Positions 1-64,000 of a DNA stretch of 64,000 bases are shown here, one piece after another. The stretch's first letter is position 1, and every line of letters starts with the position of its first letter. Both the position numbers and the translations under genes were made by a program. Origin of the DNA: an uncultured delta proteobacterium (GTDB taxonomy: Bacteria; Desulfobacterota; Binatia; UBA9968); assembly GCA_963745035.1 (NCBI GenBank), contig CAVUVW010000002.1, positions 32,001 to 96,000 of the forward strand. Reading direction: 5' to 3'. The notes below the pieces were generated by a model. The model worked only from the letters and a program-made list of their open reading frames with translations, did no database searches and was not told the origin of the DNA.

Positions 1-26
1 GGATTCCCGCGCACGCGGGAATGACG
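1..26. repeat. REP-like palindrome ATTCCC-N8-GGGAAT (partial, at window edge)
   Basis: ggattcccgcgcacgcgggaatgac; related copies at about 5791-5868 and 18615-18691. Confidence 0.75.
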
Positions 27-99
27 AGTGGCGGGAGAATCGTGTCGTGCGAACCTCCCATTTTCATTCTCTGTGGGCGAACGTAAGCTCATGAATCAC

Positions 100-1122
100 T
101 TACAGTCCGAAAATTTCCCGGAATTCTTTGATTGTCTGATTGAATTGCGGCCCGGTCTGGGGCGGCTCGACCTGAAGCTTCAATTTCGATTGCTCCATCC
201 GCGGCGAGAACGGCTCGATGTCGGGCCGTGCCGGGATGCGCCGCAAGGCACGCAATCGCTGCTGCGCCGGTCTGGACAAGAGATAGTCGTAGAACAGCTT
301 CGCCGTATGCGGATGCTGCGGTTTGGCGCTGATACCCGCGGCATTCACGGTGACGACGATGGGATTGACCGTATTCACCCACTCAATCGGTGCGCCTCTT
401 TGCTTCATCTCCTCGACACGGTGCGCGTAGACGACTCCTAGAGGAAATTCGCCCGCAGTCATGAGCTGAGCGATCAAGGTATGACCTTTGCGCCATTGAA
501 TCTCCTGCTTCGCAAGCGCGCGCATGTATTTTTGCGCCCGCTCTCGGCCCCAACTCTTATGCAAGGTGCCGTACCAAGGGTACTGCTCCTGATCGATCGA
601 GACTTTGCCCTTCCATTTCGGATCCAGGAGATCTTCCCACTGCTTCGGCGCTTCCTTCTCGCTAACTAATTTGGGGTTGTACCCGATCGTGGCATAGTTG
701 ATGTAGACCGCCGTCCAGTGACCTTTGGGGTCTTTGAACTCGGGGATGTAGCTCTTGGCCTCGGGAGATTGATAGGGCGCCAGCAACTTGGCTTCGATCA
801 GCGCATCGACTTCGCTGATCGTCACGAGATCGAAGTCCGAGCGGCCAGCGCGCGCTTCGGTGACGATGCGGTTGAGCGTCTTCTCGCCGCTGGCGCGAAA
901 GATTTCTCCCTTGACGAACGGATACTGCTTTTCAAAGTCATCGAGCAGCGGCTTCGATTCGGTCACGTTGGTGGATGTGTACCAAACCAGCTTGCCTTCC
1001 TTCTTGGCGCCTTCAACAAGTTTGGCTTTTTCGTCGGACTGGCTCCAAACCTGCGTCGCGCCCATCGAAAGGAACACGACCCAAATGATCAAAGAAACCA
1101 GAACAGTAAAAACTGAGCTCAT
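100..1122 (-). CDS. Extracellular solute-binding protein (Fe3+/thiamine-type ABC SBP family)
   Basis: Signal peptide; AKKEGKLVWYTS, IGYNPKLV..P..WEDLLDPKWKGK and HPHTAKLFYDYLLS motifs; GGAGG RBS before ATG at 1122. Confidence 0.85.
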   Translation of the reverse strand: MSSVFTVLVSLIIWVVFLSMGATQVWSQSDEKAKLVEGAKKEGKLVWYTSTNVTESKPLLDDFEKQYPFVKGEIFRASGEKTLNRIVTEARAGRSDFDLVTISEVDALIEAKLLAPYQSPEAKSYIPEFKDPKGHWTAVYINYATIGYNPKLVSEKEAPKQWEDLLDPKWKGKVSIDQEQYPWYGTLHKSWGRERAQKYMRALAKQEIQWRKGHTLIAQLMTAGEFPLGVVYAHRVEEMKQRGAPIEWVNTVNPIVVTVNAAGISAKPQHPHTAKLFYDYLLSRPAQQRLRALRRIPARPDIEPFSPRMEQSKLKLQVEPPQTGPQFNQTIKEFREIFGL

Positions 1123-1244
1123 TCTACCTCCGTTCATCGAACCTATTTCGTTAACGATCCTCGGGCAAAACTGCATGAGTATTAAGAAAGACTGCGGCGA
1201 AGTCAATTAGCCTTGCCAAGTGACATCTGAGGGTCGGAGCGTTC

Positions 1245-1324
1245 ACCGCAGAGTCGCTGAGACCGCAGAGAAATAATTCTTTCTCAAGAATTACTCTGAC
1301 CCCAGCACTCCGCGCCTCCGCGGT
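1245..1324. repeat. Paired inverted 9-mer-period repeat (accgcagag...cgcagag / ctccgcgcctccgcggt), no gene inside
   Basis: Same arms flank the GxxExxY gene (22961-23402) and recur at 17384-17443. Confidence 0.7.
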
Positions 1325-1364
1325 CAAAACTGACTTCTGTTATTGAGCCGCGCCCTGGCGCGCT

Positions 1365-2348
1365 CTAAGGCAAATAGCCGCACTGGCGCCAGAAGCGTTC
1401 GGCGGCGGGATGGAGAGGCACTTCAAGGTGGCCCTGCGGCGTGTCGCGCACCATTTGCGCAAGCGGCAGCGGCGCTTCCCCGGCCCACGGAATTCGCGTC
1501 TTGCTTTCCTCCAGCGCGCGGCAAAAATCCGCGACCATAGCATCCGGCGTATCGCGGTGGGTGTAGATCGGCCAACCGCTGAAATCGAGGGTCGGCACAT
1601 CGGCAGCGAGCTTCGGAAAATATTTCTGTTGAATCAAGCCCCGTCGTAGACCCACCGTTTCCAATCGCGCGAGCATGGTTTCGTCCAACGAGAGAAAATT
1701 CATGCCCAACTCGAGCGCCATGTTGCCCCAGGCGCTGGCGCCCTCGTCAAAGATTGCGTCGATCTCGTCGCGCTGCATGGCGCCGATGCGGTTCGGTCCG
1801 TAGGCCATGCCAGCGTCGTAGCGCACTTGACCGCCCCAGGAGACGATGTCGTCCAGCGAAAAACCGGCGGCTTCGAGCACGTGATTGACGATTACGTGCA
1901 GCGAATGGTCCGGCTGCGCGCGCAGTGAAATCCGCAGCGGAAATTTGCGCGCGCGGATATCGCTGAACGATTGGAGACCCGTTTCCTGTTTGACGGCGAA
2001 CAGCATCGAGTCCAGGGACGGCAGGACAGCGATCACGCGCACAGGTATCGGCTCCGTGAAAGGCGCGCTGCCCAGCGCGGCAAGCTTGAGCATCATCGAC
2101 GGATTGATGATCGCAAAGTGCACGCGACCCTCGGCAACTTCTTGGACGGTGGCGGGGCTATCGCTCGCGAACAAGGTCACCGGCCAATCGGCGGCGCCCT
2201 GCTCGCGCAAACTGATGCGCGCCTGGAGATAAGGAAAATCTTTCCGATTGACGAGGGCTGAGGCGACTTCGAGCATGAGCCGCGACCGCGTCGTGTGCGG
2301 ATGCGTTCGCAAGCGGGTAGGTTTGAGGGTCAATTCGTCTTGGCTCAT
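1365..2348 (-). CDS. TAXI-family TRAP solute-binding protein
   Basis: Periplasmic-binding fold features, IDAIFDE, C-terminal VPLHPAAERFW typical of the TAXI family. Confidence 0.7.
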   Translation of the reverse strand: MSQDELTLKPTRLRTHPHTTRSRLMLEVASALVNRKDFPYLQARISLREQGAADWPVTLFASDSPATVQEVAEGRVHFAIINPSMMLKLAALGSAPFTEPIPVRVIAVLPSLDSMLFAVKQETGLQSFSDIRARKFPLRISLRAQPDHSLHVIVNHVLEAAGFSLDDIVSWGGQVRYDAGMAYGPNRIGAMQRDEIDAIFDEGASAWGNMALELGMNFLSLDETMLARLETVGLRRGLIQQKYFPKLAADVPTLDFSGWPIYTHRDTPDAMVADFCRALEESKTRIPWAGEAPLPLAQMVRDTPQGHLEVPLHPAAERFWRQCGYLP

Positions 2349-2485
2349 AACTACACCGTCGAGCTTCCGGAATACCTCCCGCAAAGCATGTCCTGAGACT
2401 TGTATGATGGATGTCGGCTCTGAACCGGGAGTGCTCTGCTACAATGCCCGAAACGCCAAAGGCATTGTGCAAGGAGGCACTCAGC

Positions 2486-3622
2486 ATGGGACACAAAGCG
2501 TTTATACCACAAGAGTACGATGTGTTTGCGGGCTTGGACGTAGATAAAAGAAGCATCTCGGTGACCTTTAGCAACCATCAGCAAGGATTTGTCCGATCGT
2601 TGCACATGCCGTACAGCGTGGAGCACTTGCTCAAGCACGTACGCAAGCATTATCCCGATCAGAAGGTTGCGTTTGTCTATGAAGCTGGACCGACGGGGTA
2701 TGGATTGTATGATGGGCTTTCGGCCCAGGGGTATAACTGCTTGGTGGCGGCACCTTCGATGATCCCTCGAGCTCCCGGGCAAAGAGTCAAAACCAATCGC
2801 CTCGACAGCCGAGGGTTGTCGGAGAGCTTGCGCGGTGGACAGTTGAAGAGCATTCACGTGCCTTCGCCCATTTATCGAGAGCTTCGCCATCTCACTCAGC
2901 TGCGCGACACCTTGGTCAGTGAAGTGGCGGGGATGAAGCAGCGGATTCAATCGCTGTTGCTGTTTGAGGGGATCGCTTTCCCAGCGGCTCCCGCTGGGAG
3001 CCGCTGGTCTTTGAAAGTGAAGAGCCAACTGAGGAAACTTCAGTGCTCTAAGAGCATGCGCTTTAAACTCGATCAGTTGCTCGACAACGTGGAGTTTTCT
3101 GAGAAGCAGGTCGTGAAAGTGACCAAAGAGATTCGCAAGCTCTGTCAGAACGATCCTGAACTGGCGCAGTGCATGAAGTATATGATGAGCGTTTGTGGCA
3201 TCGGCTGGATTGTGGCCAGTCAGCTCCTGGCTCGTATCGGTGATTGGCGGGAACTTAAAAACGTGCGTCAGCTGGCAGGGTTTTTGGGGCTGGTTCCGAG
3301 TGAGGACTCTACGGGAGAGAAAACCGATCGAGGCTCGATCACCCGCACGGGACATGGCCGCCTGAGGAGTAAACTCATCCAAGCGGCCTGGTCGGCGATT
3401 CGCCAAGATGGTGAACTTCGGGAGTTTTACAGTTCGGTATGCCGCAGACACCCGCGGCATATGGGTCCGCGAGTCGCCATCGTCGCCGTGGCGCGCAAGC
3501 TCAGCACCCGGATTGCTGCGGTGTTGATGGAACAACGGCCCTATGTGATGAGACAAAAAGTTCATTCAGCTCCTTTGACCCAAGAGGAGACATCGCCCCA
3601 GGGAACGGCTCGACGACTTTGA
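2486..3622 (+). CDS. IS110-family DEDD transposase/recombinase
   Basis: AGLDVDK, YEAGPTGY, KTNRLDS, GIG, GLVPSEDSTG and AIVAVARKL motifs; AAGGAGG RBS at 2471-2477. Confidence 0.95.
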   Translation: MGHKAFIPQEYDVFAGLDVDKRSISVTFSNHQQGFVRSLHMPYSVEHLLKHVRKHYPDQKVAFVYEAGPTGYGLYDGLSAQGYNCLVAAPSMIPRAPGQRVKTNRLDSRGLSESLRGGQLKSIHVPSPIYRELRHLTQLRDTLVSEVAGMKQRIQSLLLFEGIAFPAAPAGSRWSLKVKSQLRKLQCSKSMRFKLDQLLDNVEFSEKQVVKVTKEIRKLCQNDPELAQCMKYMMSVCGIGWIVASQLLARIGDWRELKNVRQLAGFLGLVPSEDSTGEKTDRGSITRTGHGRLRSKLIQAAWSAIRQDGELREFYSSVCRRHPRHMGPRVAIVAVARKLSTRIAAVLMEQRPYVMRQKVHSAPLTQEETSPQGTARRL

Positions 3623-3765
3623 GAACCGGGAGAAAGAAACTCCTGACGGTTCGATCCTTGAGACAGAGATCCCGGGGCTTTGTGCCTTAGAGAGGGGCGC
3701 ATTTTAAGTCAGTGTGACGGCCGGGTGCCGTGCCACGCATAGCAGCAAGTCTCTCTTGGCCGGGA
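3595..3765 (+). ncRNA. Putative bridge/seek RNA in the downstream non-coding end
   Basis: Two stem-loop domains whose loops match the reconstructed target (cgactttg 3614-3621, tccttgag 3655-3662) and the donor junction (catagcag 3738-3745, caagtct 3746-3752). Confidence 0.7.
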
Positions 3766-3806
3766 AAGAAGAAGGGATAAACTAAGAGCATTCGCGGTGT
3801 AGCGAC

Positions 3807-3812
3807 TTGACA
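3807..3812 (+). promoter_or_regulatory. Outward -35 (TTGACA) of the circle-junction promoter
   Basis: After excision at AG it lies exactly 17 nt from TATGAT (2403-2408). Confidence 0.75.
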
Positions 3813-3859
3813 TCCACATAGCAGCAAAGTCGAAGGGACGCGAAGCCCGCAAAGATTCT

Positions 3860-3958
3860 GTCATTTCGACCGCACGGGAGAAATCCTTCTTAGATCCCTC
3901 GCATTGCTCGGGATGACGGTCTTTGACCGTCACTTGGCGCCTTTGCGCCTTGGCGAGA
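3860..3958. repeat. REP-like cluster (gtcatttcgac...gggatgac; cttggcgcctttgcgccttggcg)
   Basis: Palindromic GTCA...TGAC unit, with a similar one at about 7512-7588, followed by a 9-mer periodic array. Confidence 0.6.
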
Positions 3959-3973
3959 GATAATCCGAACGGA

Positions 3974-4963
3974 CTACTTCGTCTTCAGCTCCCGATAGAC
4001 CTCGCGCGCCAATCTGAAATCCGCTACCTGTGAGATCGGCACGGACTGTTTCGCCTTCGTCACCCGCAAGCTTTCCTCAATGCCTTCCTGCAGCGCCTGG
4101 TCCGATGCCACGCCGCTATCGGTCCAGGTCTTAACCATCATATCGAAAGCCTTCTCGGCGACGTCGCGTTCAAGCTTCCACTTCGCCATGATCAGCGAGA
4201 TGGAATCCTGCCGCTGGGCGCGCGCATGGGCCATGCCTTTAAAGGCCACCGCGATCATGTTTTTGACCTGATCGGGCCGTTGCTGCAGCCAGCGATCGGA
4301 AACACCATACCCGCCATTGATGCTCTCCAAGGTTTCGCCCATGAAGGCTAGGCGGCGCAACCCCATGCGCTCCGCGAGAATATCCACCGGCAAGGTCAAC
4401 GTGGTCGCGTCAACGACGCCGGCTCGAAGGGCTTGGAGCCGGTCGGGTGTATTGCCGATGACTCGCAGAGTCATTTCCTTATCGGCGTCGATGCCAGCGT
4501 CCTTGAGCAAACGTCGCGACAGAAATGACTCTCCGGACGTAAGCGTGGCTACGCCCAGGACTTTGCCCTTTAGCTCCTTGATGGAGCGAATCTCTCCGCG
4601 CGCCATGAGCGAGAATAGCGGTCGGTCGTTATAGACCATCGCCAGCTTCACGGGCAGGCCGCGCACCGCGGCATTGATCGTCGTGCCGGCGAAGACCACA
4701 TATTGAATATCGCCGGAGATCAGCGCCGTTACCGCGATCGTCGGCGGGATATTGATCAGCTCAGCATCGAAGCCGGCCTGCTCGAAGAAGCGATTCTCTT
4801 TGGCGACGATCAACGGAAACGGAATCAACCCGCCGACGGAATAACCGATTCGCACCTTTTCCAGCTCCTTGCTGGCGGCAACAACCGGGGCGCTCGTGAG
4901 CGCAATAAAGATCGTCAGCGCGACAGCCGGAGCAAAAGCAACTCTAAGACTTCGTCGCATCAA
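3974..4963 (-). CDS. NMT1/SsuA-like ABC substrate-binding protein
   Basis: Signal peptide; IKELKGKVLGV and RLQALRAGVVDA motifs. Confidence 0.85.
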   Translation of the reverse strand: MMRRSLRVAFAPAVALTIFIALTSAPVVAASKELEKVRIGYSVGGLIPFPLIVAKENRFFEQAGFDAELINIPPTIAVTALISGDIQYVVFAGTTINAAVRGLPVKLAMVYNDRPLFSLMARGEIRSIKELKGKVLGVATLTSGESFLSRRLLKDAGIDADKEMTLRVIGNTPDRLQALRAGVVDATTLTLPVDILAERMGLRRLAFMGETLESINGGYGVSDRWLQQRPDQVKNMIAVAFKGMAHARAQRQDSISLIMAKWKLERDVAEKAFDMMVKTWTDSGVASDQALQEGIEESLRVTKAKQSVPISQVADFRLAREVYRELKTK

Positions 4964-4993
4964 TCATTTTCCTCTTTAGTTGAACGAGGCACG

Positions 4994-5710
4994 TTAAGGC
5001 CAGCGATTTCTGTTCTGCGGCCGCTTCGCCCAGTAGTCCTCGAAGGCCTTTGGACCGGCGCGCTCATAAACCCGCCGGTGGGTCGCTCGGTCGGCCACAT
5101 GCGGCAACACCCGTTCGGAGTACTGCAAGTGCGTTACCTCGCCTTGCGCCGCGGCGTCTTCGGCCGCGAGCAAATCGTCGAGGAACTGCCGCAGCTCTCG
5201 ATCGTTGGCCATGTTGCTGCGAAAAATCAACCGGCCGTCTTTGTGGACGACGAACAGCGCGTTGGGCCAAACGCCGTAGGCCCGGTGGATTCTGCCATCG
5301 AGATGGTCGACGATGATCGGAAAACGAACGTCTTCTAACTTCTGCAGATCGCGCGCATAGCTTAGTTTTTGCTCGAACGAATCATGAGCGGAATAGTTCT
5401 CGGCCGGATGGGATTCTCGCGTGTAAAGTAAAAAGAACGACACGTCGTTGCCGGCAAATTCTTCCTGCAATCGATTGAAAGCCGGCACCTCGAAGGCGCA
5501 CATCGGACTGGTCACTGCTCCGGTCATGATCACGATGTGGCGCTTGCCGCGAAAGTCGCGGGACCGAACGACGTTGCCGTCCAACGCCGTTGCTTCAAAC
5601 TCCGGCGCAGGCGCGCCGACTTTCGCCGGCATGGTTTCGCCCGGATTCGTCGTGCCGGGAGAAGCGACAGTGAAGTCCTCAGAATTGTACTGTTGTTCTT
5701 CGTCTATCAT
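4994..5710 (-). CDS. Peroxiredoxin-fold / iodothyronine-deiodinase-like protein
   Basis: GAPAPEF, TGAVTSPMC, LYTRESHP and YGVWPN motifs of the thioredoxin-fold deiodinase-like family. Confidence 0.65.
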   Translation of the reverse strand: MIDEEQQYNSEDFTVASPGTTNPGETMPAKVGAPAPEFEATALDGNVVRSRDFRGKRHIVIMTGAVTSPMCAFEVPAFNRLQEEFAGNDVSFFLLYTRESHPAENYSAHDSFEQKLSYARDLQKLEDVRFPIIVDHLDGRIHRAYGVWPNALFVVHKDGRLIFRSNMANDRELRQFLDDLLAAEDAAAQGEVTHLQYSERVLPHVADRATHRRVYERAGPKAFEDYWAKRPQNRNRWP

Positions 5711-5790
5711 TGATCCGCTGCAATAGAATGTGGGAGCAATGAATATCTGCTGAAAGAGATCTGGACGCGCGCTTAGCTACCTCGCTCTTC

Positions 5791-5973
5791 CGTCATACCC
5801 GCGAATGCGGATATCCAGGCTGATTCGCAAAAGCACGAATCTGGATTCCCGCCTGCGCGGGAATGACGACAAGCCCCATTTTGATTATCCGTTGGGCAAG
5901 CAAAGCTCATGAATCAGGGGCCTTCCCTTCGGACTCTCACCCCTGCCTTCTCCCGCTTCGCGGGCCAGGGGGG
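5791..5973. repeat. Intergenic repeat cluster (paired ATTCCC-N8-GGGAAT-type palindromes, AAGCTCATGAATCA motif, ctcacccc..ctcc..ggg unit)
   Basis: Direct inspection; components recur elsewhere in the window. Confidence 0.65.
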
Positions 5974-6143
5974 CTAAGTCGTTCGCACGTCCGAATTTCT
6001 CCAACGAGGTAGTTTCAACTCTTCTCCCGAAGATCTTAGCGCGTCTCTTCGCGGTACACGCCGATCGCTTCTTGCAGCGCCCCTACATCATTGAGAACAA
6101 GGTGGCCAGCACGCAACTTTGACGCCAATGGCAATCGACGTCG

Positions 6144-7338
6144 CTATTGATCGTTTAGATGAAAGTATTTCACCGCGTTGCCTACGGTCATTTTCCAAAT
6201 CTCGTCTTCCGTCGACTTGGCGAAATTTTCCGCGATGACCTTCTGTGAGTTGGGCCAATCCGATTCGAGATGCGGAAAGTCGCTCGCCCACATGAGCTTG
6301 TCGATATCCAGCTCTTGGCGCGCGATGCGCACGCCGACCGGGTTACGGTTGAAGCCCCAGTAGCAATGCTCGCGCGCGATCTCGCTCGGCATGCGCTTGA
6401 GCCGCGGCAGGCCCAGAACGCGCTCGGCCCAGTACTGCTGGCGGCCGTATTCGTTGTCCATCTGGTCCATCCAGTTGGGCACCCAGCCGATCTGCACCTC
6501 GGCAACGTAGATGCTCAATTTCGGGAAAGCGCTCGAAGGCGCCGCCCCAGATCATCTGCACGACCTGCCTGCTGCCGCGAAAACCATATTTGTTGAAGCG
6601 CTCCACGATGTCCGGCACGTGATGCTCCGGATCGGTTTTGCGCGGATACTTGAATGCCGGCGCCGTTGCCGCAGCCGATTGGCCGCGTCCGCGCCGCGGA
6701 AAACCAAACTCGACATGGATGGTGAGCGCCATATTGAGATCCACCACTGCCGCCCAAAAACGATCGTCCTCCTGGGTTGGATATGGATTGCCGGCCGGAA
6801 AATGGTCGAGAGCCACCGCCTTGAGGCCGATCTTCGCGCAATGCACCAACTCGCCGACGGCGTCGTCGATATTCGTAATCGGAATGACACCGACGCCGAT
6901 CAACCGCTCCGGGGCGAACGAGCAATACTCCTCGGCGAGCCAATCATTGTAAGCGCGCACTACCGCTTTGTGGGCCTCGTCATTGCGGATGCCGCGCCAA
7001 AAGCTCGGCCCAACGTTGCCGTGAAACAACACTTCGGCATCCACACCATCCTTTTCCTGCTCCGCCAGTCGCTGCGCCGGCGAGCCTGTGCCCGGTGAGG
7101 TTTCGTAATGCTCGCCCGGAAGCGGATCGAAGGGACGGCGTTCTTCGTAAGGAACACCGCAGGAAATATTGGAGATCAAACGCTCGAGCGGCTGCCCTTC
7201 TTGTAGTACCGCCAGGGTACCATCTTCCAATGTGATCACTTTCGGCGCCCGGTCGCGAAACTTCTCCGGCACTCGTTCGGCATAGCGATCGGGCCGGATC
7301 TCGAGATGGGAATCGGCGGAAATACATTTGTACTTCAT
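6144..7338 (-). CDS. Amidohydrolase_2 family protein (frameshift near 6510)
   Basis: ISADSH, RAYNDWLAEEYC and LMWASDFPH motifs split over two frames. Confidence 0.85.
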
Positions 7339-7661
7339 AAATCCTCTCACGAATCAATCAGCGCCCGGCTTATACCCAGGGAGGAATGTTGTCAACGCTC
7401 GACCCACCGCTCGAATCAATCGTTGATTCCCCTTCGGTTGATGCGATACAAATGGGAGCGTCAGCCGGATTCAATTTGGAGAGACAAATTTCGGTCGTGG
7501 TTCAGTTTCGGAAAGATCTCTCACTTCGTTCGAGATGACAGGTCCGTTATTTTGTTTGTCATTCCGAGCGAATGCGAGGAATCTTTCTCCAAGGTGTAAT
7601 GCTCATCACGGTCAAACTGCACCACTACTCAAATTTCTAGTCGACGACGAAGGAATTTTAC

Positions 7662-8666
7662 ATGATAATCATTAGACGGTTACCGCTCGCCGTGGCATCG
7701 ATCTTGATCGCTGGAGCTTCGGCGCAGATCACCGGCGCTGCCGAATCCGGTAAATCAATTCCTTTGCGCGTCGCCTACAGCGCCATCACCGTCAATCAAG
7801 CGATCCCGTGGATCGCCTTCGATGCCGGCCATTTCAAGAAAAACGGTCTGGATGTCGAGTTGATCCACGCCAGCAGCATCACGTCCATGCAGGCTCTGCT
7901 CGCCGGCGAGGTCGCGGTGGCCCAATCGGTCACCGACGCCTGCGTGAGCTCGAACTTGAGCGGCGCCGATACGCTTTTCTTGGGCGCGATTCTCGACAAA
8001 CCGTTGTACAGCTTTATCGTCAATCAGAAAATCAAGACGCCGGCAGACTTGAAAGGCAAACGGGTCGGCGTCACTCGCGTAGGCTCGACACCGGATGCGC
8101 TTGCGCGCACGATGCTTAAAACGTGGAACCTGGACCCGAACACCGATGTCACGATCGTGCAGCTCAACGAGATGGGTCTGCTGGTTCAAGGTCTGGTCAA
8201 CGGCGTGATCGACGCGGCGCCGATTTCGATTCCGAGCAATATCCGCGCGAAGAATCTCGGCTTCACCGAGCTCTTCGACATGACCAAGATCGGCAAGACT
8301 TACATCACCGGCACGGTAGTCACGCGCAAGCGCTTCATCGACGGCCAGCGCGATACCGCGAAGCGGTTCATGCGCGGCTTTCTCCAAGGCATGAAAACCT
8401 ATCTGGAAGACGAAGATCTTAGCATCAAAATCATCCAGAAGTGGACGCGGGCCAAGAACCGCGACGAAGTGAAGGAAGCCTATGATCTCCAGGCAAAGAA
8501 CATGCTGCGCATCCCGCGCACGTCGATCGACGGCGTGAAGACCATTCTCGAAGGCATGGAAAAACTTCCCGGCGCCAAGACCGCGGACCCGCGCCGCTTC
8601 ATCGACTCAACGATTCTCGACGAGCTGGAAAAGGAAGGCTTCTTGAAGACTCTCTACAAGAATTGA
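7662..8666 (+). CDS. NMT1/SsuA-like ABC substrate-binding protein
   Basis: Signal peptide; DLKGKRVGVTRVGS; C-terminal LDELEKEGF. Confidence 0.85.
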   Translation: MIIIRRLPLAVASILIAGASAQITGAAESGKSIPLRVAYSAITVNQAIPWIAFDAGHFKKNGLDVELIHASSITSMQALLAGEVAVAQSVTDACVSSNLSGADTLFLGAILDKPLYSFIVNQKIKTPADLKGKRVGVTRVGSTPDALARTMLKTWNLDPNTDVTIVQLNEMGLLVQGLVNGVIDAAPISIPSNIRAKNLGFTELFDMTKIGKTYITGTVVTRKRFIDGQRDTAKRFMRGFLQGMKTYLEDEDLSIKIIQKWTRAKNRDEVKEAYDLQAKNMLRIPRTSIDGVKTILEGMEKLPGAKTADPRRFIDSTILDELEKEGFLKTLYKN

Positions 8667-8705
8667 CCTCGAGCGCTTCGCTAAGGCTTGAAGAAGGAAA
8701 AACTC

Positions 8706-9704
8706 ATGCAGGTAACATCGTCGATGGGTGCTCTCTTCAGTCTAGTGACATTTTTCGTGTTTGACATCGCCGCGGCGCAGACACTCAAAATTCCTTACGT
8801 ATCGATCTCCGGCTTTCAGGCGCCGCTCTACCTTGGCGAGCGCGCCGGCTTGTTCAAAAAGAACCAACTGGAAGCGCAGCTTATCTACATGCCGGGCGGA
8901 TCGTTGATCGTGCAAACCTTGCTCTCGAATGAAGTCGGGGTCGCCAGCCTGGCGCCGCCGTCTGCGGTCGCTGCATGGGTCAAGGGTGCGGAGCTGTCGC
9001 TGGTCGCCGGCGGCATCGAGCGCGCGCTCAACGTCCTCATGGTCAATCCTAAGATCAAGAGAATCGAGGACCTCAAAGGCAAACGAGTGGCGATCAGCCG
9101 TTTCGGCTCGCTCTCGGATGTCTCGCTGCGCGACGCCTTAGCGTTTCACAAGCTGAGAGCCAATCAAGACGTGATAGTCGCGCAGATCGGCGGGCTCGGC
9201 GAGCGCATGGTGGCGCTCACCTCGGGCGTCGTTGACGGCGCGATTCTCAACGTCGATCAAGTTTTCCAAGCGGAGAGGCTCGGCTTTCAGATCTTGATCG
9301 ACCTGCGGAAAAAAAAATTGCCGCTGACCTATTCGACCCAGGGAATCGTCGTGAGCAATCATTTTCTCCGTTCGCAGCGCTCGGTCGTCAAACGTTTTTT
9401 GCGAGTGTATGTCGAAGGCATCAAGATTTTTAAGACCGACAAGGAATATTCCATGGACACCTTGGGCCGTTACATCAAGACCAGCGATCGCGAGATCCTG
9501 TCGAAAACCTATGACGTTTACCGCGACGCTTGGGAAAGCGTGCCGTTGGTACGACGCGAAGGCATACAGCAAGCGCTCGACAGTATTCCGGAAGCCAAAG
9601 GCGTCAAGGTGAATCTCGACAATCTGATCGATAATTCGCTGATCCAGGAATTTGAAAAGGAAGGTTTTCTACGCGAGCTTTATGCGGACGGCGCAAAACG
9701 TTAA
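8706..9704 (+). CDS. NMT1/SsuA-like ABC substrate-binding protein
   Basis: DLKGKRVAISRFGS; paralog of the neighbouring gene. Confidence 0.85.
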   Translation: MQVTSSMGALFSLVTFFVFDIAAAQTLKIPYVSISGFQAPLYLGERAGLFKKNQLEAQLIYMPGGSLIVQTLLSNEVGVASLAPPSAVAAWVKGAELSLVAGGIERALNVLMVNPKIKRIEDLKGKRVAISRFGSLSDVSLRDALAFHKLRANQDVIVAQIGGLGERMVALTSGVVDGAILNVDQVFQAERLGFQILIDLRKKKLPLTYSTQGIVVSNHFLRSQRSVVKRFLRVYVEGIKIFKTDKEYSMDTLGRYIKTSDREILSKTYDVYRDAWESVPLVRREGIQQALDSIPEAKGVKVNLDNLIDNSLIQEFEKEGFLRELYADGAKR

Positions 9705-9788
9705 CCGTGGTGGCTCAATTGACGAGCTCTTGCGTCCCAGGATAGAGGGAAGTAATTTTCTAGAAGATTTGCTGACGGGAGAGGAACC

Positions 9789-10619
9789 ATGCTCAAGACC
9801 ACCGGGCTGATCGCCGGCCATTACGAATGCCGCTCGTTCGCCGATACGCTTCCGGTATTCACCGACCTTCTGGCGATGCAAATCGTCGAGCAAAAACCGG
9901 CCGAAGCCACGCTCAAACATCCGAACACCGACTGGCGCTTGATCGTTCACGAAGGCGGTCCCAATGCGCCCGAAAAAACCTTCGACAATCATTACGGCTT
10001 TCGCGTCGCGAGTCACCAGGAAGTCGAAGCCGCGTGGAAATATATCGAAGCGCACAAGGAAAAATATCATCTAAGCAAAATCACCAAGCCCCAGAGCGCG
10101 CACTTCGCCTACTCGATCTATTTTCGCGAGCCCGGCGGCAATCATCTCGAGATCGAATACTACAATCCGGGCGGCGCGCTGCACGGCCGCTCGCACACGG
10201 CGGGACATTGGGAAAATCCGCTTACCGATGAGCGCTTTCCCGGACGCGGCTACCTGCCGCAAGCTTTCACTCACGGCACCTTGCAGTGCGACAACGTCGA
10301 AAGAAGCCGGCAGTTTTATGTCGATGTCTTGGGCTTGGAGATCGCCGCCGGCTTCAATACCGCGCAGTACATCAAGCATCCTGCAGCGCCTTGGTACATC
10401 GTCGTTTTGCAGCGCAGTCCGCGCCAGTATCTCGCGCCGGTCAACCGATTTACTTTGCAAGTGAGCTCACCCGCCGAAGTTGCACAGGCGCACCGTGAGT
10501 TCACGGTCAATGGTAATTCGCTTGGCCTTACCGAGCTCGGCGAGCTCGAGACAAACAACGGCACAATGAGCTTTATTTTCAGCGATGTCGATAAAAACTG
10601 GTGGGAGCTGACCAACTGA
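9789..10619 (+). CDS. Two-domain VOC (glyoxalase/extradiol dioxygenase-like) protein
   Basis: NHYGFRV, SIYFREPGGNHLEI, THGTL and DVDKNWWE motifs. Confidence 0.75.
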   Translation: MLKTTGLIAGHYECRSFADTLPVFTDLLAMQIVEQKPAEATLKHPNTDWRLIVHEGGPNAPEKTFDNHYGFRVASHQEVEAAWKYIEAHKEKYHLSKITKPQSAHFAYSIYFREPGGNHLEIEYYNPGGALHGRSHTAGHWENPLTDERFPGRGYLPQAFTHGTLQCDNVERSRQFYVDVLGLEIAAGFNTAQYIKHPAAPWYIVVLQRSPRQYLAPVNRFTLQVSSPAEVAQAHREFTVNGNSLGLTELGELETNNGTMSFIFSDVDKNWWELTN

Positions 10620-11701
10620 TGGAAAGAAAACCGAAACTACAAATCATCGTGCTTGCCGTCTCCCTTCTGCTGGCGCAGTGGATGGTTTTGGCGCCGATGG
10701 CATCCGCTCAGACGCCGTTCTATGAAGGCAAGAATGTTCTGCTCGTCAGCGGCACCGACGCCGGCGGCGCCGGCGATCTGCGCACACGCGCAGTGATTCC
10801 GGTCTTGAAAAAACATATCCCCGGCCATCCCAACATCGTCGTGCAGTACATGCCCGGAGCGGGCGGACGCAAGGCGGCCAATCAGATGTACAAGTCGGTC
10901 CGGCCCGACGGTTTGACCATCGGCGCCATGATCACCGGCATGGTTCAGGGTACGATTTTCGGCGAGACCGACGTGCTCTATGAACTGGACAAGTTCATTT
11001 ATCTCGGCTCCCACGCCCGCTATGCGCCTTATGCGTTTCTGACGCGCAAAGCCGCTGGCTTCAACACTCGGGAAACTTTGACCGCGGCCCGCGGCGTGCG
11101 CATCGGCGCCCCATCCGTCGGCCACAGCCTTTACACTATGGCCCGCCTGTTCGCTTACATGCTCGACATGAAGGAGCCGCGTCTTGTCACCGGCTACACG
11201 CCGCGCGAAATCGACTTCGCTTTGGAAAGAAACGAAATCGATGCCCGGGTGAGCATCCTGGACAGCTTGCTGACGCGCAACGCTCACTGGTTGGATAAAG
11301 ATCTCGTGCACGTGCACGCGACCATCGATATTCCCAAGGGCTTCAAACACGCAGATCGCAGGCTCGCCAAACTTCCCGAGATCGAGAGTTTCGCTCGGTC
11401 AAATCAAGACCGCCGCCTCATCCACCTTTTTCGCGGCGTGCGCGACACCGGCCAGCCGTTTGTCTTGCCGCCGGGCACGCCGGCGGAGCAAGTCAAAATA
11501 TTGCGTGAAGCCATGCGTAAAGCTTTCGCTGATCCGGAGTACACAAAAGCTTACGAAAAGCTCACCTCGGAGCCCGCCATGCCGATAACTTGGGAGGAGT
11601 TCGAAACGGAGCTCCGCGAGTTGCCGCGGGAAGCCGAGATCATCGATCTCTTCAAAAAACTTTCCGGCCCGGCGCCGCTGCCGGCGCGGCCATCGCGGTA
11701 A
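10619..11701 (+). CDS. Bug/TctC-like tripartite tricarboxylate transporter substrate-binding protein
   Basis: FYEGKNV, NIVVQYMPGAGG, PDGLTIG and PPGTP motifs. Confidence 0.8.
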   Translation: MERKPKLQIIVLAVSLLLAQWMVLAPMASAQTPFYEGKNVLLVSGTDAGGAGDLRTRAVIPVLKKHIPGHPNIVVQYMPGAGGRKAANQMYKSVRPDGLTIGAMITGMVQGTIFGETDVLYELDKFIYLGSHARYAPYAFLTRKAAGFNTRETLTAARGVRIGAPSVGHSLYTMARLFAYMLDMKEPRLVTGYTPREIDFALERNEIDARVSILDSLLTRNAHWLDKDLVHVHATIDIPKGFKHADRRLAKLPEIESFARSNQDRRLIHLFRGVRDTGQPFVLPPGTPAEQVKILREAMRKAFADPEYTKAYEKLTSEPAMPITWEEFETELRELPREAEIIDLFKKLSGPAPLPARPSR

Positions 11702-11822
11702 GCACGCGCAATCTAAGCGTTCGTTAACTTCAGCTTTTCTGAGCCTCTCGCCGATCTTTGGTGAGAGTTAACGAGCGCTTCGTAAATTGACAATAAATTC
11801 TTTTTGCGGTGTGCAGAATGCA

Positions 11823-11856
11823 GAAAAGCCCGGTTGGACAACCAACCGGGCTTTTC
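11823..11856. terminator. Bidirectional intrinsic terminator
   Basis: gaaaagcccggttgg-acaa-ccaaccgggcttttc perfect stem between convergent genes. Confidence 0.8.
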
Positions 11857-11882
11857 ATTTTCACGACGAATCAGTCCTGCAA

Positions 11883-12236
11883 TCACTCGAATTTCAGCAA
11901 CGGAATATCCTTCGCCGCCGGGGATGCTTTAACCGTCGCCAGATACGCGTAGATGTCAGCGAGTTCCTGGTCGGTCAGAAATTGCTGCCGATAGGCTGGC
12001 ATGTCGAGGCGCGGTGTGCGCGTCTGCAGGGCAAAGGCAGGATAGGGAAGCAAACCCGGCGCGAGCTTTGGGCCGGCACCGCGATCGGCGCCCTGGCCAA
12101 TCGTGCCGTGACAGGTATAGCACATATATTTCATGTAGGCCTGCTGGCCGCGCTGAGCCGAGCCAGCCGGTGTTTCCTGTGCGGATACCGTCGACACAGC
12201 CAATGCGAGTAGCGCCGTCGTCAGCAAGTAGCGCAT
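11883..12236 (-). CDS. Monoheme c-type cytochrome
   Basis: Signal peptide, CYTCH, axial MP. Confidence 0.9.
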   Translation of the reverse strand: MRYLLTTALLALAVSTVSAQETPAGSAQRGQQAYMKYMCYTCHGTIGQGADRGAGPKLAPGLLPYPAFALQTRTPRLDMPAYRQQFLTDQELADIYAYLATVKASPAAKDIPLLKFE

Positions 12237-12250
12237 CTAATGCCCTCCTG

Positions 12251-14129
12251 TTAACGTCCCTGGGATACCACGTCCACTAGCGCCGGTTCTCCGCGCTTCA
12301 CCACTGCGAGCGCGCGCGAAAACGCCGGGCCTAGGGCGGCCGGATCGCTGATCGGTCCCTCCGCCCATACTCCCATGGACTGCGCCAGCTTGGCGAAATC
12401 GACATTCGGTTTTTCGATCGTCGTGCCGATCGCCGCGGTGTCCATGCGGCGGTTGTGCAGCGCCGCCATTTTTTGCAGGTGCATGACCTCCTGGTGATAA
12501 GCGCGATTGTTGTGCACGATCATGAGGAACGGAATTTTATGGTGCGCCGCTGTCCAGAGCGCGCCCGGCGCGTACATCAAATCGCCGTCGCCTTCGATCG
12601 AGACGGTCAAAATACCCTTGTCCCGGTTGGCCAGCGCCGCTCCGACGGCGGCGCCGCTACCGTAGCCTTGACCGGCGCCGCCGGAACCGCCGATGAAATT
12701 ATGATACTCAGTGGCCGGCCAGAGGTTTCTGTTCCACTGCACGCTGGAAACGGCAAGGCACCATTTGTCTTTCTTGATGAGGTCGTAAAGCTGGGCCGAC
12801 ATGCGCGCCGTGCTGCACGGGCTGGCGTCCCAGCCTACACTGGCTGCGGCCCGCGCTCGATCTTTCATCCTGCCATGGTCTTCGCGCAACTTGGCGGCGC
12901 GGTTCGCGAATGCTCCTCGCTGCGCGGCTTTCTTCACGGCCTCGGTCAAAGCCGGAAGCGTCGCCTGCGCGTCGCCTGAGATCGGCAAATCCGCCGGCAT
13001 GAAGCGCTGCATATCCTGATAGTTCGACTTGGTCAGCGTGTCGCCGAGCGAAATATGAATCACTTTGACATCAGGTTTTGCGAGCCGACGGTATTCATGG
13101 TGCGGGTCGCTGACGGTATTGAATTGACCCCAGGGATCGGCAACTTCAAGCAAAAGCGCAACGTCGGCTTGACCCACCAGGGAGCGGCGGTCTCCGCTGC
13201 GGCAGAGATAATGGTTCATCGGAAAATTCATGCGGCCGCCGATATCGATCACCGGCGCGCTCAAGGCCTCGGCTAGCTCCACGAGGAGCTTCATGCCCTC
13301 TTGCGAACGACAAGCGCGGTCAGCCACGATCACTGGATTTTGCGCCGCCACCAGCATCTTGGCCGCCTCGGAAACCGCGCCGCTGTCGCCCTGCGGAGGA
13401 ATCGAAAGCGTGAGCTTGGGAATCGACAATTTCTTCTCGTCGCTTATCGGTCCTTCTGCGATCACGCCGTCGGCCGTGACCAGCACCGGTCCCATGGGCA
13501 CGGTCGTGGCAATTTTGTAGGCGCGCATCACCGACTCGGCAAAATGCTGGAGCGATAACGGCTGATCGTCCCACTTGATAAAATCCCGCAGCAGCGCGGC
13601 CGGATCTTGCACGCAGTGATACCACTCGACACCGGGCCGGCGTTTCGCAGCGTCGAGAAAGTTGCCGGCAAACATGACGACCGGGACACGGTCGCACCAG
13701 GCGTTGTAAACGGCCATCGCCGCATGCTGCAGGCCGACGGTGCCGTGAGCCATCATGCCCATCGGCTTACCCGCCACCTTGGCATAGCCTTGGGCCATGC
13801 TGACCGATGTCTCTTCATGCAGGCAGGTGAGAAATTCGGGTTTCTTATTGCCGCCGTAGTTGATGATGGACTCTTGCAGGCTGCGAAAGCTCGATCCCGG
13901 ATTGGACGCGATGTACTCGATGCCCGTCGCCTTGATCACGTCGACCATGAAGTCGGAACCCGGCCGGCTGATGATCTTATCCCTGCTCGGCGGTTTCTCG
14001 TTGCCTTCCGAGCTTGTCTCAGCGGCCTGCGCCGGCGAGTTTGCCGCCATCTGTGTCCCGATGACCGCCGCTGCGGTATGCCGCGGCGCCCTTTAGAAAT
14101 GCACGACGATCGAAAGCATCTTTAGCCAT
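12251..14129 (-). CDS. Tat-exported thiamine-diphosphate-binding enzyme (frameshift in signal peptide)
   Basis: MAKDAFDRRAFLKGAAA from ATG at 14129; HEE and GDGD...NN ThDP motifs. Confidence 0.85.
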
Positions 14130-14388
14130 GCGTACCTCCCGCAAGCCGAATTGGACGCCAGCGTCGCGATGGAAATGCGAAAGTCAATGAACCAGACGGA
14201 TCGCGACAGGCTCAAACGTTGATAGACGCTAGCCGAAATCGCATTTTGCTGTCAATGGATATTTAGCCAAGGGCCGGACACGGGGGGCCATCTACACTAT
14301 CGCAACCCGCAGACAAGATGCCGCAATAGGTTTAGCCGTATGACGAGATTTTGTTGAAGCTTCTGGTTGGCGAAGCCGCGAGGCGCTT

Positions 14389-16011
14389 TTAGCCGCCCGC
14401 CAGTTTGAGCTTGTTCTTGGCGTTCTTGCCGATCTTGTTGCGCGGGAATTTCTCGGCGACGTGCTCGAGCAAGTCGATGCCCAATCCCCGTTCCTGGCCG
14501 GCGCGTTCGACCAGACTGAATCCGAGCGCGAATAAGATCCTCCGGCGCCAAGCCTTTCTCTTTTTTCAGCGTCTCGAAAACCGGATAGGCCGAGCCGCGA
14601 TAAAGATCGGTCAAGAGCTCGACCGCGGGATGCTGGCGATTGGTCGCCACGGTGTGCGAGTGCAGTTTCAGCTGCGCCAAGGCCAGGTGAAACTTATTCT
14701 CGGGCTTAACTCCGGGGAAATCCTTGAGCGGCAACAAGAAGCCCACCGACTCTTTGAATTTTTTCGCCTTGACCAGCTTCGCTCCGTGCTCGGCGAGCTT
14801 TTGGTAGACAAACTCCGCGTCCGCGCGCTTGAGCACGTGCAGGAACGCAGTCTGAATGCGCTCTTCGTCCTCGATCGCTTTTTGCAGCTTCTTCCACAAC
14901 GCGTCCAGCGTATCTTGCCGCCACTTGCCTTCGAAGGAAGGCAATAGCTCCGCGATACTCCACGCCTTGCTCGCGTCCTCGCAGGAAACCAGTTCCTTGA
15001 TCAGCGCCGCGCGCGCGTCGGGAATTTTGCGCAGCGAGCTGGCAGCGACGTCGCGCTCTTCCGATAATCGGGATCGCCCAATTGCTCGACCAAGGTGCGC
15101 ACCGTCGCCGGCGTGCCGACGTCGCCCATTTTTCTGAGCGCGAACTTTTGCACGTCGGAATGCGGGCTCTGCATCAGTTTACCCAGCAGCGCGCGGGAGT
15201 CGTCCGGCAGCTCGTGGGCATCGAGCAAATCCAGGGTCAAGCGCGTCGCTTCCGTGGGCTGGGGCTCTTCGAGAATAGGAAACAACTTCGCGTACTCGTC
15301 CTTGCGCAACTCCTGCTCGCGCAGGCAGCGCAGCAGCGCGACCAACGCGTGCGCGCGCACCGCGGGATGCTGCTCCGCGCCGACGAACTTAAAAAGCCAG
15401 CGGCGCGCTTGAGGACGCCCGAGTTGTCCAAGCAGCCGCATGGCCGAAATCATCGCCGGCCGCTGCTCCTTGGCATTGAGCTTCGCCGCAAAAGATTCGA
15501 CGTCGTCGTAGAGCGAATCCTGCTCTTTGGCGTCCATCTCCCGCAGCACCGGCGTCATCAGATCGCAGATCACGCGATTGCTCTCGTCCGTGCCCGTGCC
15601 GAGCATTTGCAGCAATCCCTTGAGCGCCGCTTTGCCGCGCACTTGGCACAGCACGCGTGCGGCATTCAACTGCCAGACGCGCGAGGCGTTCGCCAAGCCT
15701 TGCAGCAGCGGCTGCACCGCCGCTTGTCCGGCGCCGCTCAAGGACCGCACCGCCCGCTCCTGCACGTCCTTATCCTGGTCGTCGAGCATTTTGATGAGCT
15801 GCGCGATGTTGTTTTTCGGGTGCGCTTCTTCGAAGTAACGCAGCGCATAATCTTTCAGCACCGGATTCGGACCATCGAGCAGCGCGCCTACTATCTTGAC
15901 AACGGAAGCGTTGCTCACTTTAAGACCGCCCAAAACGAGCAGAGCAGCACAGCGCTGCTCGACCGTGCCCTTTTCGATAAGAGTCAAAATATCCTGTAAA
16001 GTGTTGTCCAT
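14389..16011 (-). CDS. HEAT-repeat protein (frameshifted)
   Basis: Repeated LxDxDxxVxxxAxxxL helical motifs across several frames. Confidence 0.65.
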
Positions 16012-16080
16012 AATTTTCTCTGTTCCTATTTCCAACTTGATCCCGGCAGAAAAGTCAAGCCGGCGCGCGTAGCGCGCTCG

Positions 16081-16131
16081 GTCTAGAGTCTAGGGTCCAG
16101 AGTTTTGGGTTCCGAGAGCCTAGACCCTAGA
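16081..16131. repeat. Inverted heptamer array (gtctaga / cctagac)
   Basis: gtctagagtctagggtccaga ... gcctagaccctaga. Confidence 0.55.
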
Positions 16132-16208
16132 TGCGAGACTGCAAACAGTTGACTGTCTTGACAGCCGGCAAAATTGGCAGTACGCGAAAGCTTGGCTACG
16201 GAGGACGA

Positions 16209-17376
16209 ATGTTTCACACTGATTTGACACCGTTCGGCGTCGACATGGAGCGCCTCGCGCAAGATCGACTCAAACGGCTTCAGGCCGCCATGAAACGCGA
16301 GAAGACTCGGCGCGCTTTTGCTCACGGACTTTTTGAATCTGCGCTACGCGACCAATACCGTGATGATGCTCGGCTTGCGTACTTCCGGCGTCCAGCGCTT
16401 CGGGCTCATTCCCGCCGAAGGCGAGCCGATCATCTGCCAGCGCGAGCTGTCAGCGCAAGAAGCATTATCGCAGCCTGCGCTTCGACGCCTACATGTTCTC
16501 CATGCGCCCGCCCATCGCCACCGAAGATTTCGTCGAACAAGCGGTCACCGGGCTTGAAGCAGCTCGGCGCCGCCGGCGAGCGGGTCGGCGTCGATGTATT
16601 GAGTCTCGCCGCCGTCGAAGGTTTGAAAGAAGCCGGCATCGACCTCGTCGATGGCTGGCCGGCGATCAACAGCGCGCGTGTGGTGAAAACGATCGATGAA
16701 ATCGCAATTGATCCGCTGGACCACCAAAGCAAAGTATCGCGGCTACGACCTCGTGCGCCAGGCGCTGCGGGAGTCGGACGTTCCCGAAGACAAGCTCAGC
16801 CGCATCATGCTCGATTACTTGATGGACCAGGGCTTCGAGGCCGGCAGCGAATTTATTTCGATCTACGATTCATCGGTTGCCGACACGCGGCCGCACAACG
16901 AACCGATGGGCGCCGATCTCGTCGTCAAGGATGGCGAGCTGGTGATCTGCGACGCCACGGTGGCGGGACCGGGCGGTTACTACAGCGACTTCGCCCGCAC
17001 CTTCAGCCACGGCGCTCCGACCGCCGCGACCAAGCAGCGCTATAAGGAAGCCTATCACTCGCTCCAAGAAGCGCTGAAGCTCGTGAAGCCCGGCCCGTGC
17101 ACGGAAGCATTCAAGCGATTCGGCAAAGGCGCGAGCGCCGGCATGCGCCTGCCCGGATTCGACGGCTACCACGGTGTGGGTCTTTGCGTTTACGAATCAC
17201 CGTGGCTGCGCGGCGGCGACCCGGAAAAATACATGATTTCTCTCGAAGAAAACATGATCGTCGCCCTGGAGATCAACCACTACCCGGTAAAGCTCGAACA
17301 CTTGCTCCGCGTCACCGCCGACGGCGCCGAGATTTTGTCGCAGTATCCCGTCGACTCTGAGTTAGTGCCCGCTTAG
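16209..17376 (+). CDS. M24 family (Xaa-Pro-like) peptidase, several frameshifts
   Basis: NLRYAT, VKTIDEI, GYYSDFART, HGVGL and ALE motifs. Confidence 0.8.
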
Positions 17377-17383
17377 ATAATTC

Positions 17384-17505
17384 ACCGCGGAGACGCCGAG
17401 GACGCAGAGAACTTTTCTCAGCGTACTGTGCGGCTCTACCGTGCAGTTTTCCGTTTTTCTGGTCTAACGATTTGAACTTTTTGAACGGCTTGAACGGTTT
17501 GAACG
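17384..17505. repeat. Gene-less cgcagag inverted pair followed by a TTGAAC-type 9-mer array
   Basis: accgcggagacgccgaggacgcagag...ctcagcgtactgtgcg; ttgaactttttgaacggcttgaacggtttgaacg. Confidence 0.65.
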
Positions 17506-17506
17506 T

Positions 17507-18580
17507 TTACTTTCTTCCAAGCTCCCTCAGCGCCTTCTGCCATGCGGTGGCTTCCTTGTCGTACTGCGCGGTGTTGAGGCCGCCCTCTGGATACCATCGT
17601 TTGAAGCCCATCTCCTTCGATGGATTGCCGAATTCCAGATTCTCCAGAATTTTCTGTCCCTCGGGGCTCAGAATAAAATCCGCCATCAAGATCGCCGCGT
17701 GCGGATGCGGCGCTTGATAGACGATCGTGGTCGCGCCCGCGTTAGTCGGCACGGCTTCCATCGGCACCCAGTCGATCGGCGCGCCTTTTCCTTTCGATTC
17801 CATCGCGTGATCGCGGAATATCGACGGCGAGATCGGCACTTCTCCCGAGATCGCCAGGTCCGCCATGGCGCGTCCGGAAATCGAATGCAGACTAATGTCC
17901 TGGGCCTTGAGCTTGCGCGCGAACTCTTCGCCTTTGAATTTCAAGATCGCGCCCATCATGCGCACTCCGGTGTCGCTCGTGGTGAGACCCATCTTGCCCT
18001 TGAGCTGCGGATTCAGCAGGCCGGCAAAATTTTTCGGCACGGCGCTCGGCGCGATCAGCTTCGGATTGTAACCGACACCGATAAAGCTCTCGCGGTTGAC
18101 TCCCCAATAATAAAGTCCCTTGCCGGCACTCTCCTTCGCGTGCGCCGGATACTTGGCGAGATGAGGCGAATTGTAGACGGCGAGCAAGCCGTCCTCGCGC
18201 AAGCTCTTCAGCAGCGGCAAAGTCGTCTCGATGGTGTCGACTATGTACTGGCGCGCCTTTGCCTCGGCGGTGATGCGCGCCATCAGCTCGTTGCTGGCGG
18301 CGCGGTAGACATCGACTTTTACGCCCGGATATTTTTTCTCGAAGCCCTGCGCCAGCTCCTTGTACGAACTCCCCGCAAGCGACGTGTACCAAACAACTTT
18401 GCCTTCGGACTTCGCGCCAGCGACGAGAATCTGCTCGCGATCCGCGCCGGTGTAAGCCGCGAGCTCGGCAAGCGTCGCCGGCTTTTTGGCTTGGGCATGA
18501 ACTGAAACCGGCGAACGAAGCGATGCGTAGACTGTCACGGCAGAAAGTAAAGCGAGAAAAAAACTCCTGGAATATTTCAA
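17507..18580 (-). CDS. Extracellular solute-binding protein (Fe3+/thiamine-type family)
   Basis: AKSEGKVVWYTS and APHPHAAILMADFILS; paralog of the gene at 100-1122. Confidence 0.85.
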   Translation of the reverse strand: MKYSRSFFLALLSAVTVYASLRSPVSVHAQAKKPATLAELAAYTGADREQILVAGAKSEGKVVWYTSLAGSSYKELAQGFEKKYPGVKVDVYRAASNELMARITAEAKARQYIVDTIETTLPLLKSLREDGLLAVYNSPHLAKYPAHAKESAGKGLYYWGVNRESFIGVGYNPKLIAPSAVPKNFAGLLNPQLKGKMGLTTSDTGVRMMGAILKFKGEEFARKLKAQDISLHSISGRAMADLAISGEVPISPSIFRDHAMESKGKGAPIDWVPMEAVPTNAGATTIVYQAPHPHAAILMADFILSPEGQKILENLEFGNPSKEMGFKRWYPEGGLNTAQYDKEATAWQKALRELGRK

Positions 18581-18751
18581 GTGAAATTTACCTCTTGCAG
18601 TAACTTTTCGAACCGTTGTCACCCCGCATGTTTGGTGGAGGATCCAATCGTAACCAGCCTGGATTCCCGCTAGAATCATGCGGGAATGACGATATGAAAA
18701 CCACGTGCCGCAGCCGCAAAAATTTGAGCCCGTCGAGTAAAGACGGACAAA

Positions 18752-20982
18752 TTACTTCTGCTTCAATGCTCGATAGATATTTTCCGCTTTCACCGGCAGC
18801 TCGAACAGGCGCACGCCCACTGCGTCGGCGATAGCGTTGGCGATCGCGGCCGGCGGGCCGTTGTTGGCGAACTCGCCGATCGGCTTGGAGTCGAGCGGGC
18901 CGACGCCGCCGGTAGTTTTGACCAGCACGGTTTTGAGCTCCGGGATGTCTTTGACGGACGGCAATTTATAATCGCCCAGGTTGTTGTTGGTGACCTTGCC
19001 GCCGTCCATCACCAGCTCTTCCATCATGCCCTGGCCCATGCCCATGATCGTGGCGCCGTCGATCTGGCCCTGGTGCGTCACCGGATTGATCACGTGCCGA
19101 CGTCGTGGGCACTCACCACCCGGTGTACGCGCACCGCCCCGGTGTCGGCATCGACCTCGACCTCCGCCACTTGCGCGCAGATGTAAGAGATATCCTCCGG
19201 GTAGGGATAATCCTCGTAGACCGTCACTGCGAGCGGCTCGTTCGCTTGTGAAGCAATGCGGCGCAACGAAAGTTGCTGCCCGGGATCCTGACGCAAAGAG
19301 AATCTGCCGTTATCGAATGTCACTTCATCGACTTTGCATTCGAGCATTTTGGCCGCTCGTTCGAGTAACCGATCGCGCAGTTTTTCGCAGGCCTGCATGA
19401 TGGCATTGCCCGCCACATACGTCATACGGCTCGCTCGCATGCCGCTGTCACGCGGCGCCCTATCAGTGTCGCCGATGGTCACACGCACCTGATCGATCGG
19501 CACTTTCATCTGATCGGCCACCAATTGGCGCAAAATCGTGTGAGTACCGGAACCCTGATCGATGCTCGGACTCAAGATCGAAAAAGCTCCGTCAGAGTCG
19601 GCACTCAAAATAAGACCTGGTATCGCCGCCGCTGATGTGCCTTCCCGACAGCGCGATGCCCCGCCCATAATTGCGCTTCTTCGGTTTTTTCCACCCCGCT
19701 GCATCGAGCGCGCCTTGCAATACTTCGCGGAAGCGCACGCTATGCAGCTCGTGGCCGACCGCGTCCGCTTCCCCTTCGCCGAGAAAATTTTTCAGAGCGA
19801 AACTCGGCCGGGTCCATGCCAAGATCATTAGCTAAAATATCGGTATGACAATCGACGGCGAATGCGGTCGCCACCGCACCCGGGCTACGATAATAGCCGC
19901 CGGGAACCGTGTTCGTGTAGATCTGCAAGAACTCGATGTCGGAGTGCTCCATACGATATTGCCCGCCGGCATAGTGCCAGGTGGCGAGCGAAGTATTCGA
20001 TTTGAGCGCGCCGTAGCCGCCGCTCGCGTGCGCCGCGCGGATCTTGCGCGCCACGATGCGCCCGTCGCGCTTCACGCCGGTTCGGATCGTGATCACGGTG
20101 GCATGCGCCGGATTGCTCGCCGATAACTCTTCCGCGTAGGTCATCACGATCTTGACCGGCCGTCCGGTCTTCTGCGCCAGAAAATACAGCACCGGCAGAT
20201 CGACCCCATCGCCCTTGCCGCCGAACTCGCCGCCGACGTTGACGGGATTCATGCGGATGCGCTCTTCGGCGATCGACAAACATTTTGCGAGCTGGCTGCG
20301 CACGCCGAAGGGATTTTTCACCGAGGACCAAACCTGAATGCGCCCGTCGGGTTCGATCGCGACGGTGGCCGCGTGCGGCTCGAGATAACCCTGGTGGCGC
20401 GCCGGAATGCGAAATGTATGTTCCAGGACCAGATCGGATTCACGAAAACCTTTCTCCACGTCGCCTTTGCGCCACGCCAGGCGGGTGAGCCCGTTGTGCA
20501 AATCGGCGGCGAGAATCTTTTCCGGCGCGCCGTCGTAGGCGCCGACGTTTTCATGCAGCGCCGGCGCGCCCGGTGCCATGGCTTCGAGCGGATCGAACAC
20601 AGCGGGCAAAATCTCGTAATCGACGTCGATCATGTGTAGAGCATCTTCGGCTGCGTCCACGGTTTCCGCGGCCACGGCCGCCACCCGGTCGCCGACAAAA
20701 CGCACCTTGTCCCAGCAAAGCACCGGCATATCGCGGATTTGTTTGCCGACCAGATGACCTTTGACATCCTCGCCGGTAAGGATGGCGTGCACGCCCGGCA
20801 ATTTCCGCGCCTTCGATGTATCGATGCCGCCGGATGCGCGCATGCGGGTGCGGACTCCGCAAAATTTTCGCCCACAACAAACCCGGCAGCTTCACGTCGG
20901 CGGCGTAGACCGTATGCCCGCGCACCTTGTCTCCGCCTTCGCCGCGCGGCACCGCCGTGCCGACCACTTTGGAATCAGCCAT
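18752..20982 (-). CDS. Xanthine dehydrogenase family molybdopterin-binding subunit (frameshifted)
   Basis: LRSPHPHA, GGEFGGKG, YRSPG, VAEVEVD..TG, GQIDG and IGE motifs across frames. Confidence 0.9.
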
Positions 20983-21165
20983 GGATGTTACCTCTCGAAT
21001 CAATGCGTGCAGTGATTGTTCGGCTACTTAGTACGGCAAAGCCGCCAAGGTCAAGGCTAACAACGCCAGTGCGTATAAAATTCTCCGCTCCGCTTGTTTC
21101 GCTACGCGATTGCGCAATAATTGACAACGAGAATTCGCCCGCAGGATTTAGCGGAGGGAAATCCT

Positions 21166-21570
21166 ATGATCGATCACACCGGCGTCGTCGTGAGTGATTT
21201 TCCAAAGAGCAAACAATTCTACTCGTCGGCATTGGAGCCGATCGGACTCAAATTGCTGATGGAATTTCCCGCGTCGGTCACCGGCAGCACCGACGTTGCC
21301 GGCTTCGGCGAGCCGGACAGTCTGGCGCAGGGCGTGAGCCCGGAATTCTGGCTTGCGAGCGGAACGCCGGGGTCATGCCCGCTCCACGTCGCTTTTCGTG
21401 TTTCGAGCCGCGGGCTGGTGGACGCTTTTCATACAGCCGCCCTCGCCGCCGGCGGGCGCGACAACGGCGCTCCGGGATTGCGGCCGCATTATCATCCGAA
21501 TTACTACGGCGCGTTTGTTCTCGATCCCGACGGACATAATATCGAAGCCGTGTGCCACGCTCCGGCGTGA
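21166..21570 (+). CDS. VOC family protein
   Basis: MIDH...HVAF...GGRDNGAPGLRPHYHPNYYGAFVLDPDGHNIEAVCH. Confidence 0.9.
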   Translation: MIDHTGVVVSDFPKSKQFYSSALEPIGLKLLMEFPASVTGSTDVAGFGEPDSLAQGVSPEFWLASGTPGSCPLHVAFRVSSRGLVDAFHTAALAAGGRDNGAPGLRPHYHPNYYGAFVLDPDGHNIEAVCHAPA

Positions 21571-21601
21571 GTTGATCGGCAATATTTGATATCCTCAAGG
21601 C

Positions 21602-22046
21602 ATGAACTGGCAGGAAAATATTCTCGAAACCGGCGAGCAGATTCGCGATTTGCTTCTCAACACGAAGCGGATCGCGGTGCTCGGCATCAAGACCGAGGCG
21701 CAGGCCGATCAGCCGTCCGTTTATGTGCCGAAATACATGCAGGACGCCGGCTTCGAAATCGTGCCGGTACCGGTTTACTACCCTGAAGTGACGACGATTC
21801 TCGGTGAGAAGGTTTATCGCAAGCTCGTCGATATTCCCGGCGACATCGACATGGTCGACGTCTTCCGCCGCTCCCAACGACGTCACCGGCCACGTCGACG
21901 ACATCTTGGCCAGCAAGCCGAAATCCGTCTGGCTCCAGTTAGGCATCCGCAACGACGCCGCGGCGGAAATCTTCGCCAAAGCCGGCATCAAAGTGGTGCA
22001 AGACCGCTGACTGATGGTCGATCACCGGCGGTACGCCGGAAAGTGA
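21602..22046 (+). CDS. CoA-binding protein (YccU-like); indel near 21872 and in-frame TGA at 22008, possible Sec
   Basis: IAVLG, IDMVDVFRR, VWLQLGI, VVQDR*LMVDHRR. Confidence 0.85.
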
Positions 22047-22049
22047 AAT

Positions 22050-22077
22050 GTAGGGGCGACCGGCCGGTCGCCCCTAC
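22050..22077. repeat. GTAG-type REP palindrome
   Basis: gtaggggcgaccggccggtcgcccctac. Confidence 0.75.
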
Positions 22078-22938
22078 GCCGCCAGTTTTTTCGCCTTCAA
22101 CTGCCGGGCTATGAATGCTTTGACCATTTCATGGGCCCGATCGGTCTGCGGACCGGGGTCGTCAATCCATAGATGCTCGCAACCGGAGAAAACTTCATAC
22201 TGACACTCGCCGCCCGCCGCCCGGTAGGACTCGGCGAATTTTTGTTGCACTGCCGGCCGCACGTTGTCGTCGAGCTCGCCTTGCATGATCAGCAGCGGCG
22301 GCAAGGTCACCTTCTCGCCGCGTTCGAGAATTTCCTGCGGATTGCCTTCGTGGATGGCTTCCCACGGATCGAAGTACTTTTTGCTGTTCTGCATCATTTC
22401 TTCACGCCCTAGACTTTCCGCGTTCAGATAGCGGGCGTAAGGATCGCTCACCGGCGAGCGGGTCGCGACATAATTCAAGCGTCGCGTCTACGTCGGGCGC
22501 TTCGGCGAGTTTATGCACATTGTAGCGCGGGTCGTCAGGACGCATCGCGCACAACTCGATTTCGTGCCCGCCGCTCGAGCTACCGAGCGCGCCGATGGTT
22601 TCCGGCGCGCCGTTCCACTCGCGCGCGCTATGCTTCAACCAGCGCACGCCGTAGTTGGCGTCCTGCACCGATGCGGGATAGGGCGCCTCCGGCGCTCGCG
22701 TCAAATCGATCGCTACGACCAAGATCCCGCTTCGCGCCAAGCTTTCATCCATCGTCGCATTGGCGTGTCGATCCTTGTTATTCCACGCGCCGCCATGGAG
22801 ATCGAGCAGCACCGGAAACGGCCCGTTGCCCTGCGGCTGATAAATGCGCGCCATCAAAGTGCGTACTGGTGCGCGGCGAAACTCAGTGTCCGAAACTTTG
22901 ATCTCGAACTTGTTGGCCGGATTGTATGTAACGCTCAT
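22074..22938 (-). CDS. Alpha/beta hydrolase, HSL-like (frameshift near 22476)
   Basis: HGGAW, GSSSGG, QGELDD and catalytic His (GCEH). Confidence 0.85.
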
Positions 22939-22992
22939 CGCGTAGCCTCCTTAAATATCCACCGCAAAGACGCGGAGTTCGCAGAGATTCGT

Positions 22993-23409
22993 CTAAAATT
23001 TATTTACGATTCGCTTTATACCATTTCTTAACATCGAGACGTTGAAATTTATTAGAAGCCCGATGGTCCACCCGCCTAGTTTCAGATAGGTCAGCAATTG
23101 GGCCTGGTGGATCGCCTCTAAGCCCTCCACGGCTTTGACTTCCAGAACCACATCTCTTTTCAACCAGGAAGTCGAGTCGATAACCGCAGTCGAGAGGTAA
23201 CGATTTATATACTAACGGGAAGCGGCACTTGGCGCTCGAAGCGCATATTGGCCGAATGAAAATTCATGGGCTAGGCAATTTTCGTAGGCGGACTCGAGCA
23301 ACCCGGGACCGAGAGCCCTGTGAACCTCCATGGCTGCACCGATAATCTTCGCCGTCAACTCGTTTAGAACCAACTCCTCTGCGTTCTCTGCGCCTCCGCG
23401 GTCATCCAC
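22993..23409 (-). CDS. GxxExxY protein (frameshifted), flanked by inverted 9-mer arrays
   Basis: [36 protein letters not shown] and [10 protein letters not shown]...GLLINFN read across frames. Confidence 0.85.
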
Positions 23410-23422
23410 TCGGCCCCCATCT

Positions 23423-23984
23423 TCAAGGCATGTTATTGCCGACGATCCAGATATACAGCGTGCGCGATTCGGCGTAGTCCGAGCCGTCACTGGGTGCTTT
23501 TACGTATTCGATCTTGGTGGGCTTCCAGTCGTCGATGTCGAAATCGTGAGCGATGACCCGCGATCCCGGTTTGAGCTTCTGCAGCTTTGGCTTGAGCGCG
23601 TTGTTGAACCACTTGAACATATAGAGCGTCACCACCGTCGCCTCGGAAATATCGACGGTGAGACCGTCCTGGGCGCGAAACTCGACCAGATGGCTGACCC
23701 CTTCGTTTTTTGCGCTCTGTCGCGCTTTCTCCACCAGCTCTGCATTCAGATCGATGCCGACGCCGCGGATGCCGTACTTTTTCGCCGCTTCGATCACGAT
23801 CCGCCCATCGCCGCTACCCATGTCATAAAGAATGTCGCCATTTTTGATTTCAGCAAGCTCAATCATTCGTTGCACCACATGCGGCGGCGACGGCACGAAC
23901 GGAATCGTCTCCTGCGCGGGAGCGGATTTTGCCAGGCTGACCAAAGAAAATGCGACTAACAACACCGCACAATGTCTTCACCAT
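23423..23984 (-). CDS. Class I SAM-dependent methyltransferase with N-terminal signal-like segment
   Basis: [17 protein letters not shown] and ATVVTLY motifs. Confidence 0.8.
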
Positions 23985-24156
23985 AAGAATCCTCCGGATG
24001 CTTTTAAAAAATCTCCCCGAGAAAATCACATGCCGCCCGCCGTTGTCAATGCCGATCGGCTTTGAACCGACTTGCCTTTGCTTGCGCCGCATGGTCTGTG
24101 CAAATCCTTTCGGGTGTGGTACTAGCAGCCGAGATCACGGAGAAAGGAGTCGGTCG

Positions 24157-25174
24157 ATGCTTTCGATGCTGCGCCTATTATTGTGCTCGGGTTTGCTGAT
24201 CGCTGCTTCTCTGCTGCCGACTAAAGCGCAGGCCGCGGGACCGCTGCTGATCGCTTACGGCGGGCACAACGAAACCATGGCGCCGCTGTGGGTCGGCATC
24301 GAGAAGGGCTTATTTCGCAAGCACGGCGTCGATCCGCGCGTGCTGCAGACGCGCAGCGGGCCGATCATGATGTCCACTCTGGCCTCGGGCGGCGTACCGC
24401 TGGTGTGGGCCGCGCCAAGCAGTGCGCTCAACTCGTCGGTCAGCGGCTTCAAGCTCACCTGCTTCGCCGCCGGCAACAATCGCATTCCGCGCGAGCTGAT
24501 CGTCCGCAAGGGCATCGAGTCGCTGGAGGATCTGCGCGGCAAGAGCTTTGGCGTGCAAAGCATCGGCGGCGGCTTCTGGCTGTCGACGATGGGAGCGCTG
24601 GAAGCGCTCAAGATCGATCCGGACAAATACAAGCTCAACATGCGCGTGCTTGGCGACACCGGCACCGTGACCCAAGCTCTGATCACCGGCAACGTCGACG
24701 CCATGGTGGTGCCCTACAGCTACGCCGACATGGCGAAGCGCGCCGGCGCCCGCTCCCTGGCGGATGTCGGCACCGTCAATGTGGTTTTTCAACTGACGGT
24801 CATGTGCGCGCCAAAGGATTCCACCGCGGTCAATCATGAAACCATGGTCGGTCTCGCCAAAGGCATCGTCGAATCCCTGGTGTTCATTCTCGATCCGGCC
24901 AACAAGCGCGACGTTGCCGAAACCCTCAAGAAAAATCTCCGGTTGACGAAAGACGAAGACATCGAGGCGGCTTACAAAGTCTCCCGCTTGCAGATGCCCA
25001 ACCTCGACATCGCGCCCAACCTCGAGGCCTGGCGACTCTTCAAGCGGCTGCTCGTCCGCGTCAACCCGAAAGTTCAGGAAGCCGACTTGGAGCAGATCAT
25101 TACCAGCAGCGTGGTGCAGAATCTGGAAGCCAGCGGCTTCTTGCCCGAAATGCGCAAAAAAGATTTCCCGCTAA
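24157..25174 (+). CDS. NMT1/SsuA-like ABC substrate-binding protein
   Basis: Signal peptide, DLRGKSFGV; stop is out of frame by one base in an A-run. Confidence 0.8.
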
Positions 25175-25191
25175 ACCAAAAGGAGAACAAC

Positions 25192-26905
25192 ATGCGTGGC
25201 GGACAAGCGATGCTAAAAGTGATGCAGCGAAGTGGAATCGACTTTATTCTTTCTTCTCCCGGCTCGGAGTGGCCGCCGGTGTGGGAAGCGCTCGCCGAGC
25301 AATCGGCGCAGGGCATCAAAAAACCCGGCTACGTGAACTGCCGCCACGAGGCCGTCGCCGTCGCGATGGCGGCGGGCTATACGAAAGTCACCGGACGGCC
25401 GCAGGTGGTGATGCTCCATGCCACCGCCGGACCCCTCAACGCCGCCATGACTTTGCGCGCGGCGCTGCATGAGCGCACGCCGATGGTGATCATCAGCGGC
25501 GAGATCTCCGCCTACGGCGAAAATACCCGCGTCGCCGATCCCGGCGGCCAGTGGCTGCACGATTTGACCGATCTCGGCGGCTCGCCCGATCTCTTGCGCG
25601 GATGCGTCAAGTGGGCCGACCGCGTGATGGCGCGCCGAGCTGCTCGGGCCGACCATCGAACGCGCCGTGCAGATCGCCCTCGAACCGCCGGCCGGTCCGG
25701 TGCTGATCGGCATTCCGTTCGAGTGCATGATGGAAGAAGTAAATTTGCCGGAGCATGGCCGCTCCAATGAAGTCGTCCGGCCCGACGCCGTCGATGACGC
25801 AGCCGTGGACAAGGCGCTCAATTGGATCGCCGAGGCAAAAAATCCCGTGGCGGTCACGGAGCACGCCGGCGGCGATCCGCGCGCGGTGGAGCGCCTGGTC
25901 GAGCTCTGCGAGCTGCTCTCGATTCCGGTGATGGAGACTTACCGGCCGGCATTCGTCAATTTTCCCAGAAGCCATCCCCTCTATCAGCATCACGATCCTA
26001 AAGTCGTCGACGCTGCCGATCTGGTGCTCATGGTCGACGCGGTCACGCCGTGGTATCCCGCCAGCAAGGGGCCCAAGAACGCGAAGGTGATTTCCATCGC
26101 CGAGGAATTTCCCAATTCGCGACTGCCCTACTGGGGCTACAACGTCGATCTCGCCCTGGTCGCGCCGCCGGCAGCGACTCTGGAGAAGATTCTCAAGAAG
26201 GCGCGCTCATCCGAGCGCATCGCCGCCAACCGCGCCAGCTACGAGCAGCGCCTGGCGCGCAGCCGCGAGCAGCACGACAGCTATTTCGGCAAGCTCAAAG
26301 AGGAAGCCAAAAAACATGCGACCGAGACGCCCATCGATCCGCGCTGGCTGTGCAACGCCCTCAGCGAAACCCTGCCCGAGAACGCGGTGATCTCCGAAGA
26401 GACCACGGTCTATCGTTCGTTGATTCAAGAAGCGATCCCGCGCGACAAACCGCAGTCGTACTTCGCGCGCATCACCGGCGGCCTGGGCGTCGGCTTGAGC
26501 TACGCGCTCGGCGTGAAGCTCGCCATGCCCGAGCGACCGGTCTTCGCGCTCATCGGCGACGGCGCGTTTCATTACAACGCTGTGCCCTCGTGCCTCGGCG
26601 TGGCCGAAGAGTACAACTTGCCGATTCACGTCGTCGTCTTCAACAACGGCCGCTATCTTTCGATGGAGACGAGCCTGATCAAATATTTTCCCGACGGCGC
26701 CGCGAAAAACACCGGCGTTCACTACGGCGCCGAGATCGGCCCGCGGCCGGACTATCAATATTACGGCAAAGCCCACGGCGGCTACGGCTACCGGGTGAGC
26801 GAACCGGGGCAAATCAAGCCAGCGATCGAGAACGCCTTGAAACACGAGGCGGAAAAAAAGCTTACCGTGATCGATGTCGTTCTGAGCGATTTTAATCCGC
26901 GGTGA
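25192..26905 (+). CDS. Thiamine-diphosphate-binding enzyme, acetolactate synthase/decarboxylase-like (frameshift near 25630)
   Basis: SPGSEW, RHE and GDGAF...NN motifs; AGGAG RBS. Confidence 0.85.
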
Positions 26906-26992
26906 TGTGCAACTTACAACTGCCTGACTGGGGACACTTGAATGCCATTCCAAAATCAATCGTGACTAGGAACTAAATCTGCCTGTAAACGC

Positions 26993-27075
26993 CAACAAAA
27001 CCAAGCCCCAAGCGCTGCCTCAATATGGCAGTTCTTGGGGCTTGTTGTTTCAGGTACGCGGACAAAAGACGGACA
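26993..27075. repeat. 83-bp structured direct repeat, copy 1
   Basis: 78/83 identical to 28122-28204 by manual alignment; contains a long hairpin. Confidence 0.9.
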
Positions 27076-27125
27076 GCATTGAGACAAGCGGCGGTTAAGT
27101 CCACAAGGCATTATCGCATTGGTTC

Positions 27126-27650
27126 CTATCGATTGCTTCTCGGTCGTATTGCCTCATCTCTTCCTCGTATCTTCTCGATGACGGTCTTTACCATTGGGAG
27201 TACATTCTGCAAGACGAAGCATTTACATTCTTCATTGTCGAGTTCAACGCCGTAATAATCGTTGAACTTGTGGGTTGTCTCAATCACACGAGGCATTTTC
27301 GTCGAATAATCCAAGCCCCATGAATGCCGATACCACGCACCCGGAAGTGAAGGTGAAGGTGCGGTATAGCCGAACCCTGTGCCTATCAAGCCTTTCTGCA
27401 TGATCCATATACAGCTCGCGTTTTGATGGCATCGTTTGTGACTGCCTCGGAAATTTTTAAGCCTGTATCTGGAGAAAAGCTGGCCTCGGTCTATCAAATG
27501 ACCGAGCCAAGGCTCGTCCGATGGAGTACGCAAAAGCAGAACACTACCGGGATGGATCGCCTGCAAAGTTTGAAGGAGGCTCTTGTACTGCTGATTTTTC
27601 GCTGCTTGGTTTTGGTTAACTTTGTTCCAGAAATCAATTGTTAAAGACAT
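27126..27650 (-). CDS. Hypothetical protein with CHxN...HSW motifs
   Basis: Open AT-rich frame; RCHQNAS, WYRHSWG, VIETT..YYGV. Confidence 0.6.
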   Translation of the reverse strand: MSLTIDFWNKVNQNQAAKNQQYKSLLQTLQAIHPGSVLLLRTPSDEPWLGHLIDRGQLFSRYRLKNFRGSHKRCHQNASCIWIMQKGLIGTGFGYTAPSPSLPGAWYRHSWGLDYSTKMPRVIETTHKFNDYYGVELDNEECKCFVLQNVLPMVKTVIEKIRGRDEAIRPRSNR

Positions 27651-28121
27651 AATCCCATTTAAGATCATTTCCCTAATAATTGATATTAGCGGCACGGCAG
27701 TTCATTGGATGAAAAATTCTTTTGCAGTTCTGCAAGACTTGCTGGCAAATATGAGCACGGCTGATCAAGAGTGAATCCGACAGAGATCAAGCAAATTCTG
27801 AAGCCATTCGACGGACCGGCGGCCTTCATTGAGCCCATGCAGGTCATGCCTGTTCGGGCGCTAACAGACGGCGGAAACTGGACCTCGAGCACGAAGAACT
27901 GGAAAAACGTCTAGAAGCATTGGAAAACTGGTTTAAACAGCAAGAAAGAAATGCCAGGTGAATAATCTTGGCCGACGAATCGACCGTCTGGAGGAAAAAA
28001 ACCGGAACAAACCGCGAGCCACGTGTCATTATCCGGGACGGTCCATTTACGGACGAAGAGACCGCGAGCTTAGAGGAAACGTAAGGGGTGAGCGGTGAAT
28101 GCTAAAACAGCGGTCAAAGCA

Positions 28122-28204
28122 CAACAAAACCCAGCCCCAAGCGCTGCCTCAATATGGCAGTTCTTGGGGCTTGTTGTTTCAGGTCCACGGACAAGAGGCG
28201 GACA
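28122..28204. repeat. 83-bp structured direct repeat, copy 2
   Basis: See copy 1. Confidence 0.9.
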
Positions 28205-28596
28205 AATCTTTCGCCGAGATTAAGCTGTACTCGGGTAACCACTTGAGCTCGGCGGCCTGAGTATCTGGCTATGGAGCTTTCCCTTATTCGGCGGCTCACG
28301 GACTCCCAACCGCAGCTCGGCACCTGCGTGCCGCTCGCAGCTGGCGCTCAACCAGCTGTGTCCAGCTTTACTGCGCGGCGAAGAGTGGGCCAGCCGTCCA
28401 GTTGTTTGTCAATCAAACATCAATAAGCGTCGCACAACATCTGTTTTTCGACATAAAGGTTCTCACAGTTCGGCAACGCGGTAGGGATAAACGGCCGTTC
28501 CCACCTCGATCTTTTAAACTTTGTGTCTAATACTGAACAGTAATTCGTGAGGCGAATGATTAAAGTCTTATATCTAGTGCAAAGGGGAATAATAAA

Positions 28597-28722
28597 ATGA
28601 GCAAACAACATCGCATACGAAAGAAGCGAATACGCAACAGGGCCGCACTCAAACGCAAGACCATAACAGAAAGAGCGGCAAAGAAACTACGTGCAGTTGG
28701 TACGCCGAGAAAGTCCGCTTAG
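28597..28722 (+). CDS. Small, very basic protein (41 aa)
   Basis: MSKQHRIRKKRIRNRAALKRKTITERAAKKLRAVGTPRKSA; AAGGGG RBS; followed by a terminator. Confidence 0.55.
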   Translation: MSKQHRIRKKRIRNRAALKRKTITERAAKKLRAVGTPRKSA

Positions 28723-28745
28723 ACAATCCGAACTGTTGTCCGACA

Positions 28746-28775
28746 GAAAAGGTCAAGTCGAAAAGGCTTGGCCCT
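28746..28775 (+). terminator. Intrinsic terminator split by the IS4 (U-tract now at 30183-30188)
   Basis: Empty site reads aaaaggtcaagtc-gaaaa-ggcttggccc-tttttt. Confidence 0.6.
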
Positions 28776-30173
28776 CACTGCTGTCCAAAATAATTTGAGT
28801 TGGTGTACCTCCGTCTCGCAAAATCAAACGTTTAGGACGGGGCAAGTCACAGTTCGACATTGAGGTTGTTAGTGTGTTGCTGTCCAACATTTCTATCCCA
28901 AGAGCATGAGCTGTTCGCCGTGGGGAGCCGCGATTGGAATTTCAAACGGGGCATCGAGCCACGCCCATAAATCACGGTAGCTCAATAGATTAAACCGCAG
29001 CATGGCCGCCAGATTAGACAGACTCCACGCCCAAGTGGATTTGAGCCACAAGAATTTCAACAGCAACATGGCGATTAATGCTGTCCAGATCTGCACGTTG
29101 ACGGCGTTTTCGCTGGTTCCCACAAAGGTCTTGATCTTTAGGTTTTGCTTGAGCGCTTTAAAAAACAACTCGATCTGCCAGCGATCTTTGTAGATCGCCC
29201 CAATGGTGCTTGCCGCGAGATGAAAAATATTAGTGAGAAACACCAACTCGCGCTCATGTTCAGCATCCCACACCGTCACCTGGCGCAACAAGCTCGAGCA
29301 GCGCTTGCGCGCATACCCGCTGCTCAACTCAATGGTTTCATCGCTCCTGACATTACCCCGCGTCGGCACGGTGTGGTGCTCGACTACCTCGTAAATCATG
29401 TTGGTGCGCGACCGCGTCACAAAATAAATCCCGGACTTAGTCCAGCGTTCATAAAGCGTGTAGTCAAGATACCCTCTGTCTAGGGCCACAATCGTACCTG
29501 GAGCAAAGTTCAGTTTCTGAGCAATCCGTACATCGTTGGTGTCTCCGTCGGTCACCAGCGCCCAGCAAGGTAAACAACCCTGATGGTCCAACTGCAAGTG
29601 CAATTTGACGGCGCCCTTGGTCCGTTGAAACCGCGCCCAGTCAAACACCTTAACGCACAGCTCAATGATGGAAGTATCCAGACTGCGAAGTGGATGCTTG
29701 AATCGAAAGCGACGCTTTTTGGTCGCGGCCAATGCCTGACACCTCTTGAGCAAATCTTCGAACACGCTCTGATAAAGTTGCCAAGGCCGATGAGTATTGG
29801 CATAAGCCAGAGTCGAGCGAGTCGGCGCTTGGCGTAAACCCAAGTGCACCAGCTTCCCCATGGCGGTGGCCAATCCCCCACAGATCTCCCGCAGAGAATT
29901 GGCTCCGCCCATCTGACAGAACACCATCGCCACAAATTGATCCCAACAGCTGAAGCCTTTGGCCCCACGCTCGGCCTGATGTTGGCGGACCGCTCGCGCA
30001 AAGCCGGCCCGATCTACTAATGATAACAATTGCGAAAAACAACTGGCTACGGGTATCATAGATTTACCTCCGACTTGTGAGTAAGACGGCGCAGTCACGC
30101 CGCTGGTGAGATTTGCTTCCCACTATCTTACTCCTGTCGGAGGTTTTTCTGAAAACTATCTTGGACAAGTGTG
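28776..30173 (-). mobile_element. IS4-family insertion sequence with 10-bp TSD
   Basis: Imperfect TIRs cactgctgtccaaaataatt / aactatcttggacaagtgtg; TSD gcttggccct at 28766-28775 and 30174-30183. Confidence 0.9.
28893..30059 (-). CDS. IS4-family DDE transposase
   Basis: SLDTS, ALDRGY and YKDRWQIELFFKALKQ (YREK) motifs. Confidence 0.95.
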   Translation of the reverse strand: MIPVASCFSQLLSLVDRAGFARAVRQHQAERGAKGFSCWDQFVAMVFCQMGGANSLREICGGLATAMGKLVHLGLRQAPTRSTLAYANTHRPWQLYQSVFEDLLKRCQALAATKKRRFRFKHPLRSLDTSIIELCVKVFDWARFQRTKGAVKLHLQLDHQGCLPCWALVTDGDTNDVRIAQKLNFAPGTIVALDRGYLDYTLYERWTKSGIYFVTRSRTNMIYEVVEHHTVPTRGNVRSDETIELSSGYARKRCSSLLRQVTVWDAEHERELVFLTNIFHLAASTIGAIYKDRWQIELFFKALKQNLKIKTFVGTSENAVNVQIWTALIAMLLLKFLWLKSTWAWSLSNLAAMLRFNLLSYRDLWAWLDAPFEIPIAAPHGEQLMLLG

Positions 30174-30568
30174 GCTTGGCCCTTTTTTATTGTTCACCAG
30201 CCAGCCAAGCTCGGAAGAGGTGTTAACGCGTCGTTCAATTCAATCTCAGACTATATCCAAACTTCCCTGACGAATACTTTTCGTCTTGTGTCCTTGTAAA
30301 TTACATTCCATTGCGTGGCCGTAAGTAACGAGTTCTACGGTGTCTGCCATAAATAAAGTTGCTGTTTCAGCAATCTTGAGTGCAGCAGTAATATTCGTGA
30401 TAGCTAACCACAACAGCTAGGGATAGTTCACCTCAAGCCCACCGATAACTTTTACTTCGACAGCCAGGGTAACCTTTGTATACACCGTGAGATACGGAAG
30501 TATACAGTGCGATTCAATCGAGATTGCGTTGATGGAGAATTCAATTCAATCCTGCGATTGCCGCGTGG

Positions 30569-31552
30569 TTATTTGATTACCTTGTCCGCCCGCGCCATCA
30601 CTTTTTGTGGAATCGTCAGACCGATCTGCTTTGCGGTTTTCAGATTGATCACCAGCTCGAACTTCGTTGGCTGCTCGACGGGAAGGTCGGCGGGCTTCGC
30701 ACCTTTCAGGATCTTGTCAACGTATGTAGCAGCGCGGCGGTACAAGTCGTTTCGGTCTGGTCCGTAGCTCATCAAGCAACCGCCCTCGGTCCAACTTGGA
30801 GCATCGCAGATCGACGGGAGTCGATTTTCGGCAGCTAGTTCAAAAAGTTGTTTTCGGTGAACGCCGAGAAAGGGTCCTTGGATGAATATCACCGCTCCGG
30901 CGCGGTCTTTTCTCATTGCCGCGTAGGCGTTTTGAAACTCATCAGGTGATTGAACCGGCAAGGACTGTAAGTGCACCCGCATCGCCAAAGCCGCAATTTC
31001 TGTCTCTTTGACTTCCTTTTCATCGTTCGGATTTCGATGCCAAATCACAGCAAACCGTGTCGCATTAGGAACGCTCTCCTTCAGGATTTCCAATCGCTTT
31101 CCGCTGAGATCCGGTGAGATCGACGTCAGACCAGTTATGTTAGCACCCGGTCGCGCCAGGCTAGCAACGATTGCCTCCCTGACAAGATCGCCCGCGCTTC
31201 CGACAACGATTGGAACCTCGGTTGTTGCCTGCTTCGCAGCTTTAGTGGCCGCAGTGCCCGTTGTTACCATCACCGCTACTTTCAATCGAACCAGCTCTGC
31301 GGCCAAGTCCGGGAGGCGCTCGAATTTTCCCTCCCCGTACCGGTATAGGATTTCGATATTCTTTCCTTCAACATAGCCCAGAGCGATCAACCCCTTGCGA
31401 AACGCTTCACGATTGCCAGATATGGAGGAACCTACGCCACCCGCCAACCAACCGATTGGTACCACTTTCTTTGCCTGCTGCGCGTCGGCTAGGACTGCAA
31501 CGGCAAGCAACACCACTGCTATCAAGACTGGTGACAGACCAATTTTCTTCAT
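30569..31552 (-). CDS. ABC_sub_bind (PF04392-type) substrate-binding protein
   Basis: LGYVEGKNI, SLARPGANITG and [32 protein letters not shown] motifs. Confidence 0.9.
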   Translation of the reverse strand: MKKIGLSPVLIAVVLLAVAVLADAQQAKKVVPIGWLAGGVGSSISGNREAFRKGLIALGYVEGKNIEILYRYGEGKFERLPDLAAELVRLKVAVMVTTGTAATKAAKQATTEVPIVVGSAGDLVREAIVASLARPGANITGLTSISPDLSGKRLEILKESVPNATRFAVIWHRNPNDEKEVKETEIAALAMRVHLQSLPVQSPDEFQNAYAAMRKDRAGAVIFIQGPFLGVHRKQLFELAAENRLPSICDAPSWTEGGCLMSYGPDRNDLYRRAATYVDKILKGAKPADLPVEQPTKFELVINLKTAKQIGLTIPQKVMARADKVIK

Positions 31553-31742
31553 TGCGCACCTCGTTCTTGCGGGTTTTATCACGGATACGGAAGCTGAGAA
31601 AAGTGTTGTTTACGACAGAAGGAAAACCAGATTCATCGAGGGGAAAAGGCTAATTTGACGTAGGATTGAACTGAACGACGCTTCAGTTCGATTACCAATG
31701 CCGGGAAGACTGGATTGATGGAGAATTCATTCAATCCTGACC

Positions 31743-31915
31743 CTACTTGATAACCTTGTCTGCTCTCGCCAGGACATTCAGCGGAATCGTCAGACCGATC
31801 CGCTTTGCGGCTTTCAGGTTGATAATGAGCTCGAACTTCGTCGGCTGCTCCACCGGAAGATCACTGGGCTTGGCGCCTTTCAGAATTTTGTCTATATAGT
31901 TGGCTGCACGCTGAC
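31743..31915 (-). pseudogene. C-terminal fragment of a second PF04392-type gene
   Basis: [33 protein letters not shown]...ARADKVIK with no 5' part. Confidence 0.85.
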
Positions 31916-31942
31916 TGGCAGGCGCGGCCATGGGAGAGATAT

Positions 31943-32847
31943 ATGGAAAATCACGTCAACTATGCTGGCATGAAAGTGTCATCGACCGTTTGCCGATATG
32001 AGCATTGGTCAACGGATTGGTATCCAAAGTGGGCCACTCGCTTCGGACTGCCGACCCATCCGACCGGATCAGCGATCCATCGCAAGCACTGGAATTTTGC
32101 TCAATCGGCCAAGCTTTCGAGGAACGCGGGCTGCTGCGACCTGGCAAGCGCGGCGTGTGCTTTGCCGCCGGCCTAGAGTTTCTCCCGAGTGCTTTTGCCA
32201 ATCTAGGCGCCGATATCTTGGCGACGGACCTAGCCAGCGAGGGCGAATGGGCGGGGCAACACTCTAAATCCCATCTGGATCTGTTCCATCCCGGCATGGT
32301 CTCCCGCGAGATGTTCGATAAACACGTCACGTTCCAGCACGCCGACATGACGAATATCCAAGGCATCGAACACGGTGCCTACGATTTTGTCTGGAGTTCG
32401 TGTGCCTTCGAGCATTTGGGGTCGCTTGATGCCGGTCTCGATTTTGTCGTCAACGCCATGGGTCTGCTGAAGCCCGGTGGCACGGCCATCCACACCACGG
32501 AGTTCAATCTATCATCGAACGACGAAACGCTGACATCCGGTAGCAACGTCATTTATCGGCGCCGGGACATCGAAGCTCTGGATCATCGGTTACGGAAAAT
32601 TCGCTGCGGGCTTGAGCGTGTCGATTATGACGGCGGCACGCACCCATTTGATCTCGATTATGATAGCCCGCCTTTTTCACAAGACGGCAGGCCTCATGTA
32701 AAATTGGAACTCAACGGTTTCATTTCGACGTCAATCATCGTGATCATCCACAAGGGGCTAATCCCTACTCCGGCTTTGGCGACTGGCAGTATTCGACCGG
32801 ATCGGACTTGCGAACTGGGCACCGCTCACGGCGGCGACTCACAATAG
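31943..32847 (+). CDS. Class I SAM-dependent methyltransferase (frameshift near 32090)
   Basis: [29 protein letters not shown] and LKPGG motifs. Confidence 0.8.
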
Positions 32848-33204
32848 GGCGAGCAGACATCGAATTGAGAATGCACCGCTGACCGAATATCAGACGTTCC
32901 GCGCGGCGATGCCTTCGACCGTATTCATTAAATGGCAAGACCAAATTTAGCCTGAGATTGAACTGAACGACGCTTCAATTCGATCTAATCAACGAGAGTG
33001 GACCACTCGATTGGGAATCAAGTGGCCCGGATCCGGCGGAAGCGACTCAGACGCCGCTGCGTCTCGATCTCCGAAAATGCTCCTGGCTTTCTCTTCGTCA
33101 CAGAAGTCATGACCTAAGTGAACGAATACGTCCTTATCGGATTCTATTAAGCAGCATCGCGATAGCGAAAAGATTGGCGCGGTTCACAAACAGGGAGGTG
33201 GGTG

Positions 33205-33504
33205 TTAGCCCAATACCGCTTCGAAGAGACTTACCCAGCCGCGGCTGATGTAATCGCTTAGGGTCAGCACCAGCATGATTCCCAACCAAAATACGCCGGC
33301 GCTGGCAAACAGGATGGTCAAATAACTGCTGTAGCGCAGGTGCATGAAATAGAGCATCACCAGCACCGCCTTGATGACCGCGATCGTGAGCGCGACGGAG
33401 ATATTGCCGATGCGTCCCAGATCGACAAAGGCAATGCCGGTCGTCAGGGCGGTAAAACCGAGCAGGGCGGCGAACACGCTTAAATAAACTTTGGCGGAGA
33501 TCAT
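33205..33504 (-). CDS. ctaF: Cytochrome c oxidase subunit IV (caa3 type)
   Basis: Three TM helices, KAVLVMLYFMHL; operon position. Confidence 0.8.
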   Translation of the reverse strand: MISAKVYLSVFAALLGFTALTTGIAFVDLGRIGNISVALTIAVIKAVLVMLYFMHLRYSSYLTILFASAGVFWLGIMLVLTLSDYISRGWVSLFEAVLG

Positions 33505-34148
33505 CAGTGCCGACCTACCAGATAAAATAGAGGGAAAAGGAAAATCCAGACGATATCGACGAAATGCCAGTACAAACCGCCCAGCTCCACCGGCGTATAG
33601 TAGAGATGGGAGTAGCGCCCGCGCCAGCTATTCCAGGCCAGAACAAGAAACATGCCGATGCCGATGATCATGTGTACGGCGTGCATGCCGGTCATCGTGA
33701 AGTAAAAAGAGAAAAAAATTGCCGCGTGTCTCGGATCGGCGCCCTCATACGCGAAGTTCCAGCCGGGGACCAGATGGGCTTCGAAGTGGTGATGATATTC
33801 GACGAATTTGATGACGAGAAAGGCTGCTCCGAGCGCGATGGTCACAAACAAATAGACGAGCAAAGCTTTCGGTTTGCTCGCGTGGGCCGCGTGCACCGCC
33901 ATCGCAACGGAAAGACTGCTGCCGATCAGCACCGCGGTGTTAACGGTGCCCAGCACGACATCCATGTGATTGCTCGCGTGGGCGAAAGCGTCCGGATACA
34001 CGCTGCGGTAGACAGTGTACGCCAAGAACATGCCGCCGAAGAACATGATCTCGGTAACCAGGAACGCCCACATGCCCAACGTGGATGCCTCGTGTTGCTG
34101 CTCCACGTCGTCGAAGTGATGAGCGACGGCGCCGTGACTATCGGCCAT
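33504..34148 (-). CDS. ctaE: Cytochrome c oxidase subunit III
   Basis: [20 protein letters not shown] and YWHFVD motifs. Confidence 0.92.
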
Positions 34149-35766
34149 AAAGCTCCTGTTTGTGGTAGGCGTAGACTTCCTCGGTCACGACCGGCGTCCG
34201 CGCGAAGTTTTCGGTCGGCGGCGGCGACGGAGTTTTCCACTCGAGGCCGGTGGAGCCCCAGGGATTGGGGCCGGCGGGCTTGCCGTAGCGCATCGACCAA
34301 ATCAGGTACACGATCGGGATGAGATAGCCGACTCCCAAGATCGATGCTCCGGCCGAGGACATGACGTTGTACACCTGGAACTCTTCCGGATAGAAGTGAT
34401 AGCGCCGCGGCATGCCAAGATAGCCGAGCACGAACTGCGGAAAGAACGTCAGGTTGAAGCCGAGGAAAATCGTCAGCGCCGCCAGTTTCGCCCACCCTTC
34501 CGGATAGAGCCTGCCGGAAATCTTCGGCCACCAGTAGTGGAGGCCGCCGAGGTAACCCATCAGCGCTCCTCCCACCATGATGTAGTGGAAATGCGCGACC
34601 ACGAAATAGGTATCGTGCACGTGCACGTCGAGCCCCAACGATGCGAGAAAGATGCCGGTCAGCCCGCCGATCGTGAACAAGCCGATGAAGCCGAGCGCGT
34701 AGAGGAGCGGCGTCGCTAGCAGAACCGAGCCCTTATAAATGGTCGCCGTCCAGTTGAACACTTTGATCGCCGAAGGAATCGCGACGAACATGCTGAGGAA
34801 CGAGAAAATCATGCCGGCGTAGACCGACTGGCCGCTCACGAACATGTGGTGGCCCCAGACGAGAAATCCGAGCACGGCGATGGCGATGCTCGCGAACGCG
34901 ACGAAGCGGTAGCTGAAAATTCGTTTTCGCGAAAAACAGGTGACCAACTCGCTGATTACTCCCATGGACGGCAGAATCATGATGTAGACAGCCGGATGAG
35001 AGTAGAACCAGAAGAGATGCTGAAACAGAATGGGATCGCCGCCGCTGCTGGGATTGAAAATGCCGAATCCGAACAGACGCTCCATGGCGACCAGGACAAG
35101 CGTAATGGCGATCACGGGCGTTCCTAACATGATGATCAAGCTGGTCGCATAGTGGGCCCAGATAAAAAGCGGCAGGCGGAACCAGGTAAGACCCGGCGCG
35201 CGCATGGTGTGGATCGTGACGATAAAGTTGAGAGCGGTCAGGATGGTTGAAAAGCCGACGATGAAAATCCCGATCACCGTGGCGGCCACGTAGGTATTGC
35301 TGTAGACGCTGCTGTAGGGCGTATAGAACGTCCAGCCCGTGTCGACCCCGCCGGCGAGAAGCGCTCCCAAGGTAAACAGCGCGCCGATCACGAAGATGTA
35401 CCAGCTCGCGAGATTGAGCCTGGGAAACGCCAGGTCGCGCGCGCCGATCATCATCGGCACCAGAAAATTTCCCAAGGTCGCGGGAATCGATGGGATCAAG
35501 AAGAAAAACACCATGATGATGCCGTGCAGAGTGAAAAGCTTGTTGTATGTTTCCGATATCACCAGATCGCCCGCCGGCGTCATCAACTCGAGGCGAAACA
35601 AGACCGCCGCCGCGCCGCCGATGACGAACATGAGGGTGATAGAAACGAGATAAAGCAGCGCAATGCGCTTGTGGTCGGTAGTGAAGAGCCAGGACCGCAC
35701 GCCGTAGTCGGCGTTCAGATAATGCCGGCGCGCTTCTCTATAGGTTTCCAACTGTTCGGCTTTCAT
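34138..35766 (-). CDS. ctaD: Cytochrome c oxidase subunit I (type A2)
   Basis: WFYSHPAVY (YS motif), [19 protein letters not shown]. Confidence 0.95.
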
Positions 35767-35812
35767 AGCTCGATGCCGGCTTGACTCCTCTCGTGAAAAT
35801 CTCTCGGCCTTT

Positions 35813-36853
35813 TTAGCGCCTTTGCTGTTGCGCACCCGCCGCCGTCGCCGGCCCCGAAGACTCGCTCCGTTTGGCGGCAGCGGCGCCCTTTTCTCCCGTT
35901 TGCCCCATGGACTTGATGTAGCCGATCAGATCCATCAACTGCTCTTCGTTGACCCGTCCCTGGTATGGCGGCATCACGGGCTGGAATCCGGCGACAATCT
36001 TGGCCTGCGGATTGACGATCGACTCGCGCAGATAGCTGTCGTTGACGGCAACGCTTTGGCCGTTCTGAAGCTTTTGCGTTTTGCCGAACAAGCCGGCCAG
36101 CATCGGCCCGATGCCTTGGCGATCTTGCAGGTGGCAGGTTTCACAGCCGAGATCCTGAAATAATCTTTGCCCTCTGCCTGCGACCGAGCCTTCCGCCGCT
36201 CCAGGGGCGCTCGGGCCGCCAAGCTCGCCGCTCAACCATGCCTCGTATTGATTGGGCTCGAGCACGACGACCTGCCCCATCATGCCCGCATGCTGGGTGC
36301 CGCAATATTCGGCACAGAACAGATGGAACCTGCCGGTCTTCGTCGCTTCGAACCAGACCATCGTGTAGTACCCCGGCACAACGTCGTGTTTTATCCTAAA
36401 CGCGGGAATAAAGAAGCTGTGAATCACATCCTCGCTCGCCAGGGTAAGCTTCACCGGCCTGCCCAAAGGAACATGCAGCTCGTTGATCTCGCGCTGGCCG
36501 TCGGGATGCTGGAACTTCCACATCCACTGCCGCCCGACGACGAAGATTTCGAGCGCATTGGCAGGCGGCCGCGCCATCGCGAAATACACACTGGCGCCCC
36601 AGAAAAACGCGATCATCACCAGGAACAGCGGGACCACGATCCAGGTGACTTCCAGCCGGACATCGTCGCGCATTTGCGGCGGCGGCGGCTCGTCTTCCGA
36701 GCGCCGGCGATATTTGACGGCGAAGTAAACGACCGAAATAAAGATCAACAGAGAAAAAAAGACGCTGATCCCGACCAGGTAGAAGTAGAGCGCGTCCACG
36801 CGCGGCGCGATGGTGGAAGCCTGATCAGGAAAAAAACGGAACGCCGGATTCAT
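35813..36853 (-). CDS. ctaC: Cytochrome c oxidase subunit II with fused cytochrome c (caa3)
   Basis: [18 protein letters not shown] CuA motif, C-terminal CETCH. Confidence 0.95.
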
Positions 36854-37704
36854 GGTCGCGGCATCCTCGGCTCGCGGTCGGCCCGGCGACCGCTTTTGTG
36901 CTCTCGGCGCAGAGACACAACCAAAAACCCGCCTAAAGCGAGGAAGGTCGCCGCGCTGGAAAGCCGCAGCACGTTGAGAATGGAGAGGGTGTATCTCCCC
37001 TGCGAAGGATCGTAGGCGTAGCAAAGCAGCAGCAGCTGGTCGAGCGCCGTGCCGATCCGGTTTGCCGACGCTTCGACCAGCGACAAACGCAGCTCGCGGG
37101 GAGGATAGTCGAAGCCATAAAAATAGCGTGCGATCTTGCCGTCGGGCGTGATCACCACGGTCGCCGCCGCATGGATGAAGCGCTCACCGCCTTTCTTGGT
37201 CTCGTTCGCCGTGTAGCGAAAGCCGGCAGCTTGCGCGAGCGCGTCGATCGACTGCGAATCTCCGGTGAGGAGATGCCAGCCGCGCTCTGCACCCGGGCGC
37301 GAGTGCCGCTTGGTGATCACGGCTTTCTTCTCCCTCGCGAGCTCCGGACTTTCGGCGGGGTCGATGCTCACCGCTACCACGCGATAATCGTCTGCGGCGT
37401 TGAAGTCGAGCGGCCGCAGGCTTCGCGCCAGCCCTTCGAGCACCAGCGGGCACACGCGATCGCAATTGTAATAGACAAGCGCCAGCAACACCGGCGCGCC
37501 GTCGAAGTAGCGCTTCAGAGTGACCGTCTCGCCTTGCTCATCTCGGAACGCAAGATCCAGTGGAATTTGCGCATTGATCCGCTGCTCGATGCCGGCTTTG
37601 CCGGCGATCGGATCGACCGCCGTTGACGTGCGTTCCTGCTCGTGCGCAAGAACTGGCGCGACGAATCCCACAATGAGCGAGACCAAAATTGCAATCGCCG
37701 TCAT
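36850..37704 (-). CDS. SCO family copper chaperone
   Basis: YYNCDRVC (CxxxC) and a conserved His (FIHAA). Confidence 0.85.
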   Translation of the reverse strand: MTAIAILVSLIVGFVAPVLAHEQERTSTAVDPIAGKAGIEQRINAQIPLDLAFRDEQGETVTLKRYFDGAPVLLALVYYNCDRVCPLVLEGLARSLRPLDFNAADDYRVVAVSIDPAESPELAREKKAVITKRHSRPGAERGWHLLTGDSQSIDALAQAAGFRYTANETKKGGERFIHAAATVVITPDGKIARYFYGFDYPPRELRLSLVEASANRIGTALDQLLLLCYAYDPSQGRYTLSILNVLRLSSAATFLALGGFLVVSLRREHKSGRRADREPRMPRP

Positions 37705-38144
37705 CGATTTTGTCCGCCTGCGGACGTCGTTCGCTCGCCCGGCCCTTCCTTTTGAGGTAATTGCTTCCGCACCGGCAAACCCTGCTTCGCGATGATTTCC
37801 ATGCCGCGCTCGATCGGCACCCTGACGATGTTCTTCTCGCGATCGACCCAGCCGTAGCTGTTCAACACCTGATCTTCGGCGCGGCGCATCTCCAGTAGAT
37901 CCGTGCGCGGCGCCACCCGCAGGCGCGGTTCGGGCGGCGACTCCTCTTCCCTCTGGGCGGAAGTCGTAGGCGTCTCGCGCCGAGCCTCGCGCTGGTTGTA
38001 ATAGAGCAGCAGCCAATAAAGCGCGATGTGGATCACCACGGCGACGATCGCCAGCGCGCCGCCGAAGCGCAGAATACCTCGGACATCGACGTCCGCGGTT
38101 TCGTGGGAAACCTCGGGATTGTCGCGCTGAATGGACTCAGCCAT
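37701..38144 (-). CDS. ACIII-operon single-TM protein (ActG-like)
   Basis: HETAD..TM..PEPRL..LNSYGWVD..RVPIERGM; operon position. Confidence 0.7.
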   Translation of the reverse strand: MAESIQRDNPEVSHETADVDVRGILRFGGALAIVAVVIHIALYWLLLYYNQREARRETPTTSAQREEESPPEPRLRVAPRTDLLEMRRAEDQVLNSYGWVDREKNIVRVPIERGMEIIAKQGLPVRKQLPQKEGPGERTTSAGGQNR

Positions 38145-39303
38145 GGACCTCCCCTTCGTGTAGTGCGGAAAACTGCGTCGGCAGAGCGGGAAGACGCTGC
38201 AACTCCCGGAGAAAGCCGGCAAACCAGATGCCTCCGAGTCCCACCGGTGCCGCGATGTCCATCCAATGGAGGAAGAACTGCCCTGGGCGAAAAGCCGGGA
38301 CGGTATACCAGAAAATATCGGCCAGCCGCATCACGAGGATGGTTGCGGCGATCATCCCCAGAAACTCCGCTCGCCGTTTGTTGCGGCGTGAGAGCAACAG
38401 AAAAAACGGCACGAAGAAATGAAACACCACGAGAACGCGCGGCAGCCATTCCCAGCCGCCTTCATTTCGATGCGTGTACCAGACCGCCTCTTCGGGCAGG
38501 TTGCCCGACCAGATGATCAACCACTGCGATAGCGTAAAGTAAGCCCACAGCATGACAAAACCGAGAAGCAAGTTGCCGAGATCCAATCGATAGGCCGGGG
38601 GGATTGCTTCCGCATCGCCGGCATCGCGCCACAGGAGCGTCGAAAAGAGAATCGCGAACGCCAGGGCCGCAAGACCATGGCCGCCGAGAAAGTGCACGCC
38701 GAAGATCGTCGAATACCAGTGCGCTTCGAGCGCCATGATCCAATCCATCGAAGAGAAAGTGATGGTTAAAACGTAGACGACGAGCCCCGGCCCGCTGACG
38801 GCGCGCAGACGCGCCGCGGCATCGAAATCGGCTTCTCGCGATTTGCGCGACCAGCGGGTTATAAAGATCGCGGCACCGATCCAGAGCGCGAAATAGACCG
38901 CCGCGCGCAAAATGAAAAACGGCAGATTTAAATAGGCCGCCTTGTGCTGCAACAATACATCCTTGGCCACCGCTTCGGGGCGCGCCCATTCATAGAGATG
39001 GTGCAGGCCGAAAAGCAACGGCACAAACAGCAGCGCCATCAGCGGCAAGGTATTCATGCCGGATTCGAGGAGCCCCCGGATCGCCACCCCCCAACCGCCG
39101 CCCGAGAGGTTGTGCAGCATGACGATGCCGAGACATCCGAGCGCTATACCGAGAAAAAAAACGTAGGCGAAAAGATAGGCTTGGAAGAATTGCTGGCGGC
39201 TGAACAGCGCGCCGAGCACGCACAACCCGAGTCCGACTGCGCCGACGATGAGCGAGACGCTGCGCACGCGCCGCCATTCCGGTGAATGGATTGTCGCTTC
39301 CAT
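38137..39303 (-). CDS. actF: Alternative complex III subunit ActF
   Basis: About 10 TM helices, DWIMALEAHWYSTIFG, QWLIIWSGNLPEE. Confidence 0.88.
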   Translation of the reverse strand: MEATIHSPEWRRVRSVSLIVGAVGLGLCVLGALFSRQQFFQAYLFAYVFFLGIALGCLGIVMLHNLSGGGWGVAIRGLLESGMNTLPLMALLFVPLLFGLHHLYEWARPEAVAKDVLLQHKAAYLNLPFFILRAAVYFALWIGAAIFITRWSRKSREADFDAAARLRAVSGPGLVVYVLTITFSSMDWIMALEAHWYSTIFGVHFLGGHGLAALAFAILFSTLLWRDAGDAEAIPPAYRLDLGNLLLGFVMLWAYFTLSQWLIIWSGNLPEEAVWYTHRNEGGWEWLPRVLVVFHFFVPFFLLLSRRNKRRAEFLGMIAATILVMRLADIFWYTVPAFRPGQFFLHWMDIAAPVGLGGIWFAGFLRELQRLPALPTQFSALHEGEVHG

Positions 39304-39873
39304 CAGCGCGGCTCCGCCATGAGCTTCTCACGATCGTCAGCCGGCAAGATCGCTCAGGCGCACATTCTGGCTTGCCTGCAACGCGCGCAGGTAGCCGACG
39401 ATCGCCCAGCGATCTTCCGCGGAAATTTGCTGCCGGTACGGCGGCATCGCGCCGAAGCCGTTCGCGATGACGGCGAACAGGTAACCGGGAGAAGCCTCTC
39501 TTAGGCGCTCCTGATGCAATGAAGCCGGACGGGAGAAGCCCCGGCGTACGATCATGCCCTCGCCGTTTCCGGTGCGGCTATGGCAGGGGGAACAGAAAAT
39601 ATCGTAGCGCTCCCTGCCGCGTTGCAAAACATCGACGGTGATTGGAACAGGAAATGTCGCTGCCGGTTCGCCCTTGGTCATGCCGTCGTAAAGATGCTCG
39701 TCTTCCCTCAGTGTGCCCCGCGCGATCGTATTCTCGACGAATGGCCGCGCGGATTGCCCGTCCGCAAAAAAATTACTGGGCTCGAGCGGATCGTAGCGCG
39801 GCTGCTCGGCCATCTGTTGGCGGCAAGCGCTGGCCGTGAGGATTGCGGCACAAATCAGCAGTGTTCCCCCCAT
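39303..39873 (-). CDS. actE: Alternative complex III monoheme lipoprotein ActE (C-terminal indel)
   Basis: Lipobox ASAC, CSPCH, GFGAMP. Confidence 0.85.
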
Positions 39874-39963
39874 CCTAACCTTCCCCCGCGAGGGGGAAGG
39901 GAACTTGAATGCATACAAAGCCTGTCATCGCACTGCGGATCCGCCGCGGCTGTGCGACGTCCA

Positions 39964-39996
39964 CAATCCAAAATCCAAAATCCAAAATCCAAAATT
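39964..39996. repeat. (AATCCAA)n heptamer array
   Basis: caatccaaaatccaaaatccaaaatccaaaatt. Confidence 0.85.
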
Positions 39997-40557
39997 TTAA
40001 AGTTCAACTTCGGTCACCATGCGGGGCGACAGCCCATCGAGAAATAGCCTTGTTTCGTCACGGTCGAACTTCGGATCGGCGGACTCGATGCAAAGGAAAA
40101 AGCGATCGTGAGTCGCCAGCGAAAACGTCGGCACGTTGAAGACCGGATGATACGGCATAGGCAAGCCATTGAGCGCGAGCATGCCCAGGACAGCGAACAG
40201 GCCCGCCGTCAGCACGGTGGTTTCGAAAGTGACCGGAATAAACGCCGGCCAGCTGTGCAGCGGCCGGCCGCCGATGTTGATCGGATAGTCGATGACCGAA
40301 ATGTAATACTGCAGAGAATAGCCGAGGATTGCGCCGAGTATCCCACCGATCAGCACGATGGTCGGCACCCAAGTCCGGCCAAGCTCCAAAGCTTCCGTCA
40401 ATTCTTCGACCGGAAAGGGCGTGTACGCGTCCATTTTTCGGTATCCCGCCTGGCGCGCTTGGCGCACCGCGACGACGAGCGCGTCGGGAGTATCGAACTC
40501 GCCGAGGACTCCGTAGATCGGAGCGCGGCCGTCGGAATGTCGGATCTCGGCTTCCAT
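39997..40557 (-). CDS. actD: Alternative complex III subunit ActD (DUF3341)
   Basis: DAYTPFPV, IGGRPLHSWPAFIPVTFE. Confidence 0.9.
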   Translation of the reverse strand: MEAEIRHSDGRAPIYGVLGEFDTPDALVVAVRQARQAGYRKMDAYTPFPVEELTEALELGRTWVPTIVLIGGILGAILGYSLQYYISVIDYPINIGGRPLHSWPAFIPVTFETTVLTAGLFAVLGMLALNGLPMPYHPVFNVPTFSLATHDRFFLCIESADPKFDRDETRLFLDGLSPRMVTEVEL

Positions 40558-40570
40558 AAATTCAAACATC

Positions 40571-40660
40571 GGAGTAGTGGAGTGTTGGAGTACAGGAGTG
40601 TTGGGAATTCTGTATCTCGATTTTCACCACTCCATTACTCCATCGCTCCATCACTCCATT
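40571..40660. repeat. Inverted octamer arrays (ggagtrtt / cactccat)
   Basis: ggagtagtggagtgttggagta ... cactccattactccatcgctccatcactccatt. Confidence 0.75.
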
Positions 40661-40662
40661 GC

Positions 40663-42039
40663 TTATTCTTTCCGTTCCTCGGTCTCCGCCAGCATGCCAC
40701 TCATCTCAAAAATCGAAATCATCGGGAGAAAGCGAATGAAGAGAAACAGCAGCGCGAGAAACAGACCGATGGTGCCGGCAAAGGTCGCCCAGTCCCAAAT
40801 CGTCGGCCAATACATGCCCCACGACGAGGGCAGAAAATCGCGGTGCAGGCTGGTGACGACGATGACGAAGCGCTCGAGCCACATGCCGATATTCACGATG
40901 ATCGCGACGACAAAAAGTGCCAGGGCGTTGGCGCGTACCCTCGAGGACCACAACGCTTGAGGCACGACGATGTTGCAAAGGATCAGCGCCCAGTAAAAAG
41001 GCGCATAAGGACCAGCCAAACGATTCAGAATCATGAACTCTTCGTACTCGTTGGCGCTATACCAGGCGATGAACGCTTCCATCAGGTAGCCGTAAGCGAC
41101 GATCAGGCCGGTGGCGAGCATCACTTTGGCCATGTTTTCCAGATGACGATCGGTGATGAAGTCCTGCAGTCCGTAGGCGGCGCGCAGCGGAATGGCCAAC
41201 GTCAGCACCATCGCGAAACCGGAGTAGATCGCTCCGGCAACGAAATAGGGCGGAAAAATCGTCGTGTGCCATCCGGGCAAGACCGACACGGCGAAATCGA
41301 GGCTGACGATGGTGTGGACCGATACCACCAGCGGAGCCGCCAATCCGGCAAGCAGCAGGTAGGCGATTTCATAGCGCTGCCAATGCACCGCCGAGCCGCG
41401 CCAGCCCATCGCGAGCATGCCGTAAATCATCCGGCCCGGCCGGCTTTGCGAACGGTCGCGCAGGGTTGCGAAATCCGGGATCAAACCGATGAACCAAAAC
41501 AGCAGCGAGATCGTGAAGTACGTCGATACGGCGAACACGTCCCATACCAGCGGGCTACGAAACTGCGGTTGCACGCCCATCGTATTCGGGTAGGGGAACA
41601 GCCAGTAAAAAAGCCAGGGCCGGCCGAGATGGAGAATGGGGTACACGCCGGCACAGGCGACGGCAAAAAGCGTCATCGCCTCGGCAAAGCGATTGATCGA
41701 CGTCCGCCATCTCTGCCGTAGCAGCAACAGAATGGCGGAAATGAGCGTGCCCGCGTGGCCGATGCCGATCCACCAGACAAAGTTCACGATGGCAAAGCCC
41801 CAGGCAACCGGAACATTGACGCCCCAGATGCCGATGCCTTCGATCAACAGGTAGCCGACCGCGGCAAAGAAAATCATCAGCAGAAAAAACGAAATCGCAA
41901 AACCTATTAGCCAACCTCTGCCGGTTCGCTGGATTAAGACGATCGAGCTGATCTTTTCCGTGATCGACGCAAAGGTGTGGCCTGGCGCGACGAACTGCGG
42001 GGGCGACGTTTCCGAAGGTTGGGCTTTCTCGTCCTGCAT
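40663..42039 (-). CDS. actC: Alternative complex III subunit ActC (NrfD/PsrC family)
   Basis: NFVWWIGIGHAGTLISA, HLGRPW, SPLVWD. Confidence 0.93.
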   Translation of the reverse strand: MQDEKAQPSETSPPQFVAPGHTFASITEKISSIVLIQRTGRGWLIGFAISFFLLMIFFAAVGYLLIEGIGIWGVNVPVAWGFAIVNFVWWIGIGHAGTLISAILLLLRQRWRTSINRFAEAMTLFAVACAGVYPILHLGRPWLFYWLFPYPNTMGVQPQFRSPLVWDVFAVSTYFTISLLFWFIGLIPDFATLRDRSQSRPGRMIYGMLAMGWRGSAVHWQRYEIAYLLLAGLAAPLVVSVHTIVSLDFAVSVLPGWHTTIFPPYFVAGAIYSGFAMVLTLAIPLRAAYGLQDFITDRHLENMAKVMLATGLIVAYGYLMEAFIAWYSANEYEEFMILNRLAGPYAPFYWALILCNIVVPQALWSSRVRANALALFVVAIIVNIGMWLERFVIVVTSLHRDFLPSSWGMYWPTIWDWATFAGTIGLFLALLFLFIRFLPMISIFEMSGMLAETEERKE

Positions 42040-42068
42040 GGCGTACGGTCAACTGGCTACAACGATAA

Positions 42069-45000
42069 TTACTTGTGATTTTTCTCCCCTGACTTTTCGG
42101 TCGCACCTTGCGCTGCACTCGCCAGCTCCAGGTTGGGATTGCGCAGCGCGGCCAGATACGAAGTTCGCGGCTGGGTATTGAGTTCTGCTAGCAAACCGAA
42201 ATTTCGCGGCGACGCCTTGCGGGCACTCACCAGACTGTTGCGGTCGTTAATATCGCCAAAGACGATCGCCTGCGCCGGGCATGCCTGCTGGCAGGCGGTC
42301 ACGACGTCACCGTCGCGCATCGCTCCTCCTTCGAGCTCAGCCTCGATGCGCGCGTGGTTGATGCGTTGCACGCAGTAAGTGCACTTTTCCATGACACCGC
42401 GGCTGCGCACCGTCACGTCGGGGTTGCGCATCGGCTTGAGACTTTCGGTCTGCCAGTCAGAGTACTGCAGGAAATTAAAGCGCCTGACTTTGTAAGGGCA
42501 GTTGTTGGAACAGTAACGCGTTCCGACACACCGGTTGTAGACCATGTCGTTCAGACCTTCAGCGCTGTGCGCTGTGGCGGTCACGGGGCAAACCACTTCG
42601 CAGGGCGCTTTCTCGCAGTGCATGCAGAGCATCGGCTCGTAATAGGCCTCGGGATTTTCCGGCGGCCCCTTGAAATAGGTATCGATGCGCAACCAGTGCA
42701 TCTCGCGGCTGCGCAGGACTTCACTCTTGCCGACCACCGGTATGTTGTTCTCGGCCTGGCACGCGACAACGCACGCGTTACACCCCACGCAGATGCTCAG
42801 ATCGATCGCCATGCCCCAGGCATGCCCCGAGTATTCGTATTCGGGATAAAGCGAAGGAACCTCGCCGTTATGGCCGCCGTGCTGCGCGAAATGGGGATTC
42901 TTGCGAAATTGTTCCAAGGTGCCGGCGCGCACGAGATCCCGTCCTTCGATGTTATGGTGCAACTGAGTGACGGCGAGCGGGTAGCGCTCGCCTGTGCGCC
43001 GAATCTCGACACCTGCTCCCGACCAGAGCGTCTCCGAACTGCGCAACCGATACGCGTCGCAGCCGATGTTCGACCCGACCTTGCCCGCGCGCGTGCGGCC
43101 GTAGCCAAGATCGAGGGTAATCGTGTCGTCCGCCTGGCCCGGCACGATGCAAATCGGCGCGCGCACCATGCGATCTTGCAAGCGCAACTCGATCACATCG
43201 GCGTGAAGATTGCCGCCGCGCCAGCCGCTGTCTTGATTGAGACCGAGACGTTTAGCCGTCGCGGGACTGAGCAGCGCGGCGTTGTCCCAGGTGAGCTTGG
43301 TCAACGGTTTCGGTAGCTCCTGCAACCAGGCATTATTGGCGAATTGGCCGTCGAAGATGCTCGGGTCGGGACGGAAAACAATTTCGAGCCGCGGCGCAGC
43401 GTTTGCCGGTGGGGCGGGTTGTTTTTCGGCAGCTTGGGGGACTGTCTCTCCCTTGCCTTGAGCTTGTGCCGCTGACGCTGCCGCTCCGGCGCCGCTGAGC
43501 TGCGCGCTCTTCACAGTAAATGATTTTGGTTGGAAAGCGCTTCCTTCGACCACTCCGTCGTGCAGCGACTTGCGCCACCAGCGCTCGAAGTCTTGTGCTT
43601 GTTTGCCGGCGTTGGCGCTCCAATATTCCCGCACGCTCTCGTGCGAGGATTTTTGCGGCGCGGCGCTGAACGCGGCGATCATCTCGTGTGCGGTTTTGCC
43701 GCCGTAAAGCGGCGCGATCAGCGGTTGCACGATCGTCGCCGTGCCGTCGTAAGCGCGCGCATCGCTCCAGGACTCGAGATAGTGCGCCGCGGGTATGTGC
43801 CAGTGGCACAATGCCGCGGTTTCGTTTTCATACAGGCCGAGATGGATACTTAACGGCAGCTTCCTGAGTTTGGCAGCGAAGTCGAAATCCGCCGGCGCGC
43901 TGTAGACCGGATTGGAGTCCAAAATCAGAAGCGTGGTCACGTCGCCGCGCTCCATGGCCGTCCCCAACTCTCGCAGCGAGGCGATTTCGTCCACCGGCTC
44001 GGCCTCCGCCGGTTCGGTATAGACAACCGTGCGGCCCGTATTGCCGAGCGCGGCGTTGATGGCGTGTGAGAGCGCGTGAACGGCGGGAGGCTGCGGTTCA
44101 CCCACCATGACCACACTTCTGCCGCGGTGTTTCTGCAGATCGCCTGCCAGAGCATCCAGCCAATTTCCCCAGTCGCCGGAAAGAGTTGACGACGAACCAA
44201 TGCCGAGCCTGGACGCGAGAGCGCGCGCGAACGGCTCCATCGCACTCGGCGGAAGGTTCAGTCGGTGATCGGCCACGGCGCCGACGCTCGAAGGCGTGCT
44301 CTCCACGGCGTAGAGCCGGTTCATTTCCGTGCGCTTCTCGTCCAGGGCTCGTCCCCGCGCCAGCTCTCGTATGTAACGGAGGCTCCCCGCGCCCCAGGTG
44401 AGCGGCTCGGTGTCGAGCGCAAGAATCACAGCAGCCTGCTCGAGGCGATACTGGGTTTGCGCGTAGGTTCCGAACGCCAGACGAGCGCCTGCGCGCGCAT
44501 GATGTTGCCCGGCGGGCTCATACTGGTGCCAGCGCGCGCTGGGAAACTCTTTCAGCATACTTCGCAGTTGGCTCGCCAAAGTTGGGGACGTGACGGTTCC
44601 TGTAAGGATGCGCAGACCAGCTCCGCCGGTTTTGCGGTGATTCTCCAGCACGGGCTGCAACGCTTTGAGGAAATCGCTCCAGGGTCGAATTCTTCCCAGG
44701 TACGTGGCGGTCCTGGAACGATCCGGATCATACAAGGTAAGCACCGAGGCCTGGGCGAAAGCGTCCGTTGCCCCCAGGCTCGCTGGATGAAGAGGATTGC
44801 CTTCGACTTTCGTCGGCCGGCCCAGGTGGCTTTCGACCAAAAGACCGAGCGCATAACCGCGCAGTGTCATTGCAGTCGCGAAATAAAGCGGCTTGCCTGG
44901 CACAAGCTGCTCCGGTTGCCGCACGTACGGCACGATGGTCTCGGCCGGAGCGCGCGTGCATGCTCCTAATCCGGCGAGCCCGAGCGATGCCGCCATGAGC

Positions 45001-45161
45001 TGAAGAAAACGCCTCCGGCTTAGCGGATCGGCCAGGGCATCGATTTGGCTCGGATATTCCCGCTGCATGAACTCACGGAACTCTTCCGTCTGCGCCTCCT
45101 CCTCGAGGCTGCGCCAGAATTCACTTCGCACTGTGGCTGCGTCTATGTTGGGCTTCATCAA
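42069..45161 (-). CDS. actB: Alternative complex III subunit ActB (molybdopterin-oxidoreductase-like plus Fe-S domain)
   Basis: FWRSLEE, Tat SRRRFLQ, CVGCNACVVAC, CMHC..PC..VCP, CVGTRYCSNNCP, CTYC. Confidence 0.93.
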   Translation of the reverse strand: MMKPNIDAATVRSEFWRSLEEEAQTEEFREFMQREYPSQIDALADPLSRRRFLQLMAASLGLAGLGACTRAPAETIVPYVRQPEQLVPGKPLYFATAMTLRGYALGLLVESHLGRPTKVEGNPLHPASLGATDAFAQASVLTLYDPDRSRTATYLGRIRPWSDFLKALQPVLENHRKTGGAGLRILTGTVTSPTLASQLRSMLKEFPSARWHQYEPAGQHHARAGARLAFGTYAQTQYRLEQAAVILALDTEPLTWGAGSLRYIRELARGRALDEKRTEMNRLYAVESTPSSVGAVADHRLNLPPSAMEPFARALASRLGIGSSSTLSGDWGNWLDALAGDLQKHRGRSVVMVGEPQPPAVHALSHAINAALGNTGRTVVYTEPAEAEPVDEIASLRELGTAMERGDVTTLLILDSNPVYSAPADFDFAAKLRKLPLSIHLGLYENETAALCHWHIPAAHYLESWSDARAYDGTATIVQPLIAPLYGGKTAHEMIAAFSAAPQKSSHESVREYWSANAGKQAQDFERWWRKSLHDGVVEGSAFQPKSFTVKSAQLSGAGAAASAAQAQGKGETVPQAAEKQPAPPANAAPRLEIVFRPDPSIFDGQFANNAWLQELPKPLTKLTWDNAALLSPATAKRLGLNQDSGWRGGNLHADVIELRLQDRMVRAPICIVPGQADDTITLDLGYGRTRAGKVGSNIGCDAYRLRSSETLWSGAGVEIRRTGERYPLAVTQLHHNIEGRDLVRAGTLEQFRKNPHFAQHGGHNGEVPSLYPEYEYSGHAWGMAIDLSICVGCNACVVACQAENNIPVVGKSEVLRSREMHWLRIDTYFKGPPENPEAYYEPMLCMHCEKAPCEVVCPVTATAHSAEGLNDMVYNRCVGTRYCSNNCPYKVRRFNFLQYSDWQTESLKPMRNPDVTVRSRGVMEKCTYCVQRINHARIEAELEGGAMRDGDVVTACQQACPAQAIVFGDINDRNSLVSARKASPRNFGLLAELNTQPRTSYLAALRNPNLELASAAQGATEKSGEKNHK

Positions 45162-45177
45162 ATTTAAACCGAGACCA

Positions 45178-45400
45178 CGTTCAAGCCGTTCAATGGTTCG
45201 ACCGTTCGAGAAGCCTCACGGCAGGCTTCCTCGACGGCCTTGAGTTCCGAGCCCGTCGAGGAATCACCATGAGCGGCTGGAATTTTACGCTCATCCTGAG
45301 TTTATCGAAGGATGCTCCGTTCAACCGCTGCGCTCCGTTCAAATCGTCGCCCCGTTCGAAACGGCTTGAACGATTTGAACGACTTGAACTGCTTGAACGT
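45178..45400. repeat. Nested repeat cluster (GTTCAA/TTGAAC arrays with inserted palindromes)
   Basis: cgttcaa... arms; gctcatcctgagtttatcgaagga at 45289-45312; ttgaacgatttgaacgacttgaac. Confidence 0.7.
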
Positions 45401-45407
45401 GTTCCCA

Positions 45408-46067
45408 TTATCGATGGCACGTCGAACAGCTCGTGAGAGCAGCCGAGCTTTTGATGTTGTATTCCTTCATCAACGCTCGGCCGAGTCGCACTTGATCGGC
45501 GCCCGGCCGCCAGCTCATGTTAAACACCTGCTCGCGCGGCCGCAAAAACCGCTCGGGCGCGCGATGGCACTCGAGACACCATTCCATCTGCAGCGAGGCG
45601 GCTTGCCACATGAGCTGCATCTGGTCCACCGGGCCGTGGCAGGTCGAGCAGCCGACGCCCTTTCGCACGTGGATGCCGTGATTGAAGTAAGCGAAGTCCG
45701 GTAGATTGTGCACGCGCGTCCAGCGTATCGGCGTATTGGTCCGAAAACTTTCGCGCACGGGCGCGAGAACCTCGCTGGTCGACCAGATTTGTGAATGGCA
45801 ATTCATGCACACTGCAGTCGCCGGGATGCCCGCGAACGATGAGACTTCCACCGAAGTGTGGCAGTAGCGGCAATCGATGCCGAGACCGCCCACATGATGA
45901 TCATGGCTGAATGGCACGGGCTGAGCGCGTGTGACGTTTTGCTCGGTGACGTAAGAAGAGCGATTGATTGCAGCAATCAGCCAAAGAAGGCCGATCACCA
46001 AAAAAAGCGCGCCGAATATACTCAGTCGAGAAAGGGTGTTGGTGCTGCGGTGAAAAATCTGCGCCAT
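45408..46067 (-). CDS. actA: Alternative complex III pentaheme cytochrome ActA
   Basis: Five CxxCH motifs (CRYCH, CMNCH, CSTCH, CLECH, CSTCH) after an N-terminal TM helix. Confidence 0.93.
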   Translation of the reverse strand: MAQIFHRSTNTLSRLSIFGALFLVIGLLWLIAAINRSSYVTEQNVTRAQPVPFSHDHHVGGLGIDCRYCHTSVEVSSFAGIPATAVCMNCHSQIWSTSEVLAPVRESFRTNTPIRWTRVHNLPDFAYFNHGIHVRKGVGCSTCHGPVDQMQLMWQAASLQMEWCLECHRAPERFLRPREQVFNMSWRPGADQVRLGRALMKEYNIKSSAALTSCSTCHR

Positions 46068-46303
46068 AGCTGCTGTATCTTAACTGCCAACCAGCATGAT
46101 TCGCTGGTTTGGAGTTACAAGGAGATTTCGCCAACCGCTTGTTTTTCACTGCCGACAAAGCGGGAACCTTTTCCCCATTGTCTCGTTTGCGCGACAGACG
46201 CGGATCACTGCTCCTGATTGCGAGACACAGGGGAAACCGTATCCGCGCCTTTAAAGTGCTGCGTGGATCTGATCCGCTGAACGAAGAAAGAGCTGCGCTT
46301 CGA

Positions 46304-46669
46304 CTATTTTCTTAGCCAGCTCAAGACCACACCCCAAATCACCAAGGCAGCCCCGATACCCGCCAACGCGAAGCCAACCAGCGGGAACAACAACAAAAAC
46401 GCAAGTCCCAAGAGTGTTAACAGAATTCCCGGCAATAGCGGGTTCGAGCGCGAGCCCGCGGCCGGCGTTTGGGCTGCCGGAGCCCTCTCCATAATGGACG
46501 AAATCTCGTCGTGCAGCAGAGTCTCTGCCAATTCTTTAAGCTCTCCGCGCCGTTCCGGCGGGACGGAACGGATCACGCTCGCAACTTCGGAGACCAGCGC
46601 CTCGACCTTCTGCTCGGCTCGGATGTCGGAGCCTAGATTCCCCAAACTCTCACTGCTGGACAGCGTCAT
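46304..46669 (-). CDS. Hypothetical membrane protein
   Basis: GAGG RBS; two C-terminal hydrophobic helices. Confidence 0.6.
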   Translation of the reverse strand: MTLSSSESLGNLGSDIRAEQKVEALVSEVASVIRSVPPERRGELKELAETLLHDEISSIMERAPAAQTPAAGSRSNPLLPGILLTLLGLAFLLLFPLVGFALAGIGAALVIWGVVLSWLRK

Positions 46670-46830
46670 GTCCCGACCTCACAACAATTTTCCGCAAAAC
46701 AGAGGCCAGCCACGCTGCGAACTGCACAGTTGGACGATGGATTTAAGCCGACTGGAGATGACTAGAGTCCTCATCTCGAACTACGCATCTTGGCAGCCCG
46801 TCGCGAGCTGCAACCGATGGCGAGGGAGTT

Positions 46831-48159
46831 TCAGGCTTTCTTGCGTATGTTGTCTTGGCCCGACCTCGGAGTTGGTTCGCACGCTTCGGCAGATTCTCCC
46901 GTGATCAGTCGGGCCGCCCGGTTCCGGCTGAAGTAATACCAGCCCCACTGCACCAGCACGAGAACCTTGTTCTGGAATTCAATTAAATTAATCAAATGAA
47001 CGAACAGCCAGACGAGCCAGGCGAAATAGCCGGAGAAGCGCAGCCGTCCTATGTCGGCGACCGCCGATGCATGACCGATGATCGCCATGTTGCCGCGGTC
47101 GCGATAATGAAATTTTTCGACGGCCTTGCCGTTGATGCGCCGCGCGATCACCCGCGCCACATATTTGCCCTGCTGCAGCGCCACCGCCGCAACGCCCGGC
47201 AACGGCTTTCCGGTATCGTGGACATCGCTGGCCAAATCACCGACGACGAAAATTTCCGGATGGCCGGCGATGGTGAGATCGGGCTCCACCGCGATTCTGC
47301 CGGCGCGATCCAAGTTCGCTCCTGTGCTGCTCGCCAGCGCGCGACCGAGCGGCGATGCCTGCACACCCGCCGCCCAGATCACGGTCCGGCAAGGAATCGT
47401 CTCCGTCCCTTCTCCCTTCTTGATTACGAGGGCATCGGGCGTGATATCGCTCACTAGCGCTTTGACCCGGACGGTGACTCCCAGTTTTTCCAAGGAAGCG
47501 ACTGCTTTGGCCGAGAGTTCCGGAGGATACGTGGGAAGTATACGCTCGCCGCCTTCGAGAAGGAGAATGCGCGTCTTTGACGGGTCGATGCGACGAAAAT
47601 CATGGCGCAGGGTATCGTGAGCGATCTCGCCCAGCGCGCCGGCCAGCTCGACGCCGGTGGGTCCACCGCCCACAATGGCGAAAGTCAGCAGTTCTTGGAT
47701 TATTGCCGGATCGACCTCTTGCTCAGCCGCTTCGAAGGCGAGAAAGATGCGGCTTCTGATCGCCGTCGCGTCCTCGACGGTCTTCAGTCCCGGCGCGGCG
47801 GCTTGCCAGCTTTCATTGCCGAAATAGAAGGCGCGCGAGCCGGTGGCAACGATCAGAGTGTCATAGCCGATCTCGCCGCCGCCGCTGAGCGCGACTTGAC
47901 GCCGCCCGGTATCGATGCTCTCGGCTTCGCCGAGCAGCACTCGAGCGTTCTGCTGACGCTTGAGAATCGCCCGCAGGGTCGAGGTGATGTTGGCCGGCGA
48001 GAGCCAGCCGGTAGCGACCTGATACAGTAAGGGCTGAAAGAGGTGGAAATTGCGCCGGTCGATAAGAGTGACCTGGACCGGAACGTTCTTTAATCCTTGG
48101 GCGGCGGCAAGCCCGCCGAACCCGCCGCCGAGGATCACCACGCGATGAGGTTGGTTCAT
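46831..48159 (-). CDS. ndh: Type II NADH:quinone oxidoreductase
   Basis: Two dinucleotide motifs (GGGFGG, GGGPTG), FQPLLYQVATG, WAAG. Confidence 0.9.
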   Translation of the reverse strand: MNQPHRVVILGGGFGGLAAAQGLKNVPVQVTLIDRRNFHLFQPLLYQVATGWLSPANITSTLRAILKRQQNARVLLGEAESIDTGRRQVALSGGGEIGYDTLIVATGSRAFYFGNESWQAAAPGLKTVEDATAIRSRIFLAFEAAEQEVDPAIIQELLTFAIVGGGPTGVELAGALGEIAHDTLRHDFRRIDPSKTRILLLEGGERILPTYPPELSAKAVASLEKLGVTVRVKALVSDITPDALVIKKGEGTETIPCRTVIWAAGVQASPLGRALASSTGANLDRAGRIAVEPDLTIAGHPEIFVVGDLASDVHDTGKPLPGVAAVALQQGKYVARVIARRINGKAVEKFHYRDRGNMAIIGHASAVADIGRLRFSGYFAWLVWLFVHLINLIEFQNKVLVLVQWGWYYFSRNRAARLITGESAEACEPTPRSGQDNIRKKA

Positions 48160-48322
48160 GAGCGCACGGAAAGTGCCGCGCCCAATTGGGATTTGGACGA
48201 TTACGTTTGAACTCTGCCCGACGAGGCCAAATTAAAAGCTTACACCGATAACCGGAGAAACGAATTGCCGATTGAGCGGGCTATTCGTTTCTGCGCGAAG
48301 TCAGCGTTGCAAGGAAGCTTTT

Positions 48323-48724
48323 TTAGGAAGCCAGTTTCAGTTCCGCGGCCGCGGGAGTGTTCTGCCGCTCATGGTCGATTAGAGTGCGCCGAACATATCC
48401 GGGATCGATGTTAAGAATGCTGCACACATTCTCCAGACTGAAGACACCGTAGTCGTCGGATTTGAAAAACCATTCCTCGGCTTCACGGAAGCTGCGCTTG
48501 CGGTGGCGGTTCTTATTGAAGCAGTCGCGCAGGTAGCAATCGATCGCATCGCGCAAGACCGCCGCAATCAACCGCCTTTCCGGCGTCTCCGCCGGTCGCC
48601 CTTGATAGACGTGGAGATATTCATCGACGCACAACACGTCGGGCTGACGAAACAGCCGAGCCTCTTCCTGAGAGAACCGATCGTCGGCGTACTCACGGTT
48701 GGAAGCAAGATTTCGATCTAGCAT
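48323..48724 (-). CDS. Hypothetical protein
   Basis: AGAGG RBS; PERRLIAAVLRDAI...EAEEWF...FSLENVC. Confidence 0.7.
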   Translation of the reverse strand: MLDRNLASNREYADDRFSQEEARLFRQPDVLCVDEYLHVYQGRPAETPERRLIAAVLRDAIDCYLRDCFNKNRHRKRSFREAEEWFFKSDDYGVFSLENVCSILNIDPGYVRRTLIDHERQNTPAAAELKLAS

Positions 48725-49266
48725 GGTTGACCTCTTCCGCCGCCGCTACACTCGCCATCCGAGAAGGAGCACGAGCAGCGCATGGTTAATGAACTTACAA
48801 GGCAACGCAGTAGCGCCGCGCTCCAGTGGCTGTGCAACTCTTGTACCTGTGATGATCCATGCAGACAGATGCTGGAAACTTCGCGCAAATAGCCGGTCGT
48901 GCGTCATAGAACAAAACATCGCCGAAGGAAAAACACAGAAGATATGTCAGAGAATTTCGTACAAGCGAGGAAAATATCAGGCATCACGCCGGGTTAGCGG
49001 AGATGTTTGTCCCAATACTGATACAGAATTCCCACCATAAAGATGCTTTTTCGGGAATTGCTCGAACGCTGCATTCAGCCGAGTTCAGCACGGCCGGTTG
49101 ACGGATTTCTAATTTTTAAATGGAAGAGGGACTTACCACGACTGACTCATGAGCTTACGTACCCGCAGTAATGAAAATGGGGGGCCCCACAGCAGATTCT
49201 TCCCATGAATCGTCATTCGGTACGCAAGCGCAGCCCTACAAACCTTTGCGGTGAAGCCTCTTTATT

Positions 49267-50262
49267 TTAGCGTAGCCGATCGAAAAACCCCGCCTCTTCG
49301 AGTTTCCTGCACACGCTCATGTCGGCGATGTCTTGGGGCTTGAGCTCGGCGGCTCGCGGGTTCAGGCCATGCTGCGCCATCAATCTCAGCACCGAAGCGA
49401 TACCCGGCATGCTGGGACAAGGTTTGCGCGGAAAGCTTTCCGAGATCGCCTGATAGGCGCGCTCGAGTCGGTCGTGGCGGTCGAGTTTCAGATTGCGCGC
49501 GATGCTGTCGACGACGAGTTTCTTGTTAGCCGGATTCTGCACGTAGGCGACGCCTTCGACCACCGCCTTGGCGAGATTTTCAATCACTTGCGGATTGGCG
49601 CGCATGTACTTGCGCGAAGTCACTAAACCGGAGGACTGAAACGGAACGTTTTCTTTGCTGAGATCCAACAACACCGGATAGCCTTGTTGAACCGCGATCT
49701 GCAGAAGCTCCTGATTGAAGAACGCGCCGTCGATACTTCCGGCAAATAAAGCGGCGAGCCGCTCCGGCGAGCTGCCGGTTCCGAACAGCACGATGCGATC
49801 GCGCCGGGGCACCAGGCCCAAGTGATCGAGACCGACATACGTGGCGAGCGACAGCGAGCCCGATGGCGTGCCGATCGCGACTTTTTTCCCTTTGAGATCT
49901 TCAGCCGTTTTGATGCCCGGACGCACGACGAGAGCGAAATTGAGTTTTTCTTCCAGCCCGAGGAGCATCGTCATATCGCCGCCCGCCGTGACCGCGTTAG
50001 TCACGTGCGTGGCGCCGAGCAATCCGACGTGAACGTCGCCGGCCAGCATCGACTGCATCGCCCGCCCGGCGATGATGTAGATCAACTGCGGATCGACGTT
50101 GTACTTGCGAAAAATCCCCTGCTCTTTGGCGATCCAGAGCGGCACCGCGTTGCCGCCGATGGCGCCGTAAGCGAGCATGAACCTGGCCGGCGCTTCAGCG
50201 CCATGAGATGGGCCGACCATCAAGCCCCATATAAAAAAGACTAGCGCAACCCAAAGCTTCAT
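49267..50262 (-). CDS. NMT1/SsuA-like ABC substrate-binding protein
   Basis: Signal peptide, DLKGKKVAIG. Confidence 0.85.
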   Translation of the reverse strand: MKLWVALVFFIWGLMVGPSHGAEAPARFMLAYGAIGGNAVPLWIAKEQGIFRKYNVDPQLIYIIAGRAMQSMLAGDVHVGLLGATHVTNAVTAGGDMTMLLGLEEKLNFALVVRPGIKTAEDLKGKKVAIGTPSGSLSLATYVGLDHLGLVPRRDRIVLFGTGSSPERLAALFAGSIDGAFFNQELLQIAVQQGYPVLLDLSKENVPFQSSGLVTSRKYMRANPQVIENLAKAVVEGVAYVQNPANKKLVVDSIARNLKLDRHDRLERAYQAISESFPRKPCPSMPGIASVLRLMAQHGLNPRAAELKPQDIADMSVCRKLEEAGFFDRLR

Positions 50263-50320
50263 CGCAGCTCAATCAATCCGAAACGGTTTGAACGACTTGA
50301 ACGTTTTGAACGGCTTGAAC

Positions 50321-51019
50321 TCACTGTTTTGTTCGCCGTCCCTGGCCGAAGAGAATCTTCTTTCCTTCCTCCGTCATGCCGGCCGAACCGACGTTGATCG
50401 ATTTCGCGAGCTCGTAAGCACGCTGCACCGCCGGCCGCTTCTGAATCGCCTCGAACCAGCGCTTCAGATGCGGGTAGTCGTCGAGATCTTGACCTTGGCG
50501 CTCATGCAAAACGATCCACGGATAACAAGCCATGTCGGCAATCGAATAATCTCCGGCGGCAAATTCCCGATCTTCCAGACGCTCGTCCAGAATCCCGTAA
50601 AGCCGCTCGGTTTCTTTCGTATACCGTTCGATCGCGTAAGTGATTTTCTCGGCTGCGTAGCCGCGAAAGTGATGGTTCTGCCCGAGCATCGGGCCGAGAC
50701 CGCCCATCTGCCAGAAAAGCCACTGCATGACTTCGGCGCGCCCGCGCACGTCGCGCGGCAAAAACTTGCCGGTCTTGTCTGCGAGATATTCCAGGATCGC
50801 GCCGGACTCGAAAATACTCAGCGGCCCGCCGCCGTCCTTCGGTTCATGATCGACGATCGCCGGTATCCGATTGTTCGGCGAGATCTTCAAAAACTCCGGC
50901 GCAAACTGCTCTCCCTTGCCGATATTGATCGGCTTGATGTTGTACGGCAGGCCGGTCTCTTCCAAAAAAATCGTGATCTTGTGCCCGTTGGGCGTGGTCC
51001 AGTAATAAAGGTCAATCAT
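50321..51019 (-). CDS. Glutathione S-transferase (YfcG-like)
   Basis: MIDLYYWTTPNGHK, SPNNRIPAI, FESGAIL, YSIADMACYPW. Confidence 0.92.
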   Translation of the reverse strand: MIDLYYWTTPNGHKITIFLEETGLPYNIKPINIGKGEQFAPEFLKISPNNRIPAIVDHEPKDGGGPLSIFESGAILEYLADKTGKFLPRDVRGRAEVMQWLFWQMGGLGPMLGQNHHFRGYAAEKITYAIERYTKETERLYGILDERLEDREFAAGDYSIADMACYPWIVLHERQGQDLDDYPHLKRWFEAIQKRPAVQRAYELAKSINVGSAGMTEEGKKILFGQGRRTKQ

Positions 51020-51035
51020 GCGGAACCTCCAGAGA

Positions 51036-51467
51036 AGGCAATAGGCATTAGGCAATAGTTAAGACAGTTTGGAAATCAGCGAACCGAGCATTTTGCTGAT
51101 CTCGGCGATTTCCTCTAGGACCGGGTTGATTGTGTGCTCGTCTATATAGTTCAGTCTTTGACACAATAGAAACTGCGTTTCTAGTTCCAGCAATGAACCT
51201 CGACTAAACAAAAGATGATGTCGATATTCCCCGGTCGCCTGACGACCATATCCTTCGGCAATGTTTGACGGCACCGATACTGCGCACCGTCGCATTTGCG
51301 CAATCAGGCCATACTGTTCGCTAGCCGGCAATTTTCCAGTGATTCGATATACGGACTCAACCAAATCCATCGATCGCTGCCAAACAAGCAGATCTTTGTG
51401 ACTTGGTAATCATGCCAGCCGGGATTCCGAATCCGACTATCGCCTAATGCCTAGTGCCTATTGCCTA
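51036..51467. repeat. Inverted heptamer arrays flanking the four-helix-bundle gene
   Basis: aggcaat-aggcatt-aggcaat-ag (51036-51058) and ctatcgc-ctaatgc-ctagtgc-ctattgc-cta (51437-51467). Confidence 0.8.
51059..51413 (-). CDS. Four-helix-bundle protein (23S rRNA IVP / bAvd-like), indel near the start
   Basis: SHKDLLVWQRSM, LPASEQYGL..QMRRCAVSVPSNIAEG, RGSLLELETQ. Confidence 0.9.
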
Positions 51468-52470
51468 TTTCCCGTAGACCTTATCGATAAATCCCTCCTT
51501 CTCCAGCTCCCGCACCACGCTGTCGTCGATGAGGCTGTCCACCGTCACTTTGCTACCCGATGCTTGCTTTAGGGCGTCGTCGAGCTGGATCTTCATGCCT
51601 TCCCGCGTCGTGTAGGGCACGCGTTCGAGGATCTTCACCGTCGAATCGTAGGAACTGTCGAGATAGGCTTTGTTGGCGGTGCGCTGATACTTGGCGACGA
51701 TTTTCTGCGCGCCTTCTTTGTTGGTCTTGAAGTAATGCGAGCCTTCGATCAGCGACATCATCACCCGTTTCACCATTCCACGATTCTTCGCCAGATAGCT
51801 CTTGGTTGTCACCGCGCAGATAAACGGCAGTGGGTAAGGTTTCTTCGAGTCCGCCATGTTGGCGAGGATGCGATAGGGAACGCCGGCAGGAGTCAGATGC
51901 ACGTTGCCGGGAGGAGATGGAAATCCCGCAATCACGCCGCGGCTGAACCCGGCCGCCCGCTCCGCCGCGCCGCCGACTTGCAGGATCTTCACGTCGTCCA
52001 TCGGCCGCAGCCCCAAGCCTCTTAACAGTTCTCGCGCAGCGACGTCCGAGACGCTGCCGAAGCGGCTGATGCCGATCGCTTTACCCTTCAAGTCCTCCGC
52101 CGTCTTGATGCTGTCGAGAACCACCAGCTCATAAGCCAGCACGTTGATCATACAGCCGACGCTTACCGTGTCGGCCCCCCTCACGTTGGCATTGGCAACG
52201 CCGCTTCCCGCTGCGTTGCCGATCTGAATATCCTGCGCGACGATCGCCGAGATGCCGACCGTCGTGCTGCCGATATAAACCATATCCACGTCCAGGCCGT
52301 TCTTCTTATAAAAACCCGCTTCCAGCGGAATCGTCCAGAGCTGGTTCAGCGTGTCCGTGGAGCTGTACGCGATCCTTATCTTGTCCTGCGCCCGCGCCGT
52401 CCCAACCGAAATCAACATCAACAGAACCGCAAGCAAAAAACTTTCGCCGACGGTATTCGTTGCCTGTCAT
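51465..52470 (-). CDS. NMT1/SsuA-like ABC substrate-binding protein (indel in signal peptide)
   Basis: DLKGKAIGISRFGS, RELEKEGFI. Confidence 0.85.
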
Positions 52471-52491
52471 GATCCCTCCCCTATCTCTGAC

Positions 52492-54785
52492 TCACGCCTC
52501 TCGCCTCGAGCCTCGCGCCTTCTTCACTGTTGCCTGTTGCCTAATGCCCATTGCCTTCTTCAATTCCCGATACACCCTTTCAGCCGTCGCTGGAATTTCG
52601 AAAAGCCGCACGCCGCAGGCGTCCTGGATCGCGTTGGCGATAGCGGCGGGCGGGCTCACGTTGGCATGCTCGCCGATGCCTTTGGCCTCGTACGGCCCGG
52701 GACCGTTTTGGCCTTTGACCAAAATAGTTTTGAACCGCGGAATGTCGACGATGTTGGGTATCTTGTATTCACCCAAGTTCGTTGTGGTGATTTTTCCCTG
52801 GTCATCGATCAGTTCTTCCATCAGACCCGAGCCGATCGCCATGATCGCCTCGCCGTCGATCTGGCCTTGATGGCCGAGCGGATTGATGATCGTGCCAACG
52901 TCGTGGGCGGAAACAAAATTGCGCAGCTTCACACGGCCGGTTTCCGGATCGACTTCCACTTCCGCCACCTGGGCGACAAACGACGTCGACGAGCCTTTGC
53001 GCGGCACTTCGGTATCGACGCTGACGGTGACCGGACCGCCGTTGGCTCTCACGACTTCGCCCAACGTGAGCGCCTTGCCTTTGCCGCCTTGAGCCGAGAA
53101 TTTCCCGCTCTTGTACACGACCTGATCGTCGGCGCAGCCGAGCATCTGCGCCGCGTGGGCGCTGAGTTTTTTGCGCAGCTCGGCGCTCGCCTGGTACGCC
53201 GCGGCGCTGTTGATATTGGTCGAGCGGCTGCCGCCGAAGCCGACGTCAACGCTGTACGACACATCCGAGGTGCTGCCGATGCGGCAGCGCACTTGCTCGT
53301 AGGGTACGCCCATCTCCGCGGCAACGGTCTGACAGAGAATGGTTTGCAACCCGGTGCCCTGATCACCGGCGACGGTGAATACCGTCAAAGTTCCGTCCGG
53401 CTCAGCCGTCAAATTCACCCAGACTTTGCCCGCGCCGGTGCCGCGCTCGTACATGGCGACACCCCGGCCGACGTTGGCGCGTTTCGGCTGCTGCCATCCC
53501 GCCGCGTCGAGCGCCGCCTGCAATGTCTCTTTCGCTTTCACACCACCCCAGGTTTTGCCCAGCGCATTGACTTCGCCCTCGCCGACTAGGTTTATCTGGC
53601 GAAACTTCGCCGGATCCATCTTGAGCTCGCGCGCGATCAAGTCCATGTGCGACTCCGAGGCAAACACAGCTTGAATGGCGCCGGGTGCGCGCCAAAAACC
53701 GCACGGCACGGTATTCGTGTAAACCTGCAGCGCTTCCATATAAGTGTTATCGATGCGGTAGGGCGTCGCCGAACCGGCGCCGCCGATGCTGGCGCGTCCC
53801 GGCTTCATGCCAGCGTAGGCGCCGGTGCCGTGAATCGCTTGCAGATAGCGCGCCGTCATTGTGCCGTCGCGCTTCACGCCCGTCTTCACCTTGACGACGG
53901 TGTAATGATCGGGATTCATCGCCATCAGCTCTTCGGTATGCGTCAGGAGAATTTTCACCGGCTGCTTGGCTTGGCGCGCCAGGAAATAGCAGATCGGCAA
54001 CTCGCCGGCGCCGCTCTTGCCGCCGAAGTCGGCGCCGACATGGACGGCGTGAATGCGAATCTGACTGGGCGCGATGCCCGCCGCCTTGGCGAACTGCGCG
54101 CGCGTTCCGAACGGGCCCTTGGTCGATGACCAGGCGTCCACCGAGCCATCGTCGTTGATCTTGACCAAGAACGATTGTGGCTCGAGATAGCCCTGATGAT
54201 GAATCGGAACGCGAAACGTATGCTCGAGCACCAGATCCGCTTCGGCGAAGCCCTTTTCAATGTCGCCCTTGCCCCACGTCAGTTTGTTGAGCACGTTGCC
54301 GCCCGCTGCTTCCATGATATCCGCGGGAGCGCCCTCATAACTTGGCGCATCATCGTGCAAGATCGGCGCGCCGGGTTTCATCGCTTCGAGAACGTCGAAT
54401 ACCGCTGGCAGCTCTTCGTATTCGACTTCGATGAGATTATCGCCTCTTCGGCGGCGTCGCGGCTCTCGGCCGCCACGGCAGCAACTTTGTCGCCGATGTA
54501 GCGCACCTTGTCCCAGCACAGCACGGGAATGTCGCGAATGCTTTTGCCCTGATAATGGTTGGGCTCGTCTTTGCCCGTAACGATCGCTTTAACGCCCGCC
54601 ACTTGCCGTGCCTTCGAAGTATCGATGCTCTTGATGCGCGCATGCGGATACGGACTGCGCAGAATCTTGCCCCACAGTGTGCCGGGCAAATGCACATCGG
54701 CGCCGTAAGCCGCCAGGCCGCTCACCTTCTCCGCGCCTTCCACCCGCCCCACGGCTGCACCGATGATCGACGATGGGTTCGCCAT
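52492..54785 (-). CDS. Xanthine dehydrogenase family molybdopterin-binding subunit (frameshift near 54440)
   Basis: LRSPYPHA, GADFGGK, WRAPG, VAEVEVDPETG and GIGE motifs. Confidence 0.9.
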
Positions 54786-54919
54786 TAGAGATTCTCCTTT
54801 TTCTGCTTCTGTACTAGTCTACTCTGAAGAGGTCCTAACCGTTCAAGTCGTTCAAATCGTGTCCGGACAATTTGAACGGAGCGCAGCGGTTGAACGGACC
54901 CCGGACTTGATCCGGGGGA

Positions 54920-55523
54920 TTGAACGTTTTGAACAACCCCAAACACTCCGCCCACTGCCGCGCCTGCAAAGAGCGCGTGCGCCAATTGCTGACCGCGATT
55001 TTCGGCGAATGCCGGGTCGATCATCAATTTCCCTGGCCGGCCCGCCCGCAGGACTATGCGGGCACGGCTATCGGCGATACCCTGGAGCTGATCCGCGGCG
55101 CCCTCGCCGCGTGGCGCGACCATCGCGATTTCATCAAGAGCGCGCAAGTTCCGCCCTGCGATTTTTACGTTTCAGACCCGCCTTTTATCTTAGAATTCGA
55201 CGAGAGCCAACACTTCTCCCGGGCGCGCGGCATCGCCCTGGAGCTCTATCCCGAAACGTTTGCGGTGAATTTTTCACTGGCGCGTTGGCGCGCGTTATGT
55301 CGCGAAATTAACGCGGTGGACGATGAGCCCATTGATCGCGACGAGCGCCGCGCGTGGTACGACACACTTGCGCGACTTGGCGCCGATCGTTTACGGATTC
55401 AAACCGACGGTCAGGCTCTACGCGGGAGACTACGACTGGTGCCGGCTTGATGCGACGGACGAAAGCCATCTCAGCACTTTTAAAGAATTTTTGCCTTTTG
55501 GCCTAACCGACGGCCGCGCTTGA
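54920..55523 (+). CDS. Hypothetical PD-(D/E)XK / Vsr-like nuclease-fold protein (indel near 55368)
   Basis: HxxxCxxC, PCDFY...ILEFDESQHF, RAWYD.LRD. Confidence 0.55.
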
Positions 55524-55606
55524 ATTGCCGGATCACTGCGGATTTCCTCACTTTTTCACGTAAGGCGAGTGGCCTTTGCCGCGACGGCGCTGCGTTTGTG
55601 CGCCAT

Positions 55607-55637
55607 GCGAATACTTTTGCCCGCTGGGTCGTATCAA
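55607..55637 (+). promoter_or_regulatory. Putative ECF sigma promoter upstream of the sigma gene
   Basis: GCGAATACT-N13-TCGTATCAA, matched at 57127-57157. Confidence 0.7.
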
Positions 55638-55732
55638 GTTCAGACGGAGTGGATCTGGGCAAGCGTGATGTCTTTGTTCCGCGGCGGGCGATGTGATTCT
55701 ATGAATAAGCAGCATCTTCCAACACCGATCGT

Positions 55733-56288
55733 ATGGCGGCCGGCTGGGCTGAAAAACAAGACCACGAACTGCTCGCGCTCGTTCAGGACGGCAATGGCCA
55801 CGCCTTTGCCGTCCTCGTCGAGCGCCACAGCGAACGCTTCTACCGGCTCGCCTATCGGTATCTGCAAAGCAAGGAAGCCGCCGAAGACGTGGTCCAGGAC
55901 GCGTTCGTCAAGCTATGGGAAAACCCGGCGCTCTGGCAGCCGGCGCGAAACAGCAAATTCACTACTTGGTTTTACCGCATCGTGGTGAATCTATGTCTCG
56001 ATCTGCGCAAGAAGAAAAAGCCCGAGGCGCTGGAGAACGATGCGCTCGTCGCCGATGAGCGCGAGCCGGTGGACGAAGTGATGATACGCGCCCAAGAGCA
56101 AAAAATATTGGAGCGGGAAATCGCCGCCTTGCCCGAGCGCCAGCGCATGGCGCTCAGTCTTTGCTTCGACGAGGAATTGACCAATCAGGAGGCGGCGGAA
56201 GTGATGGGCGTTGAATCTCAAAGCGCTTCAGTCCTTGATCATGCGCGCGAAAACGACTTTGAAAGAACGCATGAAAGCACATTTGTGA
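55733..56288 (+). CDS. ECF sigma-70 factor (C-terminal indel)
   Basis: AEDVVQDAF, FTTWFYRIVVN and LPERQR motifs. Confidence 0.9.
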
Positions 56289-56295
56289 GGTGGTT

Positions 56296-56610
56296 ATGAG
56301 CGATCACCACGACGAAAAACTGGATCATCTGCTGCGCTCGCGCCGGGTCGAGCCCGCCGGCGCCGATCTGGCGCAGCGGATTATCTTGACCGCGCGGCAA
56401 CTGCCGCAGAACAAACCTCTGCCGCTCTGGCAATCGGTGCGCGATCTTTTCAGCGAATTCCATCTGCCCAAGCCGGCGTACGTGCTCGCCAGCGCGTTAA
56501 TCGTGGGCATGGTGATCGGCTTCAATGCGCCACCCGACGCCGATCTGGCCGCCGATGACGGCGGCGCGGCGATTCAGAGCTTCTTGTCGGCCGATGAGGC
56601 GCTGTTATGA
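56296..56610 (+). CDS. Putative single-TM anti-sigma factor
   Basis: Directly after the sigma gene; DLAQRII, one TM helix. Confidence 0.65.
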   Translation: MSDHHDEKLDHLLRSRRVEPAGADLAQRIILTARQLPQNKPLPLWQSVRDLFSEFHLPKPAYVLASALIVGMVIGFNAPPDADLAADDGGAAIQSFLSADEALL

Positions 56611-57041
56611 GCAAAGCCGCAAAATTGACCTTTGTCGCATCCCTGGTGCTGAACCTTCTTTTGCTCGGCGTCATGCTCGGTCAGGTGCCGCGCGCGTCGA
56701 CTCCAGCGCCGGGGCGCCAGCAGCGGATGGAAGAGGCGCTCAAGAAAGTGCCCGAGCCGACGCGGTCGCGCTTTCGCGATAAGTTCGCCGAAATCCGCGC
56801 CACCGGCGATCCCCTGCGCCGGCAAATCGACGAGGCGCGCGCCGAGACGCTGCGGCTGCTTAGCACCGAGCCCTTCGATGAAGCGGCCTATGACCGCCAA
56901 GTCCGAAAGATCGAGGAGTTACGGGCCGAGATGTTCAAAAACATGGGACAACTGATCAGACAGACGGCCAGGGAGCTCTCGCCGGAGGAGCGGCGCATGC
57001 TCGCCGATGTTTTGCGCCGCCCCGCCTCGCCTCCCAAGTAA
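56607..57041 (+). CDS. Periplasmic heavy-metal-sensor / ZraP-CpxP-like protein
   Basis: SLVLNLLLLG, helical body, PFD, LSPEER. Confidence 0.75.
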   Translation: MSKAAKLTFVASLVLNLLLLGVMLGQVPRASTPAPGRQQRMEEALKKVPEPTRSRFRDKFAEIRATGDPLRRQIDEARAETLRLLSTEPFDEAAYDRQVRKIEELRAEMFKNMGQLIRQTARELSPEERRMLADVLRRPASPPK

Positions 57042-57086
57042 AACGAAGGAATCGCAGGAGCGAGGGGGAGTTTTGACCCCGTCGAT

Positions 57087-57115
57087 AAGCGCCGGAAAAC
57101 CCGGCGCTTTTTTTT
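57087..57115 (+). terminator. Intrinsic terminator
   Basis: aagcgccgg-aaaac-ccggcgctt followed by a T-run. Confidence 0.8.
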
Positions 57116-57126
57116 CGCCCGGCGCA

Positions 57127-57157
57127 GCGAAGACTCATCCCCGATCGCTCGTATCAA
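57127..57157 (+). promoter_or_regulatory. Putative ECF sigma promoter of the efflux operon
   Basis: GCGAAGACT-N13-TCGTATCAA. Confidence 0.7.
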
Positions 57158-57190
57158 TCAGTGACAACTGTCGAAAAGAGGCAAACAGAC

Positions 57191-58417
57191 ATGAACTGGA
57201 AACTATCCTTGCCCAAAACCTCCAAGAAGCTCGTCGGCATCCTCACCACCGCGGCGGTCGTCGCCGGCGGCTGGTATTGGTACGGCGCCGCGGCGCAGAG
57301 TCGTCAACAAGACAGCGCGCACCCGATCGCGATCACACGCGGCACAATTGAGGAAGTCGTCACCTCGCAGGGCAAGCTCGAAGCCAAACAATACGTCGAC
57401 GTCGGCACTCAGGTTTCCGGCCAGCTCAAAATCATCCATGTTGACATCGGCGACACGGTCGCCAAGGGCCAACTGCTCGCCGAGATCGATCCGCGGGTCT
57501 ACCAGGCCCAGGTCGAAGCGGGCGAAGCGCGTTTGAACAGCCTGCGCGCCCAGCTCAATCAGCAGAAAGCCGAGGCGGTTTTGGCCGAACAGAATTTGAA
57601 GCGCAACCAGAATTTGATCGCCGTGGATGCCGTCAGCAAACAGGCGCTGCAGGAGACCGAATCCCAGGCCGCCGTGGCCAGGGCCCAGGTGGATTCCATC
57701 GCCGCGCAGATTCAGGAAACCGAGTCCAATCTCAAAGGCAGCCGGACCAATTTGAGCTACACAAAAATCTACGCGCCGGTGGCGGGCACGGTGACGACCT
57801 TGCCGACGAAGGAAGGCCAGACGCTCAACGCCAATCAGACCGCGCCGACGATCATGCAGGTCGCCAATCTCGACGTGATGACCGTGCGCGCCCAGGTCGC
57901 CGAAGCGGATGTCAATCGCCTGAAGGAAGGCATGCCGGCCTATTTCACCACCCTGGGCGACAGCGAGCGGCGCTGGCAAGGCAAGGTGCGCCAGATCCAG
58001 CCGTCGCCGCAGATCGTCAACGACGTGGTGCTATACGACGTGTTGATCGACGTGAACAACGAAGGGCGGCGGCTGATGACCGGCATGACCACCCAGGTGT
58101 TCTTCATGCTCGGCAAGGCGGAGAACGCGGTGATCGTGCCCGCCGAAGTGCTCACCCGGCGCGCGGCGCGAGAAGACAACGAGAAGGGCAAGGCCTATCG
58201 CGTCACCGTCGCGGCGGGCGAGAAAGGACGCGAGCAGCGGCTGATTCACGTCGGCCTGCAGACGCGCGCCCAGGCGGAAGTCATCGACGGATTGCAGGAA
58301 GGCGAGCGGATCATCTTGAATCGGCCGGCCTCAGGTGCGACTCGGACCGCCAATAGCCAGCAGCCGGGAAACAATCGGCCCAACCCGCAGCGCTTCAACC
58401 GCGGCCCGCAGCTCTAA
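57191..58417 (+). CDS. macA: MacA-like periplasmic adaptor (MFP)
   Basis: VDVGTQVSGQ, YTKIYAP..G.V, GQTLNANQTAP. Confidence 0.85.
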   Translation: MNWKLSLPKTSKKLVGILTTAAVVAGGWYWYGAAAQSRQQDSAHPIAITRGTIEEVVTSQGKLEAKQYVDVGTQVSGQLKIIHVDIGDTVAKGQLLAEIDPRVYQAQVEAGEARLNSLRAQLNQQKAEAVLAEQNLKRNQNLIAVDAVSKQALQETESQAAVARAQVDSIAAQIQETESNLKGSRTNLSYTKIYAPVAGTVTTLPTKEGQTLNANQTAPTIMQVANLDVMTVRAQVAEADVNRLKEGMPAYFTTLGDSERRWQGKVRQIQPSPQIVNDVVLYDVLIDVNNEGRRLMTGMTTQVFFMLGKAENAVIVPAEVLTRRAAREDNEKGKAYRVTVAAGEKGREQRLIHVGLQTRAQAEVIDGLQEGERIILNRPASGATRTANSQQPGNNRPNPQRFNRGPQL

Positions 58418-58432
58418 CCGAGGTCCCTCATC

Positions 58433-60367
58433 ATGACCATCCTCGAACTGACCGACATTCAGAAGCACTACAAGAACGGCGACACTGTCGTGCGCGCCCT
58501 TGACGGTGTTTCACTAACGATCAAGCGCGGCGAGTTTGTCGCGATCATGGGGCAGTCCGGCTCGGGCAAATCGACATTGATGAACATCATCGGCTGCCTG
58601 GATCGGCCGACTTCGGGGAGCTACCGCGTGCTGGGCAAGGAGGCGGCGAACCTTTCAGCCGATGAATTGGCCGCGCTCCGGCGCGAAACCTTCGGCTTTG
58701 TCTTTCAGAAGTACAACCTGCTCGCCACCGCCACGGCGGGAGAGAACGTCGAGATTCCTTCAGTCTACGCGGGGCTCGCCAAGCACAAGCGCGCCGAGCG
58801 CGCCGTCGGCCTGCTCCGCCGTCTCGGACTTGGCGACCGCACCGATCATCGTCCGTCAGAACTTTCCGGCGGGCAGCAGCAGCGCGTGGCGATCGCGCGC
58901 GCGCTGGTGAACGACCCGCCGGTGATTCTCGCCGACGAGCCCACCGGCGCGCTCGATTCGCGGAGCGGCGATGAAGTGCTCGCGCTCTTGAAGCAGCTCC
59001 ACGCCGAAGGACGGACGATCATACTGATCACCCACGCCGAGAACGTCGCTCAGCACGCGAGCCGCATCGTGCGCATTCAAGACGGTCGCATTCTCGAAGA
59101 CAGCAGCGCCGCGTGCGGCGCGGCGGCCGCTTCGGCGGCGCAGGAAGACTACGATCTCAGCCGCGGCGTCACGCTTGCGGCGAGCGTCCAGGAAGCGCTG
59201 GTCACCGCCTGGCGTTCGCTGCGCGTCAATATTTTCCGCACCGTGCTAACACTGCTCGGCATCATCATCGGCGTCGCGGCAGTAGTAGCGATGCTCGCGG
59301 TGGGCGAAGGCAGCCGGCAAAAAGTGCTCGACCGTATCAGCTCCTTCGGGACCAATTTGATGCTGATTCGACCCGGCGCCGCCGGCATTCGCAACGCCGG
59401 CGATATCGCCACTCTCGTGCCAGAGGACGCCGCCGCGCTCAAAACCTTGCCCAATATCGAAGCCGCTCTGCCCGAGCGCAGCACGCGGACGACGGTGCGC
59501 TTCGGCAGCATCGACTATCAAACCTCGGTCCAGGGCACCGGTGAAGATTTTCCCAAGGCGCGCGACTGGCCGGTCGCCGAGGGGCAGTTTTTCAACGCCG
59601 ACGACATGAAGCAGTACGCCGCGGTCGTCGTGCTCGGCCGCACGGTGGCGAAGACGCTCTTTCCCGACGGCGGCAGCCCCATCGGCAAATACGTGCTGAT
59701 GCGCAACGTGCCGTTCCTCGTGATCGGCGTGATGACCGAAAAAGGCGCCTCGCCCAACGGCAGCGATCAGGACGATGTGATCTTCGTGCCGATCAACACC
59801 GGTTTGGTCCGGCTGTTCGGCAGAAGCTATCTGAGCAGCATCACGGTCAAGGTCAAGGACTCGGCCGATATCGCGGCCACCCAGGAAAGCGTCGAAGCTT
59901 TGCTGCGGGCGCGACATAAGAGCGAGGACTTCAGCGTGCGCAACATGGCGTCGTTTCTCCAGGCGGCGATGGAAACCCAGGACACCTTCACCTTGCTGCT
60001 CGGCACGGTGGCGGCGATCTCGCTGCTCGTCGGCGGCATCGGCGTCATGAACATCATGCTCGTGAGCGTGGTCGAGCGCACCCGCGAGATCGGCATCCGC
60101 ATGGCCACCGGCGCGCGCATGCGCGACATCTTGCTGCAGTTCAACATCGAAGCCGCGGTGGTCTGCGCCGCCGGCGGCATTTTGGGCATCCTGGTCGGCG
60201 TCGGCGCGGGTTTGGTCCTCCGCTATACCGGCATGTCTGTGATTTTCTCTGTGACACCGGCCGTGCTCGCCTTTGTCTGCGCGTCGGCGACCGGCCTGAT
60301 TTTCGGATACCTGCCGGCGCGCAAAGCCGCCCAGCTCGATCCGGTCATCGCGCTGGCTTCGGAGTGA
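58433..60367 (+). CDS. macB: MacB-family ABC transporter (ATPase plus permease)
   Basis: [41 protein letters not shown]. Confidence 0.92.
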
Positions 60368-60375
60368 GGTAAGCA

Positions 60376-61845
60376 ATGCATAAAACGATACTCGACTTAT
60401 GTCCCGAATCGTCATCTGCCCAGGATCTCGCCGCGGCTGCGTCGATATCCGCTCACCCTGGGCCTGACGAAGGGTTCCGAGCTCCCCGCACGCGCGCTGC
60501 GCGTTTCCCCGCGCTCCTGATGAGCGGCGCGATCGCCTTTGCGCTTTCCGCGTGCAGCCTCGCGCCCAAGTACGAGCAGCCGCCGATGGATATTCCCGGC
60601 GGCTGGTCGAGCGTCCCGGGCGTCGGCGTGGCCGCTGCGCCGAGCGCGACGCCTTTTTGGCGGGAGCTCGGCAGCGCCGAATTAGACGGTTTGATCGAGA
60701 CCGCGCTGGCGGAAAATCGCGACCTCGAAGCCGCGCTCCATCGCATCGATCAGGCGCGCGCCCAGGCAAAAGTCGCCGCCGCGCCGCTCTATCCGACCGT
60801 CAACGCCAGCGGTTCGGGCTCGAAAACTTATCAAGACTCGAAGAATACCGAGTCGCTGCGCGGCGCCGGCAGCATCAGCTACGAGCTCGATCTCTGGGGC
60901 AGAAACCGCAATCAGGCGCTCTCCGCCGGTTACCAGGTCGATGCCACCCGCTTCAATCGCGAGGCGCTGCGTCTGGTCATCACTTCGGACGTGACCAATT
61001 TCTACGCGCTGATCTTGAGCCTCAACGACCGCATCCGCATCGCCGAGTTCAATCTGAAAACCGCCCAGGACATCCTCCGCATCATCGAAGCGCGCTACGC
61101 CCAGGGCGCGGTGTCGGGGCTGGAAGTTTCCCAGCAGCGCGTCGCGGTGAACAATTTTCGCACCGCGCTTGCATCGCTGGTCGAAGCGCGCAGCACCGGC
61201 GCCAATGCGCTGGCGATCCTGCTCGGCAGGGCGCCGCAAAATCTCGGCCTGCCGGGCGGCGAGCTCGCTTCGCTGCACATGCCGCGGATCGATCTGACCC
61301 CGCCCGCGACTTTGCTGACGGCGCGCCCGGACATCCAGAGCATCGAAGCCGTTCTACGCGCCGCCAACGCCGACATCGGCGCGGCCCGCGCGGCGTTCTT
61401 CCCGTCTCTGACCCTGGGCATCGACTCGGCGATCGCCGCCGGCTTTGGCGGCCCGGCCGTCGCGGCGACATCGCTGACGTCGAGCCTACTTGCGCCGATC
61501 TTCACAGGCGGAAGGTTGACGGGCAATCTCGAAAGCGTCACCGCGCGCCAGAGAGAACTGGCGGCGCAGTACCAGCAGACGGTGCTGGTCGCCTTCCAGG
61601 AAGTCGAAGACGCGCTCGCCGCGCTCAAGAGCAACGACGAGCAGGCCGCGCTGTCCCTGGAATCCGTCAAGGAGTCACAGAACGCCTACAATATCGCCAA
61701 GGCGCGCTTCGACGCCGGCGCCATCGACTATCTCACCCTGCTTGAGACCCAGCGCAGCCTTTTCCAGGCGCAGGACGATCAGATCGCGATCAATCAGGGA
61801 CAGCTGCAATCGTTCGTGCAGCTAAGAAAAGCCCTCGGCGCGTAA
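60376..61845 (+). CDS. NodT/OprM-family outer-membrane efflux lipoprotein (start may be downstream)
   Basis: Lipobox LSAC, YELDLWG, RPDI, AFQEVED. Confidence 0.9.
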   Translation: MHKTILDLCPESSSAQDLAAAASISAHPGPDEGFRAPRTRAARFPALLMSGAIAFALSACSLAPKYEQPPMDIPGGWSSVPGVGVAAAPSATPFWRELGSAELDGLIETALAENRDLEAALHRIDQARAQAKVAAAPLYPTVNASGSGSKTYQDSKNTESLRGAGSISYELDLWGRNRNQALSAGYQVDATRFNREALRLVITSDVTNFYALILSLNDRIRIAEFNLKTAQDILRIIEARYAQGAVSGLEVSQQRVAVNNFRTALASLVEARSTGANALAILLGRAPQNLGLPGGELASLHMPRIDLTPPATLLTARPDIQSIEAVLRAANADIGAARAAFFPSLTLGIDSAIAAGFGGPAVAATSLTSSLLAPIFTGGRLTGNLESVTARQRELAAQYQQTVLVAFQEVEDALAALKSNDEQAALSLESVKESQNAYNIAKARFDAGAIDYLTLLETQRSLFQAQDDQIAINQGQLQSFVQLRKALGA

Positions 61846-61894
61846 ACGACCGTGACGCCGTGCTTACTGTGAACTGTTGTTATATGAGGCGTTG

Positions 61895-62167
61895 CTAACC
61901 TTCCACACCGATGGTGCTGCTCGAATTTGCATTTAATTCCTTGGCATCAATCCATCGGCGGGCATTGCACGCGGCAAATTCATCCGCCTCACGTTGCGTG
62001 GAATAGGGGTAACTGAACTGATATTGATGTGATGGAAAATCGATTTTGGCTTGCGTCGTGTCATTCTGCCGGATCAACGTATACTGCGGGATCCAGGTAC
62101 CATTGTTTTCGCGCTGAAACGATTCACACTGGATAAGATAGTTTTTATACAAGACACCATTGTTCAT
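61895..62167 (-). CDS. Small hypothetical protein
   Basis: 90-aa open frame, YKNYLI...W.P. Confidence 0.55.
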   Translation of the reverse strand: MNNGVLYKNYLIQCESFQRENNGTWIPQYTLIRQNDTTQAKIDFPSHQYQFSYPYSTQREADEFAACNARRWIDAKELNANSSSTIGVEG

Positions 62168-62252
62168 TTAGCTTTATCTTTCCTATTCAATCCTCGCAGC
62201 TTTAGCGAACCCGGCTATCTTAACCCTCGGCCTAAGCGCTTTACAAAGATTA

Positions 62253-62414
62253 TTAAATCGTTGGCTGCCGGACTGCCGGTTGACTTGGGTTGTCTGTTTC
62301 ATTGGCATCCGGCGACTTTGTTTTCTCCTGGCGCCGCTCCAATTTACGCGCGGTCTTTTTTTGCTGTTTCTCCTTACGTGCTAACGCTTTCTGTCGTTTT
62401 TGAAATGTCTCCAT
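62253..62414 (-). CDS. Small Lys/Arg-rich protein (53 aa)
   Basis: AGGAG RBS; METFQKRQKALARKEKQQKKTARKLERRQEK...; below the ORF-track length cutoff. Confidence 0.6.
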   Translation of the reverse strand: METFQKRQKALARKEKQQKKTARKLERRQEKTKSPDANETDNPSQPAVRQPTI

Positions 62415-62740
62415 GTTTGTCTCCTAACTTGTTAATTTTGATTCGCTATTGTCCATCCTGCGTGGACCTATATGGCGGCGCGTATAGAGGCAAGGCGGGA
62501 TTGGTAGGGCAAAGCCCGCTTAATCGATGATTCTCAGATCGTCTGATCAACTGTATAGCGCCGAATTCGATAGATGTCTAACGCCACCAGGGGGTAACAA
62601 TCAGCAAAAAGCTAAATGGATCCACCAACATCCGTATGAGTGAGAAGTCCCGCTGCACCCAGAATCAAAAGCGTCACAAAAATAAGCGATATCATTTGCC
62701 TCCTTTTGCCTTTATTCCCCTCGCCCGAGCGCGATCCGCG

Positions 62741-63310
62741 CTACACTTTCCTATATTGCTTGACGTAGTCGTCATAGAGACCTTCTTTGCCTTTGGCCTC
62801 TAGCGCGCGCGAGCGGTCGGTGAGAATCTTTTTGTCTTCGACAAACGCTTTCCTGTTAAATCCGAGATTGCCGGGATGGACGCCGGTATCCATCCGAATT
62901 GCGTCACAGGGACAGGCTTCGACGCAAAAGCCGCAGTAAATGCACCGTAACGTATCGATTTCATAGCGAACTGCGTATTTTTCGACGGGATCGTTGGGAT
63001 CCTCACCGGCCTCGATATAAATACAATCCGCCGGACAAGCGGTCGCGCATAAGAAACAAGCGGTGCAGTTGGCCGTGTCGTCCGCGCTCAGAGTCAGGCG
63101 GTGACGCGCGCGAAAGGTGTCGGGGTAGGATGTTCTCTGCTCCGGATACTGGACCGTGACGGAGGCCTGAAGATTTTTTGCCAGACCGAATAGCTGGAGA
63201 ATGTGAATGCTGAGATTACGCCAAAAATGATAACCCGTGACCGACATGCCGCGCACAATCTCCGGAAAGTAAGCCCTCTCCCAAAGCGACATGTGCTCGA
63301 TTCTTTTCAT
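62741..63310 (-). CDS. nuoI: NADH-quinone oxidoreductase subunit I-like 2x[4Fe-4S] protein
   Basis: TVQYPE, FRARH.L, CTACFLCATACP, RCIYCGFCVEACP. Confidence 0.85.
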   Translation of the reverse strand: MKRIEHMSLWERAYFPEIVRGMSVTGYHFWRNLSIHILQLFGLAKNLQASVTVQYPEQRTSYPDTFRARHRLTLSADDTANCTACFLCATACPADCIYIEAGEDPNDPVEKYAVRYEIDTLRCIYCGFCVEACPCDAIRMDTGVHPGNLGFNRKAFVEDKKILTDRSRALEAKGKEGLYDDYVKQYRKV

Positions 63311-63346
63311 TGGCTTATCGCAGGGACGAACGGATGGCCCCGTCGC

Positions 63347-63922
63347 TCACTCACCGCCGGCGTATAGTTCGATCTGTTTCTCTTCCAGCCGTTGTTTTTC
63401 GGCATCGTCCATAATGTAGACGCCGTTTACCGCATCAATTTTCGACGGTTCATAGAAATTTTTGGAAAGCTCCGCCCCTTCATCGAATTCATACATCTTA
63501 ATGGCATCCCACGGACAGATTTTCTTATCAAGCCGATCGTCGGATTCCGTGCCGATCAGCTCAAGCTGAAATTTCTTCGGCAACTTGTTTTCTTCGATCG
63601 GCCTTTTGGAGCCGTCGTAATATCTGCCGGCATACTCGCGGTATATTTCGCCGGTTTCCTTGTGCCGATGGATCTTCGTTAAGTCATCGCTGAAACACAT
63701 TTGGCAACCGATGCATTTGTCGTTGTCGACCCAGACCCGATAGGGCTTCAGCCCGCCGGCCGGAGTTGCCTCGTAGAGCAAGTTAATGCAGTTTTCTACC
63801 GGACAGTGCAGCTCGCACAACGGCGACCCGGCGCAGCTACTGCAGTTCTCGTCCATGACGGCGAGCAGCGCGGTGCCTTTGCGTTTCTTTTTCTCGTCGG
63901 GTTGTGTCGTCGCCTCTGGCAT
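63347..63922 (-). CDS. 4Fe-4S dicluster ferredoxin-like protein with a large insertion
   Basis: CSSCAGSPLCELHCP and CIGCQMC...(long insert)...ICPWDAI. Confidence 0.7.
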   Translation of the reverse strand: MPEATTQPDEKKKRKGTALLAVMDENCSSCAGSPLCELHCPVENCINLLYEATPAGGLKPYRVWVDNDKCIGCQMCFSDDLTKIHRHKETGEIYREYAGRYYDGSKRPIEENKLPKKFQLELIGTESDDRLDKKICPWDAIKMYEFDEGAELSKNFYEPSKIDAVNGVYIMDDAEKQRLEEKQIELYAGGE

Positions 63923-64000
63923 AGTTTCTCCGCTGGTCGTAAACGTTCAGCAATCTCAAGCGCTAAATGACGTGCCGCACCCGCATGTCCCCTTGACGTT

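Follow-up and report, generated by a model that had tools for sequence, protein, structure and literature searches.

A recently active IS110-family insertion sequence with an IS1111-type layout and a guide-like segment that overlaps its transposase gene

Introduction

Does an insertion sequence near the start of a 64,000-nucleotide stretch of bacterial DNA (the window) carry a readable RNA guide to its own insertion sites, and how would such a guide be laid out? IS110-family RNA-guided recombinases are under development as genome-writing tools, and their structures and most of their rules come from IS621, a member of the other subgroup. The first-pass annotation of the window had described the element as an IS1111-type bridge recombinase whose RNA is programmed against a genomic palindromic repeat; all the sequence features that it named were located where it had placed them. 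Our analysis leads us to conclude that it is a recently active IS110-family insertion sequence with an IS1111-type layout, and we put the probability of the full RNA-guided reading at about 88%. The element is a well-supported new example of an already known kind of RNA-guided system. The observation exceeds chance because five copies have their ends and kind of site in common, the guides covary with the flanks, and conservation is higher in the RNA scaffold than in the body of the transposase gene.

Results

The element occupies positions 2398-3824 of the forward strand and is 1427 bp long, with the AG of its right end counted in. Querying the source genome with it returned five full copies only, with the same ends, nearly identical (nine varying alignment columns) and with an intact ORF in three; no separate RNA-only modules were found in that search. 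In relatives the element is 1423-1444 bp long at most loci. AG is present at both junctions of all five copies (2396-2397 and 3823-3824 in the window, where it had been annotated), and there is no target duplication. Comparison of the flanks of further copies, which the first-pass annotation had suggested as a check, showed that all five share both the ends and the type of site.

In the window, the left half of the target, GTCCTGAG (2390-2397), ends in the AG core (2396-2397), and the right half, CAAAGTCGAAGGG, follows the element at 3825-3837, giving the joined target GTCCTGAG/CAAAGTCGAAGG, with the slash at the insertion point. The left flank reads ..TGAG in all five copies and GTCCTGAG in four; the right flanks are CAAAGTCG (two copies), CGAAGTCG, CAAGTCG and CTAGTCG. 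All five sites resemble GTCCTGAG/C.AAGTCGAAGG, and the copies sit within a hairpin repeat, GTCCTGAG/C..GTCGAAGG, at its AG. Joining the flanks of the copies restores an intact repeat. Unoccupied paralogous sites read GTCCTGAGCGAAGTCGAAGG, and the reconstructed empty site aligns to unoccupied repeats free of gaps at the junction, for example at C14 999061-999170 (83% over 117 nt). Insertion is site-specific and duplication-free, at a core common to the ends and the target. Related copies of the repeat, which had been reported elsewhere in the window, were indeed found at about 45291 and about 60456; a search of Rfam around the repeat at 45150-45450 gave no match at E up to 10. The repeat that serves as target has a partial palindromic symmetry of its own.

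The ends carry subterminal inverted repeats. The left repeat, TATGATGGATGTC (2403-2415), opposes the right repeat, GACATCCACATA (3809-3820), at 12 of 13 positions, with one extra A; their core, TGGATGTC and GACATCCA, is an exact inverted pair, and the extension to TATGATGGATGTC was read from the sequence. The right end as a whole (3807-3824) comprises TTGACA (3807-3812), the repeat and a terminal GCAG that holds the AG core (3823-3824). Elements of the IS1111 type are defined in the available portion of the source by subterminal inverted repeats of about 11-13 bp with extensions of 7 on the left and 3 on the right (PMC11187229). The window element has the same asymmetry, with extensions AGACTTG (7) and GC (2) when AG is counted on the left, the right side being one base short. 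Among 69 distinct full-length relatives, conservation is 0.89 at the left end and 0.91 at the right. If the right end were joined to the left, TTGACA, a predicted -35 element, would stand 17 nt from TATGAT (2403-2408), the first six bases of the left repeat and a predicted -10 element, which is the promoter geometry that the first-pass annotation had pointed out. Analogy with IS621 and the IS1111 seekRNA elements suggests that a circle would form and that the junction promoter may be used. No circle junction was seen in the assembled contigs of four public runs, an absence that proves nothing.

The transposase gene, tnp (2486-3622, forward strand), encodes an IS110-family DEDD-type protein of 378 amino acids. 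AAGGAGG lies upstream at 2471-2477, and the start at 2486 is consistent with the N-termini of relatives. PF01548 (E 2.1e-14) and PF02371 (E 1.7e-21) both score over their curated cut-offs, and NF033542, 'IS110 family RNA-guided transposase', matches with E 1.9e-64 (218 bits against a cut-off of 140); the protein has the N-terminal RuvC-like DEDD and C-terminal Transposase_20 domains that mark the IS110 family. The left end is 88 nt from the ATG and the stop codon 202 nt from the right end, and the longer, downstream non-coding region places a complement of the target top strand 5' of a match to the bottom strand, the order reported for IS1111-type elements (Siddiquee et al., PMC11187229, in part). 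This layout of short left end, subterminal repeats and downstream non-coding part fits the earlier label 'IS1111-type', but the protein is only distantly similar to IS1111 members and closer to the ISEc45 family. That family supplies the nearest named match (31.4% identity, E 1e-33). Identity is 23.2% to the IS5075 family (E 1e-6 to 2e-6) and 25.1-25.5% to the IS4321 family (E 2e-7 to 5e-7), both of which we take, from a paper title alone, to be IS1111 members.

The catalytic positions are D18, E66, N104 and D107, and the nucleophile position is Thr276-Gly277, so that the usual D-E-D-D tetrad and Ser-Gly nucleophile loop are both altered. Matches in the PDB to ISCro4 and IS621 (8wt6) align KTNRLD with KTDxVD. 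The Asn at the third DEDD position, which the first-pass annotation had called unusual, is real but typical of its clade: it occurs in all 12 close relatives and, among 100 full-length cluster representatives, in 17, of which 16 have Thr at the nucleophile position. N104 is a clade-wide variant rather than a defect of the window copy, and across the sequences compared, Asn at the third position is coupled to Thr at the nucleophile position. Mutation of D102 in IS621 abolished recombination, according to the available part of that report (PMC11208158). A literature search for Asn/Thr active-site variants in IS110 found nothing relevant; the supplementary logos of PMC11187229 may bear on the point.

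To read the target guides, we compared 88 loci: the five genomic copies together with 83 relatives, 74-94% identical, the metagenome relatives being the best 80 of 489 loci. The right-target guide, CGACTTTG (3614-3621), is the exact reverse complement of the right-flank top strand, CAAAGTCG (3825-3832), as had been noted for the window copy. Over 69 distinct sites, an average of 7.04 of the 8 guide positions complement the guide's own flank (29 sites perfect, 25 at 7/8), compared with 4.95 +/- 0.14 after shuffling (maximum 5.46, 0/2000), a contrast whose significance is overstated by the permutation figures because the relatives are mutually related and not independent. Collapsing the guides to 26 types, one site each, gives 6.79 against 4.80 +/- 0.21. 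Even the 'constant' CGA varies with the flank, CGG pairing with CCG, and conservation dips to 0.75 at this guide. The guide covers the final sense codon of tnp and reaches into its stop codon, the latter (TGA, 3620-3622) having been correctly placed by the first-pass annotation. In the window copy the guide stops short of the AG core, the RNA showing AG where CT is required, and at three of the five genomic insertions the site departs from the guide, by a mismatch or by a spacer that is 1 nt shorter.

The left-target guide, TCC(T)TGAG, is a same-sense copy of TCCTGAG in the left flank apart from one bulged base, 3658; the following AC (3663-3664), which completes the segment 3655-3664, is identical to the two bases that begin the left end and may act as a handshake. 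In the bulged register the guide agrees with the flank at 3.16 of 4 variable positions over 63 sites (shuffled 2.52 +/- 0.09, 0/2000), and in the unbulged register at only 2.03 of 5; at 63 of 64 sites, base 3659 is the same as the flank base at position -4. These comparisons point to a guide that fits only with the bulge, and the signal is modest. They agree with the earlier proposal that 3655-3662 is the left target with one extra base. The covariation check of loop segments against targets, which the first-pass annotation had suggested, thus came out in its favour: two guides covary with the two halves of the target, over 69 (right) and 63 (left) distinct insertion sites in the repeat family, as is required of a bridge RNA or seekRNA.

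Both guides fall within about 180 nt of conserved RNA-like sequence that spans the overlap with the 3' end of tnp and the region downstream. Among the 69 distinct full-length relatives, conservation is 0.91-0.97 in the scaffold, 0.75-0.83 in the guides and 0.85 in the tnp body; at third codon positions it is 0.71 in the tnp body and 0.90 at the tail of the ORF, where the sequence is shared with the RNA. RNAalifold, applied to 59 sequences, predicts a consensus structure of 43 pairs, nearly all of them retained. A long-range closing helix, P1, joins 3580-3591, which lies inside the tnp ORF (conservation 0.97), to 3749-3759, with 10 predicted pairs, all kept, and no two-sided changes. Within it, the target loop has an outer stem, 3595-3603/3671-3678, kept in 57-59 of the 59 sequences, and an inner hairpin, 3623-3652 (conservation 0.93). 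Both had been proposed from the window, where the outer stem can be drawn as 3595-3604/3670-3678. A middle hairpin (3681-3701) follows, which with the TTTT after it looks terminator-like in the window, and then the inner hairpin of the donor loop (3713-3736; GTG..ACGG with CCGT..CAC), whose seven pairs are present in 58-59 of the 59 sequences.

A two-sided change is seen in one of the 43 pairs, in the inner hairpin 3623-3652 (columns 50/81), and the covariation term is -0.12 kcal/mol. The helices are nearly invariant, and therefore the structure rests on conservation rather than covariation. Folding of the region, another check that had been suggested, gave an ordinary result, the single-sequence MFE of 3580-3824 being no more stable than that of shuffles (z = -0.9). 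Rfam gave no match in 2300-4000 (E up to 1) or in the whole window (gathering thresholds).

How might the element read its own ends? ATAGCAG (3739-3745) equals the terminus of the right end, AG core included, at 66 of 69 sites, and we take it as the left-donor guide. The first-pass annotation had begun this guide one base earlier, at 3738; that base varies while the right end is constant. At 68 of 70 sites, base 3746 is the same as the right-flank base next to the element (+1). Because it tracks the right flank and not the left end, it is the handshake base after the left-donor guide, perhaps together with 3747, so that the whole segment would be 3739-3747.

The left end is probably read by TAAGTC (3705-3710), in the 5' strand of the donor loop. 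It complements the left-end G/ACTTG with one U-G pair, and its placement mirrors that of the right-target guide, each being followed by A and then by the inner stem. The segment can pair with the left end at 46 of 65 sites, and at locus L008 CGAGT is found with ACTCG. The left end hardly varies, and 3748-3752, invariant in 66 sites, is a second candidate. For the left-end variant ACCTG (11 sites), neither 3705-3710 nor 3748-3752 compensates, and mutual information between left-end position +3 (T/C) and the RNA columns picked out lineage-linked columns only, none of them complementary. A search of 401 genomes of the same phylum for intermediate relatives (45-60% identity) with different ends yielded only relatives of 29-37% identity, and a second set of 401, around the genome that holds L008, yielded none beyond that genome (E up to 1e-60). 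A more distant multi-copy element in genome G264 was tried for comparison and rejected as too far from the window element.

The first-pass annotation had arranged the donor guides differently, directly adjacent to each other, with catagcag assigned to the right end, caagtct (3746-3752) to the left, and both enclosed by a stem at 3718-3725/3755-3762. We consider this arrangement unlikely. It has in its favour that all 8 nt of CAAGTCTC (3746-3753) complement GAGACTTG (2395-2402), that the 7-mer is fully complementary to the left end at 40 of 66 sites, and that AGTCT (3748-3752), the complement of AG+ACT, never varies. However, an inverted match of this size is at chance level, since there are 12 inverted pairs of at least 8 nt in the 1451 bases of this region, and one such match alone is unremarkable. 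The second guide also fails at its first base, 3746, which follows the right flank and not the invariant G at left-end +5; of the sites whose left end is ACTTG, 15 carry G or T at 3746, and in these 3746 and 3747 are each mismatched to it. The enclosing stem can be drawn in the window, but over the 59 relatives no more than 54.6% of its cells are paired, which does not exceed the level of shuffles and is below that of a one-column slide (78.6%). In the consensus structure, moreover, 3749-3759 is paired with 3580-3591, and this 3' strand of P1, with 3746-3748, covers the proposed guide.

A rival that we rate slightly lower still holds that the element makes only a short target-seeking RNA (about 3575-3705), that the protein reads the ends through the subterminal repeats, and that the conserved 3705-3760 serves another role, such as processing, stability or termination. 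Purified seekRNAs are indeed 82-96 nt long and have two target matches only, and end recognition may differ in IS1111-type elements, in the available portion of the source (Siddiquee et al., PMC11187229). The 12/13-nt subterminal repeats of the window element and its terminator-like middle hairpin with TTTT speak for this reading, but the T-run is missing in most relatives. In metatranscriptome contigs from two studies, depth over 3560-3700 is 10-20 times that of tnp (at most about 2.7 times in a DNA run), with thin cover outside this interval and a drop beyond about 3703; such depths come from assembled contigs, which do not show the ends, strand or level of an RNA, and DNA contigs likewise break near 3578-3598. 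They offer a weak hint of a putative RNA transcribed from about 3580-3760, as analogy with IS621 and the IS1111 seekRNA elements would suggest. Against the shorter RNA, 3713-3759 is as conserved as the target-loop scaffold (0.91-0.97), and base 3746, directly behind the segment that repeats the right end, agrees with the target's first base at 68 of 70 sites, a pattern that makes most sense if this part reads DNA.

That protein or DNA homology alone picks the target, with the guide-flank matches as by-products of, for example, gene conversion, is very improbable: the target's own symmetry does yield correlations (3617 equals flank +1 in 65 of 70 sites), but the right guide is a reverse complement and the left guide a same-sense copy, both lie in loop strands between conserved stems, 26 guide types track their flanks, and the arrangement has been shown experimentally for the family, as far as the available portions of the reports go (PMC11187229, PMC11208160, PMC11208158).

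Discussion

The bridge-like RNA with a target loop and a donor loop suggests the following cycle, whose steps and chemistry are modelled on IS621 and the IS1111 seekRNA elements. The transposase would excise the element as a circle, and the joined ends would set TTGACA and TATGAT 17 nt apart, driving transcription of tnp and the 3' RNA. This RNA (about 3580-3760), closed by the long-range helix, would bear both loops. In the target loop, 3614-3621 on the 5' strand would bind the right half of the target through its top strand, and 3655-3662 on the 3' strand, one base bulged out, would bind the left half and the AG core through the bottom strand; the next two bases are those found at the left end of the element. 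In the donor loop, ATAGCAG (3739-3745) in the 3' strand would pair with the bottom strand of the right end and core, and the base after it corresponds to the one that opens the target's right half, while TAAGTC (3705-3710) in the 5' strand probably serves the left end. Recombination at AG would then insert the element, without duplication, into the hairpin-type intergenic repeat (stem-GAG-C..G-TCGA-stem). Relatives would retarget to variants of the repeat through five guide letters. These letters lie within the last tnp codons, and therefore retargeting would also rewrite the tail of the protein; in the window copy, the guide itself supplies the tnp stop codon.

The element resembles the IS1111 seekRNA elements ISEc11, ISPa11, ISKpn4 and ISPst6 (Siddiquee et al. 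2024, PMC11187229), as described in the available portion of that paper, in its long non-coding region downstream of tnp, its subterminal inverted repeats with asymmetric extensions, insertion without target duplication, and a top-strand complement segment 5' of the bottom-strand match. The nucleophile motif GL-P----(S/T)G is also shared, with T in the window element, as is natural retargeting among relatives through changes in the guide segments. It differs from them in the length of its transposase (378 against 330-350 amino acids), in its 23-25% protein identity to IS5075 and IS4321, in its terminal extensions (7 + 2 rather than 7 + 3), in the N at the third DEDD residue, and in an RNA that would begin inside the ORF, so that the right-target guide is translated or ends the ORF. 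Its donor-reading segment and handshake base also set it apart, none being described for the short seekRNA in that portion of the source.

With IS621 (Durrant et al. 2024, PMC11208160; Hiraizumi et al. 2024, PMC11208158), again as far as the available portions go, the element shares both protein domains (the match to PDB 8wt6), a 2-nt core common to the ends and target, circle-junction promoter geometry (here predicted only), one guide per DNA strand in loops (one of those in the donor loop a candidate), handshake bases after the 3'-strand guide of each loop (putative in the target loop), a flipped-out base within a guide, and a repetitive palindromic element as target. Handshake bases and flipped-out guide bases are described for IS621 itself (PMC11208158). 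The RNA lies at the opposite end of the element from that of IS621; flipping the element makes the two equivalent, with left and right swapped. The core is AG instead of CT, both loops are predicted to lie inside one long-range closing helix whereas IS621 has two separate stem-loops, the right-target guide of the window copy does not cover the core, and the catalytic set is D-E-N-D with Thr in place of D-E-D-D with Ser. ISPpu9 and ISPpu10, REP-targeting IS110-family elements, likewise occur in several copies per genome at a fixed point of an intergenic palindromic repeat, in the available part of the report (PMC12288879), but their host, repeat and protein clade all differ from those of the window element.

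We would give even odds that the element represents a large soil clade of bridge recombinases that combines D-E-N-D and Thr with one closed multi-branch bridge RNA and a right-target guide in the last codons of the recombinase. If so, every retargeting rewrites, or as here truncates, the C-terminal tail, and the evolution of the guide is tied to that of the protein sequence. The 26 right-target guide types, borne by elements whose proteins are 74-94% identical and directed at variants of one hairpin repeat, form a natural retargeting series, which may reveal the programmable RNA positions, the bulged base and the handshake base of an element with its RNA at the right end. In a clade that is evidently mobile, the coupled replacement of Asp by Asn and of Ser by Thr bears on the need for the third 'D'. 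For annotation of the source genome, the analysis defines one insertion sequence, present in five copies, three of them intact, within an intergenic repeat family.

Element ends and target repeat

The 7.43 Mb, 28-contig genome that holds the window contains five copies of the element. Cut where the shared sequence begins and stops, all five have identical ends, starting as TGAG/ACTTGTATGATGG and finishing as ACATCCACATAGCAG/C. Four copies have a left flank that ends in GTCCTGAG, the fifth has one that ends in CCGTTGAG; right flanks read CAAAGTCGAAGG twice and CGAAGTCGAAGG, CTAGTCGAAGG and CAAGTCGAAGA once each. Because the left junction has only AG in common with the right end, the element measures 1427 bp (2398-3824, with AG counted on the right) and makes no duplication. 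When the flanks were joined and compared with the genome, unoccupied repeats aligned to them without a gap at the junction (one on contig C14, for instance, at 83% over 117 nt), and exact-pattern scans found unoccupied sites such as GTCCTGAGCGAAGTCGAAGG. The first-pass annotation had proposed an AG core and a repeat target; ends, core and flanks agree with this in 5/5 copies. The features that it listed are all present in the sequence where it placed them, and its observation is confirmed. Its main interpretation, that RNA guides direct an IS1111-type element to a palindromic repeat, is supported by strong comparative evidence from sequence, with the details of the donor loop corrected below.

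The copies differ in only 9 alignment columns. Three, including the window copy, keep the full 378-codon ORF; of the damaged ORFs, one has a 2-bp insertion near its 3' end and the other three 1-bp deletions. Two copies on C14 (192694-194117 and 212582-214008) lie in the same orientation 20 kb apart, and the pair could be a substrate for deletion or composite movement. Unoccupied target repeats flank the second at C14 positions 211328 and 216929.

The target motif is a hairpin made of a 5-bp stem, GAG, C-N(2-4)-G, TCGA and the other stem half. From copy to copy the two stem halves covary (TCCT/AGGA, CCCT/AGGG, TGCT/AGCA, TGGT/ACCA), and a strict pattern occurs at 137 places in the genome versus 31 in the reversed sequence. 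The motif is found in several different conserved contexts, lies between ORFs at both places checked, and matches no Rfam family. Two further repeat copies proposed in the window, near 45291 and 60456, do belong to the family, the second in degenerate form, but neither fits the element's right guide. At window position 2397, an RNA-library contig from one run (X15) follows the left flank to AG and then reads CAACGTCGAAGG; it is an unoccupied repeat of the target family, in the sample or a related organism. Right of the element, the intergenic DNA (3838-3960) is pieced together from two or more other short dispersed repeats, with modules around tgtcatttcga..cgggagaaatcc and around ggcgcctttgcgcc..gagagataatc. 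These recur at about 35 places in the genome, spread over many contigs and irrespective of the target hairpin.

Target guides covary with insertion sites

The transposase family is very large in metagenomes, with 5383 of 8000 scored candidates at E <= 1e-30. To the five genomic copies we added DNA of relatives with 74-94% protein identity; species genomes supplied 3 loci and metagenome contigs another 80 (the best 80 of 489). Ten of these 88 loci were set aside because one end had no anchor, which left 78 that represent 70 distinct insertion sites; one with a 10-nt guide segment (L034) was excluded from the 8-mer test, leaving 69.

The proposed right-target guide (3614-3621) opens with CGA, and its other five bases vary. 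Over these 69 sites, on average 7.04 of its 8 positions complement the right flank: 8/8 at 29, 7 at 25, 6 at 9, 5 at 4, 3 at 1 and 2 at 1. Random re-pairing of guides and flanks gave 4.95 +/- 0.14 (maximum 5.46), and 0 of 2000 shuffles reached the observed value. Taking one random site for each of the 26 guide types gave 6.79 versus 4.80 +/- 0.21. Typical pairs of guide and flank are CGACAGGC with CCTGTCG, CGAGAGCC with GCTCTCG, CGATAAAC with TTTATCG, CGACTAAG with CTTAGTCG, and CGGCTGGC with CCAGCCG. The spacing from AG to TCG is four or five bases; the guide also pairs with the core G where there are four, but not where there are five, the spacing found in the window.

The left-target guide (3655-3662) has the form X1X2X3-X4-X5-GAG and is a same-sense copy of the left flank. 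With X4 left out, 3.16 of 4 variable positions are identical to the flank (63 sites; shuffled 2.52 +/- 0.09, 0/2000), compared with 2.03 of 5 in the unbulged register, so the extra base noted at first pass is a real bulge at 3658. The AC that follows GAG (3663-3664) is invariant and repeats the dinucleotide with which the left end begins.

In two relatives, L006 (122-170) and L008 (1480-1530), the flank is duplicated in tandem immediately left of the element, over 21 bp and 12 bp, taking in the element's first two bases (..GAGAC..); this may be a trace that a previous insertion or excision left behind. L088, a metagenome relative, has the usual ends but spans 1647 bp, exceeding all the others by about 210 bp, and may carry an insertion.

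Predicted RNA fold and donor side

Column conservation in 69 distinct full-length relatives is 0.97 over 3579-3613, 0.75 in the right-target guide, 0.93 in the inner hairpin of the target loop, 0.83 in the left-target guide and 0.91-0.97 in the rest of the scaffold, compared with 0.85 in the tnp body and 0.75 in the spacer 3760-3800. Third codon positions score 0.90 in the last 73 nt before the guide versus 0.71 in the tnp body, so the end of the ORF is held by something besides the protein. Of 58 distinct relatives, 47 have an ORF that runs through the guide to a stop in the inner hairpin (...RR-x-x-EPGExNS), the two guide-encoded residues being hypervariable; in 8 the stop codon falls within the guide, as in the window.

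The consensus structure recovers the outer stem and inner hairpin first proposed for the target loop, and adds a closing helix (3580-3591/3749-3759), a middle hairpin (3681-3701) and a donor-side hairpin (3713-3736). Almost all 43 pairs persist across relatives, with two-sided change at only one, so the fold is backed by conservation, not covariation. The middle hairpin plus TTTT (3681-3705) scores as an intrinsic terminator, with the T-run missing in most relatives.

On the donor side, the first-pass annotation had placed two adjacent guides, catagcag and caagtct, within a stem at 3718-3725/3755-3762. That stem is not kept: 54.6% of cells pair across 59 relatives, equal to shuffles, and the same stem slid by one column reaches 78.6%. 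The first guide stands, in that ATAGCAG (3739-3745) copies the right end including the core and equals the right terminus in 66/69 sites; the base before it (3738) varies and the right end does not. The second does not stand as drawn. Base 3746 equals the first right-flank base in 68/70 sites (C/C 52, G/G 13, T/T 3), and therefore drops out as the first base of caagtct. It appears to behave as the handshake base does in IS621, an RNA base after the guide that matches partner DNA after strand exchange (available text of PMC11208158).

By symmetry with the target loop, one would expect a left-end guide on the 5' strand, ahead of the inner hairpin. TAAGTC (3705-3710) occupies this spot, followed by A and a stem like the right-target guide, and can pair with the left end in 46/65 sites; in L008, CGAGT accompanies an ACTCG end. 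Because L099, another relative, and 11 ACCTG ends are not compensated, this candidate is not settled, and we give it a probability of about 0.55 as the right-donor guide. That neither this segment nor 3748-3752 serves, or that both do, takes up what probability remains and is doubtful. That the guide is 3748-3752, the tail of caagtct, is unlikely: bases 3746-3747 mismatch the left end in 15 sites (G or T at 3746 with an ACTTG end), and 3749-3759 pair within the closing helix.

Expression was looked at in assembled contigs of public runs, from which neither the ends of an RNA nor its strand or level can be read. Two studies supplied metatranscriptome runs in which the contigs over about 3560-3700 have 10-20 times the depth of tnp contigs, versus at most about 2.7 in a DNA run. 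These are relatives' sequences that differ at guide positions, and DNA contigs also break near 3578-3598; the depth is a weak hint of RNA. RNA-library depth drops after about 3703, near the middle hairpin. No circle junction was listed among the assembled contigs.

Classification and active site

The tnp ORF runs from ATG at 2486 to TGA at 3620-3622 (378 aa), with AAGGAGG at 2471-2477. Relatives' N-termini fit this start and disfavor one at 2411. With DEDD_Tnp_IS110 and Transposase_20 domains, a match to NCBIfam NF033542 'IS110 family RNA-guided transposase' (1.9e-64) and PDB matches to the ISCro4 and IS621 transposases, the protein is clearly assignable to the IS110 family. The original IS1111-type label fits the layout: 12/13-nt subterminal inverted repeats, terminal extensions of 7 + 2, a predicted RNA region downstream of tnp, a TG nucleophile motif, and the guide order reported for IS1111 in the available part of PMC11187229. 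The protein, however, is only 23-25% identical to IS5075 and IS4321, the IS1111 members in a plasmid collection (E ~1e-6 to 5e-7), and 31% identical to an ISEc45-family transposase of equal length (E 1e-33). We therefore file the element, provisionally, as IS110 family with IS1111-type organization. Three of its features merit specialist attention: the predicted D-E-N-D/Thr active site, the guide inside the ORF and the single closing helix round both loops.

KTNRLD aligns onto KTDAVD and KTDTVD in the PDB alignments, so the third DEDD residue is Asn104, as first noticed. A lesion of one copy is ruled out, since N is invariant in 12/12 aligned relatives (78-93% identity). In a set of 100 full-length proteins, each representing a 50%-identity cluster, this residue is N in 17, D in 82 and T in 1, the N-proteins clustering among the nearest relatives. 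Thr276, followed by Gly, aligns with the nucleophilic Ser, and the two positions go together: N with T in 16/17 proteins, D with S in 76/82. As the proteins are related, the N/T pairing may reflect a single evolutionary event. The IS621 residue D102 forms a hydrogen bond with G242 and holds the S241 loop, and its mutation abolishes activity (PMC11208158, in part); by analogy, Asn104 could keep such a bond. TG in place of SG has been described for IS1111-type transposases (PMC11187229, in part), and the accessible text of the literature searched, supplementary transposase logos aside, has no mention of Asn at the third DEDD position. Residues 180-317 also match NF052498 'TIGR-Tas system RNA-guided endonuclease', though below threshold (34 bits, cut-off 100; E 2e-8). 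This is in line with a link that has reportedly been published between IS110 and other RNA-guided proteins.

Follow-up and report, generated by a model that had tools for sequence, protein, structure and literature searches.

The region 30228-32990 of the window (the whole stretch of 64,000 nucleotides that was analyzed) is, as we see it with evenly balanced arguments, an array of two mobile gene modules that has decayed in part. Such modules would be cassettes moved by site-specific recombination, similar to integrons and dif modules but made of different parts, a reading that carries about half of our belief. They are bounded by two classes of short sites, A and B, which form a genome-wide and metagenome-wide family and behave as recombination targets for insertions of IS91-family elements, in agreement with the dedicated ends postulated in the original prediction. 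The prediction as a whole is partly supported: the site family, its tie to PF04392 genes and the foreign cargo stand, whereas the single module with terminal inverted repeats and observed movement do not. The features of the region are as follows.

28893-30098: IS4-family transposase gene, directly beside the region.
30228-30262 (+): inverted truncated A-type site, with spacer GCGTCG at 30228-30233 and shared arm TTCAATTCAAT at 30234-30244, then about 15-18 nt resembling a cassette leader; no W arm.
30263-30497: stretch of low GC, without an assignable gene; it separates the inverted partial site from the end of the array.
30498-30522: degenerate A-site remnant (inner arm plus spacer, ..GTGCGATTCAAT..) adjoining B1; the A shared arm is absent.
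30523-30550: B1 site, ATTGCGTTGAT-GGAGAA-TTCAATTCAAT, 18 nt past the stop of the PF04392 gene.
30569-31582 (-): intact PF04392 (ABC_sub_bind) substrate-binding protein gene, Pfam E 1e-44.
31583-31664 (-): conserved cassette leader, from the A2 site to the gene start.
31665-31692: A2 site, ATTGAACTGAA-CGACGC-TTCAGTTCGAT (plus-strand reading).
31693-31708: A2-B2 spacer of 16 nt; the family consensus is 10 nt.
31709-31735: B2 site, ACTGGATTGAT-GGAGAA-TTCATTCAAT; shared arm one base short.
31743-31931 (-): 3' fragment of a PF04392 paralog, last ~57-62 codons, E 1.4e-12, profile positions 240-293 of 293.
31943-32847 (+): methyltransferase-like gene in two frames, 31943-32176 and 32005-32847; weak PF08241 match, E 3e-6.
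32957-32984: A3 site, ATTGAACTGAA-CGACGC-TTCAATTCGAT; solitary, at the 5' end of the array.

Direct reading of the window confirms that the arms at 30228-30249 and 32952-32973 are complementary at all positions but one, and a repeat finder extends these arms to 34 nt at 85%. They had been taken for 22-bp terminal inverted repeats enclosing one module; the complementarity holds, but the left arm belongs to an inverted, incomplete site, opposite in orientation to all other sites of the window (nhmmer E 0.3 only), and not a transposon end. With up to two mismatches, the 18-mer GATTGAACTGAACGACGC matches the window three times (30228 on the minus strand, 31664 and 32956 on the plus strand), against 0.01 expected in shuffled windows, and three matches were reached in 0 of 100 shuffles. 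Most of the other structural claims proved correct. The box shared by the internal sites is of B type and lies at 30534-30552 and, minus one base, at 31720-31737; the compound 79-bp junction of two end types at 31661-31739 resolves into an A site, 16 nt and a B site; unit 1 contains an intact PF04392 gene, and unit 2 a fragment of a paralog (62 codons, 78% DNA identity to the matching part of unit 1) and an opposite-strand methyltransferase-like gene, which stands in place of the 5' four fifths of that paralog. The proposed AT-rich segment between the first two sites is seen as a GC content of 0.448 at 30000-30399, and the low-GC stretch 30263-30497 has no repeat elsewhere in the genome. The statement that no recombinase is visible has to be amended by the adjoining IS4-family transposase gene; a search for other genome copies of this IS found none. 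The probable start of the PF04392 gene is the ATG at 31552, giving MKKIGLSP..., and the leader belongs to a flank class that recurs at 7 other A sites. A contig of run X5 has one additional G behind 32090, within the methyltransferase-like gene.

Both classes of sites are 28 bp long with an 11-6-11 layout, A being located 5' of the gene with the spacer GCGTCG and B 3' of it with the spacer GGAGAA. Read towards the gene, the A site has the W arm ATCnnATTGAA, the spacer and the S arm TTCAGTTCAAT; the B site has the W arm ATTGnnTTGAT, its own spacer and the same S arm, which faces the gene and measures 11-13 bp. Between tandem modules B and A are back to back, ~10 nt apart, and form an imperfect palindrome of ~71 nt, while array 5' ends have A-only sites and array 3' ends have B sites, often followed by the A-type W arm and spacer without the S arm. 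The source genome (G000) has 15 perfect matches to the 18-mer, and 31 when up to two mismatches are allowed; nhmmer finds 51 matches at E<=1, 45 of them at E<=0.01, in 14 clusters, and all 10 multi-site clusters have their sites on a single strand. A GCGTCG-type or GGAGAA-type spacer is present in 46 of 48 matches to the pattern TGA(A/T)-N6-S arm, the remaining two looking like chance. In 26 of 73 full sites the two S arms mismatch each other at one position, which counts against the cassette reading. Site windows make up 3.4% of sequence and contain 58 of 266 homology-block ends. The only recombinase found near arrays of the source genome is a 198-aa fragment (C11:130279-130875).

Of 24 congeneric genomes other than this one, 21 have the A motif; the copy number per genome is 0-60, compared with 0-1 control matches. 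The exact B 23-mer was found at 25 genome-contig loci and on at least 122 soil metagenome contigs, and 33 of 34 multi-site loci from metagenomes have all their sites on one strand. Labels of other phyla on site-carrying MAG contigs may be due to binning errors.

The main cargo of the modules is PF04392 genes, and the predicted capture of other genes is borne out by dozens of unrelated ones between sites, including MgtC, SnoaL, glyoxalase, GH65-HAD, methyltransferases, a response regulator, TENA, a serpin and a luciferase-like protein; 540 ORFs fall into 324 clusters. The link of the ends to PF04392 genes is confirmed by their fixed orientation, observed in all 101 site-gene pairs and in all 104 PF04392 ORFs from 63 loci. 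The stop-to-site distance has a median of 27 nt, with classes of 7, 18 and 28 nt, and does not exceed 36 nt in 44 of 53 cases. Sites bracket some PF04392 loci, but 46 of 50 intact paralogs in the source genome have none, and the large PF04392 arrays have neither A nor B sites; thus PF04392 loci do not carry the sites as a rule, and the refuting condition set with the original prediction applies by half. In a quick tree, the flanked genes are polyphyletic among the unflanked ones, with at least 8 forced label changes, and identical cargo with identical sites recurs in differing neighbourhoods.

The fixed site positions relative to start and stop codons, together with the conserved leaders next to A sites, could also be explained by cis-regulation, that is, by an upstream operator and a downstream terminator or stabilizer inherited with PF04392 paralogs by tandem duplication. 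We find this extremely improbable, as most paralogs have no sites, unrelated genes are flanked too and the flanked genes are polyphyletic. Moreover, a scan of the gene strand yielded no promoter of the sigma-70 type, a T tract is missing from the hairpins, Rfam gives no match at E<=1 in 29900-33300, and mobile elements integrate into the sites at one exact phosphodiester position.

The latter observation concerns an IS91-family element with an Xer/IntI-like tyrosine recombinase, which sits precisely where the spacer of an A or B site meets the S arm. This holds for 5 complete copies, whose two flanks, once joined, rebuild the A or B site in full and without duplicated bases, and 3 more single junctions are at the same boundary. 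Left ends of type-1 elements adjoin W-spacer in 7 of 8 cases (3 GGAGAA, 4 GCGTCG or a near variant), and right ends adjoin T(T/A)CAGTTCAATCC in 6 of 7. The spacers at the two junctions are unlike, and therefore classical two-strand exchange, which needs spacer identity, does not explain the insertion; the targeting could be due to the HUH transposase rather than to the recombinase. The terminal repeat of the element is ATTGAACTAAAC in Burkholderia (L204), where the left end matches the S arm, ATTGAACTGAAC, plus the first spacer base at 11 of 12 positions; in Bradyrhizobium (L203) it is GGATTGAAC...GTTCAATCC, both 9-mers being shared with the S arm. The S arm is nearly identical to this repeat, and the IS91-linked tyrosine recombinase is the most likely candidate for the enzyme family acting at A/B sites. 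ISfinder/TnPedia contain an IS91 subgroup in which the gene of the HUH transposase is preceded by one for a tyrosine recombinase, and the pair is seen in database annotation as 'site-specific integrase' and 'IS91 family transposase'; we know of no role for this recombinase. Among 31 genomes of the genus 7 have it; G003, G004, G017 and G024 have sites and no such recombinase, a point against this candidate. It is also absent from the source genome, where a search for an IS91 transposase gave no match, and for want of such an element there the arrays of this genome, including that of the window, are probably relics.

Both ends of the 71-nt element resemble IS terminal repeats and point as in an IS. 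The element might thus be a MITE/REPIN-like, non-autonomous, intergenic derivative of the same IS91 family, preferring the 3' side of PF04392 genes, and the 'cassettes' just genes between its copies. This would fit 0-60 copies within one genus, the position of genes outside, not inside, the IRL-IRR unit, and the fact that gene movement was not directly observed. REP/REPIN sequences, which are mobilized by RAYT transposases, are likewise intergenic, with short palindromic doublets and singlet remnants in tens per genome; they flank a RAYT gene and are otherwise scattered singly. In contrast to them, A/B sites are clustered, co-oriented, tied to one gene orientation and built on the 11-6-11 layout. 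The strict orientation of genes, the single strand of nearly all multi-site loci and the recurrence of the same cargo with the same sites in different neighbourhoods argue against a MITE, as does the fact that a half element at the end of an array always retains the gene-proximal half. The right end of the IS91 element has a subterminal hairpin (z -5.1 and -4.1) that A/B sites lack, and the modules, unlike the IS, contain neither transposase nor recombinase. The source genome, devoid of IS91 transposase, does have Y1 transposase genes, none beside sites (none of the five PF01797 matches has a site next to it). We therefore hold the MITE reading unlikely and retain the view of the elements as cassette boundaries.

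To our knowledge, two single-gene, site-bounded cassette systems are established, integrons and the dif modules of Acinetobacter. The attC sites of integrons have the consensus boxes RYYYAAC ... GTTRRRY (R''/R'). The 71-nt elements might be an atypical, homogeneous attC family, and the arrays CALINs (clusters of attC lacking an integrase) moved by the genome's own IntI, since the source genome has a true IntI (TIGR02249, 445 bits against a cut-off of 265). When folded, the full site forms a stem of 12 bp, then a 6x6 bubble, another stem and a loop (z -3.9), which follows the attC logic of paired outer box, unpaired bubble and inner box. The strand-exchange point deduced from the insertions is (G/A)|TT, or CTGAA|C on the lower strand, so that, as in integrons, the junctions share a single boundary that precedes TT, and the spacers to its two sides differ. 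Four A/B sites even have a canonical attC only 2-5 nt away. According to PMC4889954, the sites of integron cassette arrays share one orientation, are separated by less than 4 kb and follow their cassette ORFs on the 3' side, and CALINs lacking a nearby intI are common. A/B arrays conform to this pattern, with sites on one strand in all 10 multi-site clusters of the source genome and in 33 of 34 metagenome loci, and the likeness to integron arrays and CALINs extends to single genes each with a close 3' imperfect palindrome, diverse cargo and recombinase-free arrays.

On closer comparison, however, the two kinds of sites are different. Extrahelical bases (EHB), named in PMC4889954, lie in the L box of attC and make its two arms unequal, and the canonical attCs of the source genome, 8 of which fully fit the consensus boxes, have two extra bases in one (5') arm. 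In contrast, the arms of A/B sites are equal, both W arms being 11 nt, and the 73 full sites have no conserved bulge. The A side, ACTGAA|C and G|TTCAGT, does fit the attC boxes, but the B side, ACTGAAT, has AAT instead of AAC. Unlike in attC, the A and B halves also occur alone, each a 28-bp site of the duplex type with one of two fixed spacers. The W-arm co-variation score is 0.173, versus 0.139 +/- 0.007 in shuffled data; inverted protein-binding arms would give the same co-variation, so this score does not decide between hairpin and duplex use. The arrays have neither a physical nor a statistical tie to IntI: no A/B site was found on or near 12 examined IntI loci (G000, G012 x2, G017, G014 x2, G015, G023 x2, G006 x2 and a partial intI in G043), no IntI within the 290 kb that surround 138 sites in metagenomes, and no co-occurrence of IntI and sites across 25 genomes (24 congeners plus G000), G018 having 60 sites and no IntI, and G006 and G008 having IntI and 0 A-motif matches. 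Finally, PF04392 dominates the cargo, unlike in integrons. On this evidence we consider an attC identity of the sites quite improbable, and a separate cassette system is our preferred reading.

In layout this system is close to the dif modules. As described in PMC13141974 for Acinetobacter Rep_3 plasmids, pdif sites of the XerC/XerD system are 28 bp long, 11-6-11 and directional, modules have inversely oriented flanking sites with the inside-arm type alternating between modules, and excision is expected only for an adjacent module pair between direct same-spacer sites; IS elements are reported to target pdif sites (PMC10132070). Similarly, A/B sites are 28 bp, 11-6-11, with intrinsic orientation, and are targeted by IS elements, and gene modules with S arms inside alternate with ~10-bp B-A stretches with W arms inside. 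The differences are that this other 'module' is only ~10 bp, that there are just two spacers, one per class, and that the arrays are chromosomal and in Binatia. Copies of the host dif were rejected as an identity for A and B, the best dif-like candidate (C26:167396, ...GATAA-GAAATA-TTATGTCAACT) being unlike both; no third, unique S-arm site was found in the source genome. Literature searches gave no description of PF04392 cassettes or of A/B sites, in accordance with the claimed novelty.

The mobility of modules, also part of the original prediction, was looked for and not observed: neither an excision product nor a circle turned up in Logan contigs of public runs or in near-identical contigs, and no locus was seen both with and without a module. 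Joints from an A site back to B1 in Logan contigs have a spacer of 11-13 nt, as is normal for full sites in other places, and are therefore read as paralogous sites, not circles, and a joint of 31729 to 32958 is covered by just 27 nt on one side. Between near-identical contigs there are no clean module indels or swaps at 92% identity and three unclear cases at 88%, the best of which (L080 versus L141) has a sharp identity change at a B site but involves paralogs. Both flanks of the locus are kept by G013 only, with 2.9 kb that contain different genes (for a multihaem cytochrome and a small membrane protein) in place of the 6.3-kb low-GC island of G000; this is not an empty site, and thus module boundaries are unreadable there.

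In the mechanism that we propose, an Xer/IntI-like recombinase would bind the arms and swap strands at the spacer/S-arm boundary. Direct repeats of one class (A/A or B/B) would allow excision or insertion of one gene together with one B-A junction, and the two unlike spacers would bar inversion between A and B. The candidate enzyme is the tyrosine recombinase of the IS91-family elements of the genus, which would act in trans. On a wider scale we put forward, tentatively, that Binatia of soils, and through transfer perhaps further soil phyla, have a second gene-capture system independent of integrons, with paired 28-bp two-spacer sites, an IS91-borne Xer/IntI-like recombinase and integron-like exchange at one boundary, mainly shuffling orphan PF04392 genes. 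If so, the so far unexplained recombinase of this widespread IS91 subgroup would gain a function, and one could understand why PF04392 genes have expanded so greatly in these genomes. With sites abundant in soil metagenomes, this would be a system specialized in one large family of binding proteins and probably served by its own enzyme, and a third cassette system would widen the view of accessory-gene shuffling outside clinical bacteria.

The repeats listed in the original prediction around the gene of PF04392, an orphan ABC substrate-binding protein family, are all present in the window (three 18-mer matches against 0.01 expected by chance), and a close reading resolves them into two kinds of 28-bp site, A and B, each with a 6-bp spacer between two 11-bp arms. 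Site A reads ATTGAACTGAA-CGACGC-TTCARTnnGAT on the plus strand, and site B reads ATTGnnTTGAT-GGAGAA-TTCAGTTCAAT. Both classes share one arm, S (ATTGAACTGAA / TTCAGTTCAAT); their second arm, W, is weaker and class-specific. Along the direction of the PF04392 gene, a unit consists of A, a leader of 80-100 nt, the gene and B, and the S arms point toward the gene in every unit of the window:

28776-30172, IS4-family insertion sequence with an 11-bp target duplication, GGCTTGGCCCT
30523-30550, site B1
30569-31582, minus strand, intact PF04392 gene
31665-31692, site A2
31709-31735, site B2, its S arm one base short
31743-31931, 3' fragment of a PF04392 gene, 62 codons
31943-32847, methyltransferase-like gene, on the strand opposite to the PF04392 fragment
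32957-32984, site A3

Sites A2 and B2 are 16 nt apart. The left 'terminal repeat' of that prediction (30228-30246) is not a transposon end: it consists of an A spacer, S arm and leader piece in the opposite orientation and without W arm, and is a truncated and inverted cassette start. The methyltransferase-like gene falls into two overlapping reading frames (31943-32176 and 32005-32847), and a contig of the public run X5 has one additional G behind 32090, which may unite them; the copy in the window thus has either a frameshift or an assembly error.

The IS4-family element, 45 nt left of the partial site at 30228, encodes a 401-aa transposase (NF033592, 245 bits), has terminal inverted repeats of roughly 15 nt and occurs once in the genome. 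In contigs of runs X9 and X14 the insertion site is empty (28764 joined to 30173), indicating that the insertion is polymorphic in nature. In addition, a hairpin-containing repeat of 83-104 nt (26993-27075 and 28102-28205; copies 94% and 87% identical) flanks a 189-aa ORF at 27126-27695 and is also found inside the large A/B array of contig C11 (139079-139181). GC content of the whole 26900-33200 stretch is 0.44-0.58, below that of the flanks (0.60-0.64).

In the genome of the window, a 7.4-Mb MAG of 28 contigs (G000), nhmmer detects 45 sites at E<=0.01 and 51 at E<=1, grouped in 14 clusters, and all 10 multi-site clusters place their sites on a single strand. Arrays start with a lone A site and end with a B site, often retaining the next W arm and spacer without S arm. 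In tandem units B and A are separated by about 10 nt and together form an imperfect palindrome of 71 nt, with a predicted fold of 12-bp stem, 6x6 bubble, second stem and loop (z -3.9). The W arms co-vary, as would be given by a folded single strand and likewise by inverted protein-binding arms. Two spacer types cover 46 of the 48 matches to TGA(A/T)-N6-S arm in this genome. A separate palindromic repeat family, with TTGAAC/GTTCAA units unlike the A/B sites, occurs at C11:123759-123840, C11:125199-125320 and C27:328403.

Of 24 other genomes in the genus, 21 contain the A motif, with copy numbers from 0 to 60 (reversed-pattern control, 0-1; the unpublished G005 is included as one row only); it was also found in two of five genomes of a sister family, and in none of 11 of a third family. 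The exact B 23-mer is carried by at least 122 metagenome contigs and is present at 25 loci of a species-representative genome collection, 12 of them labelled 'uncultured delta proteobacterium' and the others Binatia, Pyrinomonadaceae, Blastocatellia, Acidobacteriota, Udaeobacter, Verrucomicrobiia, Limnocylindrales, Syntrophobacter or Deltaproteobacteria. The foreign-phylum labels come from MAG bins and may result from contigs assigned to the wrong bin. DJ-1/PfpI and CinA cargo genes show 89-93% DNA identity to contigs binned Limnocylindrales and Syntrophobacter (C14:136086-136759 against locus L032; C10:18790-19348 against L033), reflecting either recent inter-phylum transfer or mis-binning.

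Cargo was surveyed in 80 metagenome loci (290 kb, 138 sites). Sites are co-oriented in 33 of 34 multi-site loci, and all 101 site-PF04392 pairs have one relative orientation. Over all loci, 540 ORFs form 324 clusters, part of the non-PF04392 ORFs probably being antisense artefacts; the PF04392 cluster holds 104 ORFs from 63 loci in a single orientation throughout. Further cargo includes MgtC, SnoaL/DUF4440, glyoxalase, a GH65-HAD protein (1080 aa), methyltransferases, a response regulator, TENA/THI-4, serpin, a luciferase-like oxygenase, a metallo-beta-lactamase-fold protein and TIR-methyltransferase. The B site starts mostly 7, 18 or 28 nt past the stop codon (<=36 nt in 44/53), and the A site ends 67-122 nt upstream of the start codon in 32/37.

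The sites are no general property of PF04392 genes. G000 contains some 100 paralogs (134 tblastn segments), and only four of 50 intact ones are site-flanked. No A/B sites were found in its three big tandem arrays (C2:1-26500, C14:386000-414000 and C17:177000-204500), each with about 25 paralogs, many frameshifted; short tandem repeats of 7-8 nt (GGCGTGA, AGGCAAC, GTCAGTA, GATTTTC) directly follow stop codons there. In a quick maximum-likelihood tree of 107 rows, flanked genes are interspersed among unflanked paralogs, and well-supported branches force at least eight changes of label.

G000 also encodes a true integron integrase (376 aa; 445 bits, cut-off 265) with three canonical attCs downstream on the same strand (C6:39460-41353). 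The region C6:39460-43340 (L014 1460-5340) makes up a complete 'inverted' integron; a lexA-like gene lies immediately upstream of intI with a GTTCAA/TTGAAC repeat cluster in between, and G012 (L025) has a comparable GAAC-repeat cluster upstream of intI. The attC box consensus is RYYYAAC/GTTRRRY, and eight canonical attCs of G000 have these boxes, unpaired spacers of 5 nt and, in the 5' arm, two additional bases. The attC terminology of PMC4889954 includes R and L box, UCS, EHB and VTS. In contrast, A/B sites are without additional bases in the arm, read AAT in place of AAC on one side and divide into free-standing halves. No A/B sites were found on or near the IntI loci of G000, G012 (two), G017, G014 (two), G015, G023 (two) and G006 (two), or the partial intI of G043. 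Nine of the 31 genomes of the genus have an IntI above cut-off, with no relation to site number: G018, G003 and G004 have 60, 10 and 7 sites without IntI, and G006 and G008 have IntI without an A-motif match. At that, canonical attCs lie 2-5 nt away from four A/B sites, and two canonical cassettes are inside one A...B interval (C10:16.6-18.7 kb), so the two systems mix yet are distinct; we consider it improbable that the A/B sites are simply atypical attCs.

A two-gene mobile element, found in G018, G043, G014 and two metagenome contigs, sits precisely at the junction of spacer and S arm in an A or B site. Its first gene encodes a 299-aa tyrosine recombinase (PF00589 and PF13495; best NCBIfam models XerA/integron-integrase, 181 bits, and IntI, 156 bits, both under cut-off), and its second an IS91-family transposase (431 bits). 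On the left, the sequence is W-spacer|TTGGACTAAACC in seven of eight ends, the spacers being GGAGAA in three and GCGTCG, GCGTC or GCGTCA in four; on the right, it is ...hairpin-6 nt|T(T/A)CAGTTCAATCC in six of seven. In five complete copies, joining the two flanks gives back an intact site with nothing duplicated or lost. The junction spacers are unlike, with the target spacer at left and the element spacer at right, which indicates exchange at a single boundary only, before TT; integron attI x attC recombination likewise exchanges at one boundary. Related elements on plasmids of Bradyrhizobium and Burkholderia carry the annotations 'site-specific integrase' and 'IS91 family transposase', and homologues occur in 438 plasmid records. 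The plasmid relatives begin with GGATTGAAC... or ATTGAACTAAAC and have an inverted copy ...GTTCAATCC ahead of the terminal hairpin. The element ends resemble the A/B sites, whose S arm, extended by one base, reads ATTGAACTGAAC. The 71-nt unit might accordingly be a miniature IS91-derived element, and the genes no more than bystanders between its copies, a reading that we regard as unlikely. A second IS91-plus-recombinase type (278-aa recombinase, left end TTGAACTAAACCGCTGCGCGG; L018 4093-4929, L022, L023, L197, L198, L201, L202) always follows a similar ...TATAYTCACTAG stretch, not an A or B site, and thus has a different target.

Module movement was not caught in the short contigs of public runs, and no clean module indels were found among near-identical contigs; in the one syntenic relative different genes occupy the locus. 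Homology-block ends fall in sites in 58 of 266 cases, with sites making up 3.4% of the sequence, an excess partly caused by the conserved sites themselves. In the PMC open-access and bioRxiv literature, we found no description of A/B sites or PF04392 cassettes and nothing on integrons in Binatia, and the matches listed for Binatia/Binatota included no PF04392 or COG2984.

Anatomy, spread, cargo and exact integration point of the A/B family are directly observed; its most likely way of working is proposed as follows. A Xer/IntI-like recombinase would bind the arms (consensus ATYRNNYTGAW) and cut at the boundary of spacer and S arm. Recombination between directly repeated sites of one class would excise or insert a single gene together with a single B-A junction. 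Such a unit would correspond to an integron cassette, and likewise to two dif modules that are excised as a pair (PMC13141974), the second module here being shrunk to 10 bp. The two fixed spacers would block A x B recombination, and hence inversion. The best candidate enzyme is the recombinase of the IS91-type element, which is encoded by only 7 of the 31 genomes of the genus. Since G000 lacks it, the arrays of this genome are probably relics, and the decay in the window (truncated paralog, one-base deletion in B2 and inverted fragment) is consistent with that.
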